From positions 1,806 through 65,805 of the forward strand of contig CAKPEG010000004.1 of the NCBI GenBank assembly GCA_934149275.1: 64,000 bases of DNA. The letters run 5' to 3'. The translations under genes were made by a program, and so were the position numbers. The notes beneath the pieces were generated by a model, which had not been told where the DNA came from, searched no databases, and was given only the letters and a program-made list of their open reading frames with translations. The stretch comes from an uncultured Clostridia bacterium. Its GTDB lineage: Bacteria; Bacillota; Clostridia; TANB77; CAG-508. Positions 1 to 64,000 of this stretch are shown piece after piece (positions within the stretch are counted from its first letter, which is position 1; each line of letters begins with the position of its first letter).

Positions 1-61
1 TTGGTAGAGCGCTCGGCTGTTAACCGATAGGTCGTTGGTTCGAGTCCAACAAGAGGAGCCA
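1..61 (+). tRNA. tRNA-Asn (anticodon GTT), 5' part cut by window edge
   Basis: D-arm remnant TTGGTAGAGC, anticodon loop CTGTTAA, T-arm GGTTCGAGTCCAAC, and an acceptor 3' strand ending in encoded CCA at 59-61. Confidence 0.85.
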
Positions 62-63
62 TG

Positions 64-98
64 AGAGATAATCACTTTATGTGATTATCTCTTTTTTT
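64..98 (+). terminator. intrinsic terminator after tRNA
   Basis: 12-bp stem AGAGATAATCAC / GTGATTATCTCT followed by a T-run. Confidence 0.8.
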
Positions 99-212
99 GC
101 ATTATAACAAACAGAATAACTTTTTGATATACATTAAATATTGAAAAAAAGCTAATATATATGATATTATAATCAAGAAAAAAATTTAAAATAAAAATTT
201 AGGAGATATAAA

Positions 213-536
213 ATGAAAGATATAACATTAAAGCAATTGCAAAAATCAATAAAGAAAATAGATACATTACCTATTGGAGATAGTAAACCAGAAGAAAGAT
301 ATTTTATAAAATTGGTAGAAGAAGTTGGAGAACTAGGAGAGTGCATTCGAAAAGACTTCAGAATGAAGGATAATAGCATAAAAGGAACAGTAGAAGAAGA
401 ACTATATGATGTTTTATATTATGTGGCATGTTTAGCAAATACATATGATATAGACCTCCAAAATTCGATAGTTTTAAAAGAAGAATTAAATGCTAAAAAA
501 TATCATAGAGACAGTATTTGCAAAGATTTTGAGTAG
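213..536 (+). CDS. MazG-family nucleotide pyrophosphohydrolase domain protein
   Basis: 107 aa. Shows the small all-alpha MazG pattern (FIKLVEEVGELGECIRK ... EELYDVLYYVACLAN). An AGGAG RBS lies upstream. Confidence 0.75.
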   Translation: MKDITLKQLQKSIKKIDTLPIGDSKPEERYFIKLVEEVGELGECIRKDFRMKDNSIKGTVEEELYDVLYYVACLANTYDIDLQNSIVLKEELNAKKYHRDSICKDFE

Positions 537-576
537 ATTAATGAAATAGCAAAAGAAAAAATAGGAGGAACAATAT

Positions 577-1704
577 ATGTCAAATGTATGTGAATATGTT
601 AAATGGAGAGGAGATTTAACATTAAAGCAATCAAAGTTTAATGAAATAGATGCATTAATATTAACCAGATTATCATATTTCCCTTTTGATCAATTAATAC
701 AACCAAATGAAGAAGCCACAATTGAAGAGTTAAGCAAAAGATTTGAAAAAGCAGATAAAAGTACAATGAAAATTTTGTGGGAAGATGATAATGAGTTATT
801 TCCTCTTATGGGAAAATCTAAAAGATTTGGAAAAATGATTGTAACTCAATATGTTAATAAAATTAATGCAGAACAAGAAAAACAGTTCTCAGCAACTACT
901 GTTATTTTACCTGATAATACAATATTTGTAACATACAGAGGAACAGATGCTACAATTGTAGGATGGAAAGAAGATTTTAATATGTGCTTCAAAAGCCATA
1001 TTGCTTCTCAAAAAGACGCAGTTGAATATTTAAATATGGTTTCAAAAAAATATAAAAGGCTAATAAGAATAGGCGGTCATTCTAAGGGGGGAAATTTGGC
1101 TGTTTATGCAGCGATGTTCACAAATTCAAAAGTAAAAAAAAGAATTATAAATATTTATAATAATGATGGACCAGGTTTTGATGATGAAATTATAAAAACT
1201 AAAGAATATAAAGAAATACTACCTAAAGTACATACATATATTCCACAGTCATCTGTAATTGGACGACTATTGAATCATGAAGAAAAGTATACTGTAGTTC
1301 AAAGTATCCAAAAGGGAATAATGCAACATGATTTATATAGTTGGCAATTAGAAGGAAAAGAATTTATTTGCTTAGAAAAAGTTACAAACGGAAGTGAAAT
1401 CTTTGATAAGACATTAAAAGAATGGCTTATAAATATTACTCCCGAGCAAAGAGGGATAGTAATAGACACAGCTTTTGATATATTAAATACTACAGAGGTA
1501 GAATACTTTTCAGAATTAAAAAAGAATTGGTTTTTGAATATTAGATTAATGCTAGGAAGATATAAAAATCTAGATGATGAAAGTAAAAAAGTAATTTCAG
1601 AAATTGTACAAAAGCTAGTATCTACAGTAAAAAATATAATTTCAAACGAGATGACAAGCTTTAGAAAAAGCAAAAAAGAAAACGAAAATCATGAACAAAA
1701 TTAA
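577..1704 (+). CDS. DUF2974 / Mbeg1-like alpha/beta-hydrolase (lipase-like) protein
   Basis: N-terminus YVKWRGDLTLKQSKFNEIDALILTRLSY is typical of DUF2974. Nucleophile-elbow motif GHSKGG is present. Confidence 0.7.
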   Translation: MSNVCEYVKWRGDLTLKQSKFNEIDALILTRLSYFPFDQLIQPNEEATIEELSKRFEKADKSTMKILWEDDNELFPLMGKSKRFGKMIVTQYVNKINAEQEKQFSATTVILPDNTIFVTYRGTDATIVGWKEDFNMCFKSHIASQKDAVEYLNMVSKKYKRLIRIGGHSKGGNLAVYAAMFTNSKVKKRIINIYNNDGPGFDDEIIKTKEYKEILPKVHTYIPQSSVIGRLLNHEEKYTVVQSIQKGIMQHDLYSWQLEGKEFICLEKVTNGSEIFDKTLKEWLINITPEQRGIVIDTAFDILNTTEVEYFSELKKNWFLNIRLMLGRYKNLDDESKKVISEIVQKLVSTVKNIISNEMTSFRKSKKENENHEQN

Positions 1705-1815
1705 AGTATAAAAATGCATGAATTTGAAAAACTTGTAAAAAAAAGATATTTGTGTTAAAATAAATAACATAGTGTAACTTAAGTATACCTTATATCTTTA
1801 TGGGGGGAATGGCAT

Positions 1816-2199
1816 ATGGAATTCTATAGCTTAGACCAACTTTGGTTATGCAAAATTGCCACAGTTGAAAGAGAACGGGATATTTTAATCCTGTGTGAGG
1901 ATTGCTTAAGAACATATCTGTTAATATCTGAATTAACTGATAAATCTTCTAAAGTACTGGATTTTAGTCAGATGAAAGATAGGAAGAATCAACCAGATTA
2001 TCATAACTTATATGGTCAGGAATGCTTCAGTGGAACACAGCGGATAATGTTTACACCGAAGGACATAGGCAAAATATTTGTTATGGAGTTAAAGAAGATT
2101 CCGGAAGAATACTTTACTGAGGAAGAGAAGCAGAGCAATGAAATTTCTAAAGAAAGAATACTTGAGCTGGCAAAAAAGCTGAAGTATTTACAGTGGTAA
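1816..2199 (+). CDS. hypothetical protein (orphan, G+C-richer cassette)
   Basis: 127-aa ORF with a GGGGGA RBS and its own GC-rich terminator. Its codon usage (CTG, CAG, CGG, GAG) is atypical for the window. I recognise no family. Confidence 0.5.
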   Translation: MEFYSLDQLWLCKIATVERERDILILCEDCLRTYLLISELTDKSSKVLDFSQMKDRKNQPDYHNLYGQECFSGTQRIMFTPKDIGKIFVMELKKIPEEYFTEEEKQSNEISKERILELAKKLKYLQW

Positions 2200-2206
2200 G
2201 GAAAAA

Positions 2207-2241
2207 AGAGACCGCGTTACTTAGGTAACGTGGTCTTTTTC
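2207..2241 (+). terminator. intrinsic terminator
   Basis: Stem AGACCGCGTTAC / GTAACGTGGTCT followed by TTTTT. Confidence 0.8.
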
Positions 2242-2262
2242 AAATATTAATTATAGAAAAAA

Positions 2263-2385
2263 GAAAATATTATATTGATTTTTTAGTTCCTTGCTAAAAT
2301 ATTTTCCCACCTACTAAACTTCGTTTAGAAGGTTAGGGAAAAACTTTCAAACTGCGCGTCACTCAAAAATCAATATAATATTTTC
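2263..2385 (-). repeat. Family-A palindromic MITE-like repeat, copy A1 (core inverted relative to the other copies)
   Basis: ~22-bp terminal inverted repeats GAAAATATTATATTGATTTTT. The core is the reverse complement of the core at 14852, 22846, 49040 and 54140. Confidence 0.9.
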
Positions 2386-2425
2386 TTAACAATTTTTAAA
2401 ATTTAATTATTAATATGTAAGTTCA

Positions 2426-2962
2426 TTATTTATCTTTTTTATCATTATCATCAGAAAGAAAAAATCTTTCAACATATAATTTATGTGCAAATGATAAAAC
2501 AACACTTTTTAATAGTTTATGTTCAATAGAAATTGATGAAGTAATTTCATATTCGGTACCGTTAAAAACAGCCATAACAGCATTTTCAAGTTCCATACAA
2601 AATTGATCATAAGCTACAACCAAATCACTAATCTTTCCTGCAAAAGAAATTAATTGTGAAATATTATTTATACTATATACTTGTTTTAATGTACAAATAA
2701 CAAAAAGATAAGCGATATGTTCACGACTATATTTCTTTTTAGTTGGTGCTGGAATAACTTGTTGTTTAACGTAATTATTAATCATTGTTTTAGTTATAAC
2801 AGGATTTTCCTCAGAACTAATATATGGATTTAAATATGTATCTAAATAAGTTACAAGTTGATCCAAATAAATATCTATAGCAGGAAATTCACTCCATCTT
2901 GGAATATGAAATTCATTTATTTTTGTTTCATTAATATTTTCTAAAATTTTCTTTTTACTCAT
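2426..2962 (-). CDS. DUF1836 domain protein
   Basis: Motifs IPRWSEFPAIDIYLDQLVTYL and TKTMINNYVKQQVIP. Start moved to the MSKKK ATG because the upstream ATG overlaps the GGAGG RBS. Confidence 0.7.
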   Translation of the reverse strand: MSKKKILENINETKINEFHIPRWSEFPAIDIYLDQLVTYLDTYLNPYISSEENPVITKTMINNYVKQQVIPAPTKKKYSREHIAYLFVICTLKQVYSINNISQLISFAGKISDLVVAYDQFCMELENAVMAVFNGTEYEITSSISIEHKLLKSVVLSFAHKLYVERFFLSDDNDKKDK

Positions 2963-3076
2963 ATATCTCACTTTCCTCCACACAATAATACCACACGGTC
3001 AGATTTTAGTCAATGGATTGACATGTTTAAGAGTATATGGTAATCTAGTAAAGAATACTAGATGGTGGAGGTATTT

Positions 3077-4786
3077 ATGGAAGATAAAAGAATGAATTTA
3101 TATAAAGCTACAGAGTTTGAAACGATAAGAGATGTAATAAGAAATGCAGTAAAAAAATATCCTGAAAATAATGCATTTATATTAAAAAATAAAAAAGATA
3201 AAGATGTAGAATATAAAAAAATAACATATAAGCAATTTGGTGAAGATATAGATAGCTTAGGAACAGAACTTGTTAATCTAGGCCTAAAAGGAAAAAGAAT
3301 TGCAATAATAGGAAAAAACAGATATGAATGGATAGTTTCATATTTGGCAACAGTAAATGGCATAGGAATAGTAGTTCCACTTGATAAAGGGTTACCAGAA
3401 GCGGAAGTTGAATCTTCTTTGATAAGAAGTAAAACAGATTGTATAATTTTTGAAGAATCATATACAGAAATGATACAAAATATTAAAAATGCAGGAAATA
3501 CAAATATAAAAGAATATATTTGTATGGATAAGCAAGAAAATTTCACATCACTAGAAGAACTTATCGAAAAAGGAAATAAATTATTAAAAGAAGGTAATAG
3601 AGAATTTCTAGATAGCCCAATAAATCCAACAGAAATGAGTATTATACTTTTCACATCTGGAACAACATCAATGTCAAAGGCGGTAATGTTATCACATAAA
3701 AACATTGCATCAAATATATATGCAATGACTAAATGTGAAGATTTGAGAAGTACAGATACAAATATCGCGTTTCTACCATTTCACCACACATTTGGATGCA
3801 CTGGAATATTAATGTTCTTGAGCTTAGGTGCAACAAACGTATTTTGTGACGGACTAAGACATATCCAAAAGAATTTAGTCGAATATGAGGTATCAACATT
3901 TGTTTGTGTACCATTATTGATTGAATCAATTTATAAAAAAATATGGCAAGAGATTGAAAAGACAAATCAAACTAAAAAAGTTAAATTTGGAATAGCTTTA
4001 AGTAAAATGTTATTAAAAATAGGAATAGATATAAGACCAAAATTATTCAAACCAATAACAAGCAAACTAGGTGGAAAAATAAGAATGATAATAAGTGGAG
4101 CATCAGGAATTGATCCTCAAGTAGCAGATGGATTTAGAGATTTTGGAATTTATGTTGCACAAGGATATGGACTAACAGAAACATCACCTGTTCTTGCAGC
4201 TGAAAACGTTAAGTATTACAAGAAAGGTTCTACTGGATTGCCAATGCCGGGTGTGGAAATAAAGATAGACAATCCAAATGAACAAGGAATTGGTGAAATA
4301 AAAGCCAAAGGTCCAAACGTAATGCTTGGATATTATGAAAATGAAGAAGAAACAAATAAAGTATTAAAAGACGGATGGTTTTATACAGGCGATTTAGGTT
4401 ATATGGATAAGGAAGGATTTTTATACATAACAGGAAGAAAGAAAAATGTTATTGTTTTGAAAAATGGAAAGAATGTTTATCCAGAAGAATTAGAAGTTCT
4501 AATAGGAAATTTACCATATGTTAAAGAAAATATGGTTTTCGGAAAAGAAAAAGACGATGATTTAGTCGTATCAGCTAAAATTGTGTATAACCAAGATTAT
4601 ATGAAAGACAATTATCCAGACAAGACACAAGAAGATATAGAAAAAATAATTTGGGAAGATATTAAAGAAATAAACAAAACAATGCCAAATTACAAACATA
4701 TAAAAAATATAATTGTAACAGATCAAGAGATGATAAAAACAACAACTGCAAAAATAAAAAGATACGAAGAGATTAAAAAATTATAG
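3077..4786 (+). CDS. AMP-dependent long-chain fatty-acid--CoA ligase family protein
   Basis: AMP-binding motif FTSGTTSMSKAV, plus GYGLTETS and TGDLGYMDKEGFLYITGRKK. Start at MEDKR, after the GGTGGAGG RBS. Confidence 0.85.
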   Translation: MEDKRMNLYKATEFETIRDVIRNAVKKYPENNAFILKNKKDKDVEYKKITYKQFGEDIDSLGTELVNLGLKGKRIAIIGKNRYEWIVSYLATVNGIGIVVPLDKGLPEAEVESSLIRSKTDCIIFEESYTEMIQNIKNAGNTNIKEYICMDKQENFTSLEELIEKGNKLLKEGNREFLDSPINPTEMSIILFTSGTTSMSKAVMLSHKNIASNIYAMTKCEDLRSTDTNIAFLPFHHTFGCTGILMFLSLGATNVFCDGLRHIQKNLVEYEVSTFVCVPLLIESIYKKIWQEIEKTNQTKKVKFGIALSKMLLKIGIDIRPKLFKPITSKLGGKIRMIISGASGIDPQVADGFRDFGIYVAQGYGLTETSPVLAAENVKYYKKGSTGLPMPGVEIKIDNPNEQGIGEIKAKGPNVMLGYYENEEETNKVLKDGWFYTGDLGYMDKEGFLYITGRKKNVIVLKNGKNVYPEELEVLIGNLPYVKENMVFGKEKDDDLVVSAKIVYNQDYMKDNYPDKTQEDIEKIIWEDIKEINKTMPNYKHIKNIIVTDQEMIKTTTAKIKRYEEIKKL

Positions 4787-4861
4787 ATTAAAAAAAATAA
4801 TGTGATATAATATTTATGTCATGTTATTTTTTTGACTTAAAATAAGAAAAAGGAGGACTAT

Positions 4862-7015
4862 ATGTCAGAAAATATAGTTAATTCAAGCAGAATAATTGTT
4901 GTCAAAAGAGACGGAAAAAAAGTTGATTTTAATAAAGCCAAAATAGCTGTAGCAATAAAAAAAGGATTTGATAGCATAAAACTAGAAAATGGCGAAAATA
5001 AATATACAGAAAAAGACATAAATATAGTTTTAAATAAAGTACTTACTAAAATTGAAAAAGAAAATCCTGAAAAAATAAAAATTGAAGAAATTCAAGATAT
5101 GATAGAATTAGCATTAAAAGAAGAAAAATATGAAGATGTATATGAATCTTTTTCAACATATAGAGAAAGAAGAAATCAATCAAGAAAATTATTTTTTGAT
5201 GAGAAAAAGCAACATAAATTTTTAAAAGCAATAGAGAACCTTGGAATGAACCATACAATGCATGATGAAGAAGTAAATGAAACATGTACAGCCATGGGAA
5301 CAATGCTTAGCTATGGTCAAACAATTTCAAACGAATTTTCGAAAGCATATTTGATAAAAAGAAAATTTGTTGATTTACATGAAAGCGGAGAATTATATAT
5401 CCATGATTTAGAATATTATCCAATGGGAACATCAACTACATGCCATATTGATTTAGACAAATTATTTAAAGATGGTTTCTCAACAGGCTATGGATTTTTA
5501 AGAGAGCCTAATAATATAATGACATATTCTATATTGTCAGCAATAGCAATTCAGGCAAATCAAAATGATCAACATGGAGGTCAAAGCATACCTCAACTTG
5601 ATTATTATTTCGCACCTGGGATAGTAAAAACTTTTAAAAAAGAATTTAAGCAAACTGTTTATGATTTCTTAGATTATTCAGATTTCGGAATATTTGCAGC
5701 AGTAAATGGGATGGAAAGAGAAATAGAAAAAATAACTACAATAAAGTTTGACATAGGAATATTTGATGCATATTGTAGAGAATCTGAACAATTAAAAAGA
5801 TTTTTTAGAATTGCATATAATAAAGCTTTGAAAAAAACTGAAAACATTGTATATCAAGCAATGGAAGCGTTTATACATAACCTAAATACGATGCGCTCAA
5901 GAGCAGGAGCAGTTTTGCCAAATTCAACTGTAAATTTAGGAACAGATACAACACCAGAAGGAAGAATGATTACAAAAAATTATTTATTAGCATTAGAAAG
6001 AGGAATTGGTAAAGAAGAAAAGCCTTTGTACCCAATAACAATTTTTAAAGTAAAAGAAGGTATTAATTATAATAAAAATGATCCAAATTATGATTTGCTT
6101 AAATTAGCATGTAAGGTGGATTCAGAAAAACAATTAATAGAATTTTCTTTCTTGGATGCAGAGTTTAATAAAAAAGGTTATATTGCCTCAGACAAAGATA
6201 GCGAAATTGCATATATGGGAAATTCAATAAGAGTATATGAAAATGTAGTAGATAAATCAAAGCCAACATCAATTGGTAGAGGAAATTTATCAACAGTAAC
6301 AATTAATTTACCACGACTAGGATTGAGATTTGGAAAAATTAGAAATGAAACTACAGATTTGAAAGCTTTTTTTGAAGAGTTAGATAATAAAATGGAAAAG
6401 GCAAAAGAAATTTTATTAGACAGATATGAATTTCAAACAGACAAAAGAGTATACAATTTTCCATTCCTAGTTGGTCAAGGCAACTGGCTAGATAGTGAAA
6501 AATTAAAACCAGCAGATAGATTAAGAAGAATAAATAAACATGGAACTTTGTCTATTGGATTTGTTGGCTTAGCAGAATGTTTAACAGCTCTTGAAGGAAA
6601 ACATCATGGAGAATCACAAGGCTCTCAAGAGATAGGATTAGAAATAGTAAGACATATGAGAGAAAAAGTGGATGAATTTACAGAAAAAAATAATTTAAAT
6701 TTTGTACTATATGAAACACATGAAAAACAAGTAATAGAATACTTTACGAGTATAGATAAATCTATTTACGGTAAATATAAAGGGATTACGGATAAAGAAG
6801 AATATACTATAGGATTTGCATTACCAGAAGATTATAATATAGGAACGGAAGATCAAATAGCTCTGGAATCAGAATATCATAAATTAACTAATGGCGGTCA
6901 TATGACTACAGTTGAGCTTAGTAGCAAAAATCAAGGAAAATTCGAAAGCTTTGAAAAAGTTGTAAAACAGATGAAAGATATGGGAATAGGTTTAGGAAAA
7001 ATTATTATAAAGTAA
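4862..7015 (+). CDS. NrdD-like (class III ribonucleotide reductase-like) protein with ATP-cone, lacking key catalytic elements
   Basis: N-terminal ATP-cone (IIVVKRDGKKVDFNKAKIAVAI). NrdD-like blocks LYIHDLEYY, NLNTMRSRAGA..NLGTD and GRGNLSTVTINLPRL. The finger-loop position reads MGNSIRV rather than MGC. The protein ends right after IGLGKIIIK with no Cys-rich or Gly-radical tail. Confidence 0.7.
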   Translation: MSENIVNSSRIIVVKRDGKKVDFNKAKIAVAIKKGFDSIKLENGENKYTEKDINIVLNKVLTKIEKENPEKIKIEEIQDMIELALKEEKYEDVYESFSTYRERRNQSRKLFFDEKKQHKFLKAIENLGMNHTMHDEEVNETCTAMGTMLSYGQTISNEFSKAYLIKRKFVDLHESGELYIHDLEYYPMGTSTTCHIDLDKLFKDGFSTGYGFLREPNNIMTYSILSAIAIQANQNDQHGGQSIPQLDYYFAPGIVKTFKKEFKQTVYDFLDYSDFGIFAAVNGMEREIEKITTIKFDIGIFDAYCRESEQLKRFFRIAYNKALKKTENIVYQAMEAFIHNLNTMRSRAGAVLPNSTVNLGTDTTPEGRMITKNYLLALERGIGKEEKPLYPITIFKVKEGINYNKNDPNYDLLKLACKVDSEKQLIEFSFLDAEFNKKGYIASDKDSEIAYMGNSIRVYENVVDKSKPTSIGRGNLSTVTINLPRLGLRFGKIRNETTDLKAFFEELDNKMEKAKEILLDRYEFQTDKRVYNFPFLVGQGNWLDSEKLKPADRLRRINKHGTLSIGFVGLAECLTALEGKHHGESQGSQEIGLEIVRHMREKVDEFTEKNNLNFVLYETHEKQVIEYFTSIDKSIYGKYKGITDKEEYTIGFALPEDYNIGTEDQIALESEYHKLTNGGHMTTVELSSKNQGKFESFEKVVKQMKDMGIGLGKIIIK

Positions 7016-7043
7016 GATAAGTGCTTTTGAAAATCATTGAAAA

Positions 7044-7083
7044 AATATCCTCAATACAGTTAAAAATATTGAGGATATTTTTT
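7044..7083 (+). terminator. intrinsic terminator
   Basis: Stem AATATCCTCAATA / TATTGAGGATATT followed by a T-run. Confidence 0.8.
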
Positions 7084-7204
7084 GCTTTAGTGATAATCTT
7101 TCAGCTAAATTATTACCTTTAAGAAATTTTTTTGAACTTCATATTGTAATATATTGAAATTTAATCTAAACATTAATTTCCAATATTATAATTAGTGCAA
7201 ATAA

Positions 7205-8101
7205 TCAGATTTTATTAGCATTTACTAATCTTTTTATATCATCAGGCAAATTAGAATGAATAAGCATTTTCTCTTTATTAATTGGGTGAACAAATGACAC
7301 TTCATAAGCATGCAATGCTTGTCTAGAAATCAAAGGACTTTGCAAGCCATACAAAGAATCACCAACAATAGGATGACCAATATATTTAGAATGAACTCTT
7401 AATTGATGTGTACGTCCAGTTTCTAATGTATATTCTACCAAAGTCATATTATTAAATCTTTCTAAAACTTTAAAATGACTAATAGCTAAATCTCCATCCT
7501 CACGAATTTCACGTTCAATAATGCTATCATTTTTTCTAGCAATTGGAGCAGAAATTGTACCATAAGCTTCGTCAAGAATACCTGAAAGAACAGCAAGATA
7601 TTTTTTCTTAAAAACATTTTGTTTCATTTGTTTTACTAAACATTCCTGAATATACTCATTTTTAGCAAAAATAACAATTCCAGAAGTGTCTGTATCCAAA
7701 CGGTTTACAGGTCTAATTTTCTTGTACAAATCTATCTTATCAAAGTGATATTTAACCGCATTTGAAAGTGAATCTTCATAATGTAAAATTGAAGGATGTA
7801 CAGGTAAGTTTGAAGGTTTATCAACAATTAATAAAAAATCATCTTCATATAATATGTTTAATTTAATATTAGAATTAGGCACTATATTTGAAGAATCTTC
7901 TTTAGAATTTTCAATTATAGTTAAAATATCATTAACTTGAATTTTATAATTTATAAATACAGGCACGTCATTTATATAAATTGAATTTGAACTTTTTAAT
8001 TTCAATATAAATCTATCAGACATATTAAATTTATTTTTCAAAATCTGTTTAATTGATTCATCAGAATTTGTAACAACATATGTTAATTTCATAAGCACCA
8101 C
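7205..8101 (-). CDS. RluA-family 23S rRNA pseudouridine synthase (RluD-like)
   Basis: S4-like N-terminus and catalytic motif NRLDTDTSGIVIFAK, plus GRTHQLRVH. Start is ambiguous: GTG at 8101 or ATG at 8092. Confidence 0.85.
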   Translation of the reverse strand: MVLMKLTYVVTNSDESIKQILKNKFNMSDRFILKLKSSNSIYINDVPVFINYKIQVNDILTIIENSKEDSSNIVPNSNIKLNILYEDDFLLIVDKPSNLPVHPSILHYEDSLSNAVKYHFDKIDLYKKIRPVNRLDTDTSGIVIFAKNEYIQECLVKQMKQNVFKKKYLAVLSGILDEAYGTISAPIARKNDSIIEREIREDGDLAISHFKVLERFNNMTLVEYTLETGRTHQLRVHSKYIGHPIVGDSLYGLQSPLISRQALHAYEVSFVHPINKEKMLIHSNLPDDIKRLVNANKI

Positions 8102-8138
8102 ACATTTCCTAAATAATAAGTATTATCATTTTATTATA

Positions 8139-8167
8139 TTGACTTTGAGAAGTCAATTTTATATAAT
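8139..8167 (+). promoter_or_regulatory. sigma-A type promoter upstream of pta
   Basis: TTGACT, 17 nt spacer, TATAAT. Confidence 0.5.
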
Positions 8168-8204
8168 CTAGACAAACCGAACTTATAAATTTAAGGAGGA
8201 TAAT

Positions 8205-9203
8205 ATGAATTTCATAGAAGAAATGAAAAAGAAGGCAAGAACCGATATAAAGACAATTGTACTTCCAGAAGCGGAAGACAAAAGAGTTCTTGAAGCAGCA
8301 AGCAAAGTTGAAAAAGAGGCATTTGCTAAAATAATATTAATAGGAAATATTGAAAAAACAAAAGAATTAGCAAAAGAAAATAATATAGACATTACAAACA
8401 TTGAAATTATTGATCCAGAAAAATCAGAAAAATATGCTGAATATGTACAAGCTTTTTATGAATTAAGAAAAGCAAAAGGAATTACAGAAGAAGATGCAAA
8501 AAAAATAATTAAAAATCCGGTATACTTTGGAATGATGATGGTAAAAAGAGAAGATGCTGACGGACTTGTGTCAGGAGCAGCTCATTCAACATCAGATACT
8601 TTAAGACCAGCACTTCAAATTCTAAAAACAGCACCAGGAACAAAACTTGTTTCAGCGTTTTTCTTAATGAACGTTCCAAATTGCGAATATGGTGAAAATG
8701 GAATTTTTGTATTTGCAGATAGCGGATTAAATGAAAATCCAGATAGTGATAAGTTAGCAGAAATTGCAGCATCATCTGCAAAAAGTTTTGAACAATTAGT
8801 TGGGAAAGAAGCAAAAGTAGGAATGCTTTCATATTCAACATATGGAAGTGCAAAATCCGAATTAACAGAAAAAGTAATCGAAGCTACAAAGTTACTTAAA
8901 GAAAGATATCCCAACATTAAATCTGATGGAGAATTGCAATTAGATGCAGCAATAATTCCTGAAATTGCAAAAAGCAAAGCACCAGAAAGTGAAGTGGCAG
9001 GACAATGTAATACATTAGTATTTCCCAATTTAGATGCTGGAAATATAGGATACAAATTAGTACAACGTTTAGCAAAAGCAGAAGCTTATGGACCTTTATG
9101 TCAAGGAATTGCAAAACCAGTAAACGATTTATCTCGTGGTTGCTCAAGTGATGATATAGTTGGAGTAGTTGCAATAACTGCAGTACAAGGACAAACAAAA
9201 TAA
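8205..9203 (+). CDS. pta: phosphate acetyltransferase
   Basis: 332 aa. Typical Pta sequence (IVLPEAEDKRVLEAA, GLVSGAAHSTSDTLRPALQI, NDLSRGCS). Confidence 0.92.
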   Translation: MNFIEEMKKKARTDIKTIVLPEAEDKRVLEAASKVEKEAFAKIILIGNIEKTKELAKENNIDITNIEIIDPEKSEKYAEYVQAFYELRKAKGITEEDAKKIIKNPVYFGMMMVKREDADGLVSGAAHSTSDTLRPALQILKTAPGTKLVSAFFLMNVPNCEYGENGIFVFADSGLNENPDSDKLAEIAASSAKSFEQLVGKEAKVGMLSYSTYGSAKSELTEKVIEATKLLKERYPNIKSDGELQLDAAIIPEIAKSKAPESEVAGQCNTLVFPNLDAGNIGYKLVQRLAKAEAYGPLCQGIAKPVNDLSRGCSSDDIVGVVAITAVQGQTK

Positions 9204-9257
9204 AAAGTAGGAGCTGAAAAATGCTCACACAAAGATAAAAAGAAAGGAAAGAATAAA

Positions 9258-10460
9258 ATGAAAATATTAGTAGTAAACTGTGGAAGCTCATCATTAAAAT
9301 ATCAATTAATAGATATGGAAAATGAAAAACTTTTAGCAAAAGGAAATTTTGAAAGAATAGGTGAAAAAGAATCTTTTGTTACACATAAAGTAAACGGAGA
9401 AAAATATGTAGTAAAAGAACCTGTAAAAGACCATGAAGAAGCTTTGAAAATAGTATTACAACAATTAGTACACAAAGATTATGGTGTAATAAAAGATTTA
9501 TCAGAAATAAATGCAGTAGGACACAGATTAGTACATGGTGGAGAAATATTTAACCAATCAGTTTTAATAACAGAAGATGTTATTAAGAAATATGAAAGTT
9601 GTTCAAGCTTAGCACCATTGCACAATCCAGCAACAATATTAGGAATCAGAGCTTGTCAAAAAGAAATGCCAGGAGTTCCAATGTGTGGAGTTTTTGATAC
9701 AGCCTTCCATCAAACAATGCCGAAAGAAAATTACTTATATCCAATTCCATATGAATACTATGAAAAATATGGAATAAGAAAATATGGATTCCATGGAACA
9801 TCACATCAATTTGTTTCAAAAAGAGCTGCAGAAATCATAGACAAAAAAGATGGAGATTTAAAAATAGTTACATGTCACTTAGGACAAGGTGCATCAATTT
9901 GTGCAATAAAAAACGGAGAATCACAAGACACATCAATGGGATTATCACCATTAGGTGGAATAGCGATGGTAACAAGATCTGGAGACTTAGATCCATCAGT
10001 AGTTACAGAAATAATGGAAAGAGAAAACTTATCAGCAAAAGAAGTTAACACAATATTAAATAAAAAATCAGGATTATATGGAATAACAGGATTAGATCCA
10101 GATTTTAGAGAAATAGAGTTAGCATCTTATAAAGATGACCAACCAAAAGCACAAGTTGCAATCGAACTATTCACACAAACAATAGCACAATTCATAGCAA
10201 AATATGCAGTAACATTAAGAGGAATAGATGCAATAATCTTCACAGGGGGAATTGGAGAAAACCAAATTAATATAAGAAAGAAAATCTGTGAAGACTTAGA
10301 GTGGATGGGAGTTAAACTTGATTTAGAAAAGAACAACGTAAGAAGTGTAGAAACAAAAATATCAAGCGAAGATTCAAAAGTTGAAGTTTATATTATCCCA
10401 ACAGACGAAGAAATGGTAATAGCAAGAGATACAAAGAGAATTGTAGAAAATAATAAATAA
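9258..10460 (+). CDS. ackA: acetate kinase, paralog 1
   Basis: Motifs NCGSSSLKYQL, GHRLVHGG, YGFHGTSH, TRSGDLDP, PTDEE. Confidence 0.92.
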   Translation: MKILVVNCGSSSLKYQLIDMENEKLLAKGNFERIGEKESFVTHKVNGEKYVVKEPVKDHEEALKIVLQQLVHKDYGVIKDLSEINAVGHRLVHGGEIFNQSVLITEDVIKKYESCSSLAPLHNPATILGIRACQKEMPGVPMCGVFDTAFHQTMPKENYLYPIPYEYYEKYGIRKYGFHGTSHQFVSKRAAEIIDKKDGDLKIVTCHLGQGASICAIKNGESQDTSMGLSPLGGIAMVTRSGDLDPSVVTEIMERENLSAKEVNTILNKKSGLYGITGLDPDFREIELASYKDDQPKAQVAIELFTQTIAQFIAKYAVTLRGIDAIIFTGGIGENQINIRKKICEDLEWMGVKLDLEKNNVRSVETKISSEDSKVEVYIIPTDEEMVIARDTKRIVENNK

Positions 10461-10467
10461 TTGAAAA

Positions 10468-10502
10468 AAACTAGAAGTTTTTGTAGAACTTCTAGTTTTT
10501 TT
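10468..10502 (+). terminator. intrinsic terminator after ackA paralog 1
   Basis: Stem AAACTAGAAGTT / AACTTCTAGTTT followed by a T-run. Confidence 0.8.
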
Positions 10503-10738
10503 GCCTCAAAAGGTTGATTTTTAGCCTAAAACCTTGATATAATAAAAATACGTCTTTATAATTTTACATTATAAAAATAAATCGTATTCGTACATTGATA
10601 TCGCGAATGAAATTTAATTATAATTTTAGCAGGACTAAATATAATATAAATTCTAAGTGCTAATCAAGTATAGCTAAGTAGCATACTTGCCTAATCGGCA
10701 TGCTACCTAAAAAAGAAAATATTAAGGGGGAAGCTAAT

Positions 10739-11923
10739 ATGAAAGTTTTAGTTTTAAACTGTGGAAGTTCATCTTTGAAATGTCAATTGATCGATATGGA
10801 GAAAAACGAAAGAATTATGAAAGGACACTATGACAGAATAGGAGGTGCAAGATCTTCACTACGATTTAATGTAAGAGGAGAAAAAACAGTAATTGAACAT
10901 CCTGCAAGAGATTTTGAAGAAGCGATAGGAGAAATCTTAAACTTATTAGTAAGTGATGAATACAAAGTTATAAAAAGCTTTGATGAAATAGGAGCAGTAG
11001 GACACAGAATAGTACACGGAGGAGAAAGATTTAAAGAATCAGTAGTAATAAATGATGATGTAATAGATGCTATAAAAGAGTGCATAACATTAGCACCATT
11101 ACATAACCCAGCAGGTTTGGCAGGAATATATGCATGTCAGAAACTATTACCAAACGTACCAATGGTAGCAGTATTCGACACATCATTCCATCAAACAATA
11201 CCAGAAAAAGCATTTATATATCAATTGCCATATAAATATTATGAAGACTATAAAATAAGAAAATATGGATTCCACGGAATTTCACACAGATATGTTGCAA
11301 ACAGAATATCAGAAATTCTTGGAAGAAAAGATTTAAAAATAATAAATTGCCATCTTGGACAAGGTGCATCATTATGCGCAATTAAAGATGGAAAATCAAT
11401 AGACACAACAATGGGACTAACGCCACTAGCAGGCGTTCCAATGGGAACAAGATGTGGAGACGTTGACCCATCAATCATACCAACAGTAATGAAATTATAT
11501 GATATTCAACCAGACGAAATGTTAAGAATAATGAACAAAGAATCAGGAGCTTGGGGAGTATCAGGAGTTTCAACAGACTTTAGAGATATAGAAAGAACAG
11601 CAGCAGACGGAGATGAAAGATCAATTTTAGCACTAGAAAGTAGAGCATACATAATTGCACAATATATTGCAAAATTTATTGTAACTCTAAACGGGGTTGA
11701 TGTAATAACATTTGCAGGTGGAATTGGAGAAAATGGATTCGAAGAAAGAGAAAGAATTTGTGGATACTTAGAATGCTTCGGAATAAAATTAGATAAAGAA
11801 AGAAATCTAACAAGAGGAGAAGAATATAAAATATCAAGCGATGATTCAAAAGTTGATATTTACATAGTACCTACAAATGAAGAAATTGTAATAGCAGAAG
11901 ATGCATACAATTTAACAAAATAA
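10739..11923 (+). CDS. ackA: acetate kinase, paralog 2
   Basis: Motifs NCGSSSLKCQL, GHRIVHGG, YGFHGISH, TRCGDVDP, PTNEE. Start at the MKVLVLN ATG, preceded by an AAGGGGG RBS. Confidence 0.9.
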   Translation: MKVLVLNCGSSSLKCQLIDMEKNERIMKGHYDRIGGARSSLRFNVRGEKTVIEHPARDFEEAIGEILNLLVSDEYKVIKSFDEIGAVGHRIVHGGERFKESVVINDDVIDAIKECITLAPLHNPAGLAGIYACQKLLPNVPMVAVFDTSFHQTIPEKAFIYQLPYKYYEDYKIRKYGFHGISHRYVANRISEILGRKDLKIINCHLGQGASLCAIKDGKSIDTTMGLTPLAGVPMGTRCGDVDPSIIPTVMKLYDIQPDEMLRIMNKESGAWGVSGVSTDFRDIERTAADGDERSILALESRAYIIAQYIAKFIVTLNGVDVITFAGGIGENGFEERERICGYLECFGIKLDKERNLTRGEEYKISSDDSKVDIYIVPTNEEIVIAEDAYNLTK

Positions 11924-11933
11924 AAATAAATCA

Positions 11934-11966
11934 TACTGGTGATAAAAGGTCGCCAGTATTTTTTTA
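11934..11966 (+). terminator. intrinsic terminator after ackA paralog 2
   Basis: Stem ATACTGGTG / CGCCAGTAT followed by a T-run. Confidence 0.75.
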
Positions 11967-12004
11967 TAAAAATTTCGGTACAAAGCTGATTATACAAAAA
12001 ACTA

Positions 12005-12033
12005 TTGATATAAAAAAATATTAATGTTAAAAT
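12005..12033 (+). promoter_or_regulatory. sigma-A type promoter upstream of ackA paralog 3
   Basis: TTGATA, 17 nt spacer, TAAAAT, with a TG extension. Confidence 0.45.
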
Positions 12034-12072
12034 TTGAACAGAAAAATTTAAAAGAAGGAAGTTAAATTAAGT

Positions 12073-13266
12073 ATGAAAATTTTAGTATTAAATTGCGGAA
12101 GCTCTTCTTTAAAATTCCAATTGATAAACATGGAAAACAACGAAAGATTAGCTAAAGGAAATTTTGAGAGAATAGGTGGAATGAAAACCACATTAAAATT
12201 AAACGTAGGAGGCAAGAAAGAAGAATTAGTTCACATTGCCAGAGACTACGATGAAGCAATAAGTTTTGTATTAGAAGTTTTATTAAAACCAGAATATAAC
12301 ATAATAAAATCATTAGACGAAATAACAGCAGTAGGACACAGAATAGTACACGGAGGAGAAATGTTCAGCAAATCCGTACTAATAAATGATGACGTAATAA
12401 AAGAAATTGAAAAATGCATAGACTTAGCGCCATTACACAATCCAGCAGGAGTAGCAGGAATCAAAGCTGCCAAAAATGCATTACCAAACGTACCAATGGT
12501 AGCAGTATTTGACACAGCATTCCATCAAACAATGCCAGCAAAAGCATATATATATCAAATACCTTACAGATATTACACAAGCTACAAAATAAGAAAATAC
12601 GGATTCCATGGAGCAAGCCATAAATATGTAGCTGAAAGAGTTTCACAAATATATGGAAGAACAGAAGACTTAAAAATAATAAACTGTCACCTAGGACAAG
12701 GTGCATCAATATGTGCAATTAAAGATGGAAAATCAGTAGACACATCAATGGGATTAACACCACTAGCAGGAATACCAATGGCAACAAGATGTGGCGATAT
12801 AGATCCAGCAATAATTCCTTATGTAATGAAAAAAGATAATTTACAACCTGAAGATATAGAAGATATATTAAATAAACAATCAGGAGCATGGGGAGTATCA
12901 GGAGTTTCATCAGATTACAGAGATATAGAAGACGGATATAATATGAAAGATCCAAGATCAATATTAGCACTTGAAAGCCAAGCATACAAAATAGCACAGT
13001 ACATCGGGCAATACATTATCTCACTTGGAGGCTTAGACGTTCTAACATTTGCAGGAGGCGTTGGAGAAAACGGAATAGAAACAAGAGAACGAGTATGTAA
13101 ATACCTAGAACCATTTGGAATTAAGATAGACACAGAATTAAACAACATTAAAGGAAAAGAAAGAAAAATAAGCACAGAAGACTCAAAAGTAGATATCTAC
13201 ATAATACCAACAAATGAAGAATTAATGATTGCAAAAGAAACAGAAGAACTAGTTAAAAATTCATAG
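12073..13266 (+). CDS. ackA: acetate kinase, paralog 3
   Basis: Motifs NCGSSSLKFQL, GHRIVHGG, YGFHGASH, TRCGDIDP, PTNEE. Confidence 0.9.
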   Translation: MKILVLNCGSSSLKFQLINMENNERLAKGNFERIGGMKTTLKLNVGGKKEELVHIARDYDEAISFVLEVLLKPEYNIIKSLDEITAVGHRIVHGGEMFSKSVLINDDVIKEIEKCIDLAPLHNPAGVAGIKAAKNALPNVPMVAVFDTAFHQTMPAKAYIYQIPYRYYTSYKIRKYGFHGASHKYVAERVSQIYGRTEDLKIINCHLGQGASICAIKDGKSVDTSMGLTPLAGIPMATRCGDIDPAIIPYVMKKDNLQPEDIEDILNKQSGAWGVSGVSSDYRDIEDGYNMKDPRSILALESQAYKIAQYIGQYIISLGGLDVLTFAGGVGENGIETRERVCKYLEPFGIKIDTELNNIKGKERKISTEDSKVDIYIIPTNEELMIAKETEELVKNS

Positions 13267-13267
13267 T

Positions 13268-13392
13268 TGTCACGGGACGTCCTTTTTGACACAAACTTCA
13301 AACTCAGTCACAGTTTGAAAGTGTCATGGGAACGTCTTTCTCGACCCGAACGTCCAAATCAGCCACAGTCTGAACGTGCCCATGACACGCCA
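13268..13392 (+). repeat. G+C-rich tandem structured repeats (two ~55-nt units plus an inverted partial unit)
   Basis: Unit 1 (13268-13321) and unit 2 (13322-13376) align at roughly three quarters identity. GTGTCATGGGAACG (13321-13334) is complementary to CGTGCCCATGACAC (13375-13388). Confidence 0.7.
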
Positions 13393-13394
13393 TA

Positions 13395-13423
13395 TTGCTA
13401 GATTAAAAGAATCGTGGTATAAT
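13395..13423 (+). promoter_or_regulatory. sigma-A type promoter for the MazF-fusion gene
   Basis: TTGCTA, 17 nt spacer, TATAAT, with a TG extension (TGGTATAAT). Confidence 0.5.
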
Positions 13424-13543
13424 ACCAACATGTTTCATATAATTTCATAGTTATATTTTGCTATGAACCGAAAATGTCAGAAAAGGAGGAGGTATTACAA
13501 GTATTAATAACGGTGTTAATTTTCTCAAAAAGGAGGAGTTCAA

Positions 13544-14779
13544 ATGTTTCAAAAAGAAACATTGTCATCAAATGCTTCAGAAAAGAATAAAACGTGTATA
13601 TCATCACGGACACAAAAATATAATTTGAAATATCCGAGAGTTAAACGTGGAGAATTATATATTTGTGATTTTGGAGAACCTTATGGAAGTGAGCAAGGCT
13701 ATAAAAGGTTTGCTTTAATAGTGCAAAATAATAGAGGAAATCGAGTATCACCTACTACAATAGTTGTAGCGTGTACCACTAAAAAGAAAACCAATTTACC
13801 AGTTCACTATCAGTTCAATCTTTCCCCAAGCATAATGAAAGACTACAACCAAAAACGAATAGGAGAAGAAGTCGATGGAAATACCATATTAGCAGAGCAA
13901 ATAAAGACAGTAGACAAAAAAAGATTACGTAAATTTCTTGGAACAATGACAGATGAATTTATGGATGAAGTACAGAAAGTTATAGATATATCGCTAGATT
14001 TGAAAAGAGATACAGTAAAGTCAGTACAGGATTTAAGTATCATACAGATTCAGCTACTCGCAAAAGCTAATATAGAAAAACTTTTAGAAATTTCTCGGAC
14101 TATAGAGCCAGACGGGATTAAAATAAAGCGGATAATTGAATTATTTGGCTTTGATTTAGAATCAGAGGGGGCGCAATATTTAGTTAAAGCAATTTGCTTA
14201 GCTACCAAAGCAGACTATTCTGATCTAGAAAATTTATGTGAAGAAATTTCTAAAGAGAAGCACACTTTATCCCAAGAGAAAATGAAAGCAATAATTGTAA
14301 CTACAATAAAAGAAAAATTCAATTTTGAAACTTCTGTAGCAATTGAGTTCATTAGATTGATAAGTATACTTTTAGTTAAAGAACCAATTCCAGAGATTAA
14401 GGAAATTGAGTCACTGGAAAATAGCAAAGGAAAAATCGAAAATCTTTTGTGGAAATACTTAAAAAAAGATTTAGAAAAAATAGATTATTCTATGACGGTT
14501 GAGGAGAACATAGACTACTTCTTAGATAGTATTGGTATGTCTACAGATGAAATAATAATGCAATCATTTGTTATTGCTTGTAATACAAAAAGAATAACCT
14601 ATGCGAAGATTATCAATCAGCTTAAAGAAATGTATCCTGAAAAAATGAGTACAGAACTTAGAAAAACTTTGAGAGATAATTTTAAAAAATGGTTAGAAAA
14701 GAATCCAGAGTTAGCGACGCAGTGCAGACAAATTTCAATTATGAATTTACTTAAACTCTTTGCAAAAATGTTTGCATAA
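13544..14779 (+). CDS. MazF/PemK-fold endoribonuclease toxin domain fused to a ~260-aa helical C-terminal region of unknown function
   Basis: Residues ~30-160 match the MazF/EndoA pattern (RGELYICDFGEPYGSEQGYKRFALIVQNNRGNRVSPTTIVVACTT ... ILAEQIKTVDKKRL ... DEFMDEVQKVIDISLDL). A strong AAGGAGGAG RBS is present. The C-terminal part has two helical repeats. Confidence 0.7.
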   Translation: MFQKETLSSNASEKNKTCISSRTQKYNLKYPRVKRGELYICDFGEPYGSEQGYKRFALIVQNNRGNRVSPTTIVVACTTKKKTNLPVHYQFNLSPSIMKDYNQKRIGEEVDGNTILAEQIKTVDKKRLRKFLGTMTDEFMDEVQKVIDISLDLKRDTVKSVQDLSIIQIQLLAKANIEKLLEISRTIEPDGIKIKRIIELFGFDLESEGAQYLVKAICLATKADYSDLENLCEEISKEKHTLSQEKMKAIIVTTIKEKFNFETSVAIEFIRLISILLVKEPIPEIKEIESLENSKGKIENLLWKYLKKDLEKIDYSMTVEENIDYFLDSIGMSTDEIIMQSFVIACNTKRITYAKIINQLKEMYPEKMSTELRKTLRDNFKKWLEKNPELATQCRQISIMNLLKLFAKMFA

Positions 14780-14789
14780 AATCGCTAAA

Positions 14790-14822
14790 AACAGGTGGGA
14801 GATATTTCTCCCACCTGTTTTT
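14790..14822 (+). terminator. intrinsic terminator
   Basis: Stem AACAGGTGGGAGA / TCTCCCACCTGTT followed by TTTT. Confidence 0.85.
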
Positions 14823-14851
14823 ATATATTATTAATGATTTTTAGACATAAA

Positions 14852-14973
14852 CGAATATTATATTTGATTTTTGAGTGACGCGCAGTTTGAAAGTTTTTCC
14901 CTAACCTTCTAAACGAAGTTTAGTGGGTGGGAAAATATTTTAGCAAGGAACGAAAAAATAAATATAATATTCG
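14852..14973 (+). repeat. Family-A palindromic MITE-like repeat, copy A2
   Basis: TIRs CGAATATTATATTTGATTTTT / AAAAAATAAATATAATATTCG with the conserved core GAGTGACGCGCAGTTTGAAAG...CTAAACGAAGTTTAG... Confidence 0.9.
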
Positions 14974-14980
14974 TAAAATG

Positions 14981-16654
14981 TTAAGGAACTATAATAGTTT
15001 TATAATTCGTATAATTAACCATACCAGTTTTTCCTGTATGATGTTTTTTTACATACTTAATGTAAGTATAATCAACAGAAACATTTCGCTCTAAAGCAGC
15101 TCTAGAATTTTGCTTTGCAAGCTGAGCACATTTAAAAATTGTATCATCATCAGGAATTTTTCCATTTGTTTTTAAAATAACATGAGCCCCGTGGAACCCT
15201 TGAGCATGAAACCATAAATCAGATTTATCAGCAAAGTGAAGAGACAAATAATCATTTTGCTTATTATTTTTTCCAATATAAACATCATATTTATTAATAA
15301 CTATTTTATTAAGATTATTTGTAAGATTTTTATCATTGCTAACCTTTTGGAAAGATTTATAGTTATATTTTTTCATTAAAACATTTTCAGAAAATTCATT
15401 ATGAATTTCTTCAACATCTTCAATACAAGTTGCATTAGAAAGCGAATAAATTATACTTTCAATATATTCAAGCTCAACCTCAGCTTCTTTTTTCTGAACA
15501 GTAACAATGGCCAATGTATTTTTTAATTTATTATATTTTTTGAAAAATCTTTCAGCATTTTTGCTATAAGAAACAGAAGTATTAAGAGGAATATCAATTA
15601 AATTATTGTTATCATAGTAATTTTCAACCCTAATAGAAGATTGAGCAAAATTTTCATGATATCTATAAAGATTTGCAGTTAAAAGCTCACCATATAGCTT
15701 ATATTTATCCATATCATTGCATGATTTTAATTTCTGATTGATATTCTCAAGTTTTTTTGAAGCCTTTTTTAAAGCAGAAAGAATAGACTTTGAAAGTTCA
15801 GCCTTAGCGCTCAAAAAATTATCTTCAATTTCTTTTTCATGATAGAAATTATCTAAAAAATCGTTTATAGAAGACGTATCGTCATTTGCTAATTCAATAG
15901 TATAATCTTTACCAATCTTTTTAAGAGATATATTTTCCGTTCCAAGATTTTCAATAGTATTTTTTATATAATCAAAAATTTCCTCTAATTCATTAACATC
16001 TTTTGTAGAATCTTCAATTCCTAAATCTTCAAGAATATTTGAAATAAATAGAGGAGTAAATCCAGTAAAAATTTCTGATAAATAAGAAGATATAGAATCA
16101 TAAGAACCTTGTGATATTAATGCATAAAATTCATTAAATGAGTTAATATTCAAAAAAGAATTTTTATTTGACGTAGGTGCAATATATGGTCTTGCAGGTA
16201 ATATTTCTCTATCTGAAGTAATAATATGCTTTAGAGAGTCTATTATAAAACCTTTATGATTAAGCAAAATAACATTGCTACGTCTCCCCATAAGTTCAAT
16301 AACTAATCTATATTTAACAGTATCTTTAAGCTCATTGCTTCCTTCAAAATCAATAAAAATAATTCTATCTAAATCAACACTTTCAATATTTGTTATTCTG
16401 CTACTAGTTAAATATTTTCTAAGTAGCATACAAAAATTCAGTGCGTTAGTAGGATTAGGCTTAGAAATTTTAGTAAGACACATTCTGTAATAAACAGGAT
16501 GAATACAAATATCTAACATATAATTTGTAGAATTATATAAGTTTAAAATAATTTCAAATTTACTAGGTTGTAAAACTTTATTTACACGAGCTCCAATAAG
16601 TTTATTTTGAAAGTCGGAAACAATAGATTTTACAACGATTCCATCAAATGCCAT
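14981..16654 (-). CDS. rqcH: RqcH / fibronectin-binding protein A (NFACT family) ribosome quality-control protein
   Basis: N-terminus MAFDGIVVKSIV...LIGARVNKVLQP and C-terminal block WFHAQGFHGAHVILK. Confidence 0.88.
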   Translation of the reverse strand: MAFDGIVVKSIVSDFQNKLIGARVNKVLQPSKFEIILNLYNSTNYMLDICIHPVYYRMCLTKISKPNPTNALNFCMLLRKYLTSSRITNIESVDLDRIIFIDFEGSNELKDTVKYRLVIELMGRRSNVILLNHKGFIIDSLKHIITSDREILPARPYIAPTSNKNSFLNINSFNEFYALISQGSYDSISSYLSEIFTGFTPLFISNILEDLGIEDSTKDVNELEEIFDYIKNTIENLGTENISLKKIGKDYTIELANDDTSSINDFLDNFYHEKEIEDNFLSAKAELSKSILSALKKASKKLENINQKLKSCNDMDKYKLYGELLTANLYRYHENFAQSSIRVENYYDNNNLIDIPLNTSVSYSKNAERFFKKYNKLKNTLAIVTVQKKEAEVELEYIESIIYSLSNATCIEDVEEIHNEFSENVLMKKYNYKSFQKVSNDKNLTNNLNKIVINKYDVYIGKNNKQNDYLSLHFADKSDLWFHAQGFHGAHVILKTNGKIPDDDTIFKCAQLAKQNSRAALERNVSVDYTYIKYVKKHHTGKTGMVNYTNYKTIIVP

Positions 16655-16845
16655 AAATAACTCCTTTCTATAAATAATACTATAGTAATTTAAATTGAAA
16701 ATGTCAATGTTTTATTTTAAATATAGCTTGTTTTAGAAAAATGCATATGCTATAATAAACACCGTAGATTGACAAAAATTAACTTATGTCAAAATTATTT
16801 ATTGTTAAAAACAATAAAAGGCTGTTTATAGGGGTGAAAAAAAGA

Positions 16846-18096
16846 ATGTTAATTGAAAAATTCATATTTAATATATTAGCATTTTCTTTATTTATAATTA
16901 TTTTTTCAAAACTTATTAGAAAAAATGATACAAATTATGTTTTTATATTAGTATTAGAAGCAATTGGAATAGGAATAAACTTTTTAGAACTACTAATAGG
17001 AGATCCATTTACTTCAGGAGCTTCAAAAGTTATTATGTATTTAATAGCAATAATATTACCAGCAATAGTAATTTTATACGAATATGTAGGTAATAATTTT
17101 TCAGAGATTTTATCAATATTATGGGCAAGAGTTTTATTACTATTAGGAGATAGAAAAGCTGCCAAAACAGCATTACTGAATTTAATTAATAAATATCCTG
17201 ATACATATAAAGGACATTTGCTATTAGCTAAGATTTATGAAAAAGAAGGCGGAACAAGAAAGGCAATAGATGAATATGTAAAAGCAGTTGACGCCAATAA
17301 AAGAGATTATGATTCATACTACAGAATAGCCGAATTACTTCATGGGCTTGGAAGAGAAAATGACGCTATTACAATGCTTGGAAATCTACTAGAGAACAAA
17401 CCAGAATATTATAACGCAATACTTCTTTTAGGTGATTTACTATGTAAAGAAAACAGATTTAAAGAAGCAGTTAGTGTATATCAAGATGCATTAAAATATA
17501 GACCAGCCGACTATGAGCTTTATTATAGTTTAGGAATTGCATATACAAGACTAAATGATTTTGCAAGCGCAAAGGAATGTTATGATAAAGCAGCAGATAT
17601 CAACCACAAGCTATATAGTGCAAAATATAATTTAGCTCAAATCGCATTAATGGAAGAAGATTTAGAAGAGGCTGAAAAAGAATTGGTAGAATGCTTAATG
17701 TCAGAAGAATTAGAAGCTAAAGCATATTATCAATTAGCCAAAATATATCTTATAAAACAAGAAAAAGATAAAGCAATAATATTTGCAAACAAAGCAATCG
17801 AAATAGATGACTCTTATTTACAAATTATTTCAAAAGATAAAATGTTCCAACCAATAAGAGAATATTTAACAGTTTCAGTTAAGATGGAAGAAAAAGAAAT
17901 AAAGAAACCAAGTAAAAGAGATGAAGAAATTCAAAAATACCTTGAAGAAACTGTTGGATTAATTCGTGGTATGAGCGAAAATGAAATGAAAAATAGAGTA
18001 ACACAAAGAGTTGATGAGATATTCAAGCAAGAAGAAAAGAAAGAACATGAAGAAAAAACAAAAGATTTAGATGAACAAAAGGAAAAAATTTTATAA
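16846..18096 (+). CDS. membrane-anchored TPR-repeat protein
   Basis: Three N-terminal hydrophobic helices, then multiple TPR-like units (AIDEYVKAV, AVSVYQDALKYRP, AKECYDKAADIN) and an acidic K/E tail. The start could also be 16786. Confidence 0.7.
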   Translation: MLIEKFIFNILAFSLFIIIFSKLIRKNDTNYVFILVLEAIGIGINFLELLIGDPFTSGASKVIMYLIAIILPAIVILYEYVGNNFSEILSILWARVLLLLGDRKAAKTALLNLINKYPDTYKGHLLLAKIYEKEGGTRKAIDEYVKAVDANKRDYDSYYRIAELLHGLGRENDAITMLGNLLENKPEYYNAILLLGDLLCKENRFKEAVSVYQDALKYRPADYELYYSLGIAYTRLNDFASAKECYDKAADINHKLYSAKYNLAQIALMEEDLEEAEKELVECLMSEELEAKAYYQLAKIYLIKQEKDKAIIFANKAIEIDDSYLQIISKDKMFQPIREYLTVSVKMEEKEIKKPSKRDEEIQKYLEETVGLIRGMSENEMKNRVTQRVDEIFKQEEKKEHEEKTKDLDEQKEKIL

Positions 18097-18110
18097 AAAG
18101 GAGAGTAAAT

Positions 18111-18986
18111 ATGTATAAAACATTATCCATTATTGGAGGAGATTTAAGAATAGTCAATTTAATTGACCTATTGGCTAAAGATGACTTTTTAATATATACA
18201 TATGGATTAGAAAATTCTGAAGACTTAGAGGAAAAAGAAAATATCAAAAGATGTGCAAGTTTAGCAGAACTTGTAGGAAGCTCAGAAATAATTATAGGGC
18301 CACTTCCTATGACAAATGATTCTGAAAATATTAGTGCACCATTTTCTGATGAGAAAATACCAATAGATGAACTAATAAAAGAAATGTCAAACAAAAATAA
18401 AATGTTTTTTGCTGGTAAACTATCAGAAAAAACAATTGAAAAATTACAAGAAGGAAATATAAAATATATAGATTTACTAAAACGTGAAGAACTAGTTGTA
18501 TTAAATACAATAGCAACAGCAGAAGGAACAATCCAAATTGCAATGGAGAACACACAAAGAACAATACATGGTAGCAATATTCTTATAATGGGATTTGGAA
18601 GAGTTGGAAAAGTTTTAGCAAAAATGTTAGATGGAATAGGTGCAAAAGTTTCATGCGAAGCCAGAAAAGATTCTGATATCGCATGGATAAAAGCATATGG
18701 ATATAATCCAATTCACTTAAGTGATTTAGATGGAGAACTTGGAAATTATGACATAATAATAAATACAATTCCATTTCAAATATTGGACGAAAATAGATTA
18801 CGCAATGTGAAAAAAGAATGTACAATAATTGATTTATCTTCAAACCCTGGAGGAGTTGATAGAAATGCAGCTAGAAGAATGGGATTGAAAATGATTTGGG
18901 CACTTTCATTACCTGGAAGAGTAGCACCAATGACATCAGCTGAGTTTATAAAGGAAACTTTATATCATATATTAAAAGAAATATAA
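18111..18986 (+). CDS. dpaA: dipicolinate synthase subunit A
   Basis: Colinear with SpoVFA: IIGGDLR, NTIATAEGTIQIAMENTQRTIHGS, GFGRVGK, INTIP, DLSSNPGG, LPGRVAP. Confidence 0.8.
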   Translation: MYKTLSIIGGDLRIVNLIDLLAKDDFLIYTYGLENSEDLEEKENIKRCASLAELVGSSEIIIGPLPMTNDSENISAPFSDEKIPIDELIKEMSNKNKMFFAGKLSEKTIEKLQEGNIKYIDLLKREELVVLNTIATAEGTIQIAMENTQRTIHGSNILIMGFGRVGKVLAKMLDGIGAKVSCEARKDSDIAWIKAYGYNPIHLSDLDGELGNYDIIINTIPFQILDENRLRNVKKECTIIDLSSNPGGVDRNAARRMGLKMIWALSLPGRVAPMTSAEFIKETLYHILKEI

Positions 18987-19004
18987 CAAAGGAGAAAGTA
19001 AAAA

Positions 19005-19802
19005 ATGACAGAAGTAGTAGAAGCAATAATATTGGGCGCTGTTCAAGGATTGACTGAATTATTACCAGTATCAAGTTCAGCACATTTATATTTATTATCA
19101 GAATTCTTTTTTAATTGGACAATATCAGATTCTTTTGACATTGCATTACATTTTGGAACATTGTTAGCAATTTGCATATTTTTCTTTAAGGATTGGATAA
19201 ATTTAATTAAAGGTGGATTTAACAAAGTATTTAAAAAAGAAGATTCAACAGAAGGAAGAATTTTCTGGGATATAGTTGCAGCGACAATACCAGCAGGAAT
19301 TATAGGATTGATATTTGAACATTACTTAGAGGGATATTTAAAGCAACCATTAATAGTGGCAACAGCATTAATAGTAATGGGTATTTTATTATATGTTGTT
19401 GATAAAAAATCAAAATCAGAAGTATCTTATGAAAATATGACTTTTAAACAAGCATTTTTAATAGGTATTTCACAAGTATTAGCATTCATTCCAGGTGTTT
19501 CAAGATCAGGAGCTACAATAACTGTAGGAAGAGCTCTAAAAGTAGATAGAGAAAGCGTTGCAAAATACACATTTTTATTATCTACACCTATAGTTTTTGC
19601 AGCAACAATTTTAAAAATATTTGATTTTCAATTTTCAGTTGCATTTTTTGCAGGAGTATTAACAAGTTTTCTTGTTGGATTAGTAGTAATTAAATTTTTA
19701 ATGGAATTTATTAAAAAAAGAAGTTTTAAAGTTTTTGCAATTTATAGAGTTTTACTAGGTATAGTTGTTTATATAACATTTTTTGTTAGAATGATGCATT
19801 AA
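19005..19802 (+). CDS. uppP: undecaprenyl-diphosphate phosphatase
   Basis: Motifs GAVQGLTELLPVSSSAH and PGVSRSGATI. Confidence 0.92.
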   Translation: MTEVVEAIILGAVQGLTELLPVSSSAHLYLLSEFFFNWTISDSFDIALHFGTLLAICIFFFKDWINLIKGGFNKVFKKEDSTEGRIFWDIVAATIPAGIIGLIFEHYLEGYLKQPLIVATALIVMGILLYVVDKKSKSEVSYENMTFKQAFLIGISQVLAFIPGVSRSGATITVGRALKVDRESVAKYTFLLSTPIVFAATILKIFDFQFSVAFFAGVLTSFLVGLVVIKFLMEFIKKRSFKVFAIYRVLLGIVVYITFFVRMMH

Positions 19803-19821
19803 AAATAACAAGGAGAAAAGA

Positions 19822-20670
19822 ATGGAAATAATTGATGGAAAAAAATTAGCTAAAACTACAAGAGAAAATTTAAGGCTAGAAGTTGAAGAACTAAAGGAAA
19901 ATGGAATTAATCCAAAATTAGCAGTAATTATGGTTGGAAATAATAGTGCATCACAAATATATGTACGAAATAAAAGTAGAGCATGTGATGAAGTGGGAAT
20001 AGAATTTGAGGAGTATTTATTACCTGCAACTACAGAGCAAAGTGAACTATTAAATTTAATTGATAAATTAAATAAGCAAGAAGATATAAACGGTATATTG
20101 TTACAAAGTCCTATTCCAGATGGATTAGATATAAATGAAGCATTTAGAAAAATATCACCAGAAAAAGATGTTGATGGATTTCATCCAGTAAACGTTGGTA
20201 AATTAGTATTAGGGCAAGACACATTTGTATCATGTACACCATATGGAATAATGAGAATGTTTGAAGCATATAACATTGATTTAGAGGGGAAAAATGCAGT
20301 TGTAATAGGAAGAAGCAATATAGTTGGAAAACCAATGAGTCATTGTTTATTAAATAAAAATGCAACAGTAACAATATGTCATTCAAGAACAAAGAATTTA
20401 GCCGAAATCACAAAAAGAGCAGATATATTAGTAGCGGCAATTGGAAAAGCTGAATTCGTAAAGGCAGACATGGTTAAAGAAGGTGCAGTAGTTATTGATG
20501 TCGGAATAAATAGAACAGAAGAAGGTAAACTAAAAGGCGACGTTGATTTCGAAAACGTAAGTAAAAAAGCAAGTTACATAACACCAGTTCCAGGCGGAGT
20601 TGGACCAATGACAATAGCTATGCTTATGAACAACGTTGTAAAAGCAGCTAAAATGCAAAATAAAAAATAG
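19822..20670 (+). CDS. folD: bifunctional methylenetetrahydrofolate dehydrogenase / methenyl-THF cyclohydrolase
   Basis: Motifs YVRNKSRAC, GILLQSPIP, DVDGFHP, GRSNIVGKP, PVPGGVGPMT. Confidence 0.95.
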   Translation: MEIIDGKKLAKTTRENLRLEVEELKENGINPKLAVIMVGNNSASQIYVRNKSRACDEVGIEFEEYLLPATTEQSELLNLIDKLNKQEDINGILLQSPIPDGLDINEAFRKISPEKDVDGFHPVNVGKLVLGQDTFVSCTPYGIMRMFEAYNIDLEGKNAVVIGRSNIVGKPMSHCLLNKNATVTICHSRTKNLAEITKRADILVAAIGKAEFVKADMVKEGAVVIDVGINRTEEGKLKGDVDFENVSKKASYITPVPGGVGPMTIAMLMNNVVKAAKMQNKK

Positions 20671-20738
20671 GGGAATAGAAGTTTAAAAACTTCAAAAATA
20701 TATTGAGGGCCAAATAAAAGTGAAAGGATTTGAAAGAT

Positions 20739-21590
20739 ATGATCTACTTAATTTGGCTCTCAATTTTAGATTTTAAGCCAATAGAAAAATTACAATTAAT
20801 ACAAATAATAGGAACACCACAAAAGATTTTTAATTTAACAGAAAAACAATTAAGAGAGTATACAAACTCAGAAGAAATTATTAAGAAAATAATGAACAGT
20901 GAAAAAAGACAAAAAGCCGAAGAAATTTTGAACAAAATGGAAAGAGAAAATATAAGAATAATAACTTTGATGGACAAAACATATCCGAAAAATTTACAAA
21001 GAATTTATGACAAACCAATATTGTTATATGCAAAAGGAAATACAAATCTTTTAAAAAGTTTAAAAAAGATATCAATTATAGGTTCAAGAAATTGTTCAGA
21101 GTATGGAAAAATAGTAACTCAAAAATTGAGTTATATGCTAGCCAAGAAGGATTATACAATAGTTAGTGGAATGGCAAAAGGAATAGACAGCTATGCACAT
21201 AAAGGCACATTGACAGCCAAAGGAAATACAATAGCAATACTAGGTTCAGGCGTTAATTATATATATCCAGAAGAAAATAAAAGATTGTACAATAAAATAT
21301 TAGAACAGAATGGTTTAATTTTATCAGAATATGGTATAGATACAAAACCAATTCCAGAATATTTTCCAGCAAGAAACAGATTAATAAGTGGAATATCAGA
21401 TAAAATATTAATAACAGAAGCAAGCAGAAAAAGCGGAACAATGATAACTGCAAATTTTGCAATCGAACAAGGAAAAACAGTATATGCGGTACCAGGAAAT
21501 ATAACCAGTACAAGATCTGAAGGAACAAATGAATTAATAAAAGACGGAGCAATTTTAGTAAACTCACTTGAAGATATAACAGATTTATAG
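20739..21590 (+). CDS. dprA: DNA-processing protein DprA
   Basis: Motifs GSRNCSEYG, SGMAKGIDSYAHKG, FPARNRLISG. The ATG at 20739 is favoured over the TTG at 20730 by RBS spacing. Confidence 0.85.
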   Translation: MIYLIWLSILDFKPIEKLQLIQIIGTPQKIFNLTEKQLREYTNSEEIIKKIMNSEKRQKAEEILNKMERENIRIITLMDKTYPKNLQRIYDKPILLYAKGNTNLLKSLKKISIIGSRNCSEYGKIVTQKLSYMLAKKDYTIVSGMAKGIDSYAHKGTLTAKGNTIAILGSGVNYIYPEENKRLYNKILEQNGLILSEYGIDTKPIPEYFPARNRLISGISDKILITEASRKSGTMITANFAIEQGKTVYAVPGNITSTRSEGTNELIKDGAILVNSLEDITDL

Positions 21591-21631
21591 TATTATCTTA
21601 AAAGAGTCAGTAAAAAGAAAGGATGATGAAA

Positions 21632-22405
21632 ATGAAAGTTCTTGCAGTAGGAGATTTAATAGGAACAGCTGGATTAAAGAAATTAGAAAAAGAATATAAA
21701 AGAATAAAAGACGATGAAAATATAGATTTCTGTATAGTAAATGCAGAAAACGTTGCTGAAGGAATGGGAATAACGGAAAAAGCATTTCAAGCATTATTAA
21801 GACTAAATGTAGATTGCATAACAATGGGAAATCACACATGGGCAAAAAAAGATATATTCAATTTTATAGATAATCCAAAACTTATCAGACCAGCAAATTA
21901 TCCAAAGAATAATCCAGGAAAAGGATATCAAATTTTTGAATGTAAAGGAAAGAAAATTGCTGTTATAAATTTAATAGGTAGAGTAACTATGAATGTGTTA
22001 AGTGAAAACCCATTTATAACAGCAGAAGAAATAGTAGATAAAATAAAAGATACAGTAGATATGATATTCATAGATTTCCATGCAGAAGCAACAGCAGAAA
22101 AATTAGCATTAGGATATTTATTAGATGGAAAAGTAACAGCTGTATTCGGTACACATACTCATGTTCAAACAGCTGATGAAAGAATTATGAAAAACGGAAC
22201 AGCATATATAACAGATTTAGGAATGACAGGACCAAAAGAATCTGTTATAGGAATGAGTGTTGAAGTTTCTAAAAAAAGATTTTTAACATCATTACCAGAA
22301 AGATATAAAATTGCAGATGGTGAAGCAAAATTGAACGGTTGCATATTTGAAATAAATGATGAAACGTGTCGACCAATAAATGTAAAAAGAATAAATATAG
22401 AATAA
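21632..22405 (+). CDS. ymdB: YmdB-family (TIGR00282) metallophosphoesterase
   Basis: Motifs MKVLAVGDLIG, NAENVAEGMG, GNHTW, DFHAEATAEK, GTHTHVQTADE. Confidence 0.9.
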   Translation: MKVLAVGDLIGTAGLKKLEKEYKRIKDDENIDFCIVNAENVAEGMGITEKAFQALLRLNVDCITMGNHTWAKKDIFNFIDNPKLIRPANYPKNNPGKGYQIFECKGKKIAVINLIGRVTMNVLSENPFITAEEIVDKIKDTVDMIFIDFHAEATAEKLALGYLLDGKVTAVFGTHTHVQTADERIMKNGTAYITDLGMTGPKESVIGMSVEVSKKRFLTSLPERYKIADGEAKLNGCIFEINDETCRPINVKRINIE

Positions 22406-22535
22406 ATGTCGAAAAACATAAAAAGCGGTCATACGATTATTCCAGTTTTTGCCATAAATCTATAGACAATCGAATAACAATGTTATATAAAAGTATATGT
22501 CAATGTTACAAATAAAAAAAATAGGAGGCCAAAAA

Positions 22536-22799
22536 ATGGAAGTTTTAAAAATTTCATCAAAATCAAATCCAAATTCAGTTGCAGGAGCAATTGCAGGATT
22601 AGTAAAGGAAACTACAAAAGCAGAAATGCAAGCAATAGGAGCAGGAGCTTTAAATCAAGCTATAAAGGCGGTGGCAATAGCCAGAGGGTTTGTTGCACCA
22701 TCAGGAGTTGACCTAATTTGCATACCAGCTTTTGCGGAGGTCCAAGTAGAAGGTGAAGATAGGACCGGAATAAAGCTTATAATTGAATCAAGAAAATAA
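22536..22799 (+). CDS. spoVS: stage V sporulation protein S
   Basis: MEVLKISSKSNPNSVAGAIAG...QAIGAGALNQAIKAVAIARGF. AGGAGG RBS upstream. Confidence 0.93.
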   Translation: MEVLKISSKSNPNSVAGAIAGLVKETTKAEMQAIGAGALNQAIKAVAIARGFVAPSGVDLICIPAFAEVQVEGEDRTGIKLIIESRK

Positions 22800-22804
22800 A
22801 TTTT

Positions 22805-22829
22805 AGGGGCTACAATCAGTAGTCCCTTT
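22805..22829 (+). terminator. intrinsic terminator after spoVS
   Basis: Stem AGGGGCTAC / GTAGTCCCT followed by TTT. Confidence 0.6.
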
Positions 22830-22845
22830 ATTAATTATAGAAAAA

Positions 22846-22969
22846 GAAAATATTATATTTGGTTTTTGAGTGACGCGCAGTTTGAAAGTTTTTCCCTAAC
22901 CTTCTAAACGAAGTTTAGTAGGTGGGAAAATATTTTAGCAAGGAACGAAAAAATAAATATAATATTTTC
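22846..22969 (+). repeat. Family-A palindromic MITE-like repeat, copy A3
   Basis: TIRs GAAAATATTATATTTGGTTTTT / AAAAAATAAATATAATATTTTC. Outer flanks are TTAATTATAGAAAAA and TCAACAAT. Confidence 0.9.
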
Positions 22970-23077
22970 TCAACAATAAATAATAATACGCATTAGCTTT
23001 AGCACAAAATAACAATCATAGTCTTGAAACAAAAATAAAAATAGTATATTATAATCAAAGATGAAACGAGGTGAAAA

Positions 23078-24682
23078 ATGAAAAAAATAAATATATTCAA
23101 ATACATATTTATTATTGTAATAATTATATTAGCAATAGTTACTTATTCAATATATAAAAAAGATAAATCTAACCCAGAGAAAAAATCAGTAACCCAAGAA
23201 ACAGAGGATACAACTAATGTGGTAAAAGAATTGCGATTAGCAATATCACAGATGGATACGATAAATCCAATAATAAGTAAAAATAAACATGTCCAAGAGA
23301 TAAGTAAAATAGTATTTGACTCATTAATAGAACTTAAAGAAGATTATTCAAAAGAATATGCATTAGCAACTGAAGTTTCAAAAACAGATGATGTTACATA
23401 TGTCATAAAATTAAGAGAAAATGTTAAATGGTCAGATGGTTCAGATTTTAAAGCAGAAGATGTTAAATACACAATAGAACTATTAAGAAATATAGATTCA
23501 GTTTACACCGGAAACGTTCAAAACATCGTAGCTATAGATATTATTGATGACCACACATTAAGATTTACTTTAAATCAAAATGTTCCATTTTTTGAATATA
23601 ATTTAACATTTCCAATAATGTCATCCGAATATTATAAAGATACAGATTTTGCAAATTCAGATAAAACGAACTTGCCACTTGGAACAGGAATGTTTAAAAT
23701 AAAATCTTTTGATGAAAAAGTTATAAGCTTAGAAAAAAATACAGACTATTGGAATACAGAAAAAAATAGTGTATTAGAACAGATAAATATAAACATTTAT
23801 CAAACAATGGGAGAAGTATATAATGACTTTAAAAATGGTAATGTCGATTGTATAAACACATCACAAAACAGTGTTAATCAAAATATTGGAACAATTGGTT
23901 TTGCTTCATTAGAGTTTGATAGTAAAGATTATGACTATGTTGCTTTTAATTCAAACAATACATATTTGGCGAGTGCAAATGTTAGAAAAGCTTTATCATA
24001 TTACATAGATAAAAACAATACAATTGCAAGTAGCTATGGAAATGGATATAGGGTTTCAGATTTCCCATTGGATTATGGAAATTTTTTATATACAAATGAT
24101 TTAATCGATAATGGATATAATTCTGGAGCAGCAGGCAGTTTATTAGCAACGGATGGATGGAGTTTTAAAAATAATTCATGGCAAAAATTAATAGGTAATA
24201 AATATGTGAGATTAGCATTCACATTAACAGTAAATGGAGATAATGCAATTAGTGTATCAGTCGCAGAAAATCTTAGACAACAGTGGGCTAACTCAGGAAT
24301 AGCTGTAACAATTAGAAAAGTATCATCGCAAAATTATTATAATTTAATCAATTCACGAAATGGATATGATGCAATACTAATGAACATTAGCAATTCATTT
24401 ACGCCAAACATAAATACTTATGTAGGATCAGGAAATATTTCAAACTATAATAATGACGAGATAAATCAGTTAATAACAGATTCAAGTAATATGGATGACA
24501 CAAATCAAATAAAAGAAAATTATAAGAGAATAATTCAGATATACAATGATGAAAAGCCATTTATGAGCATAGCTAGAAAAAGAAATCTACTAGTTTATAA
24601 CACAAATCTAACTGGAAACTTAAAACCAACTCCATATAATATATATAATTATATTGAAAAATGGTATCGAAAAAATTATTAA
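23078..24682 (+). CDS. family-5 (OppA/DppA-like) ABC transporter substrate-binding protein, TM-anchored, orphan
   Basis: 534 aa with an N-terminal hydrophobic anchor and no lipobox Cys. SBP_bac_5-like blocks are present (LRLAISQMDTINPI, VKWSDGSDFKAEDVKYT). No permease or ATPase gene is adjacent. Confidence 0.7.
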   Translation: MKKINIFKYIFIIVIIILAIVTYSIYKKDKSNPEKKSVTQETEDTTNVVKELRLAISQMDTINPIISKNKHVQEISKIVFDSLIELKEDYSKEYALATEVSKTDDVTYVIKLRENVKWSDGSDFKAEDVKYTIELLRNIDSVYTGNVQNIVAIDIIDDHTLRFTLNQNVPFFEYNLTFPIMSSEYYKDTDFANSDKTNLPLGTGMFKIKSFDEKVISLEKNTDYWNTEKNSVLEQININIYQTMGEVYNDFKNGNVDCINTSQNSVNQNIGTIGFASLEFDSKDYDYVAFNSNNTYLASANVRKALSYYIDKNNTIASSYGNGYRVSDFPLDYGNFLYTNDLIDNGYNSGAAGSLLATDGWSFKNNSWQKLIGNKYVRLAFTLTVNGDNAISVSVAENLRQQWANSGIAVTIRKVSSQNYYNLINSRNGYDAILMNISNSFTPNINTYVGSGNISNYNNDEINQLITDSSNMDDTNQIKENYKRIIQIYNDEKPFMSIARKRNLLVYNTNLTGNLKPTPYNIYNYIEKWYRKNY

Positions 24683-24764
24683 AAAGTATTGACAAAAAAA
24701 ATATATAATATATAATAAAACAAACAAACATTTGGAAAACAAAAATTTGTAAGGAGAGAGAAAA

Positions 24765-25811
24765 ATGAAAGAAAACGATGAAAAGAGAAAAGCCCTAGAT
24801 GCAGCAATGGGACAAATAGAAAAACAATTTGGAAAAGGTTCTGTAATGAAATTAGGAGAGTTCAAAGCAATGGAAGTTGAAGCAATTCCAACAGGAGCCT
24901 TAACACTAGACGTTGCACTTGGAATAGGAGGAATTCCAAAGGGAAGAATAATAGAAATATTTGGTCCAGAATCATCAGGAAAAACAACACTTGCACTTCA
25001 TGCAATAGCTGAATCTCAAAAAGCTGGAGGAACAGCAGCATTTATAGATGCAGAACATGCATTAGATCCAGTATATGCAAAGAAGCTAGGCGTAGATATA
25101 GATAACTTAATAGTTTCACAACCCGATACAGGTGAACAAGCATTAGAAATAACAGAAGCATTAGTAAGAAGTGGTGCTATAGACATAATAGTAGTAGACT
25201 CTGTTGCAGCATTAGTCCCAAAGGCTGAAATAGATGGAGATATGGGAGATACACATGTTGCATTACAAGCTAGACTAATGTCACAAGCTTTAAGAAAATT
25301 AGCAGGAGTTTTAAATAAATCAAAAACAGCAATAATATTTATTAACCAATTAAGAGAAAAAGTTGGTATTATGTTTGGAAATCCTGAAACAACACCAGGT
25401 GGAAGAGCATTAAAATTCTATGCATCTGTTCGTTTAGATATAAGAAGAATAGAAAATATTAAACAAGATGGCGAAGTTATAGGAAATAGAACAAGGGTTA
25501 AAGTTGTAAAAAATAAAGTTGCTCCTCCTTTCAGAGAAGCAGAATTTGATATTCTATATGGAGAAGGAATATCTAAAGAAGGAAGCATTTTAGATTTAGC
25601 AGTTAACCTAGATATAATAGATAAAAGTGGTGCTTGGTTTAGTTATAATGGTGCAAAGATTGGTCAAGGAAGAGAAAACGTAAAAAGATACTTAAAAGAA
25701 AATCCAAAAATATTAGCAGAAATTGAACAAAAAATTAGAGATAACTATAGCAAAGCATTTGAACAAGCTTTAGATGAAAATGCGCCAGAAGAAAAAGAAG
25801 ACGAAGAATAA
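24765..25811 (+). CDS. recA: recombinase RecA
   Basis: Walker [10 protein letters not shown], plus [13 protein letters not shown] and [20 protein letters not shown]. Confidence 0.98.
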
Positions 25812-25831
25812 TTAAAAAAATATGTTATAGA

Positions 25832-25872
25832 AAGTTTGCCAAAAGGTTATACAAATTAGGCAAACTTTCTTA
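25832..25872 (+). terminator. intrinsic terminator after recA
   Basis: Stem AAGTTTGCC / GGCAAACTT followed by TCTT. Confidence 0.6.
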
Positions 25873-26066
25873 TGATATTTGGTAGATGAATTAAAACAAA
25901 TCTGAAAAATTTCAAATTTCAATATTTACTATATGTTTTAAAATTGAAATTTTAATAATTTGTTTACATGAAAAAAATATGAAATAAATATGAAATAAAT
26001 ATAGCAAAATATAAAGAAAGGAACTAATCAATTATTAAATAGATTAGATAAATTATACAGAACTAT

Positions 26067-26513
26067 ATGGATTTGGAAAGATTAGAAAAAGTTGATAAAT
26101 TAAAAACAAAAATATTAAAATATATTTTTTATAAAAAAAGAACTGAAAAAGAAATACTAGAAAAATTTAAAAACGAAGATAGTGATATTTTAGATGAGAC
26201 TATTGAAAACTTGAAAGAATTAGGATATATTAATGATGAAAAATATGTTGAAAGATTTATGCATGAAGCAATTGCGTTAAAGAATTTATCAATTTTTGAA
26301 TTAAAATATAAATTATATTCAAAAGGTGCAAAAGAATCAGCAATAGATGACTATATATCTAAAAATGAAGAAATGCTTGAAGAATATGAAGTATTATCAG
26401 CACGCAACATAGTGAACAAGAAGAAAAATACACAAGAGATGCAAGATATAATTTTATACTTGAAAAAGAAAAGATATAGACCAGAAACAATAAATAAAAT
26501 AAGTAGGGAGTAA
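26067..26513 (+). CDS. recX: RecX-like regulatory protein (short)
   Basis: Lies after recA and has helical repeats with (E/D)KYVERF and LKYKLYSKG patterns. No clear RBS, and at 148 aa it is shorter than typical RecX. Confidence 0.5.
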   Translation: MDLERLEKVDKLKTKILKYIFYKKRTEKEILEKFKNEDSDILDETIENLKELGYINDEKYVERFMHEAIALKNLSIFELKYKLYSKGAKESAIDDYISKNEEMLEEYEVLSARNIVNKKKNTQEMQDIILYLKKKRYRPETINKISRE

Positions 26514-26514
26514 C

Positions 26515-27270
26515 ATGGGAATATTAACACTTGAAACAAATAAATATGCACTTAAATTAGAAAATTTTGAGGGACCATTAGATTTATTATGTCATTTAAT
26601 AGACAAGAATAAAATGGATATATATGATGTTAAATTATCTGAAATAGCAGATCAATACATTGAATATATAAACGAAATGGAAAAACAAAATCTTGATGTA
26701 ACAAGTGAATTTCTTCTAATTGCAAGCACACTAGTTTTTCTTAAATCAAAAGAATTACTGCCTAAAGAAACAGAAGATGAGGCAGAATTAACAGAAGAAG
26801 AATTATTAAGAAGAATTATAGAATATAAAAAATATAAAGAAATGTCTAAAAAATTTAAGGAAATGTTTCTTGAAAATAATAAAAGATTTTATAATTTACC
26901 ATTACAAATAGAATTACCAAAACAAAAAATAGAAAAAGAATATTCATCAGAATTGTTATATAAAAATTATAAAAGATTAATAGAAAATAGAGAAGCTCGT
27001 ATAAATAAAAATGCTGAAAATATTGAGAAAATTGCTATTACAGATACATACACAGTAACTAGTAAAGTAAAAGAAATATTTAGAGCACTTTCAAAAAAGC
27101 CTAAAATTGTATTTAATAAAATGTTTTCAGTAAAGACTAAGCCCAAAGCTGAAGTAGTTACAGCATTCACGGGATTACTAGAATTAACAAGAAGAAGCAA
27201 AGTAACTGCTACACAAGAAGAACTATTTGGCGATATTATTGTAGAAAAAAATGCAAGAAAAAAAGAATAA
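26515..27270 (+). CDS. scpA: segregation and condensation protein A
   Basis: FEGPLDLLCHLIDKNKMDIYDVKLSEIADQY. AGGGAG RBS upstream. Confidence 0.9.
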   Translation: MGILTLETNKYALKLENFEGPLDLLCHLIDKNKMDIYDVKLSEIADQYIEYINEMEKQNLDVTSEFLLIASTLVFLKSKELLPKETEDEAELTEEELLRRIIEYKKYKEMSKKFKEMFLENNKRFYNLPLQIELPKQKIEKEYSSELLYKNYKRLIENREARINKNAENIEKIAITDTYTVTSKVKEIFRALSKKPKIVFNKMFSVKTKPKAEVVTAFTGLLELTRRSKVTATQEELFGDIIVEKNARKKE

Positions 27271-27301
27271 TAAAAATAAGGTATATGGAAAAAATAGTAT
27301 T

Positions 27302-27826
27302 ATGAAAATATTTATCATAATACTATTTTTTATTTTAATAATATTATTATCAATCACAGTATGCATTGATATAGAAAAATTAGAAATATACAATGGAAAA
27401 ACAGTTTTTAAGATAAAATTAAAAATATATATTTTTAAATATATAAAAATATTTCAGAAGAAAATTCATAAAAAAGATATTATAAAAATGATAGAAAATA
27501 TGTCAAAGGAAAATATAATCAAAGACGAAAAAATAATTAGAAAAATAAAATATACTTTTAGTGATATGAATATAAATGTTGAATATGGAATTAGAAATGT
27601 ATTACTCAATACGTACACATATGGAATAATTAATATGATAATTCCGATATTTTTAGCACAAAAAGGCACAAACAATATTGAATATAATATAACTACAAAT
27701 TTTAGAAAAAAATTTATAAGTATACAAGCTAGAGGAAAAATTCAAGTACAGATTTTAGAAAATATAATAAAATTATTCAAACAAAATGTAGTAAAACTGA
27801 ACAAGAAAAAAATTTGTTTTAGGTAG
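27302..27826 (+). CDS. DUF2953 (YtfI-like) membrane protein
   Basis: N-terminal TM segment followed by a very AT-rich K/I-rich body. It occupies the position next to scpA usually held by ytfI-like genes. Confidence 0.5.
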   Translation: MKIFIIILFFILIILLSITVCIDIEKLEIYNGKTVFKIKLKIYIFKYIKIFQKKIHKKDIIKMIENMSKENIIKDEKIIRKIKYTFSDMNINVEYGIRNVLLNTYTYGIINMIIPIFLAQKGTNNIEYNITTNFRKKFISIQARGKIQVQILENIIKLFKQNVVKLNKKKICFR

Positions 27827-28002
27827 AAAAATTGTACTAGTATAAAATTTAATATGCAATTTGTGAACCTATCAGGTTATTTTTAGCATACATTAATGCA
27901 ATAAAAATTAGAATTAACTATATGATTAATAAAAAATAGAACTACATCGTATAAATGAGAGAAGAGCTCTGACTCATTAGAATCAGAGCTCCCAACTTCT
28001 TG

Positions 28003-28698
28003 TTACTTATTTTTTTCATCTGGGTAAAATATTTTTTGCAATACGTCTAGGAGAGTTGCACCATTTGTAGCAACTACTCGTGCCAAACAATAAGGGCCAT
28101 AAAATACCAATGCTTCGGTTGCCCACATTTTTTTACTCTTCACAACGTCAGCAGATACAGGTTTATCCTCTTTAATCATTGCTGAGAGCTGAGCAAGCGT
28201 CATTTTGTTTGGTATTTTGCTTTTCGGAATAGCTGGACAATGATAGTCAATAGTTAGTGTATAACTTTTACTACAATTGAGCCAATACCGAGCTGGTTTA
28301 ATAGGTAGATTAAATACTCCACCTAAGACCAAGTTATCAATAGTTACTTTTTCTCCAACTGAAGTTGGATTCCAGCGTGGCTGCCCAGGAAAGCGACCGC
28401 AATTTTTGATGACCGTGTTAATACTGTCAGTATATTCAGCCATTTCATCAGGAAGATATTGAACATATCCAGCATCCTGAAAGGATGAGATAATATCAAA
28501 AAACTTTACTGAATATCTAATGACACCCTTGGCATCATCAGCTGGAAAATTACCAAGCTTAACTAAGTCATTAAACATTTTCTTTAAACGCTTGAATTCA
28601 GCAGGTGAATTAAGTGCAATGTTTTTCTGTCTAACAATGTTAGCTATCCGCTCATTACGAATACAATACTTATTATAGTCTTTTTTTGTTCTAGGCAT
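28003..28698 (-). CDS. hypothetical protein (orphan, G+C-richer islet)
   Basis: 231 aa from ATG 28698, preceded by an AGGAGG RBS. Hand counts over 28261-28440 give roughly 33-45% G+C per 60-nt line, well above neighbouring DNA. I recognise no family. Confidence 0.55.
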   Translation of the reverse strand: MPRTKKDYNKYCIRNERIANIVRQKNIALNSPAEFKRLKKMFNDLVKLGNFPADDAKGVIRYSVKFFDIISSFQDAGYVQYLPDEMAEYTDSINTVIKNCGRFPGQPRWNPTSVGEKVTIDNLVLGGVFNLPIKPARYWLNCSKSYTLTIDYHCPAIPKSKIPNKMTLAQLSAMIKEDKPVSADVVKSKKMWATEALVFYGPYCLARVVATNGATLLDVLQKIFYPDEKNK

Positions 28699-28797
28699 AA
28701 AGTGCACCTCCTAAAAATAAGTTGTTATATTACTGAGTAACAATTTCATTATACTCCAAAATACGGAAAAAATCAACCGAATGCAGAAAGTACAGCG

Positions 28798-29292
28798 CTA
28801 TTTCTCAGATTCTAAAACAGAATTTTCGGAATCCTCTTTAATATTTTCTTCAATTTTTTCTTTAAGTTTTTCTATACACTTATTTTTATCTTTTAAATTT
28901 TTGATAAATTCTCCAGATTTATCTAGTAAATCAGGTACATAATCGATTAGCTTATCAACATATGAATCGTGAGTAACTGGCAATAGTTTTACAATTCCAT
29001 TTGAAACTACTAGAAAAGCAACAGGCTCAATATTTACTCCTGCACCACTACCACCGCCAAATGGAAGTCTATACTGAACTTGCTCTTCTTTTTCCCTTTT
29101 AGAATATTCATTAATAGTTTCACCTTTGAACTCACTACCACCTGCTGCAAAACCAAAACTTACTTTAGAAATTGGAATAATTAAAGTATCAATACCAGTA
29201 GAAATAGGTTCTCCTATAATGGTATCAACATCAATCATATCTTTAATACTACTCATAGCAGTATTCATTAACCCTTCAATTGGATGAGACAT
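28798..29292 (-). CDS. ytfJ: GerW/YtfJ-family sporulation protein
   Basis: HPIEGLMNTAMSSIKDMIDVDTIIGEPI...KVSFGFAAGGSEF...PFGGGSGAGV. AAGGAGG RBS upstream. Confidence 0.85.
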   Translation of the reverse strand: MSHPIEGLMNTAMSSIKDMIDVDTIIGEPISTGIDTLIIPISKVSFGFAAGGSEFKGETINEYSKREKEEQVQYRLPFGGGSGAGVNIEPVAFLVVSNGIVKLLPVTHDSYVDKLIDYVPDLLDKSGEFIKNLKDKNKCIEKLKEKIEENIKEDSENSVLESEK

Positions 29293-29447
29293 TTTAAAAA
29301 CCTCCTTGTATTTTATTATTAATATTCTCAAAAAGGTAAAGAAATATTCATAGAATGAATGGTCATCAAAATGAAAAGTGTGTTGTTAAAACAACAAATT
29401 AATGATAGAATGAATAAAAATATGAAGCGAAAAAGAAAGGAGTAAAA

Positions 29448-30110
29448 ATGGAAGAGATTTTGAACGTAATTACAAATTCATTTGAATTAGAAGCATTCTT
29501 AAGACTGGTATTAGGCGCATTTTTAGCTGGATTAATAGGATATGAAAGAGAATCATGGAAGAAACCAGCAGGAATAAGAACTCACATATTGGTAGGAGAA
29601 AGTGCAGTATTGATAATGCTTTGTGGAATATATTTATCAAAAACAATAACTGGAGCTGATCCATCGAGAATACCAGCACAGTTGCTTTCAGGAATAGGAT
29701 TTATTGGTGCTGGAACAATTTTAAGAGATGGATTTCATGTAAAAGGATTAACAACTGCAGCAAGCTTGCTTGCTGTAACGGGAATTGGGTTAATTGTTGG
29801 AGCAGGTGCTTATTTAGTAGCAATAGTAGCAACATTTTTTATTTATATTATACTTTCATATTCATATAAAATTTCAGACGCAGCAGAAAAATTTGATGAA
29901 TTTGACTTTAAAATTTATACTGACGATATATATAAAAATTTAAAACAAGTTGAAAAAGTATTATCAAAAGATGAGATAATTATAAAGAGAATAAAAGTTG
30001 AATCAGATCATATTAGAGTAAAAGGAAAAATTTTAGAAAGTTTAAATAAAAACAGATTAATAACAGGAATTATGAAAATAGAAGGAATTAAAGAAATTGT
30101 TGAGGAATAA
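29448..30110 (+). CDS. mgtC: MgtC/SapB family membrane protein
   Basis: GLIGYERESWKKPAGIRTHILVG and GIGFIGAGTILR. Confidence 0.85.
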   Translation: MEEILNVITNSFELEAFLRLVLGAFLAGLIGYERESWKKPAGIRTHILVGESAVLIMLCGIYLSKTITGADPSRIPAQLLSGIGFIGAGTILRDGFHVKGLTTAASLLAVTGIGLIVGAGAYLVAIVATFFIYIILSYSYKISDAAEKFDEFDFKIYTDDIYKNLKQVEKVLSKDEIIIKRIKVESDHIRVKGKILESLNKNRLITGIMKIEGIKEIVEE

Positions 30111-30117
30111 TAATACT

Positions 30118-31377
30118 ATGGAAAATATAGAGAAGATTAAAGAAAAAGCTGAATATTGTTTAAATTGCAAAACACATCCATGCACAAATGCATGCCCAAT
30201 GAATACACATATACCAGAATTTATATCTAAAATAAAAAATGATGAATTTGAAGAAGCATATAAGATTTTAAGAGAGAATAATATTTTTTCTCATATTTGT
30301 AGCATGATATGCCCACAAGAAAATCAATGTGAAGGATCATGTGTAAGAGGGATAAAGCAAACTCCAACACAAATTGGAAATTTAGAAAAGTTCGTAAATG
30401 AATGGGCAGAAAATAAAAAAATAGAAATACAAGTTCCAAAAAAAGTTGACAGAAAAGAAAAAATTGCAGTAATAGGATCAGGTCCAGCCGGATTAGAATG
30501 TGCATATGAGTTGAGAAAAAAAGGATTTCAAGTTACAGTATTTGAAAAGGAAAAAGAACTAGGTGGAATTTTAAAATATGGAATACCAGATTTTAGATTA
30601 GAAAAAAAGTATGTACAAGAAATTATAGATATGTTAAAAAATATGAATGTTAAATTTGAAACAGAAAAAGAACTAGGAAAAAATATTCATATTAGTGATT
30701 TGAAAAAAGAGTATGATTGTGTATTTTTAGGAATAGGAGCAGAAACTTCAAGCAAATATGATTTAGGAGACTTTGAGCAAATATATGATTCAGACTATTT
30801 CTTGAAAGCATATAATAGAAATAATTTTATTCCTAATTTAGGAGATGTTGTAATAATAGGTGGAGGAAATGTTGCAATGGACTCTGCAAGAGTAGCATTA
30901 AAGATGGGAGCAAAGTCATCAAACATACTATATAGAAGAGATGTAGAGCACATGCCTGCTAGAAAAATTGAACTAGAAGAAGCAATTGAAGATGGAGTAA
31001 ATCCTGAATTTACAACAAGAGTGATTAAAGCAGAAGGAAAAGATAAAAAGATTGAATATGTAAAATGCATCAAAACAAAAGTTGTTGAAGGAAAAGCAAT
31101 GGATATTCCAAATACAGAATTTGATTTTAAGGCAGACACTGTTGTATTTGCAATAGGATTAAAACCAAACAAAGAAGTTCTAAAAGCAGAAGGTTTGGAA
31201 TATAATGAAAGTGGACTATTAAAAATAGATGATAAAGAAAGGACAAATATCGAAGGAGTATATGCTGGAGGAGATTTGTCTGAAAGTAAATCAACAGTCT
31301 GCAGAGCACTTGGAAGTGCAAGAAATGCAGCAAATGCAATTATAGAATTTTTTGAAAAGGGAGATACAAATGTTTAA
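30118..31377 (+). CDS. GltD/SudA-like NAD(P)H-dependent FAD oxidoreductase with N-terminal Fe-S cluster motifs
   Basis: Motifs CLNCKTHPCTNACP and CPQENQCEGSC. Dinucleotide folds IAVIGSGPAGL and VVIIGGGNVAMD. Confidence 0.8.
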   Translation: MENIEKIKEKAEYCLNCKTHPCTNACPMNTHIPEFISKIKNDEFEEAYKILRENNIFSHICSMICPQENQCEGSCVRGIKQTPTQIGNLEKFVNEWAENKKIEIQVPKKVDRKEKIAVIGSGPAGLECAYELRKKGFQVTVFEKEKELGGILKYGIPDFRLEKKYVQEIIDMLKNMNVKFETEKELGKNIHISDLKKEYDCVFLGIGAETSSKYDLGDFEQIYDSDYFLKAYNRNNFIPNLGDVVIIGGGNVAMDSARVALKMGAKSSNILYRRDVEHMPARKIELEEAIEDGVNPEFTTRVIKAEGKDKKIEYVKCIKTKVVEGKAMDIPNTEFDFKADTVVFAIGLKPNKEVLKAEGLEYNESGLLKIDDKERTNIEGVYAGGDLSESKSTVCRALGSARNAANAIIEFFEKGDTNV

Positions 31378-32746
31378 AGAATATATTATTGCAAATGAAG
31401 ATCAAATGATAAAAGACTTGGGAGAAATGATAAAAATCCCAAGCAAATTAGAAGGATATGATAATCCTCAATATCCTTTTGGAAAAAATGTAGATGATGC
31501 GTTAAACAAATTTTTAGAAATAGGAAAAAGACTAGGATTTAGAACAAAAAACATAGATAAATATTGTGGATACATTGAATTTGGAGAAGGCAAAGAACTA
31601 GTTGGAATAATTGGACATTTAGATGTAGTGCCAGAAGGCGAAGGTTGGACACATCCACCATTTGAACTTACTATAGATAATGATAAACTTTATGGAAGAG
31701 GAACAACTGATGATAAAGGACCAATGATAGCTAGCTTATATGCTATGAAAGCAGTTATGGAAAATACCGCTGTACATAAAAGAGTAAGATTAATAATTGG
31801 ATTAAACGAAGAAAATAGTTGGAAGTGTATAAATTATTATAAGGCTCATGAAGAAGCACCAACAGTTGGATTTAGTCCAGATGCTGATTTTCCTTGCATA
31901 TATGCAGAAAAAGCACTTCTTACAGCATATACATCTGAGACATGTGTTGAAAATGATAAAATTAAAATAAAAGAAATAGACTGCAAAAATAATAGAGTTA
32001 ACGTAGTTCCAAAGTATTGTTCTGTGAAACTAGAAGTAGACTCAAAAATAGAGGAAGAAGTAAAGAAATTCTTATTGGAAAAAGTATCAGAAAATATATC
32101 TTTTACAAAAATGCAGAACGAATTTTATATAGAAACAAGGGGAATACAAGCTCATGCAGCACATCCCGAATTAGGAAAAAATGCTGTTTCAGAGATGGTA
32201 ATGATTTTGAATGAATTGCTTAATAGATATGATGTTGAAGAAAAAACAATAAGACTATTAGCTACTAAAGTTAGAAGAGAAACTAATGGAGAAAGCTTAG
32301 GAATTGATCACAAAAATACAGAATTAGGCGATTTGACTTTAAACTTAGCACAACTAAAATTAGAAGATGGAAAAATAAAATCTGGAATGAACTTAAGAAT
32401 ACCAGGAGATCAAAACCTAGAAGAGGTTAAAACAAAAATAGAAAAAGAATTAGATGGAATAGAAATAAAATTTTTTGGAGAAAAACCAGCATTATATATT
32501 CCAAAAGACAATGAATTAGTAAAAAAATTATGTAGAATTTATAATGAGTATACAGGTGAAAATAAAGACCCTTTAGCAATTGGGGGAGCAACATTTGCAA
32601 GAGCTTTCGAAAACTGCGTTTCATTTGGAGCAATAAAACCAGGCGAACCTGACATGTGCCATCAAGTAGATGAATATATTAAACATAAAGATTTAATAGA
32701 TGCTTGTTGCATGTATGCAACTGCAATATACGAATTAGCGCAATAA
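31370..32746 (+). CDS. pepV: M20-family dipeptidase PepV
   Basis: GHLDVVPEGEGWTHPPFELTIDNDKLYGRGTTDDKGP. Overlaps the upstream stop codon (ATGTTTAA). Confidence 0.88.
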   Translation: MFKEYIIANEDQMIKDLGEMIKIPSKLEGYDNPQYPFGKNVDDALNKFLEIGKRLGFRTKNIDKYCGYIEFGEGKELVGIIGHLDVVPEGEGWTHPPFELTIDNDKLYGRGTTDDKGPMIASLYAMKAVMENTAVHKRVRLIIGLNEENSWKCINYYKAHEEAPTVGFSPDADFPCIYAEKALLTAYTSETCVENDKIKIKEIDCKNNRVNVVPKYCSVKLEVDSKIEEEVKKFLLEKVSENISFTKMQNEFYIETRGIQAHAAHPELGKNAVSEMVMILNELLNRYDVEEKTIRLLATKVRRETNGESLGIDHKNTELGDLTLNLAQLKLEDGKIKSGMNLRIPGDQNLEEVKTKIEKELDGIEIKFFGEKPALYIPKDNELVKKLCRIYNEYTGENKDPLAIGGATFARAFENCVSFGAIKPGEPDMCHQVDEYIKHKDLIDACCMYATAIYELAQ

Positions 32747-32751
32747 AATAA

Positions 32752-32780
32752 TTGACTTAGAACGTATTAACTGTTATAAT
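32752..32780 (+). promoter_or_regulatory. sigma-A type promoter driving the Mn2+ riboswitch leader
   Basis: TTGACT, 17 nt spacer, TATAAT. Confidence 0.6.
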
Positions 32781-32788
32781 AAAAAAAC

Positions 32789-32879
32789 GATGAGGGAGTA
32801 GTTAGCATATTATTAATATGTAATATATTCAACATAATGATAATAATATCTGGATATATTTTAAATAATGAGACTTATC
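32789..32879 (+). promoter_or_regulatory. yybP-ykoY (Mn2+) riboswitch aptamer
   Basis: Conserved GGGAGTAG near the 5' end, TTCAACATA (compare UUGACAUA), and AATGAGAC near the 3' end. The closing helix is GATGAG / CTTATC. It lies upstream of mntP, the classic regulated gene. Confidence 0.6.
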
Positions 32880-32909
32880 TGTAGCAACTACAGATATAGT
32901 CTTTTTTTT
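32872..32909 (+). terminator. riboswitch expression-platform terminator
   Basis: Stem GACTTATCTGTAG / CTACAGATATAGTC followed by T8. Its 5' arm overlaps the aptamer P1 3' strand. Confidence 0.7.
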
Positions 32910-33056
32910 ATATAATAGGAAAGTTCTCCGAACTTCCTATTATATAAAATAACAATGCACAGAAATTTGCTCTGCAAATTTCGCGCGCGAACAAAGACGC
33001 GGACTTAAAAATGTTATAATTGGTGCAAATGTTATTAATGTCCGCTTTTGTTCTAT
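32909..33056 (+). repeat. Family-B structured repeat, copy B1
   Basis: Three hairpins: TATATAATAGGAAAGTTC/GAACTTCCTATTATATA, GAAATTTGC/GCAAATTTC and GAACAAAGACGCGGAC/GTCCGCTTTTGTTC. About 150 bp aligns with 40872-41020. Confidence 0.85.
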
Positions 33057-33115
33057 GAAAAATATCAGTTATATGTGCTAACTACGACCATAAAATATAT
33101 AAAGGAGAATCAGTC

Positions 33116-33691
33116 GTGGGAATTGGAGAATTAATAGTATTAAGCTTAGGATTAGGAATGGACGCCTTTGCTGTTTCAATATGTAAAGGTTTATCAATGA
33201 AAAAAATGAACTGGAAAAAAGCTTTAATTATAGGATTGTATTTTGGAGGATTTCAAGCTATAATGCCAGTACTAGGATACTTTCTAAGTAAAGGATTTGA
33301 GAATTTTGTAACTAGTATTGATCATTGGATTGCATTTATTTTACTTAGCATAATAGGCGGGAAAATGGTAAAAGATGCTTTTAGCCAAGGAAATAGCGAA
33401 AACTGTAATGAAGACGTTGGATTTAAAACAATGATAGTTTTAGCAATTGCAACAAGTATAGATGCATTAGCTGTTGGAATTACATTTGCGTTTTTAAATG
33501 TTAATTTAATTTTAGCAATTGCACTAATAGGAAGTATAACTTTTTTCTTATCTGTGATAGGAACAAAGGTTGGAAACATATTTGGAGACAGATATGAAAA
33601 TAAAGCAGAACTTTTAGGTGGAGTTATTTTAATTTTCTTGGGAATAAAAATTTTACTAGAGCATTTAAATATTATTAATTTCTTTATATAA
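33116..33691 (+). CDS. mntP: manganese efflux pump MntP
   Basis: GTG start after an AAAGGAG RBS. Motifs [15 protein letters not shown] and [14 protein letters not shown]. Confidence 0.88.
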
Positions 33692-33858
33692 TAGAAAAAT
33701 GAATAACATTCTATCTTAGAAAAATAGCATGAGCAGAAATTAAAAAAAGTTTCTATCTATGAAAAAAAGAACTAAAAAGTTATAATGAGTGTAAAGATTA
33801 AAAATGTTCATTTTGCTCTAGGCAATTCAACATACATATGTATTAGAAGGGAGAATTT

Positions 33859-34878
33859 ATGAAATATCCAAAAGCATTGAAATCAGGAGATTACATAGGC
33901 GTAACAGCACCATCAGCAGGAATAAACGAAGAAATTAAGATTAAAAGATTAGAAAATGCTGAAAAAAATTTGAGAAAAAAGGGTTTTAAATATATAGAAA
34001 CATCTAATGTTAGAAAAGAAGAGAAAGGCAGAAGTTCATCAGCGAAAGAACGTGCAAAACAATTCATGGACTTATGGAATAATGAAAAAGTTGGAGCAAT
34101 AATATCTGCAACTGGTGGAGACTTTATGTCAGAAATATTAGATGAATTAGACTTTGAAAAAATAAAAAAATCAGAACTAAAATGGTTTCAAGGATATTCA
34201 GATAATACAGTATTAACATTTGAACTACCTTTATTAGCAGATATAGCATGCATATATGGACCAACTATAAAAGATTTTGGAATGAGAAACTTACATAGAT
34301 CATTAGAAGATTCTTTAAAAATTATGGAAGGCAATGAAATAACACAAGAAAGCTTCGAAAAATGTGAAAGTAGAGAATGGACAGAAAGAACAGATCCATA
34401 TGAAGAATATGATTTAGCAGAAAAAGTTGAATGGAAAAATCTTAATGGAGAAAAAGAAATTGCTTTTAAAGGAAGAGCAATAGGTGGTTGTTTTGATGTA
34501 ATTACTAATTTAATTGGAACAAAATATGATAAGGTAAAAGAGTTTATAGAAAAATATAAAGAAGATGGTATCGTATGGTTTTTAGAGGTTTTCGAAATGT
34601 CAACTCCTCAAATATATTTACATTTATGGCAAATGAAAAATGCAGGTTATTTTGAACATTGCAATGGAATAATTTTTGGAAGGCCTTTAATGACGAGAGA
34701 AGATTATGGTATTTCATATGAAGAAACACTAAAAGATGCACTTGGAGATTTGAATATACCAGTAATATTTGATACTGATATAGGACATGTTTCACCACAA
34801 ATGTCTATTGTTTCAGGCGGAATTATAGAAGTAACTTCAAAAGCAGGAAAAGGAACTATAAAGAATTATTTTGAATAA
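33859..34878 (+). CDS. S66-family LD-carboxypeptidase (MccF-like)
   Basis: LKSGDYIGVTAPSAGI, GYSDNTVL and a C-terminal DIGHVSP block. Confidence 0.8.
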   Translation: MKYPKALKSGDYIGVTAPSAGINEEIKIKRLENAEKNLRKKGFKYIETSNVRKEEKGRSSSAKERAKQFMDLWNNEKVGAIISATGGDFMSEILDELDFEKIKKSELKWFQGYSDNTVLTFELPLLADIACIYGPTIKDFGMRNLHRSLEDSLKIMEGNEITQESFEKCESREWTERTDPYEEYDLAEKVEWKNLNGEKEIAFKGRAIGGCFDVITNLIGTKYDKVKEFIEKYKEDGIVWFLEVFEMSTPQIYLHLWQMKNAGYFEHCNGIIFGRPLMTREDYGISYEETLKDALGDLNIPVIFDTDIGHVSPQMSIVSGGIIEVTSKAGKGTIKNYFE

Positions 34879-34956
34879 AATTATACAAATTCTCAAAGCA
34901 AATTTTTGTACATTCATATGTTATAAAAGTTTCAGAGATTTATATTACAATACAAG

Positions 34957-34987
34957 AAAAACGGGTCGGCTAAGCCAACCCGTTTTT
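34957..34987. terminator. bidirectional GC-rich terminator hairpin
   Basis: AAAACGGGTCGGC / GCCAACCCGTTTT, flanked by A-run and T-run, between convergent genes. Confidence 0.8.
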
Positions 34988-35004
34988 AGTAACTTGTTTC
35001 AGGA

Positions 35005-35601
35005 TTATTTTTCTTCTGGTGCTGTCTGCTTTTTTTGTGAAGAGAAAAAATTTGCAATACCAAAGCATACTTTAGCAACAGAATAGAAAACATATCCCAC
35101 TGCGAAGAACACAATTTTTAATACAAAATCGAAAATCTTCTTTTCTGCATTAATAATCTGTACAAAAAATTTGTACACAAGCATTACCAGAAGTGCTGTT
35201 ACAAGCAGTTCTCCAAGGCCGACTAAAAGTGTGACAAGATTGAAATCGTTTTTAGCAGCAAAAGCTATAACCGGATCCGAAGATTCGTGCAAAGCTTTGC
35301 GAGCTTTTAAATCGTTTTCAATTTTTTTATCTGCATTGTTAGCTTGTGTCTGGTAAGCCTTTTTTTGCTCAGGGTTAGTCGATTTTGAAGCAATATCCTG
35401 ACAATATTCCCTTTCAGCCTCGAGCTCCTGAATATCAGAATGATAATGAATCATCCGAATCTGTGTTCCAACAATTTTGACTCCAAAAGAGCCGACCGAA
35501 CAAGTACCATAAACAATCGTCATAAGTGTGACAACCGTGAGAATGAGTCGAGAGACTACATTCCAGAATTTTTTGAAACCTCTTGTTGCTTTGTGTGTCA
35601 T
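35005..35601 (-). CDS. hypothetical membrane protein (orphan, G+C-richer islet)
   Basis: 198 aa: an N-terminal TM, a charged coiled middle, and two C-terminal TMs. GGAGGA RBS. Uses G/C-ending codons unusual for the window. Confidence 0.55.
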   Translation of the reverse strand: MTHKATRGFKKFWNVVSRLILTVVTLMTIVYGTCSVGSFGVKIVGTQIRMIHYHSDIQELEAEREYCQDIASKSTNPEQKKAYQTQANNADKKIENDLKARKALHESSDPVIAFAAKNDFNLVTLLVGLGELLVTALLVMLVYKFFVQIINAEKKIFDFVLKIVFFAVGYVFYSVAKVCFGIANFFSSQKKQTAPEEK

Positions 35602-35859
35602 AGTGCATCCTCCTTATAATAGATATTTCAAAACGTTCTTGATAAAATTTTCGCTAATTTAATTATAACATAAAAACATATAAAAATAAAAATAGAGTTA
35701 GAAAAATGTAACAAAAAAGTAATATATAGATAAAATTGCATAAAAAATAATCAAAAGAATTGTAAAAAGATTTGACAAAAATAATATTTTAATAGATAAT
35801 AAAGGTATTGAAAAAAAGAGATTACAAAAGAAATCTGAAAAGTTACAAAGGAGGAAAAA

Positions 35860-38424
35860 ATGTATATTTTTAATAGAATTACAGTTGTTCCACAATTACC
35901 AAAAGAGTTGAAAAAACTAACAGAAATATCAAATAATTTATGGTGGTCTTGGAATACAGAATTTTTAAAAATTTTTAAAATGATTGATCCAGATTTATGG
36001 GAGAGAATCGACAAGAATCCAACTAAATTTTTAAAATTAGTTGCACAAGAAAAAATTGAAAAAGCAGCTAAAAATGAAGAAACTTTAAAATTATATGAAA
36101 AAGTAGTAGGTAATTACGAAAATTACATATATAGCAAAGATACATGGTTTGCAAAAAAATATCCAAATAACAAAAAAGATTTAATTGCATATTTTTCAGC
36201 TGAATATGGATTAGATGAAATCTTACCTATATATTCAGGAGGACTTGGAATATTATCAGGAGATCATTTAAAATCAGCTAGTGATTTAGGTATTCCACTA
36301 GTAGCAGTAGGTCTACTATATAAAAATGGATATTTCAATCAAAAAATAAACGGATATGGACAACAAGAATCTGAATACAATAACATAGATTTATACAATT
36401 TGCCAATTAATCCTGTAAAAACAGAAGATGACCAAGATATGATTCTTGAAATTCCTATGCTTGGAAACACACTTCACTTAAAGATTTGGAAGATTCAAGT
36501 TGGAAGAGTAAATCTATATTTAATGGATTCAGATATAGAACAAAATATTGAAGAATTTAGAAATATAACATTAAAACTTTATGGTGGAGACAAAGAAATG
36601 AGAATAAGACAAGAGATTGTCTTAGGTATGGCTGGAGTTGAATTATTAAAGAAACTTGGTTTAACACCAACAGTTTACCATATGAACGAAGGACACTCAT
36701 CATTCTTAACTTTACAATTAATAAAAAATACAATGAAAGAAAAACAAGTATCATTCCAAATAGCAAAAGAAATTGTAACTTCACAAACAGCTTTTACAAC
36801 ACACACACCAGTACCAGCTGGAAATGATATATTTGATATTGGTTTAATAGATAAGTATTTCTCAGGAATATGGGATGAATTTGGAATTTCAAGAGAAGAC
36901 TTTTTAAGATTAGGAATGAAAGAAACTGTAAATCTTGATCCTGGATTTAATATGGGAATTTTAGCATTAAGAATTGCAGGAAAAAGAAATGGTGTAAGTA
37001 AATTACACGGAGCAGTTTCAAGAGAATTATTCTCAGATGTTTGGCCTGATATAGCAGCAAACGAATCACCAATAACATATGTAACAAATGGTATTCATAC
37101 TTGTAGCTGGCTAGCGCCAAACATTAAAGAATTATATAATAATTATTTAATTCCATATTGGCAAGATAATATCCAAGATGATGCTGTATGGAAAAAAATA
37201 AATTCAATACCGGATGAAAAATTATGGGCAGAGCATTTTAAGAGAAAAGAAAAATTAATGTCTTTAATCAAGAAAAATGTTACAGAAAGATATAAAAGAA
37301 GCGGATATAGCTATGAAGATATAAATGATGTTGTTAATAAATTAAATCCTAATGCTTTAACAATAGGATTTGCAAGAAGATTTGCAACATACAAAAGAGC
37401 AACATTATTGTTCAGAGATATAGAAAGATTAACACAATTACTAAATCAAGAAAATAGACCTGTTCAATTAGTATTTGCTGGAAAAGCACATCCAGCTGAT
37501 GTTGAAGGACAAAACTTAATAAAACAAATTCATGAAATTTCATTAATGCCACAATTCAAAGGAAAAATATTTATATTAGAAAACTACAATATAGGAATGG
37601 CAAGATATTTAGTAAGTGGTGTAGATGTATGGTTAAATAATCCTAGAAGACCAATGGAAGCATCAGGAACATCTGGAGAAAAAGCATCTGTAAATGGTGT
37701 TGTAAACTTTAGTGTACTAGATGGATGGTGGGCAGAAGGATATGACACAACTAATGGTTGGGCTATTGGAACAGAAACAAATTATGATTCATATGAAATC
37801 CAAGACAACAGCGATAGTGATAGTATCTATAGCACATTAGAAAATAAAATAATCCCAACATACTACAAACAAAATGATAAAGGATATTCTAAAGATTGGG
37901 TAAGATATATGAAAAATTCTATAATGTCAACAGGTGGAAGATACAGCACATCAAGAATGTTAGTTGATTACATGGACAGAATATACATGCCTCTATGTAA
38001 TATGTATAATAAAAACTTCAAAAACTTAGACAATGTAAATGAGTTTGTAAAATGGAAAAAATCTGCAAAAGAAAGATGGAACCAAATCGAAATAACACAA
38101 GATCATAATATTGATAATGTTAAAATGAATGCAGGAGATATAATTGAAGTTCAATGTAAAGTTCAATTACCAAACTTTGATCCTGAAAATGTTTCAGTTC
38201 AAGTATATTATGGACAAATTTTAGATACAGGAATTGTTAATAATGTTTGCGTTACAGAAATGAAAAAAATTGAAGCAAATGATGAAGAAAAAGTATATAC
38301 ATATGCAGCAAAAATAAAATTAACAACAGGCGGAAACTTTGGATACACATTTAGAGTTATGCCAAAACATGAAATGCTATTAGATTCAGAAAATATGAAT
38401 TTAGTAAAATGGATGACAAGATAA
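35860..38424 (+). CDS. glgP: alpha-glucan (glycogen/maltodextrin) phosphorylase, DUF3417-type GT35
   Basis: N-terminus LPKELKKLTEISNNLWWSWN, plus YFSAEYG, GGLGILSGDH and EASGTSGEKA (PLP-Lys region). Confidence 0.92.
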   Translation: MYIFNRITVVPQLPKELKKLTEISNNLWWSWNTEFLKIFKMIDPDLWERIDKNPTKFLKLVAQEKIEKAAKNEETLKLYEKVVGNYENYIYSKDTWFAKKYPNNKKDLIAYFSAEYGLDEILPIYSGGLGILSGDHLKSASDLGIPLVAVGLLYKNGYFNQKINGYGQQESEYNNIDLYNLPINPVKTEDDQDMILEIPMLGNTLHLKIWKIQVGRVNLYLMDSDIEQNIEEFRNITLKLYGGDKEMRIRQEIVLGMAGVELLKKLGLTPTVYHMNEGHSSFLTLQLIKNTMKEKQVSFQIAKEIVTSQTAFTTHTPVPAGNDIFDIGLIDKYFSGIWDEFGISREDFLRLGMKETVNLDPGFNMGILALRIAGKRNGVSKLHGAVSRELFSDVWPDIAANESPITYVTNGIHTCSWLAPNIKELYNNYLIPYWQDNIQDDAVWKKINSIPDEKLWAEHFKRKEKLMSLIKKNVTERYKRSGYSYEDINDVVNKLNPNALTIGFARRFATYKRATLLFRDIERLTQLLNQENRPVQLVFAGKAHPADVEGQNLIKQIHEISLMPQFKGKIFILENYNIGMARYLVSGVDVWLNNPRRPMEASGTSGEKASVNGVVNFSVLDGWWAEGYDTTNGWAIGTETNYDSYEIQDNSDSDSIYSTLENKIIPTYYKQNDKGYSKDWVRYMKNSIMSTGGRYSTSRMLVDYMDRIYMPLCNMYNKNFKNLDNVNEFVKWKKSAKERWNQIEITQDHNIDNVKMNAGDIIEVQCKVQLPNFDPENVSVQVYYGQILDTGIVNNVCVTEMKKIEANDEEKVYTYAAKIKLTTGGNFGYTFRVMPKHEMLLDSENMNLVKWMTR

Positions 38425-38437
38425 ACTTAAATTTTTT

Positions 38438-38476
38438 AAAAGAACTAAAGTCAAATAACTGATTTTAGTTCTTTTA
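38438..38476 (+). terminator. intrinsic terminator after glgP
   Basis: Stem AAAAGAACTAAA / TTTAGTTCTTTT. Confidence 0.75.
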
Positions 38477-38619
38477 GCGTTGAATACAAATATTGAAAAA
38501 AGAATATAATATTATAGCAAAACCAATAAAAAATTGCCGAAAATACTTGAAAAAAAAGAAAATTGTGATATACTAGTCATCGGTAAAATTGTAAAAATAT
38601 AAAAAAAGGAGATATAAAA

Positions 38620-40059
38620 ATGAAAACATATTTAAGAAAAACAAAAATTGTTGGAACAATAGGACCTGCAAGTGAAAACAAATTACCAGAATTATTCAAA
38701 GCTGGATTAAACGTTTGTAGAGTTAACTATTCACACGGAAGCTATGATGAACAAAAAGAAAAAACAGAAACAATAATCAAATTAAGAGAAGAATTAGATT
38801 TACCAATTCCAATGATACTTGATATGCAAGGACCAGAAATTAGAACTGGTATGTTAGTAACAGGAAAAAATGAAAAAATTCAATTAGAGGATGGACAAAA
38901 ATTCGTATTAGTAAACGAAGATATTATAGGAGACAAAGACAGAGTTTCAGTTTCTTATAAAAACTTATATCAAGATGTTAAACCAGGATCTAAAATATTA
39001 ATAGATGATGGTGCAATCGAATTAGTTGTTGACGAAATAGTTGACAAAGATATTCATTGTACAGTAGTTCATGGTAACGGATTAGGAAGCAGAAAAACTA
39101 TGAACCTACCAGGAACAGCAGTAAGATTACCAGCATTAAAAGAAAAAGATATAAACGATTTAAAAACAGCTTGTGAACATGGATATGATTTCGTAGCAAT
39201 GTCATTCACAAGAGGTAAAGATGATATAGACCAAGTTAGAAAAGTATTAGATGATAACGGTGGAAAAGACATAATGATAATAACAAAAGTTGAAAATGTT
39301 GAAGGATTAGAGCATATGGAAGAAATCGTTGAAAATGCTGATGCTCAAATGATTGCTCGTGGTGATATGGCAACAGAAACAGACTTCACAGAACCACCAA
39401 TTATGCAAAAGAAATTCATCAAATTATCAAACAGAGCTAATAAACCAGCTATAACAGCTACACAAATGCTTGAATCAATGACTCATAATCCATTACCAAC
39501 AAGAGCTGAAGCTAACGATGTTGCTAATGCAATTTATGATAGAACAAGTGCTGTAATGTTATCAGGAGAATGTGCAATGGGTGAATATCCAGTAGAGTGC
39601 GTTGCAACAATGGATAAAATAGCAAGAAGAACAGAACCAACAATTAATTACTGGAAGAGATTCGAAGAAAATGATAACTATGAATTAAAAGATTTAGAAG
39701 ATAATATCGCTTATACAACATGTGTATTAGCTAAAAATGTAAAAGCTGATGCAATTGTATGCTATACTCATACAGGAAATTCAGCAAGAAGATTAGCTGG
39801 ACTTGGAGCAGGATGCCCAATATTAGTTGTTACAGATAACAAGAGAACATTCCGCCAATTAGGACTTGCTTGGAACGTATTCCCAGTATTTATAGAAAAC
39901 AAAGGTAATATCAATGCTGTAATTAAAGAAGGAATTGAAAAACATAAAAAATTAGGAAACTTAGAAGCAGGTGACAAAGTAGTTGTTGCTGGTGGAGATC
40001 AAATATTACCAGATTACAAATCAAGCAAAGCTATCGGAGGATTCTTAACAATAGAATAA
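38620..40059 (+). CDS. pyk: pyruvate kinase
   Basis: Motifs KIVGTIGPAS, NVCRVNYSHG, MIARGDMATE, MLSGECAMGEYP. Confidence 0.95.
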   Translation: MKTYLRKTKIVGTIGPASENKLPELFKAGLNVCRVNYSHGSYDEQKEKTETIIKLREELDLPIPMILDMQGPEIRTGMLVTGKNEKIQLEDGQKFVLVNEDIIGDKDRVSVSYKNLYQDVKPGSKILIDDGAIELVVDEIVDKDIHCTVVHGNGLGSRKTMNLPGTAVRLPALKEKDINDLKTACEHGYDFVAMSFTRGKDDIDQVRKVLDDNGGKDIMIITKVENVEGLEHMEEIVENADAQMIARGDMATETDFTEPPIMQKKFIKLSNRANKPAITATQMLESMTHNPLPTRAEANDVANAIYDRTSAVMLSGECAMGEYPVECVATMDKIARRTEPTINYWKRFEENDNYELKDLEDNIAYTTCVLAKNVKADAIVCYTHTGNSARRLAGLGAGCPILVVTDNKRTFRQLGLAWNVFPVFIENKGNINAVIKEGIEKHKKLGNLEAGDKVVVAGGDQILPDYKSSKAIGGFLTIE

Positions 40060-40187
40060 TAAAATTAATATAATTTTAACAATTAAATAATAAAATGTAA
40101 TAAAGGGGGAAACAAATAACCGATACAATAAATTTAATTATTATATCAAAAAGTTTCTCCCTTTTTGTATAAAAAGGAGGAATAAAT

Positions 40188-40844
40188 ATGGAAGACACAT
40201 TACAATCAACAAATAAAACATTAGCACAAACTTTTTTATGGATGTTCCTAGGATTATTAAGCACAGGAATAATTGCAGCAATTACTTACTACACAGGAGC
40301 AATTATCGAAATTGCAAATAGTTGGCAAGTAATATTAATTGCACAAGTTGTAATAGCAATTGTATTTGGACTATTTTTTCATAAGTTATCATCAGGAATG
40401 GTAACACTATTATTTTTTGGATATTCAATGATAACAGGATTAACATTTTCAGTTATATTTGCAGCTTTTGAACTAACAACAATTGCATATGCATTATTTG
40501 CAACATCAGCTTTCTTCGGAATATTAGCTTATATTGGATACAAAACAGAAAAAGATTTAAGCAGTTTTGGAACAATATTAATGGCAGCTTTAATTGTTGC
40601 TTTAATATTAACATTAGTAAACTTCTTTATTGGAAGTGATGGACTAGACATAATTTTAGATTGGGCTATTCTTGGGATATTTGCTGGATTAACAGCATAT
40701 GACATGAACAAAGTAAAAATGATGTCAGAAACTTATGGATATGATCAAGAAAAAGTTGCAATATATGGAGCTATGCAATTATACTTAGATTTTATTAATA
40801 TGTTCTTAAGAATATTAGAAATCTTTGGAGATAGAAGAAATTAG
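40188..40844 (+). CDS. Bax inhibitor-1 / YccA family membrane protein
   Basis: Seven hydrophobic helices and a C-terminal GAMQLYLDFINMFLRIL motif. Confidence 0.85.
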   Translation: MEDTLQSTNKTLAQTFLWMFLGLLSTGIIAAITYYTGAIIEIANSWQVILIAQVVIAIVFGLFFHKLSSGMVTLLFFGYSMITGLTFSVIFAAFELTTIAYALFATSAFFGILAYIGYKTEKDLSSFGTILMAALIVALILTLVNFFIGSDGLDIILDWAILGIFAGLTAYDMNKVKMMSETYGYDQEKVAIYGAMQLYLDFINMFLRILEIFGDRRN

Positions 40845-40846
40845 AA

Positions 40847-40872
40847 AAGTTAGTGCTAGCCACTAACTTTTT
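40847..40872 (+). terminator. intrinsic terminator
   Basis: Stem AAGTTAGTG / CACTAACTT followed by TTTT. Confidence 0.7.
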
Positions 40873-41020
40873 ATATAATAGGAAAGTTCTCTGAACTTCC
40901 TATTATATAAAAATAATAATGCACAAAAATTTGCTTTGCAAATTTCGCACACGAACAAAGACGTGGACTTAAAAATGTTACAATCAGTACAAAGGCTATA
41001 AATAGCCCGCTTTTGTTCTA
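40872..41020 (+). repeat. Family-B structured repeat, copy B2
   Basis: Colinear with 32909-33056, with the same three hairpins and an internal TGTTACAAT box. Confidence 0.85.
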
Positions 41021-41037
41021 TATACATAGAGGTAGAA

Positions 41038-41385
41038 ATGAAAAAATTTATATTAGCATTTAAATTTGCATTTTCAGGATTGTTTAATGCAATAAAAAAA
41101 GAAAGAAATATGAAAATACATCTACTAGCAGTAGTTGCTGTTTTAATAATGGGATATGTATATAAAATATCTAATGTAGAATGGATGATTTGCATAGTTT
41201 TATTTGGACTAGTAATATCATCAGAACTTATCAATACAGGAATAGAACAAACAGTTAATCTAGTGACAGAAGAAAAAAATCCTATAGCCAAATACGCAAA
41301 AGATGTTTCGGCAGGAGCAGTACTTGTAAATGCAATAGTTTCAGCTATAATAGCAGGAATTATATGGATTCCAAAAATTTTTTAA
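41038..41385 (+). CDS. dgkA: diacylglycerol / undecaprenol kinase family protein
   Basis: 115 aa with 3 TM segments. Motifs NMKIHLL, SELINTGIE, AKDVSAGAVL. Confidence 0.85.
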   Translation: MKKFILAFKFAFSGLFNAIKKERNMKIHLLAVVAVLIMGYVYKISNVEWMICIVLFGLVISSELINTGIEQTVNLVTEEKNPIAKYAKDVSAGAVLVNAIVSAIIAGIIWIPKIF

Positions 41386-41672
41386 ATAAGTTCATAATTA
41401 GTTCATAAATATTTGCTATATTAATAACAGTTTAGAAGTAGTTTTTTTATATTTTCATTATCCCCTTTTAAATGAAAAATAGCTACTTCTAATTTTTATA
41501 TAAGGAAGATTATTTAAGTTTCATATTGCATAAAAAAATGGACATTTTTAAAATTTACAATTTAAATTCGAGGCTTTGTTTACTTGTGAAATCAGGAAAG
41601 CAATTTTATGTGCATTGATGAAATTATAGTATTAACATTCAATTATATAAATAAAAAAATAAAGAGGTAAAA

Positions 41673-42344
41673 ATGTTTAAAATATTAGTAGTAGAAGATG
41701 ATAAAAATTTAAGAAAACTTATAGTAACATGTTTGGAAAAAGCAAGTTACACAGTATTTGAAACTCACAACGGAGAAGAAGCACTAGATTTGATGGATAA
41801 AGAATATGTAGACTTAATAGTTACAGATATAATGATGCCAGAAATGGACGGATATGAATTAATAAAATCATTAAGAGAAGCAAATTATAATACACCCATA
41901 CTGATTATAACTGCTAAAGAAGACATTGAAGATAAGAGACAAGGCTTTAATTTAGGTGCAGATGATTACATGGTTAAACCAATAAATATTGATGAATTAA
42001 TTTTAAGAGTCAAATCATTACTTAGACGAAGCAATCAGGCAAATGAAAGAAAAATAAAAATTGGTGAAGTGGAATTGGATTATGATAAGTTAGAAGTAAA
42101 AAAGCAAGGAAAAGTATACCAGCTAACTCAAAAAGAATTTTATTTATTATACAAGCTTTTAAGCACTCCGGATACAATTTATAAAAGGCAAGATTTGATA
42201 GAAGAAATTTGGGGATTAGAAAACGAATCAGATTTCAGAACTGTTGATGTACATATAAAAAGATTAAGGGAAAAACTCGAAGAAATAAAAGAATTTGAAA
42301 TTGTAACAATAAGAGGAATAGGATATAAAGCAATAATAAAATAA
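41673..42344 (+). CDS. OmpR/PhoB-family response regulator
   Basis: Receiver domain (ILVVEDD, DLIVTDIMMPEMDG, KP) and a winged-helix C-terminus (VHIKRLREKL, IRGIGYK). Confidence 0.92.
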   Translation: MFKILVVEDDKNLRKLIVTCLEKASYTVFETHNGEEALDLMDKEYVDLIVTDIMMPEMDGYELIKSLREANYNTPILIITAKEDIEDKRQGFNLGADDYMVKPINIDELILRVKSLLRRSNQANERKIKIGEVELDYDKLEVKKQGKVYQLTQKEFYLLYKLLSTPDTIYKRQDLIEEIWGLENESDFRTVDVHIKRLREKLEEIKEFEIVTIRGIGYKAIIK

Positions 42345-42354
42345 GAGGTAAAAA

Positions 42355-43476
42355 ATGTTTGAGAAAATTTTTGGAAGGCATAAATCATTACAAAGAAATT
42401 TAATAAAAGAATTTGTTGTTGTATTTGTTGCATTAATACTATTATCAATTTCCGTATTTTATTTTAGTGTAAATAATGCAATAGAAAGAGAACTTAAAAA
42501 TTCAGCTGAAACAGGAGAAAGTATCAATTCAAGCGAAATTGTATCAATAGTAAGAAGAAGTATAACAATATCAATAGGAACAACTCTTATATTTATAGTA
42601 GTTATAATGAGATATAGTGCCAAAAAAATATTAAAGCCAATTAATCAAATAAATGGGGCAATGCAAAAAGTTGCAGCAGGTGATTTTGAGGTACATTTAG
42701 AAACCCAAAGAGAAGATGAGATTGGTGAACTGACTAAAAATTTTAATGTAATGGTAAAAGATTTAGGAGAAATAGAAGTGTTGCAAAAAGACTTTATAAA
42801 TAACATGTCACATGAAATGAAAACACCTATAAGCTCAATAAAAGGTTTCGCACAATTACTTGAAGAAGCGGATTTGACAGAAGAAGAAAAGAAGGAGTAT
42901 ATAGGAATAATTGTTGAGGAATCTGATCGATTATTAAATATAAGCAGTAATATTTTAAAACTTTCTAAATTACAAAATAAAGAAAAATTAAATAATAAAA
43001 AAGACGTAAACATCGGTGAGCAAATTAAGAAAGTAATTTTATTGTTAGAAAATAAAAGAGCAGAAAAACAGATAGAAATAAATTATGATTTACCTGATAC
43101 AGTAATAAATGGAGATGAAGAATTATTACATCAAGTATGGATGAACTTACTTGATAATGCTATAAAATTTACAGAAAATAATGGACATATAAATATTGAA
43201 ATTAAGCCTAAAGAAGAAAAAGCATTGATATACATAAAAGATGACGGAATTGGAATGACAGATGCAGAAAAAAGAAAAGCTTTTGAAAGATTTTATCAAG
43301 TGGATGAATCTCATGGAAGTGAAGGAAGCGGGCTGGGGTTATCAATTGTAAAAAGAATTATAACGCTTTCGGGTGGCGAAATAAGAATTGAAAGCAAAAA
43401 AGGTAAAGGAACAACATTTATAGTTGAACTACCATATGAAGAAAGTAAAACTAAAAATAAAATAGAAATAAAATAG
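42355..43476 (+). CDS. sensor histidine kinase (HAMP-HisKA-HATPase)
   Basis: Two TM segments, H-box SHEMKTPISSIKGF, N-box NLLDNAIKF, G-boxes DDGIGM and GSGLGLSIV. Confidence 0.92.
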   Translation: MFEKIFGRHKSLQRNLIKEFVVVFVALILLSISVFYFSVNNAIERELKNSAETGESINSSEIVSIVRRSITISIGTTLIFIVVIMRYSAKKILKPINQINGAMQKVAAGDFEVHLETQREDEIGELTKNFNVMVKDLGEIEVLQKDFINNMSHEMKTPISSIKGFAQLLEEADLTEEEKKEYIGIIVEESDRLLNISSNILKLSKLQNKEKLNNKKDVNIGEQIKKVILLLENKRAEKQIEINYDLPDTVINGDEELLHQVWMNLLDNAIKFTENNGHINIEIKPKEEKALIYIKDDGIGMTDAEKRKAFERFYQVDESHGSEGSGLGLSIVKRIITLSGGEIRIESKKGKGTTFIVELPYEESKTKNKIEIK

Positions 43477-43514
43477 TTTTTTTATTAAAAGGCAAGATTA
43501 AATAATGAAGTGCT

Positions 43515-43559
43515 CCTCAAATGTTAGACAAAAATCTAATGTTTGAGGGGTATTTTTTT
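43515..43559 (+). terminator. intrinsic terminator after the two-component operon
   Basis: 14-bp stem CCTCAAATGTTAGA / TCTAATGTTTGAGG (two G-T pairs) followed by a T-run. Confidence 0.75.
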
Positions 43560-43686
43560 ATTGTATAGGAAATTTTTTAGCGATATATATTATAAAAATA
43601 GCAATATACATTATAAAAAAAACGAAAAACAAGGGTTTAAAAAGACTTAAGAACATGATATAATATAACACCAGGAGCGTGATAAA

Positions 43687-45558
43687 ATGAAAAAAACTTT
43701 TAGTATATCAATAATACTTATAATGATATTAGTTTTACAAATGATATTACCATTATACACAAATGCTGTAAAAATAAATAATGAAGAAGAAAAATTAATA
43801 GGAGCAGGAGAAAATTCAATTAATGTAAGCTTAAAACGTGACAGTGAAGATAAAAACAAAATAAATATTACAGCTACAGATTCAGCTTATAAGATAACAG
43901 AGCTAAAATATGTACATAAATATATAAAGATAGAAGAAATAGAATACTTTGAAGCTGATAACGAAGATGTACATACTATTTCAATCACACCTGCTCAAAA
44001 AATAGAGCAATCATTTGAGATGGATGGCTATGGATCATATACAGTATATGTAAAAAATGAAAAAGGTGATAGATATTTAAGTAGAATGACAATAAAAGAT
44101 CCAGCTGAAATGCCTGATATAACTCTAACAAGAGATTCAGATGATATGCGTAAATTAGAAATACAAGTAACAAGCAAAAATAATAAAATAGTAAAAATAA
44201 AAATCGCCAGAAAAGAAAAATATGATGATAAAATCGATTTTGAAACTCAAGGTGAAGAATTAGAATTTGAACCAAGCAATAATGTAACTGTAAAATACAC
44301 ATCAGCTACTCAAAATGGAATATATGTAATATATGCAGAAGATGACCAAGGAAATAAATCAACTTCACAAACATATTTAGGTGAAACTAAAACTCCAATT
44401 CAAGCAAAAACAACATTAGACAATAAAAACAGAAAAGCACAAATAGAAATAGAAGATAGCTTATGCAAAATTGTAAAAGTTAAAGTTGCTAAAAAATCAG
44501 AAATAAATAACATAAACGACTTTAAGACAGAAGGAGAAGATATTGAGATAACATCAGATAATAGAGTTGAAGTAGAATATGTTGCTCCAGAAGATGACAC
44601 ATATATGTTTTATATAGAAGACGAAGCTGGTTACAAGAAAATGATTCAAATGCGAATTACAAAAGAAAATTCTATAGATATTTCTGTTTCACAAGATGAT
44701 AATGACAAGAAAATTGTAACAATAAAAGCAACTGATTCAATTTGCGATATTGTAAAAATAAAAGTTGCATTAGGGGAAAATATCGATAGTGACTACTTTA
44801 AAACAAACGGACAAGAGCTTCAAATAACTCCTGGTAAAGAAGTTGAAGTTAAATGTTCAGTAAGTGAAAATTGTATATTAAATATATATGTTGAAGATGA
44901 AGAGGGATATAAAGTAATTACTACTAGAAATATTATAGGCATACCAGTAGATGATAATAAACCGGACGATAGCAAACCAGATGATAGCAAACCAGATGAT
45001 AGTAAACCAGATGATAGCAAACCAGATGATAGTAAACCAGATGATAGTAAACCAGATGATAGTAAACCAGATGATAGTAAACCAGATGATAGCAAACCAG
45101 ACGATAGCAAACCAGATGATAGCAAACCAGACGATAGCAAACCGGACGATAGTAAACCAGACGATAGCAAACCAGATGATAGCAAACCAGATGACAACAA
45201 ATCAGATGATAACAAGCAAGATGACAGTAAATCAGACAATAACAAACAAGATAATAATAAATCAGACGATAATAAGTCAGATAATAATAATAAAAACAGC
45301 AATACTCAAAATGATAATAAACAACAAAATAACAATTCAAACAATAATAAACAAAATAATACAAACAACAATTCAAATCAAAAAGAAACAACAACTAATA
45401 ATCAATCAAATATAAATAATAATTCAGCAAACAGTTCAACAACAAGCCAAAACAATTTACCTAAAACAGGTTGGAACAACATAATGTTAGTAATAACAAC
45501 TGTAATTGTTGCAATTTGTGCAGTTGTAAGTTTTGTGAAATATAAGAAAATAAAATAA
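43687..45558 (+). CDS. LPXTG-anchored cell-wall surface protein with four ~90-aa repeat domains and a PDDSK/N-rich stalk
   Basis: Signal peptide, four related beta-rich modules (..IVK[IV]K[IV]A..), a PDDSK x15 stalk, and an LPKTG sorting motif followed by a hydrophobic helix and a KYKKIK tail. Confidence 0.9.
   Translation: MKKTFSISIILIMILVLQMILPLYTNAVKINNEEEKLIGAGENSINVSLKRDSEDKNKINITATDSAYKITELKYVHKYIKIEEIEYFEADNEDVHTISITPAQKIEQSFEMDGYGSYTVYVKNEKGDRYLSRMTIKDPAEMPDITLTRDSDDMRKLEIQVTSKNNKIVKIKIARKEKYDDKIDFETQGEELEFEPSNNVTVKYTSATQNGIYVIYAEDDQGNKSTSQTYLGETKTPIQAKTTLDNKNRKAQIEIEDSLCKIVKVKVAKKSEINNINDFKTEGEDIEITSDNRVEVEYVAPEDDTYMFYIEDEAGYKKMIQMRITKENSIDISVSQDDNDKKIVTIKATDSICDIVKIKVALGENIDSDYFKTNGQELQITPGKEVEVKCSVSENCILNIYVEDEEGYKVITTRNIIGIPVDDNKPDDSKPDDSKPDDSKPDDSKPDDSKPDDSKPDDSKPDDSKPDDSKPDDSKPDDSKPDDSKPDDSKPDDSKPDDSKPDDNKSDDNKQDDSKSDNNKQDNNKSDDNKSDNNNKNSNTQNDNKQQNNNSNNNKQNNTNNNSNQKETTTNNQSNINNNSANSSTTSQNNLPKTGWNNIMLVITTVIVAICAVVSFVKYKKIK
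44962..45201 (+). repeat. in-frame 15-bp tandem repeat (CCAGATGATAGYAAA, 15 PDDSK units plus one PDDNK) inside the surface-protein gene
   Basis: Counted directly: 16 consecutive 15-nt units with only synonymous wobble differences. Degenerate units continue to about 45300. Confidence 0.95.
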
Positions 45559-45791
45559 TATGAATGTATTTCAATAGTTGAGATGGAAAACTTGTAAAGT
45601 TTTCTGCCTCAATTAATTATAATGATAAACACTCAGCTATACTGGGAAAAGTAATTTTATTATGATGTAGTATTTGAACTAATAACATTCAAATACAGTT
45701 TGAGATAAAGGTAAGCACAGAGTTTTTTAAGCTTCTGTGCTTTTTGAATATCTATAAATAAAAAGCATAACATTAAATAGGCGGTGATATT

Positions 45792-46574
45792 ATGAAAATA
45801 ATAATCTTTAAAAAGAAAAAAATAATAATCACAACTTTAATAATTATATTTTTAAATATACTAGTTATAAATATTGCACCAGAGATAATTACAAGTTTTG
45901 CATTTGAAAAGAAGAAATATTCAATAATGTCTGAAGAATTAAATGAAAAAATAAAAAATCATATAGAAGAAAATGAGAAAATAGCCTATTTAACATTTGA
46001 TGATGGTCCAAATGCACAAATAACACCAAAGGTACTAAAAATATTAAAAAAGGAAGAAGTCAAAGCAACATTTTTTGTTATTGGAAAAAATGTTGAGGCA
46101 CATCCTGAAATAGTAAAACAAGCATATGAAGAAGGACATTACATTGGAAATCATGGATATAGTCACAATAATTCAATCTTATATAAAAATGATGAAACAT
46201 TTGTGAATGAAATAAGAAAAACGGATGAAGCAATTGGCAAAGCGATTGGAGAAGAAAATTATTCATCAAAAATATTTAGATTTCCAAATGGATTTATGTC
46301 AAAATCATATCGTAAAAGAAAAGATAGAGCAGAAGAGCTATTAAAAGAAATGAATTATTCATATGTAGATTGGAACTGTTTAAATAATGATTCAATAAGA
46401 AAATATTCAAAGTTTCAGTTAGTTGAAAATTTGAAAAAAAGCGCAAAAGACAAAGATATTTTAATAATACTAATGCATGATACAAAAGATGTAAGCAATA
46501 GTTCAGAAGCATTAGAAGATTCAATAAAGTATCTGAAATCAAAAGGTTACCAATTTAAAAATTTCTATGATTAA
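45792..46574 (+). CDS. polysaccharide deacetylase (NodB-homology) family protein
   Basis: N-terminal TM, then LTFDDGPN, ATFFVIG, GNHGYSH and LMHD. Confidence 0.88.
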   Translation: MKIIIFKKKKIIITTLIIIFLNILVINIAPEIITSFAFEKKKYSIMSEELNEKIKNHIEENEKIAYLTFDDGPNAQITPKVLKILKKEEVKATFFVIGKNVEAHPEIVKQAYEEGHYIGNHGYSHNNSILYKNDETFVNEIRKTDEAIGKAIGEENYSSKIFRFPNGFMSKSYRKRKDRAEELLKEMNYSYVDWNCLNNDSIRKYSKFQLVENLKKSAKDKDILIILMHDTKDVSNSSEALEDSIKYLKSKGYQFKNFYD

Positions 46575-46661
46575 TTCAAAAAACGTTAATGAAATATTTA
46601 TGATACAAACCATTTATTGTCTAATACATTATTAAGTGATATATTATATATGGTGATAAAA

Positions 46662-47108
46662 ATGGATAAAATTTTAACTTTTGTAGTAAATGAATATAAT
46701 GAAATATTGTTATTAAAAGGTAGTGAAAATGATCCTCAATTCAAAAAATCATTTTGGTATGTAGTAACTGGAGGATGTGAGAAATGTGATTTGAATAGAG
46801 AGGAAACAGTAAAAAGAGAAATAAAAGAAGAAACCGGAATAGATAATATAAAAGATATTTTTTATTTGAATTGGATATTTAAATATACTTCACTTGGAAT
46901 AGAATGCACGGAATATGCATATATAACATTTGTACAAAAAGAAGAAATAATATTGAATGAAGAAAATATTGATTATAAATGGTGTGATAAAAAAGAATTT
47001 TTAGAAAAAATAAAATGGTATGGCGATAAGAATAAATTAGATAAAGTTTTAACAAAAGCTTTAGAGAAAAAAATATATTTTGAAAATGAAAAAATAGAAA
47101 ATTTTTAA
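46662..47108 (+). CDS. NUDIX hydrolase
   Basis: Nudix-box-like GGCEKCDLNREETVKREIKEETGI. Start placed at MDKIL after a GGTGA RBS. Confidence 0.75.
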   Translation: MDKILTFVVNEYNEILLLKGSENDPQFKKSFWYVVTGGCEKCDLNREETVKREIKEETGIDNIKDIFYLNWIFKYTSLGIECTEYAYITFVQKEEIILNEENIDYKWCDKKEFLEKIKWYGDKNKLDKVLTKALEKKIYFENEKIENF

Positions 47109-47234
47109 AAATAGATACTCATGTGTCTATTTTTTCTTTTTAATAATATTTATAAAAATATGTACAAAAATGAAAAAGTATGGTAAGATATACAAGTAAT
47201 TTATTACGTAAAATCAAAAAAGGAGGAATTAATC

Positions 47235-47963
47235 ATGTCAGGACATAGCAAATGGCATAATATTGCAGCTAAAAAAGGAAAGGCTGATGCTGCAAGAGGA
47301 AAAGTTTTTACAAAACTAGGTAGAGAATTATTAATAGCAGTAAAACAAGGTGGTCCAGATCCTGCGGGTAATTCTAAATTAAAAGATGTTATAGCAAAAT
47401 GTAAGGCAGCAAACATGCCAAATGATACAATTAACAATGCAATCAAAAAAGCTTCTGGATCAACAGATTCAGCAAACTACGAAGAAATTACATATGAAGG
47501 ATATGGAGTTTCAGGAGTAGCTGTAATTGTTAATGCATCAACAGATAATAGAAATAGAACAGCTGCTGATATTAGACATGTATTTGATAAAGCAGGAGGA
47601 AACCTAGGAACAACAGGTTGTGTATCATATATGTTTGAGAAAAAAGGTGTTATAGTAATAGATAAAGAAAGTACAGATATGTCAGAGGATGACTTAATGT
47701 TACTTGCAATTGATGCTGGAGCAGAAGATTTCGAAGCACAAGATGACTGCTATGAAATAACAACAGCACCAGAGAACTTCTCAAAGGTTAGAGAAGAACT
47801 TGAGAAAAACAATTTATCATTCGTTGAAGCAGAAGTAAGAATGATACCAAATACATATGTTAAATTAAGTGAAAAAGATGCTGAAAGAATGGAAAACTTC
47901 TTAGAGAAATTAGATGACCTAGATGATGTATCAGACGTATATCATAACTGGGATGAAGAATAA
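47235..47963 (+). CDS. yebC: YebC/PmpR family DNA-binding regulator
   Basis: MSGHSKWHNIAAKKGKADAARGKVFTKLGREL. Confidence 0.95.
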   Translation: MSGHSKWHNIAAKKGKADAARGKVFTKLGRELLIAVKQGGPDPAGNSKLKDVIAKCKAANMPNDTINNAIKKASGSTDSANYEEITYEGYGVSGVAVIVNASTDNRNRTAADIRHVFDKAGGNLGTTGCVSYMFEKKGVIVIDKESTDMSEDDLMLLAIDAGAEDFEAQDDCYEITTAPENFSKVREELEKNNLSFVEAEVRMIPNTYVKLSEKDAERMENFLEKLDDLDDVSDVYHNWDEE

Positions 47964-47997
47964 AATTAAAAAGGAATTTTTAGAATAATATATGAAT

Positions 47998-48041
47998 AAA
48001 AACCTCCGTTTTATAAAAAATAATAAAAAGGAGGTTTTTTT
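47998..48041 (+). terminator. yebC terminator hairpin whose 3' arm contains the gpr Shine-Dalgarno
   Basis: AAAAACCTCC / GGAGGTTTTT with a 22-nt loop and a T-run ending at the gpr ATG. Confidence 0.6.
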
Positions 48042-48977
48042 ATGGATTTTAGAACAGATATGGCTGTAGAAAGAAGAGATGTATTTAGAAAAATAAACAA
48101 GATATCTAAAGAAATCCCAGGAATAGAAAGCGAAGAAAAGCAGATTTCGGATACAATTCATGTATATAATGTTAGAGTAAAAGACGATGAAGGAGCACAA
48201 GCAATACAAAAGCCAATTGGAAATTATGTGACTATAGATGTTAAAAAAATGAGAAATATTCCAAATGAAGAAAAAGAGAAAATTGCTTTTGCAATATCAA
48301 GTGAATTACAGCAATTAATTAAAGGATTAGTTAATCCTAAAGATGAAATATTAGTTGTAGGATTAGGAAATTTATATTCAACACCAGATTCTTTAGGCCC
48401 AAAAGTAATACAAAGTATTGATGTTACAAGACATATTTTTAAATATTTGCCACAGTATGTGAACGAAAATGACAGAGAAGTTTCTGCGATTTCACCAGGT
48501 GTTTTAGGAAGTACAGGAATTGAAACACAAGAAATATTAAAAGGAATTGTAGATAATGTTAAACCAAAATTAATAATTGCAATAGATAGTTTAGCCTCAA
48601 AGAGTGTAGAGAGAATAAGCAGTTCTGTACAATTATCTGACACAGGAATTATACCAGGTGCAGGTGTTGGAAATAAGAGAAGAGAGCTTTCAAAAGATAC
48701 ATTAGGAGTTCCAGTAATTGCAATTGGTATTCCTACTGTTTTAGATTTTGCAACAATTGTAAGCGAAGGATTAGATTTGTTTATAGAGAATCTGCAAGAT
48801 AAGGCAATGTCAAATGAATATTTAAATCAATTACATGATAGGGATAATTATGAAGAAGTAAAATCAGCATTAAATATAGGTGAATACAATATGATTGTTA
48901 CTCCGAAAGAAATTGATGATTTAGTAGATAATATGAAAGATATTGTCGCAAAAGGAATAAATATTGCAATAAGTTAA
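48042..48977 (+). CDS. gpr: GPR germination (spore) endopeptidase
   Basis: MDFRTDMAVERRD, VVGLGN...TPDSLGP and AIDSLAS. Confidence 0.9.
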   Translation: MDFRTDMAVERRDVFRKINKISKEIPGIESEEKQISDTIHVYNVRVKDDEGAQAIQKPIGNYVTIDVKKMRNIPNEEKEKIAFAISSELQQLIKGLVNPKDEILVVGLGNLYSTPDSLGPKVIQSIDVTRHIFKYLPQYVNENDREVSAISPGVLGSTGIETQEILKGIVDNVKPKLIIAIDSLASKSVERISSSVQLSDTGIIPGAGVGNKRRELSKDTLGVPVIAIGIPTVLDFATIVSEGLDLFIENLQDKAMSNEYLNQLHDRDNYEEVKSALNIGEYNMIVTPKEIDDLVDNMKDIVAKGINIAIS

Positions 48978-48984
48978 TAAGAAA

Positions 48985-49020
48985 AATCTTATATGTAATT
49001 TGCACATATAAGATTTTTTT
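48985..49020 (+). terminator. intrinsic terminator after gpr
   Basis: Stem AATCTTATATGT / ACATATAAGATT followed by T7. Confidence 0.85.
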
Positions 49021-49039
49021 ACGTTTATTAATTATAGAA

Positions 49040-49164
49040 GAAAATATTATATTTGATTTTTGAGTGACGCATAGTTTGAAAGTTTTTCCTCAGGTATTCT
49101 AAACGAAGTTTAGTAGGTGGGAAAATATTTTAGCAAGGAACAAAAAAATAAATATAATATTTTC
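49040..49164 (+). repeat. Family-A palindromic MITE-like repeat, copy A4
   Basis: Same TIRs and core as the other A copies, with a diverged 5' arm of the central hairpin (CCTCAGGTATT). Outer flanks are TTAATTATAGAA and TTAATAAT. Confidence 0.9.
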
Positions 49165-49298
49165 TTAATAATAAAAGTGCTTTTAACCGCCATGTATTGA
49201 AAAATATGTTATTGACATATTAATATTTAATGAATAAAATTAGATTGAAGAAATACTATAAGATAAAACATAAAATAAATGAAAGAGAGGAAAATAAT

Positions 49299-50504
49299 AT
49301 GGGATTTATTAAAGCATTTACAGGAGCATTAAGTGGAACATTTGCAGATCAATGGTTAGACTTCTATGTGCCAAAAGCAGGAGTACCAGCAACAGCAGCA
49401 GTATTTGGAGCAGAGAAAAAAGAAAAAGATAATGGTAGAGGAGAAAATACAAAAGGATCTGAAAATATAATAACAAACGGAAGTAAAATAGTAGTTCCAG
49501 AAGGAACAGCATTAATTACATTACAAGATGGAGCAATAACAGGATGTATAACAGAGCCAGGAGGATTTATTTTTACATCAGATGATCCTAATTCAAGATC
49601 ATTCTTAGCTGGAGATGGAATAATTTCATCAACATTAGGAACATCTTGGCAAAGATTTAAATATGGTGGAATACCTGGAAGTGAGCAAGTAGCTATATAT
49701 GTAAATTTAAAAGAAATACCAGGAAACAAATTTGGAACACAATCAGAAATATATTGGGATGACGCATTTTTAGGAACACAAGTTGGAGCATTAGCAAGAG
49801 GTACATATACAATGAAAATCATAGATCCAATATTATTTATAAAATCATTTGTACCTGCTGAATATTTAAGACCAGGAGCAGAAGTGTTTGATTTTGCTGA
49901 TATGGATAATCCAGCAGGAGAGCAATTATTTAACGAAGTTGTAGGAAGCTTATCAGCAGCATTCTCAAATTATTCAAACGATCCAAGTAGAGGAAATCGT
50001 ATGGCAAAAATACAAGGAGATCAAATTGGATTTGCTCAAAGCTTATCTCAAGCAGTTGAAGAAGGATATGGATGGAAATCAGGAAGAGGATTAGAAGTAG
50101 TAAAAGTTGCAATAACAGCTATTGAGTATGACGAAGATACTAAGAAATTATTAAGTGATGTTAAGAAAGCAGATGCTTTGTCAGGTGCAAGAGGAAATTC
50201 ATTTATGCAACAATCAGTTGCACGTGGATTCCAGGCAGCAGGTGAACAAGGCGGAGGATCTGGAATGGCATTTATGGGAATGGGAATAAATTCAGTAGGA
50301 GGATCAATGGGTGCTTTCCAACAGCCAGTGCAACAGCCTCAACAACCAGCTCAACAGCCAGCTCAGCCAGCACAACCAGCGCAACCAGCGCAATCACAAG
50401 AAGATCCATACGAAAGACTAGCTAAATTAAAAAAATTAGCAGATGATGGAGTTATAACTCAAGAGGAATTCGAAGCAGAAAAGAAAAAACTTTTGGGGGT
50501 TTAG
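49299..50504 (+). CDS. SPFH-domain (virion-core-protein-like, YdjI-type) protein with P/Q linker and C-terminal SHOCT domain
   Basis: N-terminus MGFIKAFTGALSGTFADQWLDF, a QQPVQQPQQPAQQPAQPAQPAQPAQ linker, and a C-terminal RLAKLKKLADDGVITQEEFEAEKKKLL (SHOCT pattern). Confidence 0.7.
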   Translation: MGFIKAFTGALSGTFADQWLDFYVPKAGVPATAAVFGAEKKEKDNGRGENTKGSENIITNGSKIVVPEGTALITLQDGAITGCITEPGGFIFTSDDPNSRSFLAGDGIISSTLGTSWQRFKYGGIPGSEQVAIYVNLKEIPGNKFGTQSEIYWDDAFLGTQVGALARGTYTMKIIDPILFIKSFVPAEYLRPGAEVFDFADMDNPAGEQLFNEVVGSLSAAFSNYSNDPSRGNRMAKIQGDQIGFAQSLSQAVEEGYGWKSGRGLEVVKVAITAIEYDEDTKKLLSDVKKADALSGARGNSFMQQSVARGFQAAGEQGGGSGMAFMGMGINSVGGSMGAFQQPVQQPQQPAQQPAQPAQPAQPAQSQEDPYERLAKLKKLADDGVITQEEFEAEKKKLLGV

Positions 50505-50507
50505 AAT

Positions 50508-51929
50508 ATGAATGAAGAAAACGGAGCAACTGTCATAAAAACAGATGTTGGAGCAAAAGATGGTCAAAACAAATGTCCTAAATGTGGAGCTACAGATATT
50601 TCATTAAATCCTAGAAGCGGAAAGTTGAGATGTAATTTTTGTAGATATGAATTTGAACCAGAAAAATTTGATGCAATGGAAACAGATATAAGCAACTTAC
50701 AAGGAGAAGTTGTAGGTTCAGGAGCATCTGATATAATTGCAGACACAAATGATATGGTAACATTTAAATGTAGTAGTTGCGGTGCAGAGGTTGTAGTTGA
50801 TACAGCACAAGCAACTCAAGCTAGATGTCATTGGTGTAGAAATACATTATCTGTAAACCAACAAATTCCCAATGGAGCTGTACCAGATACTGTACTTCCA
50901 TTTAAAATTTCTAAAAAGGAAGCTAAGGAGTCAATTGAACAATTTGTAGGAAAAAGAAAATTCTATGCTCATCCTCAATTTAGAAGAGAATTTACAACAG
51001 AAAATGTAATGGGAGTATATTTACCATACATGATTGTTGATGCAAATGCACATGCCAATTTGCAAGGACAAGGAGAAGTAGAAACAAGAAGTTGGACAGA
51101 GAAAAATGGAGACACATATAGAACATATTATGATGCAGATTTATATGACATTGAAAGAGATTTTGATTTAACAATTGAAGGTTTAACAGTTGAATCAAGT
51201 AAAGATAAACTTGATAGAAGTGGAAAAACAAAAACAAATAATATTATAAATTCAATTATGCCATTTGATACAGAAAACTGTGTAAAATGGGATTCAAATT
51301 ACATAAAAGGATATACATCAGAAAAAAGAGATACAAATGTTGATGAATTAAAAGAACTTGTTGAAGCTCAATCAAAAGACATAGCAAGATTTGCAGCAAA
51401 CAAAACAATTACAAAATATGATAGAGGTGTAAGATGGGATTCTGAGAGACTAGAAGTAAAAGGACAACAATGGAAATCAGCATACTTACCAGTTTGGTTA
51501 TATAGCTATCAAGAGAAAAAAGGTAATGAAAGTTTATTACATTATGTTGCTGTAAATGCCAGAACTAAAGAAACAATGGGAAGTGTTCCAATTCATATGC
51601 CTAAATTATTTGCAATGTCAGCATTTGTTGAACTTTTTGGTATAATCGCTATGATGTTTACAATGAGTGATGATAGATATTGGCCATGGCTATTTTTATT
51701 AAGTGGTTTCATATATTTTTGGATAATATATTCTAAATATAGAAACACAGGTGCAAGACACAATTATGAAACAGAAACAAAAACAGATGTGAAAAATTTA
51801 CGTGAAGAAGATAGATTTATTAGAAAAAGAACTAGACTTGATAATTCAACAATGGAAGGAGCTAATAATAAAAAAATTACAGGAAACGTAGGTTTTAGCT
51901 TCGACAGTGTAAAAAATATGCTTAAATAA
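50508..51929 (+). CDS. double zinc-ribbon membrane protein (YdjG-like)
   Basis: CPKCGA..17..CNFC and CSSCGA..16..CHWC ribbons, with two C-terminal TM helices. Starts 4 nt after the SPFH gene's stop. Confidence 0.6.
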   Translation: MNEENGATVIKTDVGAKDGQNKCPKCGATDISLNPRSGKLRCNFCRYEFEPEKFDAMETDISNLQGEVVGSGASDIIADTNDMVTFKCSSCGAEVVVDTAQATQARCHWCRNTLSVNQQIPNGAVPDTVLPFKISKKEAKESIEQFVGKRKFYAHPQFRREFTTENVMGVYLPYMIVDANAHANLQGQGEVETRSWTEKNGDTYRTYYDADLYDIERDFDLTIEGLTVESSKDKLDRSGKTKTNNIINSIMPFDTENCVKWDSNYIKGYTSEKRDTNVDELKELVEAQSKDIARFAANKTITKYDRGVRWDSERLEVKGQQWKSAYLPVWLYSYQEKKGNESLLHYVAVNARTKETMGSVPIHMPKLFAMSAFVELFGIIAMMFTMSDDRYWPWLFLLSGFIYFWIIYSKYRNTGARHNYETETKTDVKNLREEDRFIRKRTRLDNSTMEGANNKKITGNVGFSFDSVKNMLK

Positions 51930-51939
51930 AATTTTCAAT

Positions 51940-51968
51940 AAAGAGAACTTAAAAGAGTTCTCTTTATT
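51940..51968 (+). terminator. intrinsic terminator
   Basis: Stem AAAGAGAACT / AGTTCTCTTT. Confidence 0.7.
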
Positions 51969-52022
51969 TGAAATATATGATATACTTCATAAGAAATTAA
52001 AACAAAAGGAGTGATTGCACAT

Positions 52023-52655
52023 ATGGGTGAAAAAATAAAAATATTATGCTATGGAGATTCTAACACTTGGGGCTATATACCAGGAACAGATCATCAGAGA
52101 TTTAGCAAAGATGAAAGATGGCCAGGAGCTCTTCAAAGAATGTTAGGAGATAAATATGAAATAATTGAAGAAGGATTAAATAGCAGAACTTTAATATCAG
52201 TAGATAAACGTAGAGATAGAGAAGGTAGAAGTGGAGCAGAATATTTATTACCATGCTTAGATACACATGATCCAATCGATTTAGTAATAATAATGCTTGG
52301 AACAAATGAATTAAAAACAGAATTTTATAGAAATCCAAAAGAAATTGGGGAAATATTTGAAGAAAGTTTTGTTAAGAAAATTATTTCAAGAAAATCTGTA
52401 TGCAGAAAAACTTGTCCCAAACTATTGATAGTAGCTCCACCAATAATAACAAAAGAAAGTCCAAAATTTATTGGTGGAATAGAAAAATCAAAGAAGATAT
52501 CTGAGATTTATGAAGATATCGCAATGAGAAACGATTGCGAATTCATAGGTAACGAAGAATGGCTAGTTGGAGAAGATGGAATCCATTTAAGTAGAGATGG
52601 ACACAGAATTTTAGCAAGCAAATTAAGTATGAAAGTTAAAGAAATTTTTAAATAA
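52023..52655 (+). CDS. SGNH/GDSL-family hydrolase (arylesterase-like)
   Basis: ILCYGDSNTWGY (block I), GLNSRT, GTNE, and a DGIHLS block V. Confidence 0.85.
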   Translation: MGEKIKILCYGDSNTWGYIPGTDHQRFSKDERWPGALQRMLGDKYEIIEEGLNSRTLISVDKRRDREGRSGAEYLLPCLDTHDPIDLVIIMLGTNELKTEFYRNPKEIGEIFEESFVKKIISRKSVCRKTCPKLLIVAPPIITKESPKFIGGIEKSKKISEIYEDIAMRNDCEFIGNEEWLVGEDGIHLSRDGHRILASKLSMKVKEIFK

Positions 52656-52723
52656 ATATGTATATAAAATTAATAATTATTGGTATAATAAACAAGAGAA
52701 AAAAGAAAAGGAGATGTTAACGA

Positions 52724-53875
52724 ATGACAAAATTTGTTTTAAATGAAACTTCATATTTTGGAAAAGGGGCAAGAGAAGAATTGCCTAGAGAAATCAAAGA
52801 AAGAGGTTTCAAAAAAGTATTAGTAGTAACAGATAAAGCTTTATTTGAAGTAGGAGTAACTGCAAGAGTAACAGAAGTTTTGGATAAAGCAGGAATTGAG
52901 TATTCAGTATACTCAGAAGTTAAACCAAACCCAACAATAAAAAATGTACTAGATGGATTAGCAAAATGTAAAGAATTTGGAGCTGATGTAATAGTTGCAG
53001 TAGGTGGAGGATCTAGTATTGATACTGCAAAAGGAATATCAATATTAATGACAAACCCAGATAGAATGGATGTTGTATCATTAAATGGAGCATCAAACAC
53101 AAAAAATAAAGGATTACCATTAATTGCATTACCAACAACATCAGGAACAGCAGCAGAAGTTACAATAAACTATGTAATAACAGATGAAGAAAGAAAAATA
53201 AAGATGGTATGTGTTGACCCACACGATATTCCAATCTTAGCAATAGTTGATTCTGATTTAATGGCATCAATGCCAAAGTCAATTGCAGCTTCAACAGGAA
53301 TGGATGCATTAACACATGCAGTAGAAGGATATATCACAAAAGCACACAACACAATGTCAGATATGTTCCATATGAAAGCTATTCAATTAATATTTGCAAA
53401 CTTACCAGCAGCAGTAAATGATAAAGACGAAAAAGCAATAGAGAATATGGGACTTGCTCAATATATTGCTGGTATGGGATTCTCAAATGTTGGTTTAGGA
53501 ATTGTTCACTCAATGGCTCATCAATTAGGAGCTGTATATGATACACCACATGGAGTAGCAAATGCAATTTTATTACCAACAGTAATGAGATTCAATGGAG
53601 CTGTATGTGCAGATAGATTTAGAGAAATCTTAGTTAATATAGGAAGACCTGATGCAGCACACTTAAATGATCAAGATGTAATAAATACTTTCGTTTGGAT
53701 GATTGAAGAATTATCTAAAAAGGTTGGAATTACAATGAGAGTAAAAGATACAGGATGCAAAGAAGAAGATTTAGAAATGCTTGCAGATAAAGCAATGCAA
53801 GATCCTTGCAAACCAGGAAATCCAAGAGAAGTTTCAAAAGAAGATTTCATTAGATTGTTCAGAGAAGCAATGTAG
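52724..53875 (+). CDS. iron-containing alcohol dehydrogenase (lactaldehyde / propanediol oxidoreductase-like)
   Basis: Motifs GGGSSIDTAKG, ALPTTSGTAAEVT, DALTHAVEGY, GIVHSMAHQLG. Confidence 0.9.
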   Translation: MTKFVLNETSYFGKGAREELPREIKERGFKKVLVVTDKALFEVGVTARVTEVLDKAGIEYSVYSEVKPNPTIKNVLDGLAKCKEFGADVIVAVGGGSSIDTAKGISILMTNPDRMDVVSLNGASNTKNKGLPLIALPTTSGTAAEVTINYVITDEERKIKMVCVDPHDIPILAIVDSDLMASMPKSIAASTGMDALTHAVEGYITKAHNTMSDMFHMKAIQLIFANLPAAVNDKDEKAIENMGLAQYIAGMGFSNVGLGIVHSMAHQLGAVYDTPHGVANAILLPTVMRFNGAVCADRFREILVNIGRPDAAHLNDQDVINTFVWMIEELSKKVGITMRVKDTGCKEEDLEMLADKAMQDPCKPGNPREVSKEDFIRLFREAM

Positions 53876-53890
53876 GGTTATATATTCAAT

Positions 53891-54119
53891 GAAAAATTTT
53901 ATATTAACTTTTTGAATCACCGCGCAGGGACCAAACGAACGAAGTGAGTTCGATTGAAGCATTCTACCCGGTTAGAAAATAAAAAATATCAATTGACTAT
54001 AAAGCCAATTGATATTTTTATTTTCTAAATTTAAAGAATGCAGGGCAGCAAGGTGTGAGAAAATTAATATAAAATTTTTCAACCGCGGTGGTTCGAAAAA
54101 GCTTAATATAAATTTTTTC
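53891..54119. repeat. Family-C composite palindromic repeat (TIRs related to family A) enclosing a 22-bp-stem hairpin
   Basis: Left end GAAAAATTTTATATTAACTTTTTGAATCACCGCGCAG against right end (reverse complement) GAAAAAATTTATATTAAGCTTTTTCGAACCACCGCGG. An extra internal right-end copy ends at 54080. The central hairpin spans 53972-54026. Confidence 0.8.
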
Positions 54120-54139
54120 TAGAATAAAAGTATAAAAAA

Positions 54140-54257
54140 GAATATTATATTTATTTTTTAGTGACGCGCAGTTTGAGAGTTTTTACCTAACCTTCTAAAC
54201 GAAGTTTTGTGGGTGGTAAAATCTCTTAGCAAGAAGCAAAAAATAAATATAATATTC
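54140..54257 (+). repeat. Family-A palindromic MITE-like repeat, copy A5
   Basis: Diverged copy. The outermost pair of the central hairpin has changed from C-G to A-T on both arms (compensatory). Confidence 0.85.
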
Positions 54258-54269
54258 TTTTAAAAGTTA

Positions 54270-54959
54270 TTATAGAAATTTTAATAAATCTAAAATAATC
54301 AAATGAAGCGGATAGAAACAGTAAAACATCAATTTAATCCTACTACTTGATTTCCCCTTTTTGCCATTATACGCCAAAATTAAAGTTAACGAAATTACTG
54401 AGAAAAACAATTGGAACAAAATATATTGCAAATTAAAAAGTGAAAACGTATAATAAGACATTTTTTTCATATATAAAATAAACAATAAAAATATTTGAGT
54501 AGATACCATATAAAGTTTATTTGCCCTAAAAATATAAAAGCAAACAATCATTAAAACACCAAAAGCACCATAATCAAACTTTAATAATTCTGAGATTACA
54601 GCTAATAGAATTATAAGGGGAATAGAAATATATTTTGATTTTATCTTATCATAAATTCTAATTCCAAGTAATCCAAAGGCTAATGTAAAGAAAATATTTA
54701 AATATAAGCCGTTAAAAGACCTTCCAACAAATAATAAATAAGCAGGAACTTGTGAAATTACTCCGAAAACAATTAGTCTAGTCAAATATTTTTTAAAGTT
54801 TCTTGTGTGAACATACCCTTCAGAAATTAAAAATGCAAACAAAGGAAAAGCAACTTTTCCAATGTAAATCAAAGGAACAGAATACTTTGGATACACGAAT
54901 GGTATATGGCACAATAACATAGTAAAACAAGCTATAAATTTTAATAAAAATGCTGACAT
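54270..54959 (-). CDS. TraX family membrane protein
   Basis: LLKFIACFTMLLCHIP N-terminus and a multi-TM body typical of TraX. Confidence 0.8.
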   Translation of the reverse strand: MSAFLLKFIACFTMLLCHIPFVYPKYSVPLIYIGKVAFPLFAFLISEGYVHTRNFKKYLTRLIVFGVISQVPAYLLFVGRSFNGLYLNIFFTLAFGLLGIRIYDKIKSKYISIPLIILLAVISELLKFDYGAFGVLMIVCFYIFRANKLYMVSTQIFLLFILYMKKMSYYTFSLFNLQYILFQLFFSVISLTLILAYNGKKGKSSSRIKLMFYCFYPLHLIILDLLKFL

Positions 54960-55034
54960 AAAAATACTCCTTATTTTTTTCTATTATTATATCAATTACG
55001 AGAAAGATATTTCAATAGAAAATAAGGAGTAAAA

Positions 55035-55862
55035 TTAATCATTACTTTTATTTTTAGAATCAGCAAAAGTAGTTTTATAAAAATTACAAATTTCACAGTC
55101 GTAACAAATAGAAATTTTGTTGCTAAATATATTTTTTAATGTTTTCAAAAATTCATCTTCTTGACTTAAAACATGAACATACAATTTATTCGGAAGTAAA
55201 TTAAGAACAGTGTTAAGTACATAATCATTATTAGAAAACGAAATATCAGATAAATATTTTGAATCAACAATGTTATTATCAATAGGGATAATGTTTTTAT
55301 TTTTATCCAACAAAATTGCTTCTTGGTTTAAATAAACTAAGTTAATAACATCAATTTTAGAAGGTTCAGAGTTTATATAATCACGGAGTAAAGTTATAAA
55401 CTTATCATATTCTCGATTTATAATAAAATTATTAACAGACAGATCGACCAAATATTCAAGAACTTCAATATAATCTTTTAATCGAAAATTAATAAATCCA
55501 GAAAGAATCATAGATGGATTATTTTTTATATAATCATATACAGATATAAAAACCAAATCATCTTTACTTTGCAAATTGTCATCAATAATAGAAGAGGAAA
55601 TATTAGATATTTGTAATTGTTCATAATCAGAAAAATAGAAATAATTTTTTTTAATAATCTTCTTAATTAATATTCTTTCATATATAGTAATTATTAAATT
55701 AGAAATGAATAATGAAAAATTTTGAATAGAAGATGCATCAAAAGTAAAAACTATCTTATTTTTTCCTTCTTTAAATTTCACATCTTGTAAATTAAAATTC
55801 TTTGAAATATAAGAACAAACTTCGTTATACTCTTTAGAATTTTCAAGAAACAGAGTAAACAT
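55035..55862 (-). CDS. ytxC: possible YtxC-like sporulation protein
   Basis: The size (275 aa) and composition resemble clostridial YtxC-like proteins. This rests on weak recollection only. Confidence 0.35.
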   Translation of the reverse strand: MFTLFLENSKEYNEVCSYISKNFNLQDVKFKEGKNKIVFTFDASSIQNFSLFISNLIITIYERILIKKIIKKNYFYFSDYEQLQISNISSSIIDDNLQSKDDLVFISVYDYIKNNPSMILSGFINFRLKDYIEVLEYLVDLSVNNFIINREYDKFITLLRDYINSEPSKIDVINLVYLNQEAILLDKNKNIIPIDNNIVDSKYLSDISFSNNDYVLNTVLNLLPNKLYVHVLSQEDEFLKTLKNIFSNKISICYDCEICNFYKTTFADSKNKSND

Positions 55863-55964
55863 ACAATAAGCCTCCTACAAAAGTATTATTGACACTTTGT
55901 AATAGTTTATTCTAAAAGACAAAAAAAGAGTTTGTCATATTACGACAAACTCAAAATATATATT

Positions 55965-57554
55965 TTATTTATAAATTCTATAATCAATATCAGTAAAAAT
56001 TAAATCTTGCTCATAAATATCATCAACAAATTTTTCATCAATCTTATCATTTTTAATTTGATAATACAATTTTGTAAAACGACCGATATGCTGTTTGATT
56101 CTCTTTTTAGCATAATCAACCATAGTTCCATTGGTGATAATAAATAGCCAATCACTACTTTGAGCAAGTAAAAGTTCACGAGCACATTGATTTAATGCCT
56201 TTTTTCTTGTACCATCTTCTTCGTCAGGGAACATATTAGCAAGTTCAACCATTCTGTTTCCAGCTTTGTGAAGATGACGATGAGCATAATCATTTGTTGG
56301 ATTAAGCCAAACTTCACTATATCCGTTAGCACCCCAACTTGAACGGCAAGGAGAGGCAACTTGAATATTTGGATGTCTGTCAATATAATCTCCAGGAGTT
56401 ATAAGACTGAAATTACAATCATCATAATAAATTTTCTTAAATAAAACATATAACCAATAAGGACCTTCATACCACCAATGTCCATAAAGTTCAGCATCAT
56501 AAGGACAAACAACAATAGGAGGAGTATCCATAAATTTTGCAAGTGTATCTATTTGAGCAGTTCTTGAATCAAGAAAATGACCAGCTTGTCTTTCAGCTGT
56601 ATCCATAGCCCATCTAGGATTATAATAATCTTTTTCACCAGATTTAGAAGTAATTCTATAATACTTAATTCCAGTATGAACACGCACACCATTAGAAGCA
56701 ATGTAAGGTTTTATATAATCATAATCTAAATCATATCCAATATCTCTATAAAATTCTCTATAATTAAAATCACCTGGGTAACCACAAATAGAACTCCAAA
56801 CTTGTTTTGAAGACTCGATATCTCTACCAAATGCAACCAAACCACCAGGAGAAACAATAGGTGCAAATGTTCCATAAAGTGGAGCAGGGTCAGCATATAA
56901 AATTCCATGTGATTCTACAATAGCATATTCGATACCAAACTCTTTTAAATATTGATCAGCTTCAGGAATATATCCACATTCAGGAAGCCAAATTCCACGA
57001 GGTTGTCTACCAAAATATTTTTTATATGTTTGAACTCCAACAGCAATTTGAGCTCTAACTGTTTGAGGAGTAACATAAAGTATAGGAAAATATCCATGCG
57101 TAGCACCACAAGTAATAATCTCCAAAAATCCAGCATCTTGAAAATGCTTAAATCCAGTTATTAAATTGCAATCATAAACATCCCTAAAAACATGTAAATC
57201 ATTAGAATATCTATCATAATAATATTGAGCTAAATTATGAACTCTTTCATCATAAACCGTTCTCTTTAATTCTTTTTTTGCAAGCTCAATATGTTTCTTT
57301 AAATATTTAATATAACGTTCTTGTAATAATTTGTTATCAAGCATATATAAAAGTGGAGGAGTCATTGTCATCGTTAATCTAAACTTAACATTTTCTTCTT
57401 CTAACTTCTTGAAATTAAGTAATAATGGAATATAAGTTTCAGACATTGCTTCAAAAAGCCATTGTTCCTCTAAATAATCTTCACTTTCAGGATGGTGAAT
57501 AAATGGCAAATGGGCATGAAGTATAAAAGTAACGTATCCTTTATTTTTATCCAT
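55965..57554 (-). CDS. GH57-family 1,4-alpha-glucan branching enzyme
   Basis: GYVTFILHAHLPFIHHPE, WLPECGY and a C-terminal DUF1957-like helical domain. Confidence 0.88.
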   Translation of the reverse strand: MDKNKGYVTFILHAHLPFIHHPESEDYLEEQWLFEAMSETYIPLLLNFKKLEEENVKFRLTMTMTPPLLYMLDNKLLQERYIKYLKKHIELAKKELKRTVYDERVHNLAQYYYDRYSNDLHVFRDVYDCNLITGFKHFQDAGFLEIITCGATHGYFPILYVTPQTVRAQIAVGVQTYKKYFGRQPRGIWLPECGYIPEADQYLKEFGIEYAIVESHGILYADPAPLYGTFAPIVSPGGLVAFGRDIESSKQVWSSICGYPGDFNYREFYRDIGYDLDYDYIKPYIASNGVRVHTGIKYYRITSKSGEKDYYNPRWAMDTAERQAGHFLDSRTAQIDTLAKFMDTPPIVVCPYDAELYGHWWYEGPYWLYVLFKKIYYDDCNFSLITPGDYIDRHPNIQVASPCRSSWGANGYSEVWLNPTNDYAHRHLHKAGNRMVELANMFPDEEDGTRKKALNQCARELLLAQSSDWLFIITNGTMVDYAKKRIKQHIGRFTKLYYQIKNDKIDEKFVDDIYEQDLIFTDIDYRIYK

Positions 57555-57665
57555 AAAAATCTCCTTTATTTTTTAAGTGTAATAATAAAAAGCTTATATA
57601 AAATTCTTCAATAGAAAAAGGCAAAAGCAATTAATTAAATTTAAAAACATAGCTTTTGCCAAATC

Positions 57666-58595
57666 TTATTTAAAAGTAGAAGTAGGATTTCCAGAAGATG
57701 GATTACTTAAACTAAAGATATTAGATAAGTTTTCTACTTGATAAATTTCTTTATACAAACTATAAAAATCAATTAATTTGTTATTAGCTAAAATACGACG
57801 TGTATCTTTATAAGTTTCTTCATTTGTTTTTACATTTCTATATTTAACCTTTGGTTTAACTTCATCAAGAAGAACATGATCATTAGGCATAACTAAATTA
57901 TTTGAAAAAGTAACTGGAATTATAGAATTAACATCTTCTATAGGTGGTAATTCAGGATTTCTTTTTGCATAATCTTTAAAGCGTCTACCAAGTTCAACAT
58001 AATATTCACTACGAGAATCAGATAAGTGAATATACCAACTATTTGCGAAATCATTAATTTCAATTTCCTGAGAATAGTTTAAAGTTTTATTATGAACTAT
58101 TAAAACGGGATAAGTATCATTAAAGAAGTATTCCCCGTATTTTTCTTTATATTTTTCTCTATCAGCGTCTGAAAGATCCCAATAAACAAATAAAATTTTT
58201 GGAGTCTGAGCCAAAATTTTAACAACCGTTTCATTATAACGATAAGGTAAATCATAATATTCTAAAACACTAGCAAAATCCTTTTTTTCTTCTTTTTTAG
58301 TCTTTTTAGAAATACTTTTCTTACGAGCCGTTGCTAAAGATGGAACTTTAACAATTTTTGTTTTTCTAGTCTTTGACTTAGTAGATGTACTTTTTTTAGA
58401 AGATACTGATTTTGACTTTTTTATAGAACTTTCTTTAGTATCTTTCAAAACTGCCTTATCAGATTTAGAAGTTGACTTAGACTGCTTAGAAACTTTTTTA
58501 ACTGGAGTCTTAGATGTTTTAGATTTACTTGCTGTTACTTTTTTTACTTTGTCTTTTATATCATCTTTTTTAGATTCTTTGTCGATTCTAGGCAT
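57666..58595 (-). CDS. DUF4912 domain protein with K/S-rich disordered N-terminus
   Basis: YDLPYRYNETVVKILAQTPKILFVYWDLS is the DUF4912 signature. The first ~110 aa are Lys/Ser/Thr low-complexity. Confidence 0.75.
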   Translation of the reverse strand: MPRIDKESKKDDIKDKVKKVTASKSKTSKTPVKKVSKQSKSTSKSDKAVLKDTKESSIKKSKSVSSKKSTSTKSKTRKTKIVKVPSLATARKKSISKKTKKEEKKDFASVLEYYDLPYRYNETVVKILAQTPKILFVYWDLSDADREKYKEKYGEYFFNDTYPVLIVHNKTLNYSQEIEINDFANSWYIHLSDSRSEYYVELGRRFKDYAKRNPELPPIEDVNSIIPVTFSNNLVMPNDHVLLDEVKPKVKYRNVKTNEETYKDTRRILANNKLIDFYSLYKEIYQVENLSNIFSLSNPSSGNPTSTFK

Positions 58596-58806
58596 GCATT
58601 TTTTCCTCCTTTGTAAAATTAATAATACTTATACAATAATATATATAATTTTAAAAAAATACAAGACTAAAATCAAAAAAATGTCGATAAAATAATTTTT
58701 TTGCAATTTCCTATTTACTTTTATTTTTTTATTATATAAAATAATCACTAGAGAAATTATTTACTAAAGAAAAATAATAAAAAAACGAAAGGGGCTATTG
58801 AAAAAA

Positions 58807-60099
58807 ATGAAAATTTTAATGTTGTCATGGGAGTATCCACCAAGAATTGTAGGAGGAATATCAAGAGTCGTACATGATTTATCTCAAAGACTAATCAAAG
58901 ATGGACACGAAGTAACAGTTGTTACATATAAGGACGGAGATGTACCATACTTTGAGGATGATAATGGAGTAAAAGTTTATAGAGTTGACAATTATATGAT
59001 TAGCCCTAATAACTTTATAGACTGGATAATGCAAATGAATTTCAATTTAGTTGCAAAAGCAAGTGAAATCATAAATAAAGAAGGAAAATTTGATGTAATT
59101 CATGCACATGATTGGTTAGTTGCATATGCAGCAAAATCATTAAAAAATTCATACGATATTCCAATAGTTGCAACAATACATGCAACAGAAGCTGGAAGGA
59201 ATAGCGGAATTCATGATGAGACTCAAAGATATATAAATGATACTGAATGGATGTTAACATATGAAGCAACAGAAGTAATAGTAAATAGTAATTATATGAA
59301 AAGTGAACTTCAAAGACTTTTCGGATTACCATATGAAAAAATAAATGTTGTTCCAAACGGAATAACACAAACTAATTTTGCAGGATATGAAAGAGATTAT
59401 GAATTTAGAAGACAATTTGCAGCAGATAACGAAAAAATAATCTTATTCTCAGGAAGATTAGTATATGAAAAGGGAATTCAAAATTTAATAGCAGCAATGC
59501 CAAAAATATTACAAGGATATAATGATGCAAAACTAGTAATAGCAGGACGAGGAGGAATGTTAGACGAGTTACGTGCACAAGTTGATTACCTAGGAATATC
59601 TAATAAAGTATATTTCACAGGATACTTAGATCATAAGACATTATGCAAAATGTATAAATGCGCTGATGTATCAGTATTTCCAAGTACATATGAACCATTT
59701 GGAATTGTTGCACTAGAAGCAATGCTTGCAGGTATTCCAGTAGTTGTATCAGATGTTGGAGGACTAAACGAAATTGTAGATCACGGAGTAAACGGAATGA
59801 AGAGCTATGCTGGAAATCCAAACTCATTAGCAGACTCAATTCTTTCATTATTATATAATCCACAATTATGTGCCAATGTTGTAAAACAAGCAAAACTAGA
59901 TGTTAAAAATAAATATAATTGGACAAAGATAGCACAAGACACACACTTTACATATCAAAAAGCAATTTGCCAAACAATGGCAGAAAAACAAGCTCGTCAA
60001 ATTGCACAAGAAGAAGCACAAAAAACAAAGAAAGCAAAAAATTCAGAAAAAGAAATTACAAACTTACTTGGATTCAAGAAAAGACAAGCTTATGCATAG
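58807..60099 (+). CDS. GT4-family glycosyltransferase (glycogen-synthase-like)
   Basis: MKILMLSWEYPPRIVGGISRVV, HAHDW, and the EPFGIVALEAMLAGIPVV (E-x7-E region). Confidence 0.85.
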   Translation: MKILMLSWEYPPRIVGGISRVVHDLSQRLIKDGHEVTVVTYKDGDVPYFEDDNGVKVYRVDNYMISPNNFIDWIMQMNFNLVAKASEIINKEGKFDVIHAHDWLVAYAAKSLKNSYDIPIVATIHATEAGRNSGIHDETQRYINDTEWMLTYEATEVIVNSNYMKSELQRLFGLPYEKINVVPNGITQTNFAGYERDYEFRRQFAADNEKIILFSGRLVYEKGIQNLIAAMPKILQGYNDAKLVIAGRGGMLDELRAQVDYLGISNKVYFTGYLDHKTLCKMYKCADVSVFPSTYEPFGIVALEAMLAGIPVVVSDVGGLNEIVDHGVNGMKSYAGNPNSLADSILSLLYNPQLCANVVKQAKLDVKNKYNWTKIAQDTHFTYQKAICQTMAEKQARQIAQEEAQKTKKAKNSEKEITNLLGFKKRQAYA

Positions 60100-60116
60100 A
60101 ATGAAAAAGTTTTACA

Positions 60117-60143
60117 AAAGAGAGCATATCAAGCTCTCTTTTT
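60117..60143 (+). terminator. intrinsic terminator
   Basis: Stem AAAGAGAGC / GCTCTCTTT followed by TT. Confidence 0.7.
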
Positions 60144-60145
60144 GC

Positions 60146-60180
60146 ATAATAGAGAAGTTCTTAGAACATCCTATTATATA
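60146..60180 (+). repeat. partial Family-B repeat (hairpin-1 module only, degenerate)
   Basis: ATAATAGAGAAGTTCTTAGAACATCCTATTATATA matches the first hairpin of B1/B2 and again directly follows a terminator. Confidence 0.6.
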
Positions 60181-60207
60181 AATACATTAAGAAAGGAAGA
60201 TTTTTAA

Positions 60208-60543
60208 ATGAACGTATACGATGAAGTTAACAATTTAGCTAGAGCATTAAAAGAATGTAGAGAATTTACAGAATACAAAGAAGCAAAAGATAAAGTAAAA
60301 TCAGTAGAAGGATTAAGAACAAAAATAGATGAATTTGAGAAAATAAGATATGAAGAACAACTATTAGCTTTGCAAGGTGAAAAACAATCAGAAGAAAAAA
60401 TGAAGAAATTGCAAGAATTATATCAAATTTTAGTACAAAATCCTGATGTTAAAGATTATTTTGATAAAGAAGTAAGATTTAATGTTATGATGGCAGATGT
60501 AAACAAAATTATAGGGGATGCAATTAAAGATGTTTTGCAGTAG
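60208..60543 (+). CDS. YlbF/YmcA (UPF0342) family regulatory protein
   Basis: The pattern MNVYDEVNNLARALKECREFTEYKEAKDKV and the 111-aa helical build. Confidence 0.75.
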   Translation: MNVYDEVNNLARALKECREFTEYKEAKDKVKSVEGLRTKIDEFEKIRYEEQLLALQGEKQSEEKMKKLQELYQILVQNPDVKDYFDKEVRFNVMMADVNKIIGDAIKDVLQ

Positions 60544-60611
60544 AAAATTCGCTTAAAGTATTGACATGTAAACATTTTCCAAATATAATACAAAGAGATT
60601 AAGCAGAAGGA

Positions 60612-61268
60612 ATGGTAAAAAACGTAATGCAAAATTTATATTTTCAAAAAGAAGAATATAATAATTTAGACGATAATGAAGTAATTACTAAAATAAAACA
60701 AGGCGATAAAAAAGCCTTGAATTATTTGTTAGACAAGTATACAGATGTAGTTAGCATGAAAGCAGGTAAATATTTCATTGTTGGAGCTGAGAAAGAGGAT
60801 ATTATCCAAGAGGGATTAATAGGCCTTTTTAAAGCGATTAAAAGTTTTAATCCTGAAAAACAAAGCTCTTTTAAAACTTTTGCTAATCTATGTATTGAAA
60901 GACAGTTACAAACAGCAATAAAATCTTCTATGAGACAAAAACACATGCCACTAAATTCTTATCTATCATTAAATATATCAGCATATGATGAAAATGAAGA
61001 TACAAGTTTATTAGAAGTCTTTGAAACAGAAAACGCAGCTGAGGATCCGCTAGATATAGTTACAAAAAAAGAATATTATAACTTTGTTGAAGACAGAATA
61101 GAAGAGACATTAAGTGACTTTGAAAAACAAGTGTTGCATAGATATACAAACGGAGAAAGCTACACACAAATTGCAGAAAGACTAAATGCACCAGTAAAAT
61201 CAGTAGACAATGCAATTCAAAGAATTAGAAAGAAAACAGTAAAAAATATATTGAACTATGAAGAATAG
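60612..61268 (+). CDS. sigH: RNA polymerase sporulation sigma factor SigH
   Basis: EDIIQEGLIGLFKAIKSFNPEKQSSFKTFANLCIERQLQTAIK and a C-terminal HTH YTQIAERLNAPVKSVDNAIQRIRKK. Confidence 0.9.
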   Translation: MVKNVMQNLYFQKEEYNNLDDNEVITKIKQGDKKALNYLLDKYTDVVSMKAGKYFIVGAEKEDIIQEGLIGLFKAIKSFNPEKQSSFKTFANLCIERQLQTAIKSSMRQKHMPLNSYLSLNISAYDENEDTSLLEVFETENAAEDPLDIVTKKEYYNFVEDRIEETLSDFEKQVLHRYTNGESYTQIAERLNAPVKSVDNAIQRIRKKTVKNILNYEE

Positions 61269-61279
61269 TTCAAAACTAT

Positions 61280-61355
61280 GCTTTCATAGCTCAGTAGGTA
61301 GAGCACATCCATGGTAAGGATGGGGTCGCCAGTTCGATTCTGGCTGAAAGCTCCA
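61280..61355 (+). tRNA. tRNA-Thr (anticodon GGT)
   Basis: Acceptor GCTTTCA/TGAAAGC, D-arm GCTC..GAGC, anticodon stem CATCC/GGATG with loop ATGGTAA, T-arm GCCAG TTCGATT CTGGC, encoded CCA. Confidence 0.9.
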
Positions 61356-61365
61356 AAATATAAAG

Positions 61366-61404
61366 CTCTGTAACTCACTAATTATAAGGAATTACAGAGT
61401 TTTT
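61366..61404 (+). terminator. intrinsic terminator after tRNA-Thr
   Basis: Stem CTCTGTAA / TTACAGAG followed by TTTTT. Confidence 0.6.
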
Positions 61405-61453
61405 AGTTTGAGAGTTAATGCAATTTTAATGTAATAAAATTCTGCAACATAAA

Positions 61454-61476
61454 AGCAGGTGTCAATGACACCTGCT
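61454..61476 (-). terminator. terminator hairpin for the minus-strand gene at 61493
   Basis: AGCAGGTGTC / GACACCTGCT, with an A-run on the plus strand (a T-run on the minus strand). Confidence 0.65.
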
Positions 61477-61492
61477 TTGCTTCAGCTTCATA

Positions 61493-62149
61493 CTAATCAA
61501 TAACTTCTTCATAAACCCATTTGCCATCTTCTTGATGAAATAATAATTCAGTAGATTTACTGTTTCTATCTATCTTAAAATGATTATCAGTACTGTATTT
61601 ATCCACACTAGAAAAACGTAGTATATCTTTATAAAATAATGCTTTTTTGTATATTGTTACAACATAATAAGTTTTGTCTTTATAGATTTTTACATTTCCA
61701 TATGTAGAATCAGAACCAGGTGTTAAATCATTTATATTTACTGCATGAAAAACATAATCACCAGTATTATATAAATCTTCATTGCAATTTTCTTTTAATT
61801 TTGACTTATCTACATCTTCAAGCCAATAATGTTTGTATGAATTATAATTATCATTATTTATATAAAAATAATTTCTGTTTGTACGATCTGGTGTTTCCAT
61901 TCCCCATTCATATGCATAGTCAATATATGTCCAATCTTCAGGAATAAAATTATTTTTTGTAAGTTCAGACAAGATGCTAAGATAAGTGTCATCAACCTTT
62001 TGACTTTCCTGAATAGCATTACCGGCAGTGGAAAAGATTTTATCAAAAAACTTATAAAAAACAGTTCCAAATAAGATACCAAAAACTATTAAAACTATAA
62101 GTATGAAAATACATATTCCAATTATAACTTTTTTAACTTTACGTTTCAT
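61493..62149 (-). CDS. hypothetical membrane-anchored protein
   Basis: 218 aa from MKRKVKK, after a GGGGAG RBS. One N-terminal TM, then a Y/N/D-rich extracytoplasmic body. I recognise no family. Confidence 0.55.
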   Translation of the reverse strand: MKRKVKKVIIGICIFILIVLIVFGILFGTVFYKFFDKIFSTAGNAIQESQKVDDTYLSILSELTKNNFIPEDWTYIDYAYEWGMETPDRTNRNYFYINNDNYNSYKHYWLEDVDKSKLKENCNEDLYNTGDYVFHAVNINDLTPGSDSTYGNVKIYKDKTYYVVTIYKKALFYKDILRFSSVDKYSTDNHFKIDRNSKSTELLFHQEDGKWVYEEVID

Positions 62150-62355
62150 AAATAACTCCCCCATAAAAATCTTTATGAAAAAATTATAGCATAAGCAAAT
62201 TATAAAGGGAAGGTTTAAAAAAAATATAAAAACTTTAAGACGAAAATAAAGGCTTTATCTCTTGAAATACTTGTAATTGCAAGAAAAACATGGTATATTA
62301 TTATAAATTTTTTATGTATCCTAGTGTAATAATTTAAATGGGAGGTAAGTATATT

Positions 62356-62844
62356 ATGGAGAGAAAAGAAAAGATAGCCAGAATACGGGAAAGTATGCTA
62401 AAAAATCAATATCCGCTGGAATTTAACCAGTATCGTTGTCATAGAGAAAACTGCTATGCATATATACTTGGATCAGATTTTGAAGATGATATGTCGGATG
62501 GAGATTATATATACAACCTTGGCTGCATGTCACAAGTGAATTATCCACCTAAAACAATTCCAGAAGCAGAAGAAGCTTTTTATAGTGATATGGAAGTATT
62601 AGGAGTTGATTGTAGAAGATGCGAATTGGATGCTAAAGTAGCACCAGGAGAATGGAAAGTTGTTTTGTTTTATGAAGGATTTTTTTCAGATTCGTACGAT
62701 TTTCATTTTGTTAAAGAAGACAAAGGAGGCGGTTGGTCTCATAAACAAGGAGTACACGGAGGCGTATGGCGGTTTGGCAGAGATCCGAGAAGCATGACCG
62801 ATTTGGATTTTGTAGATTGCTACATTCTCAAAATGATAAAATAA
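62356..62844 (+). CDS. hypothetical protein (orphan, G+C-richer), possible Cys/His papain-like fold
   Basis: 162 aa from MERKEK, after a GGGAGG RBS. A candidate nucleophile ENCYAYILG and a later YDFHFVKEDKGGGWSHKQG block occur in the C...H order seen in CHAP/NlpC-like enzymes. This is speculative. Confidence 0.5.
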   Translation: MERKEKIARIRESMLKNQYPLEFNQYRCHRENCYAYILGSDFEDDMSDGDYIYNLGCMSQVNYPPKTIPEAEEAFYSDMEVLGVDCRRCELDAKVAPGEWKVVLFYEGFFSDSYDFHFVKEDKGGGWSHKQGVHGGVWRFGRDPRSMTDLDFVDCYILKMIK

Positions 62845-62846
62845 CA

Positions 62847-62878
62847 AAGCGCGGGGGTAACCCGCGTTTACTTTTTTA
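62847..62878 (+). terminator. GC-rich intrinsic terminator
   Basis: Stem AAGCGCGGG / CCCGCGTTT followed by a T-run. Confidence 0.8.
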
Positions 62879-63017
62879 AAGTATATTATTTTAGACTTGT
62901 AAAAAAATGAATTTTATGATAGATTATATGCGTTAAAACATACCTGTTTAATAATGTGAATAGGCAGCAGGAATGCTGCTTATTTTAACGAAAAAACTCA
63001 TGAGTGGGGGAATATTA

Positions 63018-63593
63018 ATGAGAATAGGGATAGATTTAGATGGGGTTGTATTAGATACAGAAAAACAATTTAGAAATGATGCAGAACTATATGATATATT
63101 GGTTTTAAATAAAAATTCTATGAAAGATCCAACAGAATTAAGAGTTCAAGAAAGATATGATTGGAATGAGCAAGAAGTAGAAACGTTTGTAAAAACTTAC
63201 TTTTTGGAAGCAACTAAGAAAAGCCACATTATGCCAGGTGCTAAAGAGGTAATAGAGTTATTAAAAAAAGACGGACATGAACTAATAGTAATAACAGCCA
63301 GAGGAATGGATACACCATTAATGAGAAAATTAGGAGAAAAAATGCTAGATGAAGCTGGAATCAAATTTGACAAATACTATTGGGGTAAAAAAGAAAAAGT
63401 TGAAATTGCCAAAAAAGAAAATATAGACATCATGATAGAAGATTCATTAAGAAACTGCATGAAATTTTCAGAAGCAGGAATAAAGTCAATATATTTAAAA
63501 GACAGCAATCTAAAATCAGCAAATGATTCAAATATAAAGGAATGCTATATTTGGGCAGAAATCTATAGATATATAAGAAGTTTAAGTATGTAA
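63018..63593 (+). CDS. HAD-superfamily 5'(3')-nucleotidase-like protein
   Basis: The MRIGIDLDGVV (DxDxV) motif, then ITAR and a K...EDS region. Start placed at MRIG after a GGGGGA RBS. Confidence 0.65.
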   Translation: MRIGIDLDGVVLDTEKQFRNDAELYDILVLNKNSMKDPTELRVQERYDWNEQEVETFVKTYFLEATKKSHIMPGAKEVIELLKKDGHELIVITARGMDTPLMRKLGEKMLDEAGIKFDKYYWGKKEKVEIAKKENIDIMIEDSLRNCMKFSEAGIKSIYLKDSNLKSANDSNIKECYIWAEIYRYIRSLSM

Positions 63594-63596
63594 AAA

Positions 63597-63880
63597 TAAA
63601 AAATAAATAGAAAATTAAGCTGAAAATTAAAAAATAAATAAATAGAAAATTCAAAAAAGAAACGAGTATTACAAGGCAAACGAACGAAAAAAACGGAGGC
63701 GTACATAAGTACGTTGAGGATTTTTGATGTGAAGTTTGCCAAGTAAAGAGTAAATTAAGCTGAAAAAGATTGAGGCAAATACAAGGCAAAATAAAATTAA
63801 AATACCGGAGTGTACGTTGGTACATGAGAATTTTTAATTTTATTTTAACACAGTAGTTGGCCAATATTTTTTAGCGATGT
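63597..63880 (+). repeat. tandemly duplicated structured leader-like repeat upstream of ychF
   Basis: AAATTAAGCTGAAAA occurs at 63612 and 63752, and TACAAGGCAAA at ~63669 and ~63780. Hairpins GCGTAC-ATAA-GTACGT (63699-63714) and GTGTAC-GTTG-GTACAT (63810-63825) differ by a compensatory pair. Confidence 0.7.
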
Positions 63881-63893
63881 ATAGGAGGAAAAG

Positions 63894-64000
63894 ATGAAAA
63901 TAGGAATAGTCGGCCTACCCAACGTAGGCAAAAGCACAATGTTCAACAGCATAACAAACGCAGGAGCAGAATGTGCAAACTACCCATTTTGCACAATAGA
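63894..64000 (+). CDS. ychF: redox-regulated ATPase YchF (N-terminal fragment, runs off window)
   Basis: [35 protein letters not shown], after an AGGAGGA RBS. Confidence 0.9.

Follow-up and report, generated by a model that had tools for sequence, protein, structure and literature searches.

When a repeat comes to lie between a riboswitch and the gene that it controls, does the gene escape its regulation? The question is raised by the leader of mntP, which encodes a manganese efflux pump, in an uncultured Clostridia bacterium (contig CAKPEG010000004.1; the window referred to below is the whole stretch of DNA analysed, 64,000 nt in length). A preliminary description of this leader had put its elements in the order promoter, yybP-ykoY-type aptamer, overlapping terminator, repeat and mntP. 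This order is right, and every feature listed there (promoter, motifs, terminator, repeat copy B1, box and mntP) was found again at the same position (Table 1), including the start of B1 directly after the terminator T-run, nhmmer placing it at 32910 and T8 ending at 32909. Two alternatives had been offered: that an outward-facing extended -10 box in B1 provides mntP with a transcript independent of the riboswitch, or that the repeat is just a passive part of the riboswitch-controlled leader, to which it adds three hairpins. The indirect evidence assembled here favours the second alternative, and the reading that we consider fairly likely is that of a Mn2+ ON riboswitch followed by a recently inserted B1, which is a transcribed passenger and does not abolish riboswitch control.

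The stop codon of the M20 peptidase gene lies 5 nt 5' of the riboswitch promoter, and the same upstream neighbour is found in G020, G018, G016, and G006 among the relatives compared. The promoter itself (TTGACT-17-TATAAT, 11/12 matches, with TG preceding the -10) is kept in G020 and in the strain contigs, and would start transcription at about 32787.

Table 1. Features of the mntP leader and its neighbourhood (positions in the window)
Feature	Position	Strand	Basis
M20-family peptidase gene	31352..32746	+	ORF; Pfam Peptidase_M20 4e-27
Sigma-A-type promoter of the mntP leader	32752..32780	+	TTGACT, 17-nt spacer, TGTTATAAT
Mn2+ (yybP-ykoY-class) aptamer, assigned from sequence	32786..32882	+	covariance model R1, 68.2 bits
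Intrinsic terminator of the expression platform	32870..32909	+	stem 32870-32903, T8 32902-32909
B1 repeat copy	32910..33054	+	nhmmer, best of 98 matches, 154 bits
Extended -10-like box TGTTATAAT in B1	33012..33020	+	sequence; family statistics
Native 3' part of the leader	33055..33115	+	base-for-base alignment with empty-site leader; RBS AAAGGAG 33101-33107
mntP, Mn efflux pump, 191 aa, GTG start	33116..33691	+	PF02659 (Pfam Mntp) 1e-52
Degenerate B-like remnant 3' of mntP	33704..33818	+	nhmmer E = 5e-4; marginal

The manganese aptamer and its terminator

The proposed yybP-ykoY-like aptamer was to be checked with the Rfam covariance model RF00080, and by that model the assignment found no backing: there was no match even at E <= 10 in searches of 138 nt, 501 nt, and the 64-kb window, and searches of the whole genome and of 41 relatives were likewise empty, so that the aptamer stays short of the Rfam gathering threshold of 45 bits. 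The assignment stood when it was approached independently. Covariance model R1, which was built from the mntP leaders of 10 other, distant Clostridia with the window's own sequence left out, matched the aptamer with an E value of 2.7e-15 as its sole match in the window. Applied to the 41 relatives, the same 10-sequence model recovered 30 aptamers in 24 genomes, whereas RF00080 recovered zero; the motif lies 5' of mntP or of a P-type ATPase gene in these 24 relatives, and the riboswitch has been lost ahead of mntP in G006 and G017. RF00080 does score homologues of this RNA below its threshold, giving 39 bits (E 3.7e-7) to the Butyricicoccus leader L108, a member of the R1 model set, and 22 bits to another Clostridia leader. 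Because the independent model matches and homologues give scores below the threshold, the silence of RF00080 reflects a gap in Rfam sensitivity and not the absence of the RNA. The top Rfam match for the aptamer was SSRC10 (RF02617), at 22.9 bits and likewise below threshold.

The RNA is extremely A+U-rich (23% G+C) and would fold as a compact three-way junction consisting of P1.1, L1, the P2 hairpin, P3.1-L3-P3.2, and GAGAC. P1.1 pairs GATGAG (32789-94) with CTTATC (32874-79); the GGGAGTAG motif at 32794-32801 supplies the 5' strand of L1 (GGGAGUAG in the RNA), the L3 motif CAACATA (CAACAUA in the RNA) lies at 32830-36 between P3.1 and P3.2, and GAGAC occupies 32870-74. P4 is absent, only 5 unpaired nt separating P3 from the 3' strand of P1.2. 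Compensatory double changes occur in 17 of the 27 predicted pairs and back helices P1.1, P1.2, P2, and P3 (P3.1/P3.2), and L1, L3, and GAGAC are invariant columns of an alignment of 16 leaders, in the right order. All parts of the metal site, i.e. an L1 of the GGGAGUAG type, an L3 of the (G)UCAACAUA type, which includes the Mn-coordinating adenosine, and GAGAC as the 3' strand, are present and line up with the RF00080 consensus in the alignment with L108. A second Mn riboswitch in the same genome lies 5' of a P-type ATPase gene. Metal exporter genes of these two kinds, mntP and P-type ATPase, are classically found with this riboswitch class.

These data bear on the alternative that 32786-32882 is a look-alike, or an RNA of another ligand class sharing short motifs, for which one could cite both the silence of RF00080 and the missing P4, which forms part of the four-way junction in the crystallised yybP-ykoY aptamers (PMC12153347). 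The absence of P4 does not count against membership, because the class admits three-way junctions: E. coli alx has one and is recognised as a Mn2+ riboswitch (PMC12153347). Set against the invariant motifs and the helix covariation, the 39-bit score of a homologue in the same alignment, and the metal exporters that follow both genome copies, this alternative is highly improbable. As judged from sequence, the RNA appears to be a genuine Mn2+-sensing (yybP-ykoY-class) riboswitch.

The 5' arm of the terminator includes GAGAC and the 3' strand of P1.1 (CUUAUC); because both are common to the two structures, the aptamer fold and the terminator fold are mutually exclusive, as expected of an ON switch. 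The terminator hairpin is also present in the empty-site strains and in G020. By analogy with the mechanism established for yybP-ykoY RNAs (PMC12153347), the near-consensus promoter would drive a leader RNA carrying the compact, P4-less aptamer, and Mn2+ binding would lock P1.1, block the terminator, and allow read-through into mntP.

A repeat family at the 3' ends of terminators

B1 is a full-length, near-consensus copy of a 146-nt interspersed repeat with three hairpins (32910-45, 32957-88, and 32989-33053). Their stability, already proposed in the preliminary description, is borne out by folding (-46.2 kcal/mol, z = -6.4). The 1.6-Mb genome holds about 98 copies of this B family (nhmmer matches), 54 of them full length and 93 of the 98 intergenic, and the family is present in 19 of the 41 relatives. 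At 62 of 66 5' ends the element adjoins at least 5 T in 8 nt, and a hairpin of -10 kcal/mol or lower precedes 40 of these 66 ends, against 11.5% of control T-runs. Copies between tandem genes are co-oriented with transcription in 34 cases and opposed in 4. Filled and empty sites are seen among G000, G020, and G006 and also within the species, and because the terminator and its T-run are already there at empty sites, the terminator is part of the insertion target, not something that the element brings with it. On these data, the B family inserts at the 3' end of terminator T-tracts and in the direction of transcription. Its own 3' end resembles this target, and in tandem cases (C3:9185/9312, C24, C1:89873) copies have been inserted right after the CCGCTTTTGTT of an existing copy.

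With many dispersed, non-coding, intergenic copies and a presence/absence polymorphism between strains, B qualifies as a family of small interspersed repeats; it does not qualify as a classical MITE, for which terminal inverted repeats and a target-site duplication would be expected. The ends of the element (ATATAATAGG... and ...TTTTGTTCT) are not mutual inverted copies. In nine filled/empty comparisons, comprising the G020 and G006 pairs, the second Mn locus, and within-species alleles, no consistent target-site duplication was seen, and the junction was ambiguous by 1-4 nt; none of the models tried (no duplication or duplication of TA, AT, or TAT) fits all pairs without extra changes of 1-2 nt. 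A Pfam search for a Y1 transposase (Y1_Tnp) in the 94%-complete genome found none; its one candidate, at 16.5 bits, was below the cut-off, lay in an unrelated 286-aa ORF, and did not look transposase-like on inspection of the sequence. No specific match came from a literature search for MITEs that target terminators and carry outward promoters. Within the family the TATAAT hexamer is strikingly well kept, and there are no compensatory changes that would account for this by base pairing; in pair counts on the consensus fold, double changes are missing from the apical stem because the hexamer itself hardly varies.

Why a repeat should sit at this position had been left out of the preliminary description; the family homes to terminator T-runs generally, and mntP is incidental to this. 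B1 would lie outside the riboswitch device, having landed there because a riboswitch expression platform makes a good terminator. A family with this preference inevitably strikes the terminators of riboswitches and T-boxes as well. A B copy was found in 5 of the 10 attenuator leaders identified (both Mn riboswitches and the ileS, pheS, and serS T-boxes), against about 9% of ordinary terminators, and the copies separate intact T-box or Mn attenuators from the genes that these control, among them the essential ileS, pheST, and serS; the ileS T-box, for example, is intact at 125.6 bits. The search for further attenuators found no TPP, FMN, or purine riboswitches and one SAM riboswitch, which carries no B repeat.

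The insertion ahead of mntP is recent and still polymorphic in the population, since G020, G018, and G016 have an empty site and B1 is absent from about 21 of 24 metagenome contigs encoding an identical MntP. In three species an old degenerate B copy lies alongside the second Mn riboswitch, which is intact, and the T-box insertions are common to the closest species, G020, only, so that, the second Mn locus excepted, the coexistence of attenuators and repeats is not very old.

The -10-like box and the control of mntP

The box of B1 lies towards the apex of hairpin 3 and faces mntP, 96 nt 5' of the start codon, as a perfect TGnTATAAT. Some low-G+C Gram-positive bacteria do use extended -10 promoters that have no -35. 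Were the TGTTATAAT of B1 active in this way, a riboswitch-independent transcript would arise from about 33027 and B1-carrying strains would express mntP constitutively. With a perfect TATAAT in 41 of the 54 full-length copies, the box derives from the family consensus and did not arise by chance in B1; with no covariation to give a structural reason, its conservation at the sequence level may be taken to favour promoter function, although the TG is found in only about 19 of the 54 (~35%). A -35 element, defined as a recognisable hexamer with at least 4/6 matches at 16-18 nt, is lacking in B1, where CAAAGA stands at 17-nt spacing and the best hexamer reaches 2/6. The TGNTATAAT 9-mer occurs 351 times in this 29% G+C genome, with 191 occurrences inside genes, and such a -35 accompanies 0 of 24 boxes borne by B repeats, against 72 of 136 (53%) at other intergenic positions and 29 of 191 (15%) in genic ones, which argues against a bypass.

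The genomic context of the copies can likewise be read in two directions. Many of them lie 20-150 nt 5' of co-oriented genes, and the degenerate copy 3' of mntP still has a TATAAT (33781-86, within a promoter-like site at 33759-33786) 73 nt 5' of the next gene, which encodes an LD-carboxypeptidase. However, the box is no better conserved where it faces a gene start (35/53 perfect, 66%) than where it faces a gene end (20/25, 80%). This comparison, which looked for selection by the host on the -10 box, was stratified by the age of the copies and showed no difference between the two groups. G006 and G017 evidently live without mntP regulation, and because they tolerate an unregulated mntP, a bypass would not necessarily be counter-selected; on the other hand, a strong constitutive promoter would be hard to tolerate in a repeat that occupies half of the attenuator leaders, including those of essential aminoacyl-tRNA synthetase genes. 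The RBS is predicted to be less accessible in the short transcript started from the box, with an unpaired probability of 0.44, than in the full leader, where it is 0.93 with B1 and 0.89 without, and B1 is predicted to fold as an independent module. The consensus origin of the box, the missing -35, its context-free conservation, and its presence in 5 of 10 attenuator leaders thus weaken the case for a bypass, which we regard as rather unlikely.

Hairpin 3 could also act in the opposite sense, its GCGGAC...GUCCGC stem and UUUUGUUCU tail ending read-through before mntP and lowering or abolishing Mn2+ induction, possibly with transcription restarting at the box in its loop, in the manner of a terminator-promoter cassette. 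The hairpin is long and stable with a U-rich tail, the 3' end of B mimics its own target to the point of receiving tandem insertions, and the pneumococcal SPRITE repeats have been proposed as terminators (PMC3049150). Its apical region of 36 nt and only four consecutive U are nevertheless atypical of an efficient terminator, the consensus scan did not call it, 34 copies are tolerated between co-oriented genes, and full copies with an intact hairpin 3 precede the essential ileS and pheST, which need read-through. We therefore consider such a block very unlikely.

Because its box comes from the consensus, has no -35, and is no better kept when facing a gene start, B1 is read as a passenger: it would be transcribed as part of the read-through leader, fold on its own, leave the RBS free, and not abolish riboswitch control; the box would add at most a weak constitutive start. 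A bolder proposal, which we hold to be quite unlikely, is that B is a mobile stop-and-restart cassette that homes to where RNA polymerase terminates, in a termination-coupled or terminator-hairpin-guided manner, so that attenuators behind strong promoters, as the terminators in heaviest use, would be hot spots and a terminator-like 3' hairpin with a TATAAT loop could uncouple genes from their riboswitch or T-box sensors. If this were true, the mntP allele would be a natural and still segregating riboswitch bypass. The leaders with and without the 146-nt structured insert form a natural series, and because strains with identical MntP differ in whether they carry the insertion ahead of mntP, the question of a bypass can be answered by comparing two alleles directly.

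Relation to known riboswitches and repeats

The locus itself is ordinary, a known riboswitch class ahead of its classical target joined by a selfish repeat. The Rfam Mn model misses the compact, A+U-rich form of the aptamer across a clade of uncultured gut Clostridia, and automated annotation will therefore report such organisms as having no Mn riboswitches. With RF00080 aptamers such as L. lactis yoaB, B. subtilis yybP/ykoY, and E. coli mntP/alx, the RNA shares L1 (GGGAGUAG), an L3 of the GUCAACAUA type, GAGAC, the P1.1 switch helix whose 3' strand is common to the terminator, the ON-switch logic, and the position 5' of mntP, with a second copy 5' of a P-type ATPase gene. It differs from the crystallised members in having no P4 and a three-way in place of a four-way junction. 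E. coli alx is also three-way but lacks P2, whereas the present aptamer lacks P4 (PMC12153347); the P4-less layout is the same as that of the streptococcal SSRC10 (RF02617).

The closest likeness in general form to B may be sought in the SPRITE, BOX, and RUP repeats of Streptococcus pneumoniae, which are also A+T-rich, hairpin-forming, and non-coding, measure about 100-150 nt, and occur in tens to hundreds of intergenic copies enriched near gene 3' ends, SPRITE being terminator-like in shape as B is (Croucher et al. 2011, PMC3049150). B has no sequence similarity to them, its host clade being uncultured gut Clostridia, and is set apart by its precise abutment in one orientation on a pre-existing terminator T-run (62/66; 34 versus 4), by a terminator that comes from the target, as the empty sites prove, and by its three hairpins and conserved TATAAT. 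Correia elements (CREE) of Neisseria and IS elements with outward promoters are, like B, mobile, can place promoter-like -10 boxes ahead of host genes, and are co-transcribed into mRNAs as structured leaders. Correia elements, however, have terminal inverted repeats, a TA target duplication, and promoters made at the junction, whereas B has no terminal inverted repeats, no clear duplication, and an internal box without a -35 that is promoter-like by sequence.

In its mode of insertion B recalls class C group II introns, IS200/IS605-type elements, and REP/RAYT systems. Unlike the introns, it measures 146 nt only and has no intron or ribozyme features, and it differs from the latter two in that the 94%-complete genome has no Y1 transposase (best Y1_Tnp score of 16.5 bits, below the cut-off). 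With all three it shares insertion directly 3' of terminator stem-loops in a fixed orientation, hairpin-rich ends, the lack of a clear target duplication, and the possibility of head-to-tail tandems.

The mntP leader and its manganese aptamer

The evidence favors reading B1 as a passenger inside the riboswitch-controlled 5' UTR of mntP, recently arrived from a repeat family that homes to terminators. The host genome (1.63 Mb, 28.9% G+C, 49 contigs, 94% complete), of which the window covers C4:1806-65805, contains every element that the preliminary description had listed here, i.e. the promoter, the terminator, the repeat start, the extended -10-like box, and mntP, and the observation itself is thereby confirmed. 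The three stable hairpins ascribed to B1 are also recovered, as folding of the 151-nt segment that starts at 32910 gives three hairpins, -46.2 kcal/mol in total (z = -6.4 against shuffles).

Features of the mntP leader and of the T-box leaders that carry B copies
Feature	Position	Strand	Remark
M20 peptidase gene	31352-32746	+	upstream neighbor
Spacer	between M20 peptidase gene and mntP	+	369 nt
Promoter	32752-32780		TTGACT-17-TATAAT; 11/12 positions match, TG ahead of -10
Terminator stem	32870-32903		then T8 at 32902-32909
B1 start	32910		immediately 3' of last T
Box TGTTATAAT	33012-33020
RBS	33101-33107		AAAGGAG
mntP	GTG 33116 to 33691	+	Pfam Mntp, 1e-52
LD-carboxypeptidase gene	3' of mntP	+
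ileS T-box leader with B copy	host genome (G000), C1:89818-90255		outside window
pheST T-box leader with B copy	host genome, C9:35053-35433		outside window
serS T-box leader with B copy	host genome, C15:11830-12160		outside window

The preliminary description had called for a scan with the Rfam manganese (yybP-ykoY) model RF00080 (Rfam 15, "Manganese," 177 positions) and had named the lack of a score for the aptamer as a refutation of its reading. Taken literally, this is what the scan returned: the window RNA went unscored, with nothing across the window at the gathering threshold, nothing at E ≤ 10 on 501 or 138 nt, and nothing in the whole host genome or in 41 relatives. The best Rfam match to the leader is the streptococcal sRNA family SSRC10 (22.9 bits), the consensus of which has the same layout, namely GGGAGUAG, a hairpin, a second hairpin with a CAAUAC internal loop, and GAGAC running into the terminator. 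Among mntP loci taken from relatives, the motif also lies 5' of mntP in Lachnospiraceae, Ruminococcaceae, Dorea, Blautia, Butyricicoccus, and others. Two of these homologous leaders reach sub-threshold scores with RF00080, 39 bits (E 3.7e-7) for Butyricicoccus porcorum and 22 bits for locus L075; in their alignments L1, P2, and P3-L3 are placed at high posterior probability and the long 3' hairpin of the model is not. In a 16-sequence alignment, GGGAGUA, CAACAUA, and GAGAC are invariant columns, and 17 of the 27 pairs predicted by RNAalifold show compensatory double changes. An independent covariance model, built from ten leaders with the window and its genus left out, gave a single window match (32786-32882, 68.2 bits, E 2.7e-15) and a second copy in the host genome (C12:252-349); together with the covariation, this argues that the yybP-ykoY-like aptamer of the preliminary description is real. 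The 5' arm of the terminator (32870-32884) includes GAGAC and the 3' strand of P1.1 (CUUAUC), so that the folded, Mn2+-locked aptamer would exclude the terminator and the leader would work as an ON switch, a logic established for the riboswitch class.

The B repeat and its terminator target

The B family, a 146-nt interspersed repeat, numbers 98 copies in the host genome (blastn followed by a profile HMM), 54 of them full length, or about one per 17 kb, with B1 as the top-scoring copy (154 bits), and is present in 19 of 41 relatives, mainly of the same genus and family. Nearly all copies are intergenic (93 of 98); between tandem genes 34 are co-oriented with transcription and 4 opposed, whereas 10 lie between convergent and 5 between divergent genes. 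At least five T in eight adjoin 62 of 66 B 5' ends, and a hairpin at least as stable as -10 kcal/mol stands just before 40 of 66, compared with 11.5% of 600 control intergenic T-runs (median upstream hairpin -12.7 versus -2.2 kcal/mol). When the joined flanks of 22 copies were searched against three sister genomes, nine empty sites were retrieved, in which the terminator hairpin and T-run were already there without a B copy, and comparison of filled and empty sites placed the element 0-4 nt from the end of the T-run. B has no terminal inverted repeats and its insertions no consistent target duplication; its 3' end (GCGGAC...GTCCGC TTTTGTTCT) resembles its own target, and several copies are inserted head-to-tail behind others. 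No Y1 transposase for mobilization was found in the 94% complete host genome.

The expression platform of the riboswitch is a terminator, i.e. the B target, which explains the presence of B1 in the mntP leader. In the sister species G020, promoter, aptamer, and terminator are all shared and the native leader (...GTCTTTTTTTATACGAAAAATATCAG...) comes straight after them; the site is also without the repeat in G018 and G016. The exact MntP protein occurs in 177 blocks of public assemblies; among 24 contigs read, the leader is empty in about 21 (three representative places) and carries a B1 identical to the window copy in about 3 (one place). Because sister sites are empty and filled and empty contigs are mixed, the B1 insertion is taken as recent and still segregating within the species.

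Other attenuator leaders are similarly occupied. A second manganese riboswitch outside the window (locus L113, G000:C12:1-400; 64.5 bits with the independent covariance model) has its own promoter (TTGCCA-17-TATAAT) and terminator and precedes a P-type cation ATPase gene, as seen in G020, G006, and G018. An old, degenerate B-like stretch follows this terminator in the host, G020, and G006, and is absent in G018; behind it, the host and G020 carry a young full copy, inside which the contig break falls. Three of seven T-box leaders (ileS, pheST, and serS) have a B copy between terminator and gene; the serS leader includes a small DUF1653-like ORF, and a deletion in its copy removed the loop holding the -10 box. 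These three insertions are common to G020, and the sites are empty in G006, G014, G016, and G018 where informative. The one SAM riboswitch of the host genome is without the repeat, and the genome yielded no riboswitch of the TPP, FMN, or purine type. Overall, B copies occupy 5 of 10 attenuator leaders versus 16 of 175 (9%) generic intergenic terminators in a strict scan, a post hoc comparison of small numbers.

Several further observations concern these sites. The ileS leader also holds, 3' of B copies, another abundant repeat of ~130 nt (GACGCGCAGTTTGAGAGGTTTTGTCAGGCCGGC...GGGCCGTAAAATCTCTCAGCAAGG; G000:C1:89640-89790), relatively G+C-rich and matched dozens of times in G006 and G020. The second full copy of the window, B2 (40874-41019), lies behind the terminator AGTTAGTGCTAGCCACTAACTTTTT; its site is empty in G006, where only ~11 nt separate the terminator from the RBS of the following gene, implying that this gene is normally expressed by read-through, repeat or not. 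A weak, degenerate B-like remnant (33704-33818, nhmmer E 5e-4) between mntP and the LD-carboxypeptidase gene retains AGTTATAAT (TATAAT at 33781-86) 73 nt 5' of the next start codon, and may be an old B copy whose box is now the -10 of that gene. At loci orthologous to window 32740-33115, G006 (L003, G006:C2:7587-11159) has lost the mntP riboswitch by a deletion between two ATAAAAT direct repeats that took promoter, aptamer, and terminator and left mntP ~20 nt after the M20 peptidase stop codon, and in G017 (L008, G017:C15) a ~240-bp palindromic element replaces the riboswitch.

The box in B1 and transcription of mntP

The headline of the preliminary description was that the box in B1 could bypass the riboswitch. 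A physiologically meaningful, riboswitch-independent mntP transcript from this box is, in our view, unlikely, even though TATAAT is conserved in sequence without covariation to account for it and unregulated mntP is viable, G006 and G017 having no mntP riboswitch. The box is inherited from the B consensus: of 54 full copies, 41 keep a perfect TATAAT and only ~19 have TG in front of it, the TG columns ranking with the least conserved (0.52 and 0.70). B1 itself has no -35, with CAAAGA at 17-nt spacing. Genome-wide, TGNTATAAT occurs 351 times, and a -35 with at least 4/6 matches accompanies 0 of 24 boxes in B copies compared with 72 of 136 intergenic ones outside repeats and 29 of 191 in genes; judged by the -35, B-borne boxes resemble background. 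Nor is the hexamer favored by context, being perfect in 35 of 53 copies facing a gene start versus 20 of 25 facing a gene end or antisense, in all three age classes alike. Moreover, B copies coexist with intact attenuators, including that of ileS, at 125.6 bits the highest-scoring T-box in the genome, and repeat and riboswitch occur together at the second manganese locus across three species. A repeat acting as a strong constitutive promoter, or as an efficient terminator, would have put half of the known attenuators of this genome out of action. A polar effect of B1 hairpin 3 on mntP is very unlikely. In the read-through leader, B1 is predicted to fold separately, leaving the RBS unpaired at 0.93, compared with 0.89 in the empty allele. 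The riboswitch and the position of the repeat thus stand as first described, and passenger status is better supported than bypass. The segregating filled and empty alleles make the question directly testable.

Relation to known riboswitches and repeats

With the independent ten-leader covariance model of the compact, P4-less form, 24 of the 41 relatives yield a total of 30 full-length aptamers (55-78 bits), as against none in any of the 41 with RF00080. The RF00080 misses across these 41 genomes of the order reveal a blind spot in the annotation of A+U-rich gut Clostridia. This blind spot, the loading of attenuator leaders by the B repeat, and the segregating filled and empty B1 alleles are the results of use beyond this locus. 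In several species of the genus (relatives G002, G007, G011, and G015), the sole manganese aptamer lies 2.7-3.9 kb 5' of mntP, which suggests one riboswitch-controlled ATPase and mntP operon, as opposed to two separate units in the host.

The published aptamers form four-way junctions whose right leg comprises P1.1, L1, P1.2, and P2 and whose left leg comprises P3.2, L3, P3.1, and P4; E. coli alx, which has no P2, is accepted as a three-way variant (PMC12153347). The window aptamer runs through P1.1, L1, P1.2, the P2 hairpin, the P3.1-L3-P3.2 hairpin, five unpaired bases, and the 3' strands of P1.2 and then P1.1. It thus lacks P4, which the four-way aptamers have, whereas alx lacks P2. Given this three-way layout and the alx precedent, the window RNA is counted as a putative compact, P4-less member of the Mn2+ riboswitch class, the Rfam miss being a gap in sensitivity. 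The locus as a whole joins two known kinds of element, an Mn2+ riboswitch and a small interspersed repeat.
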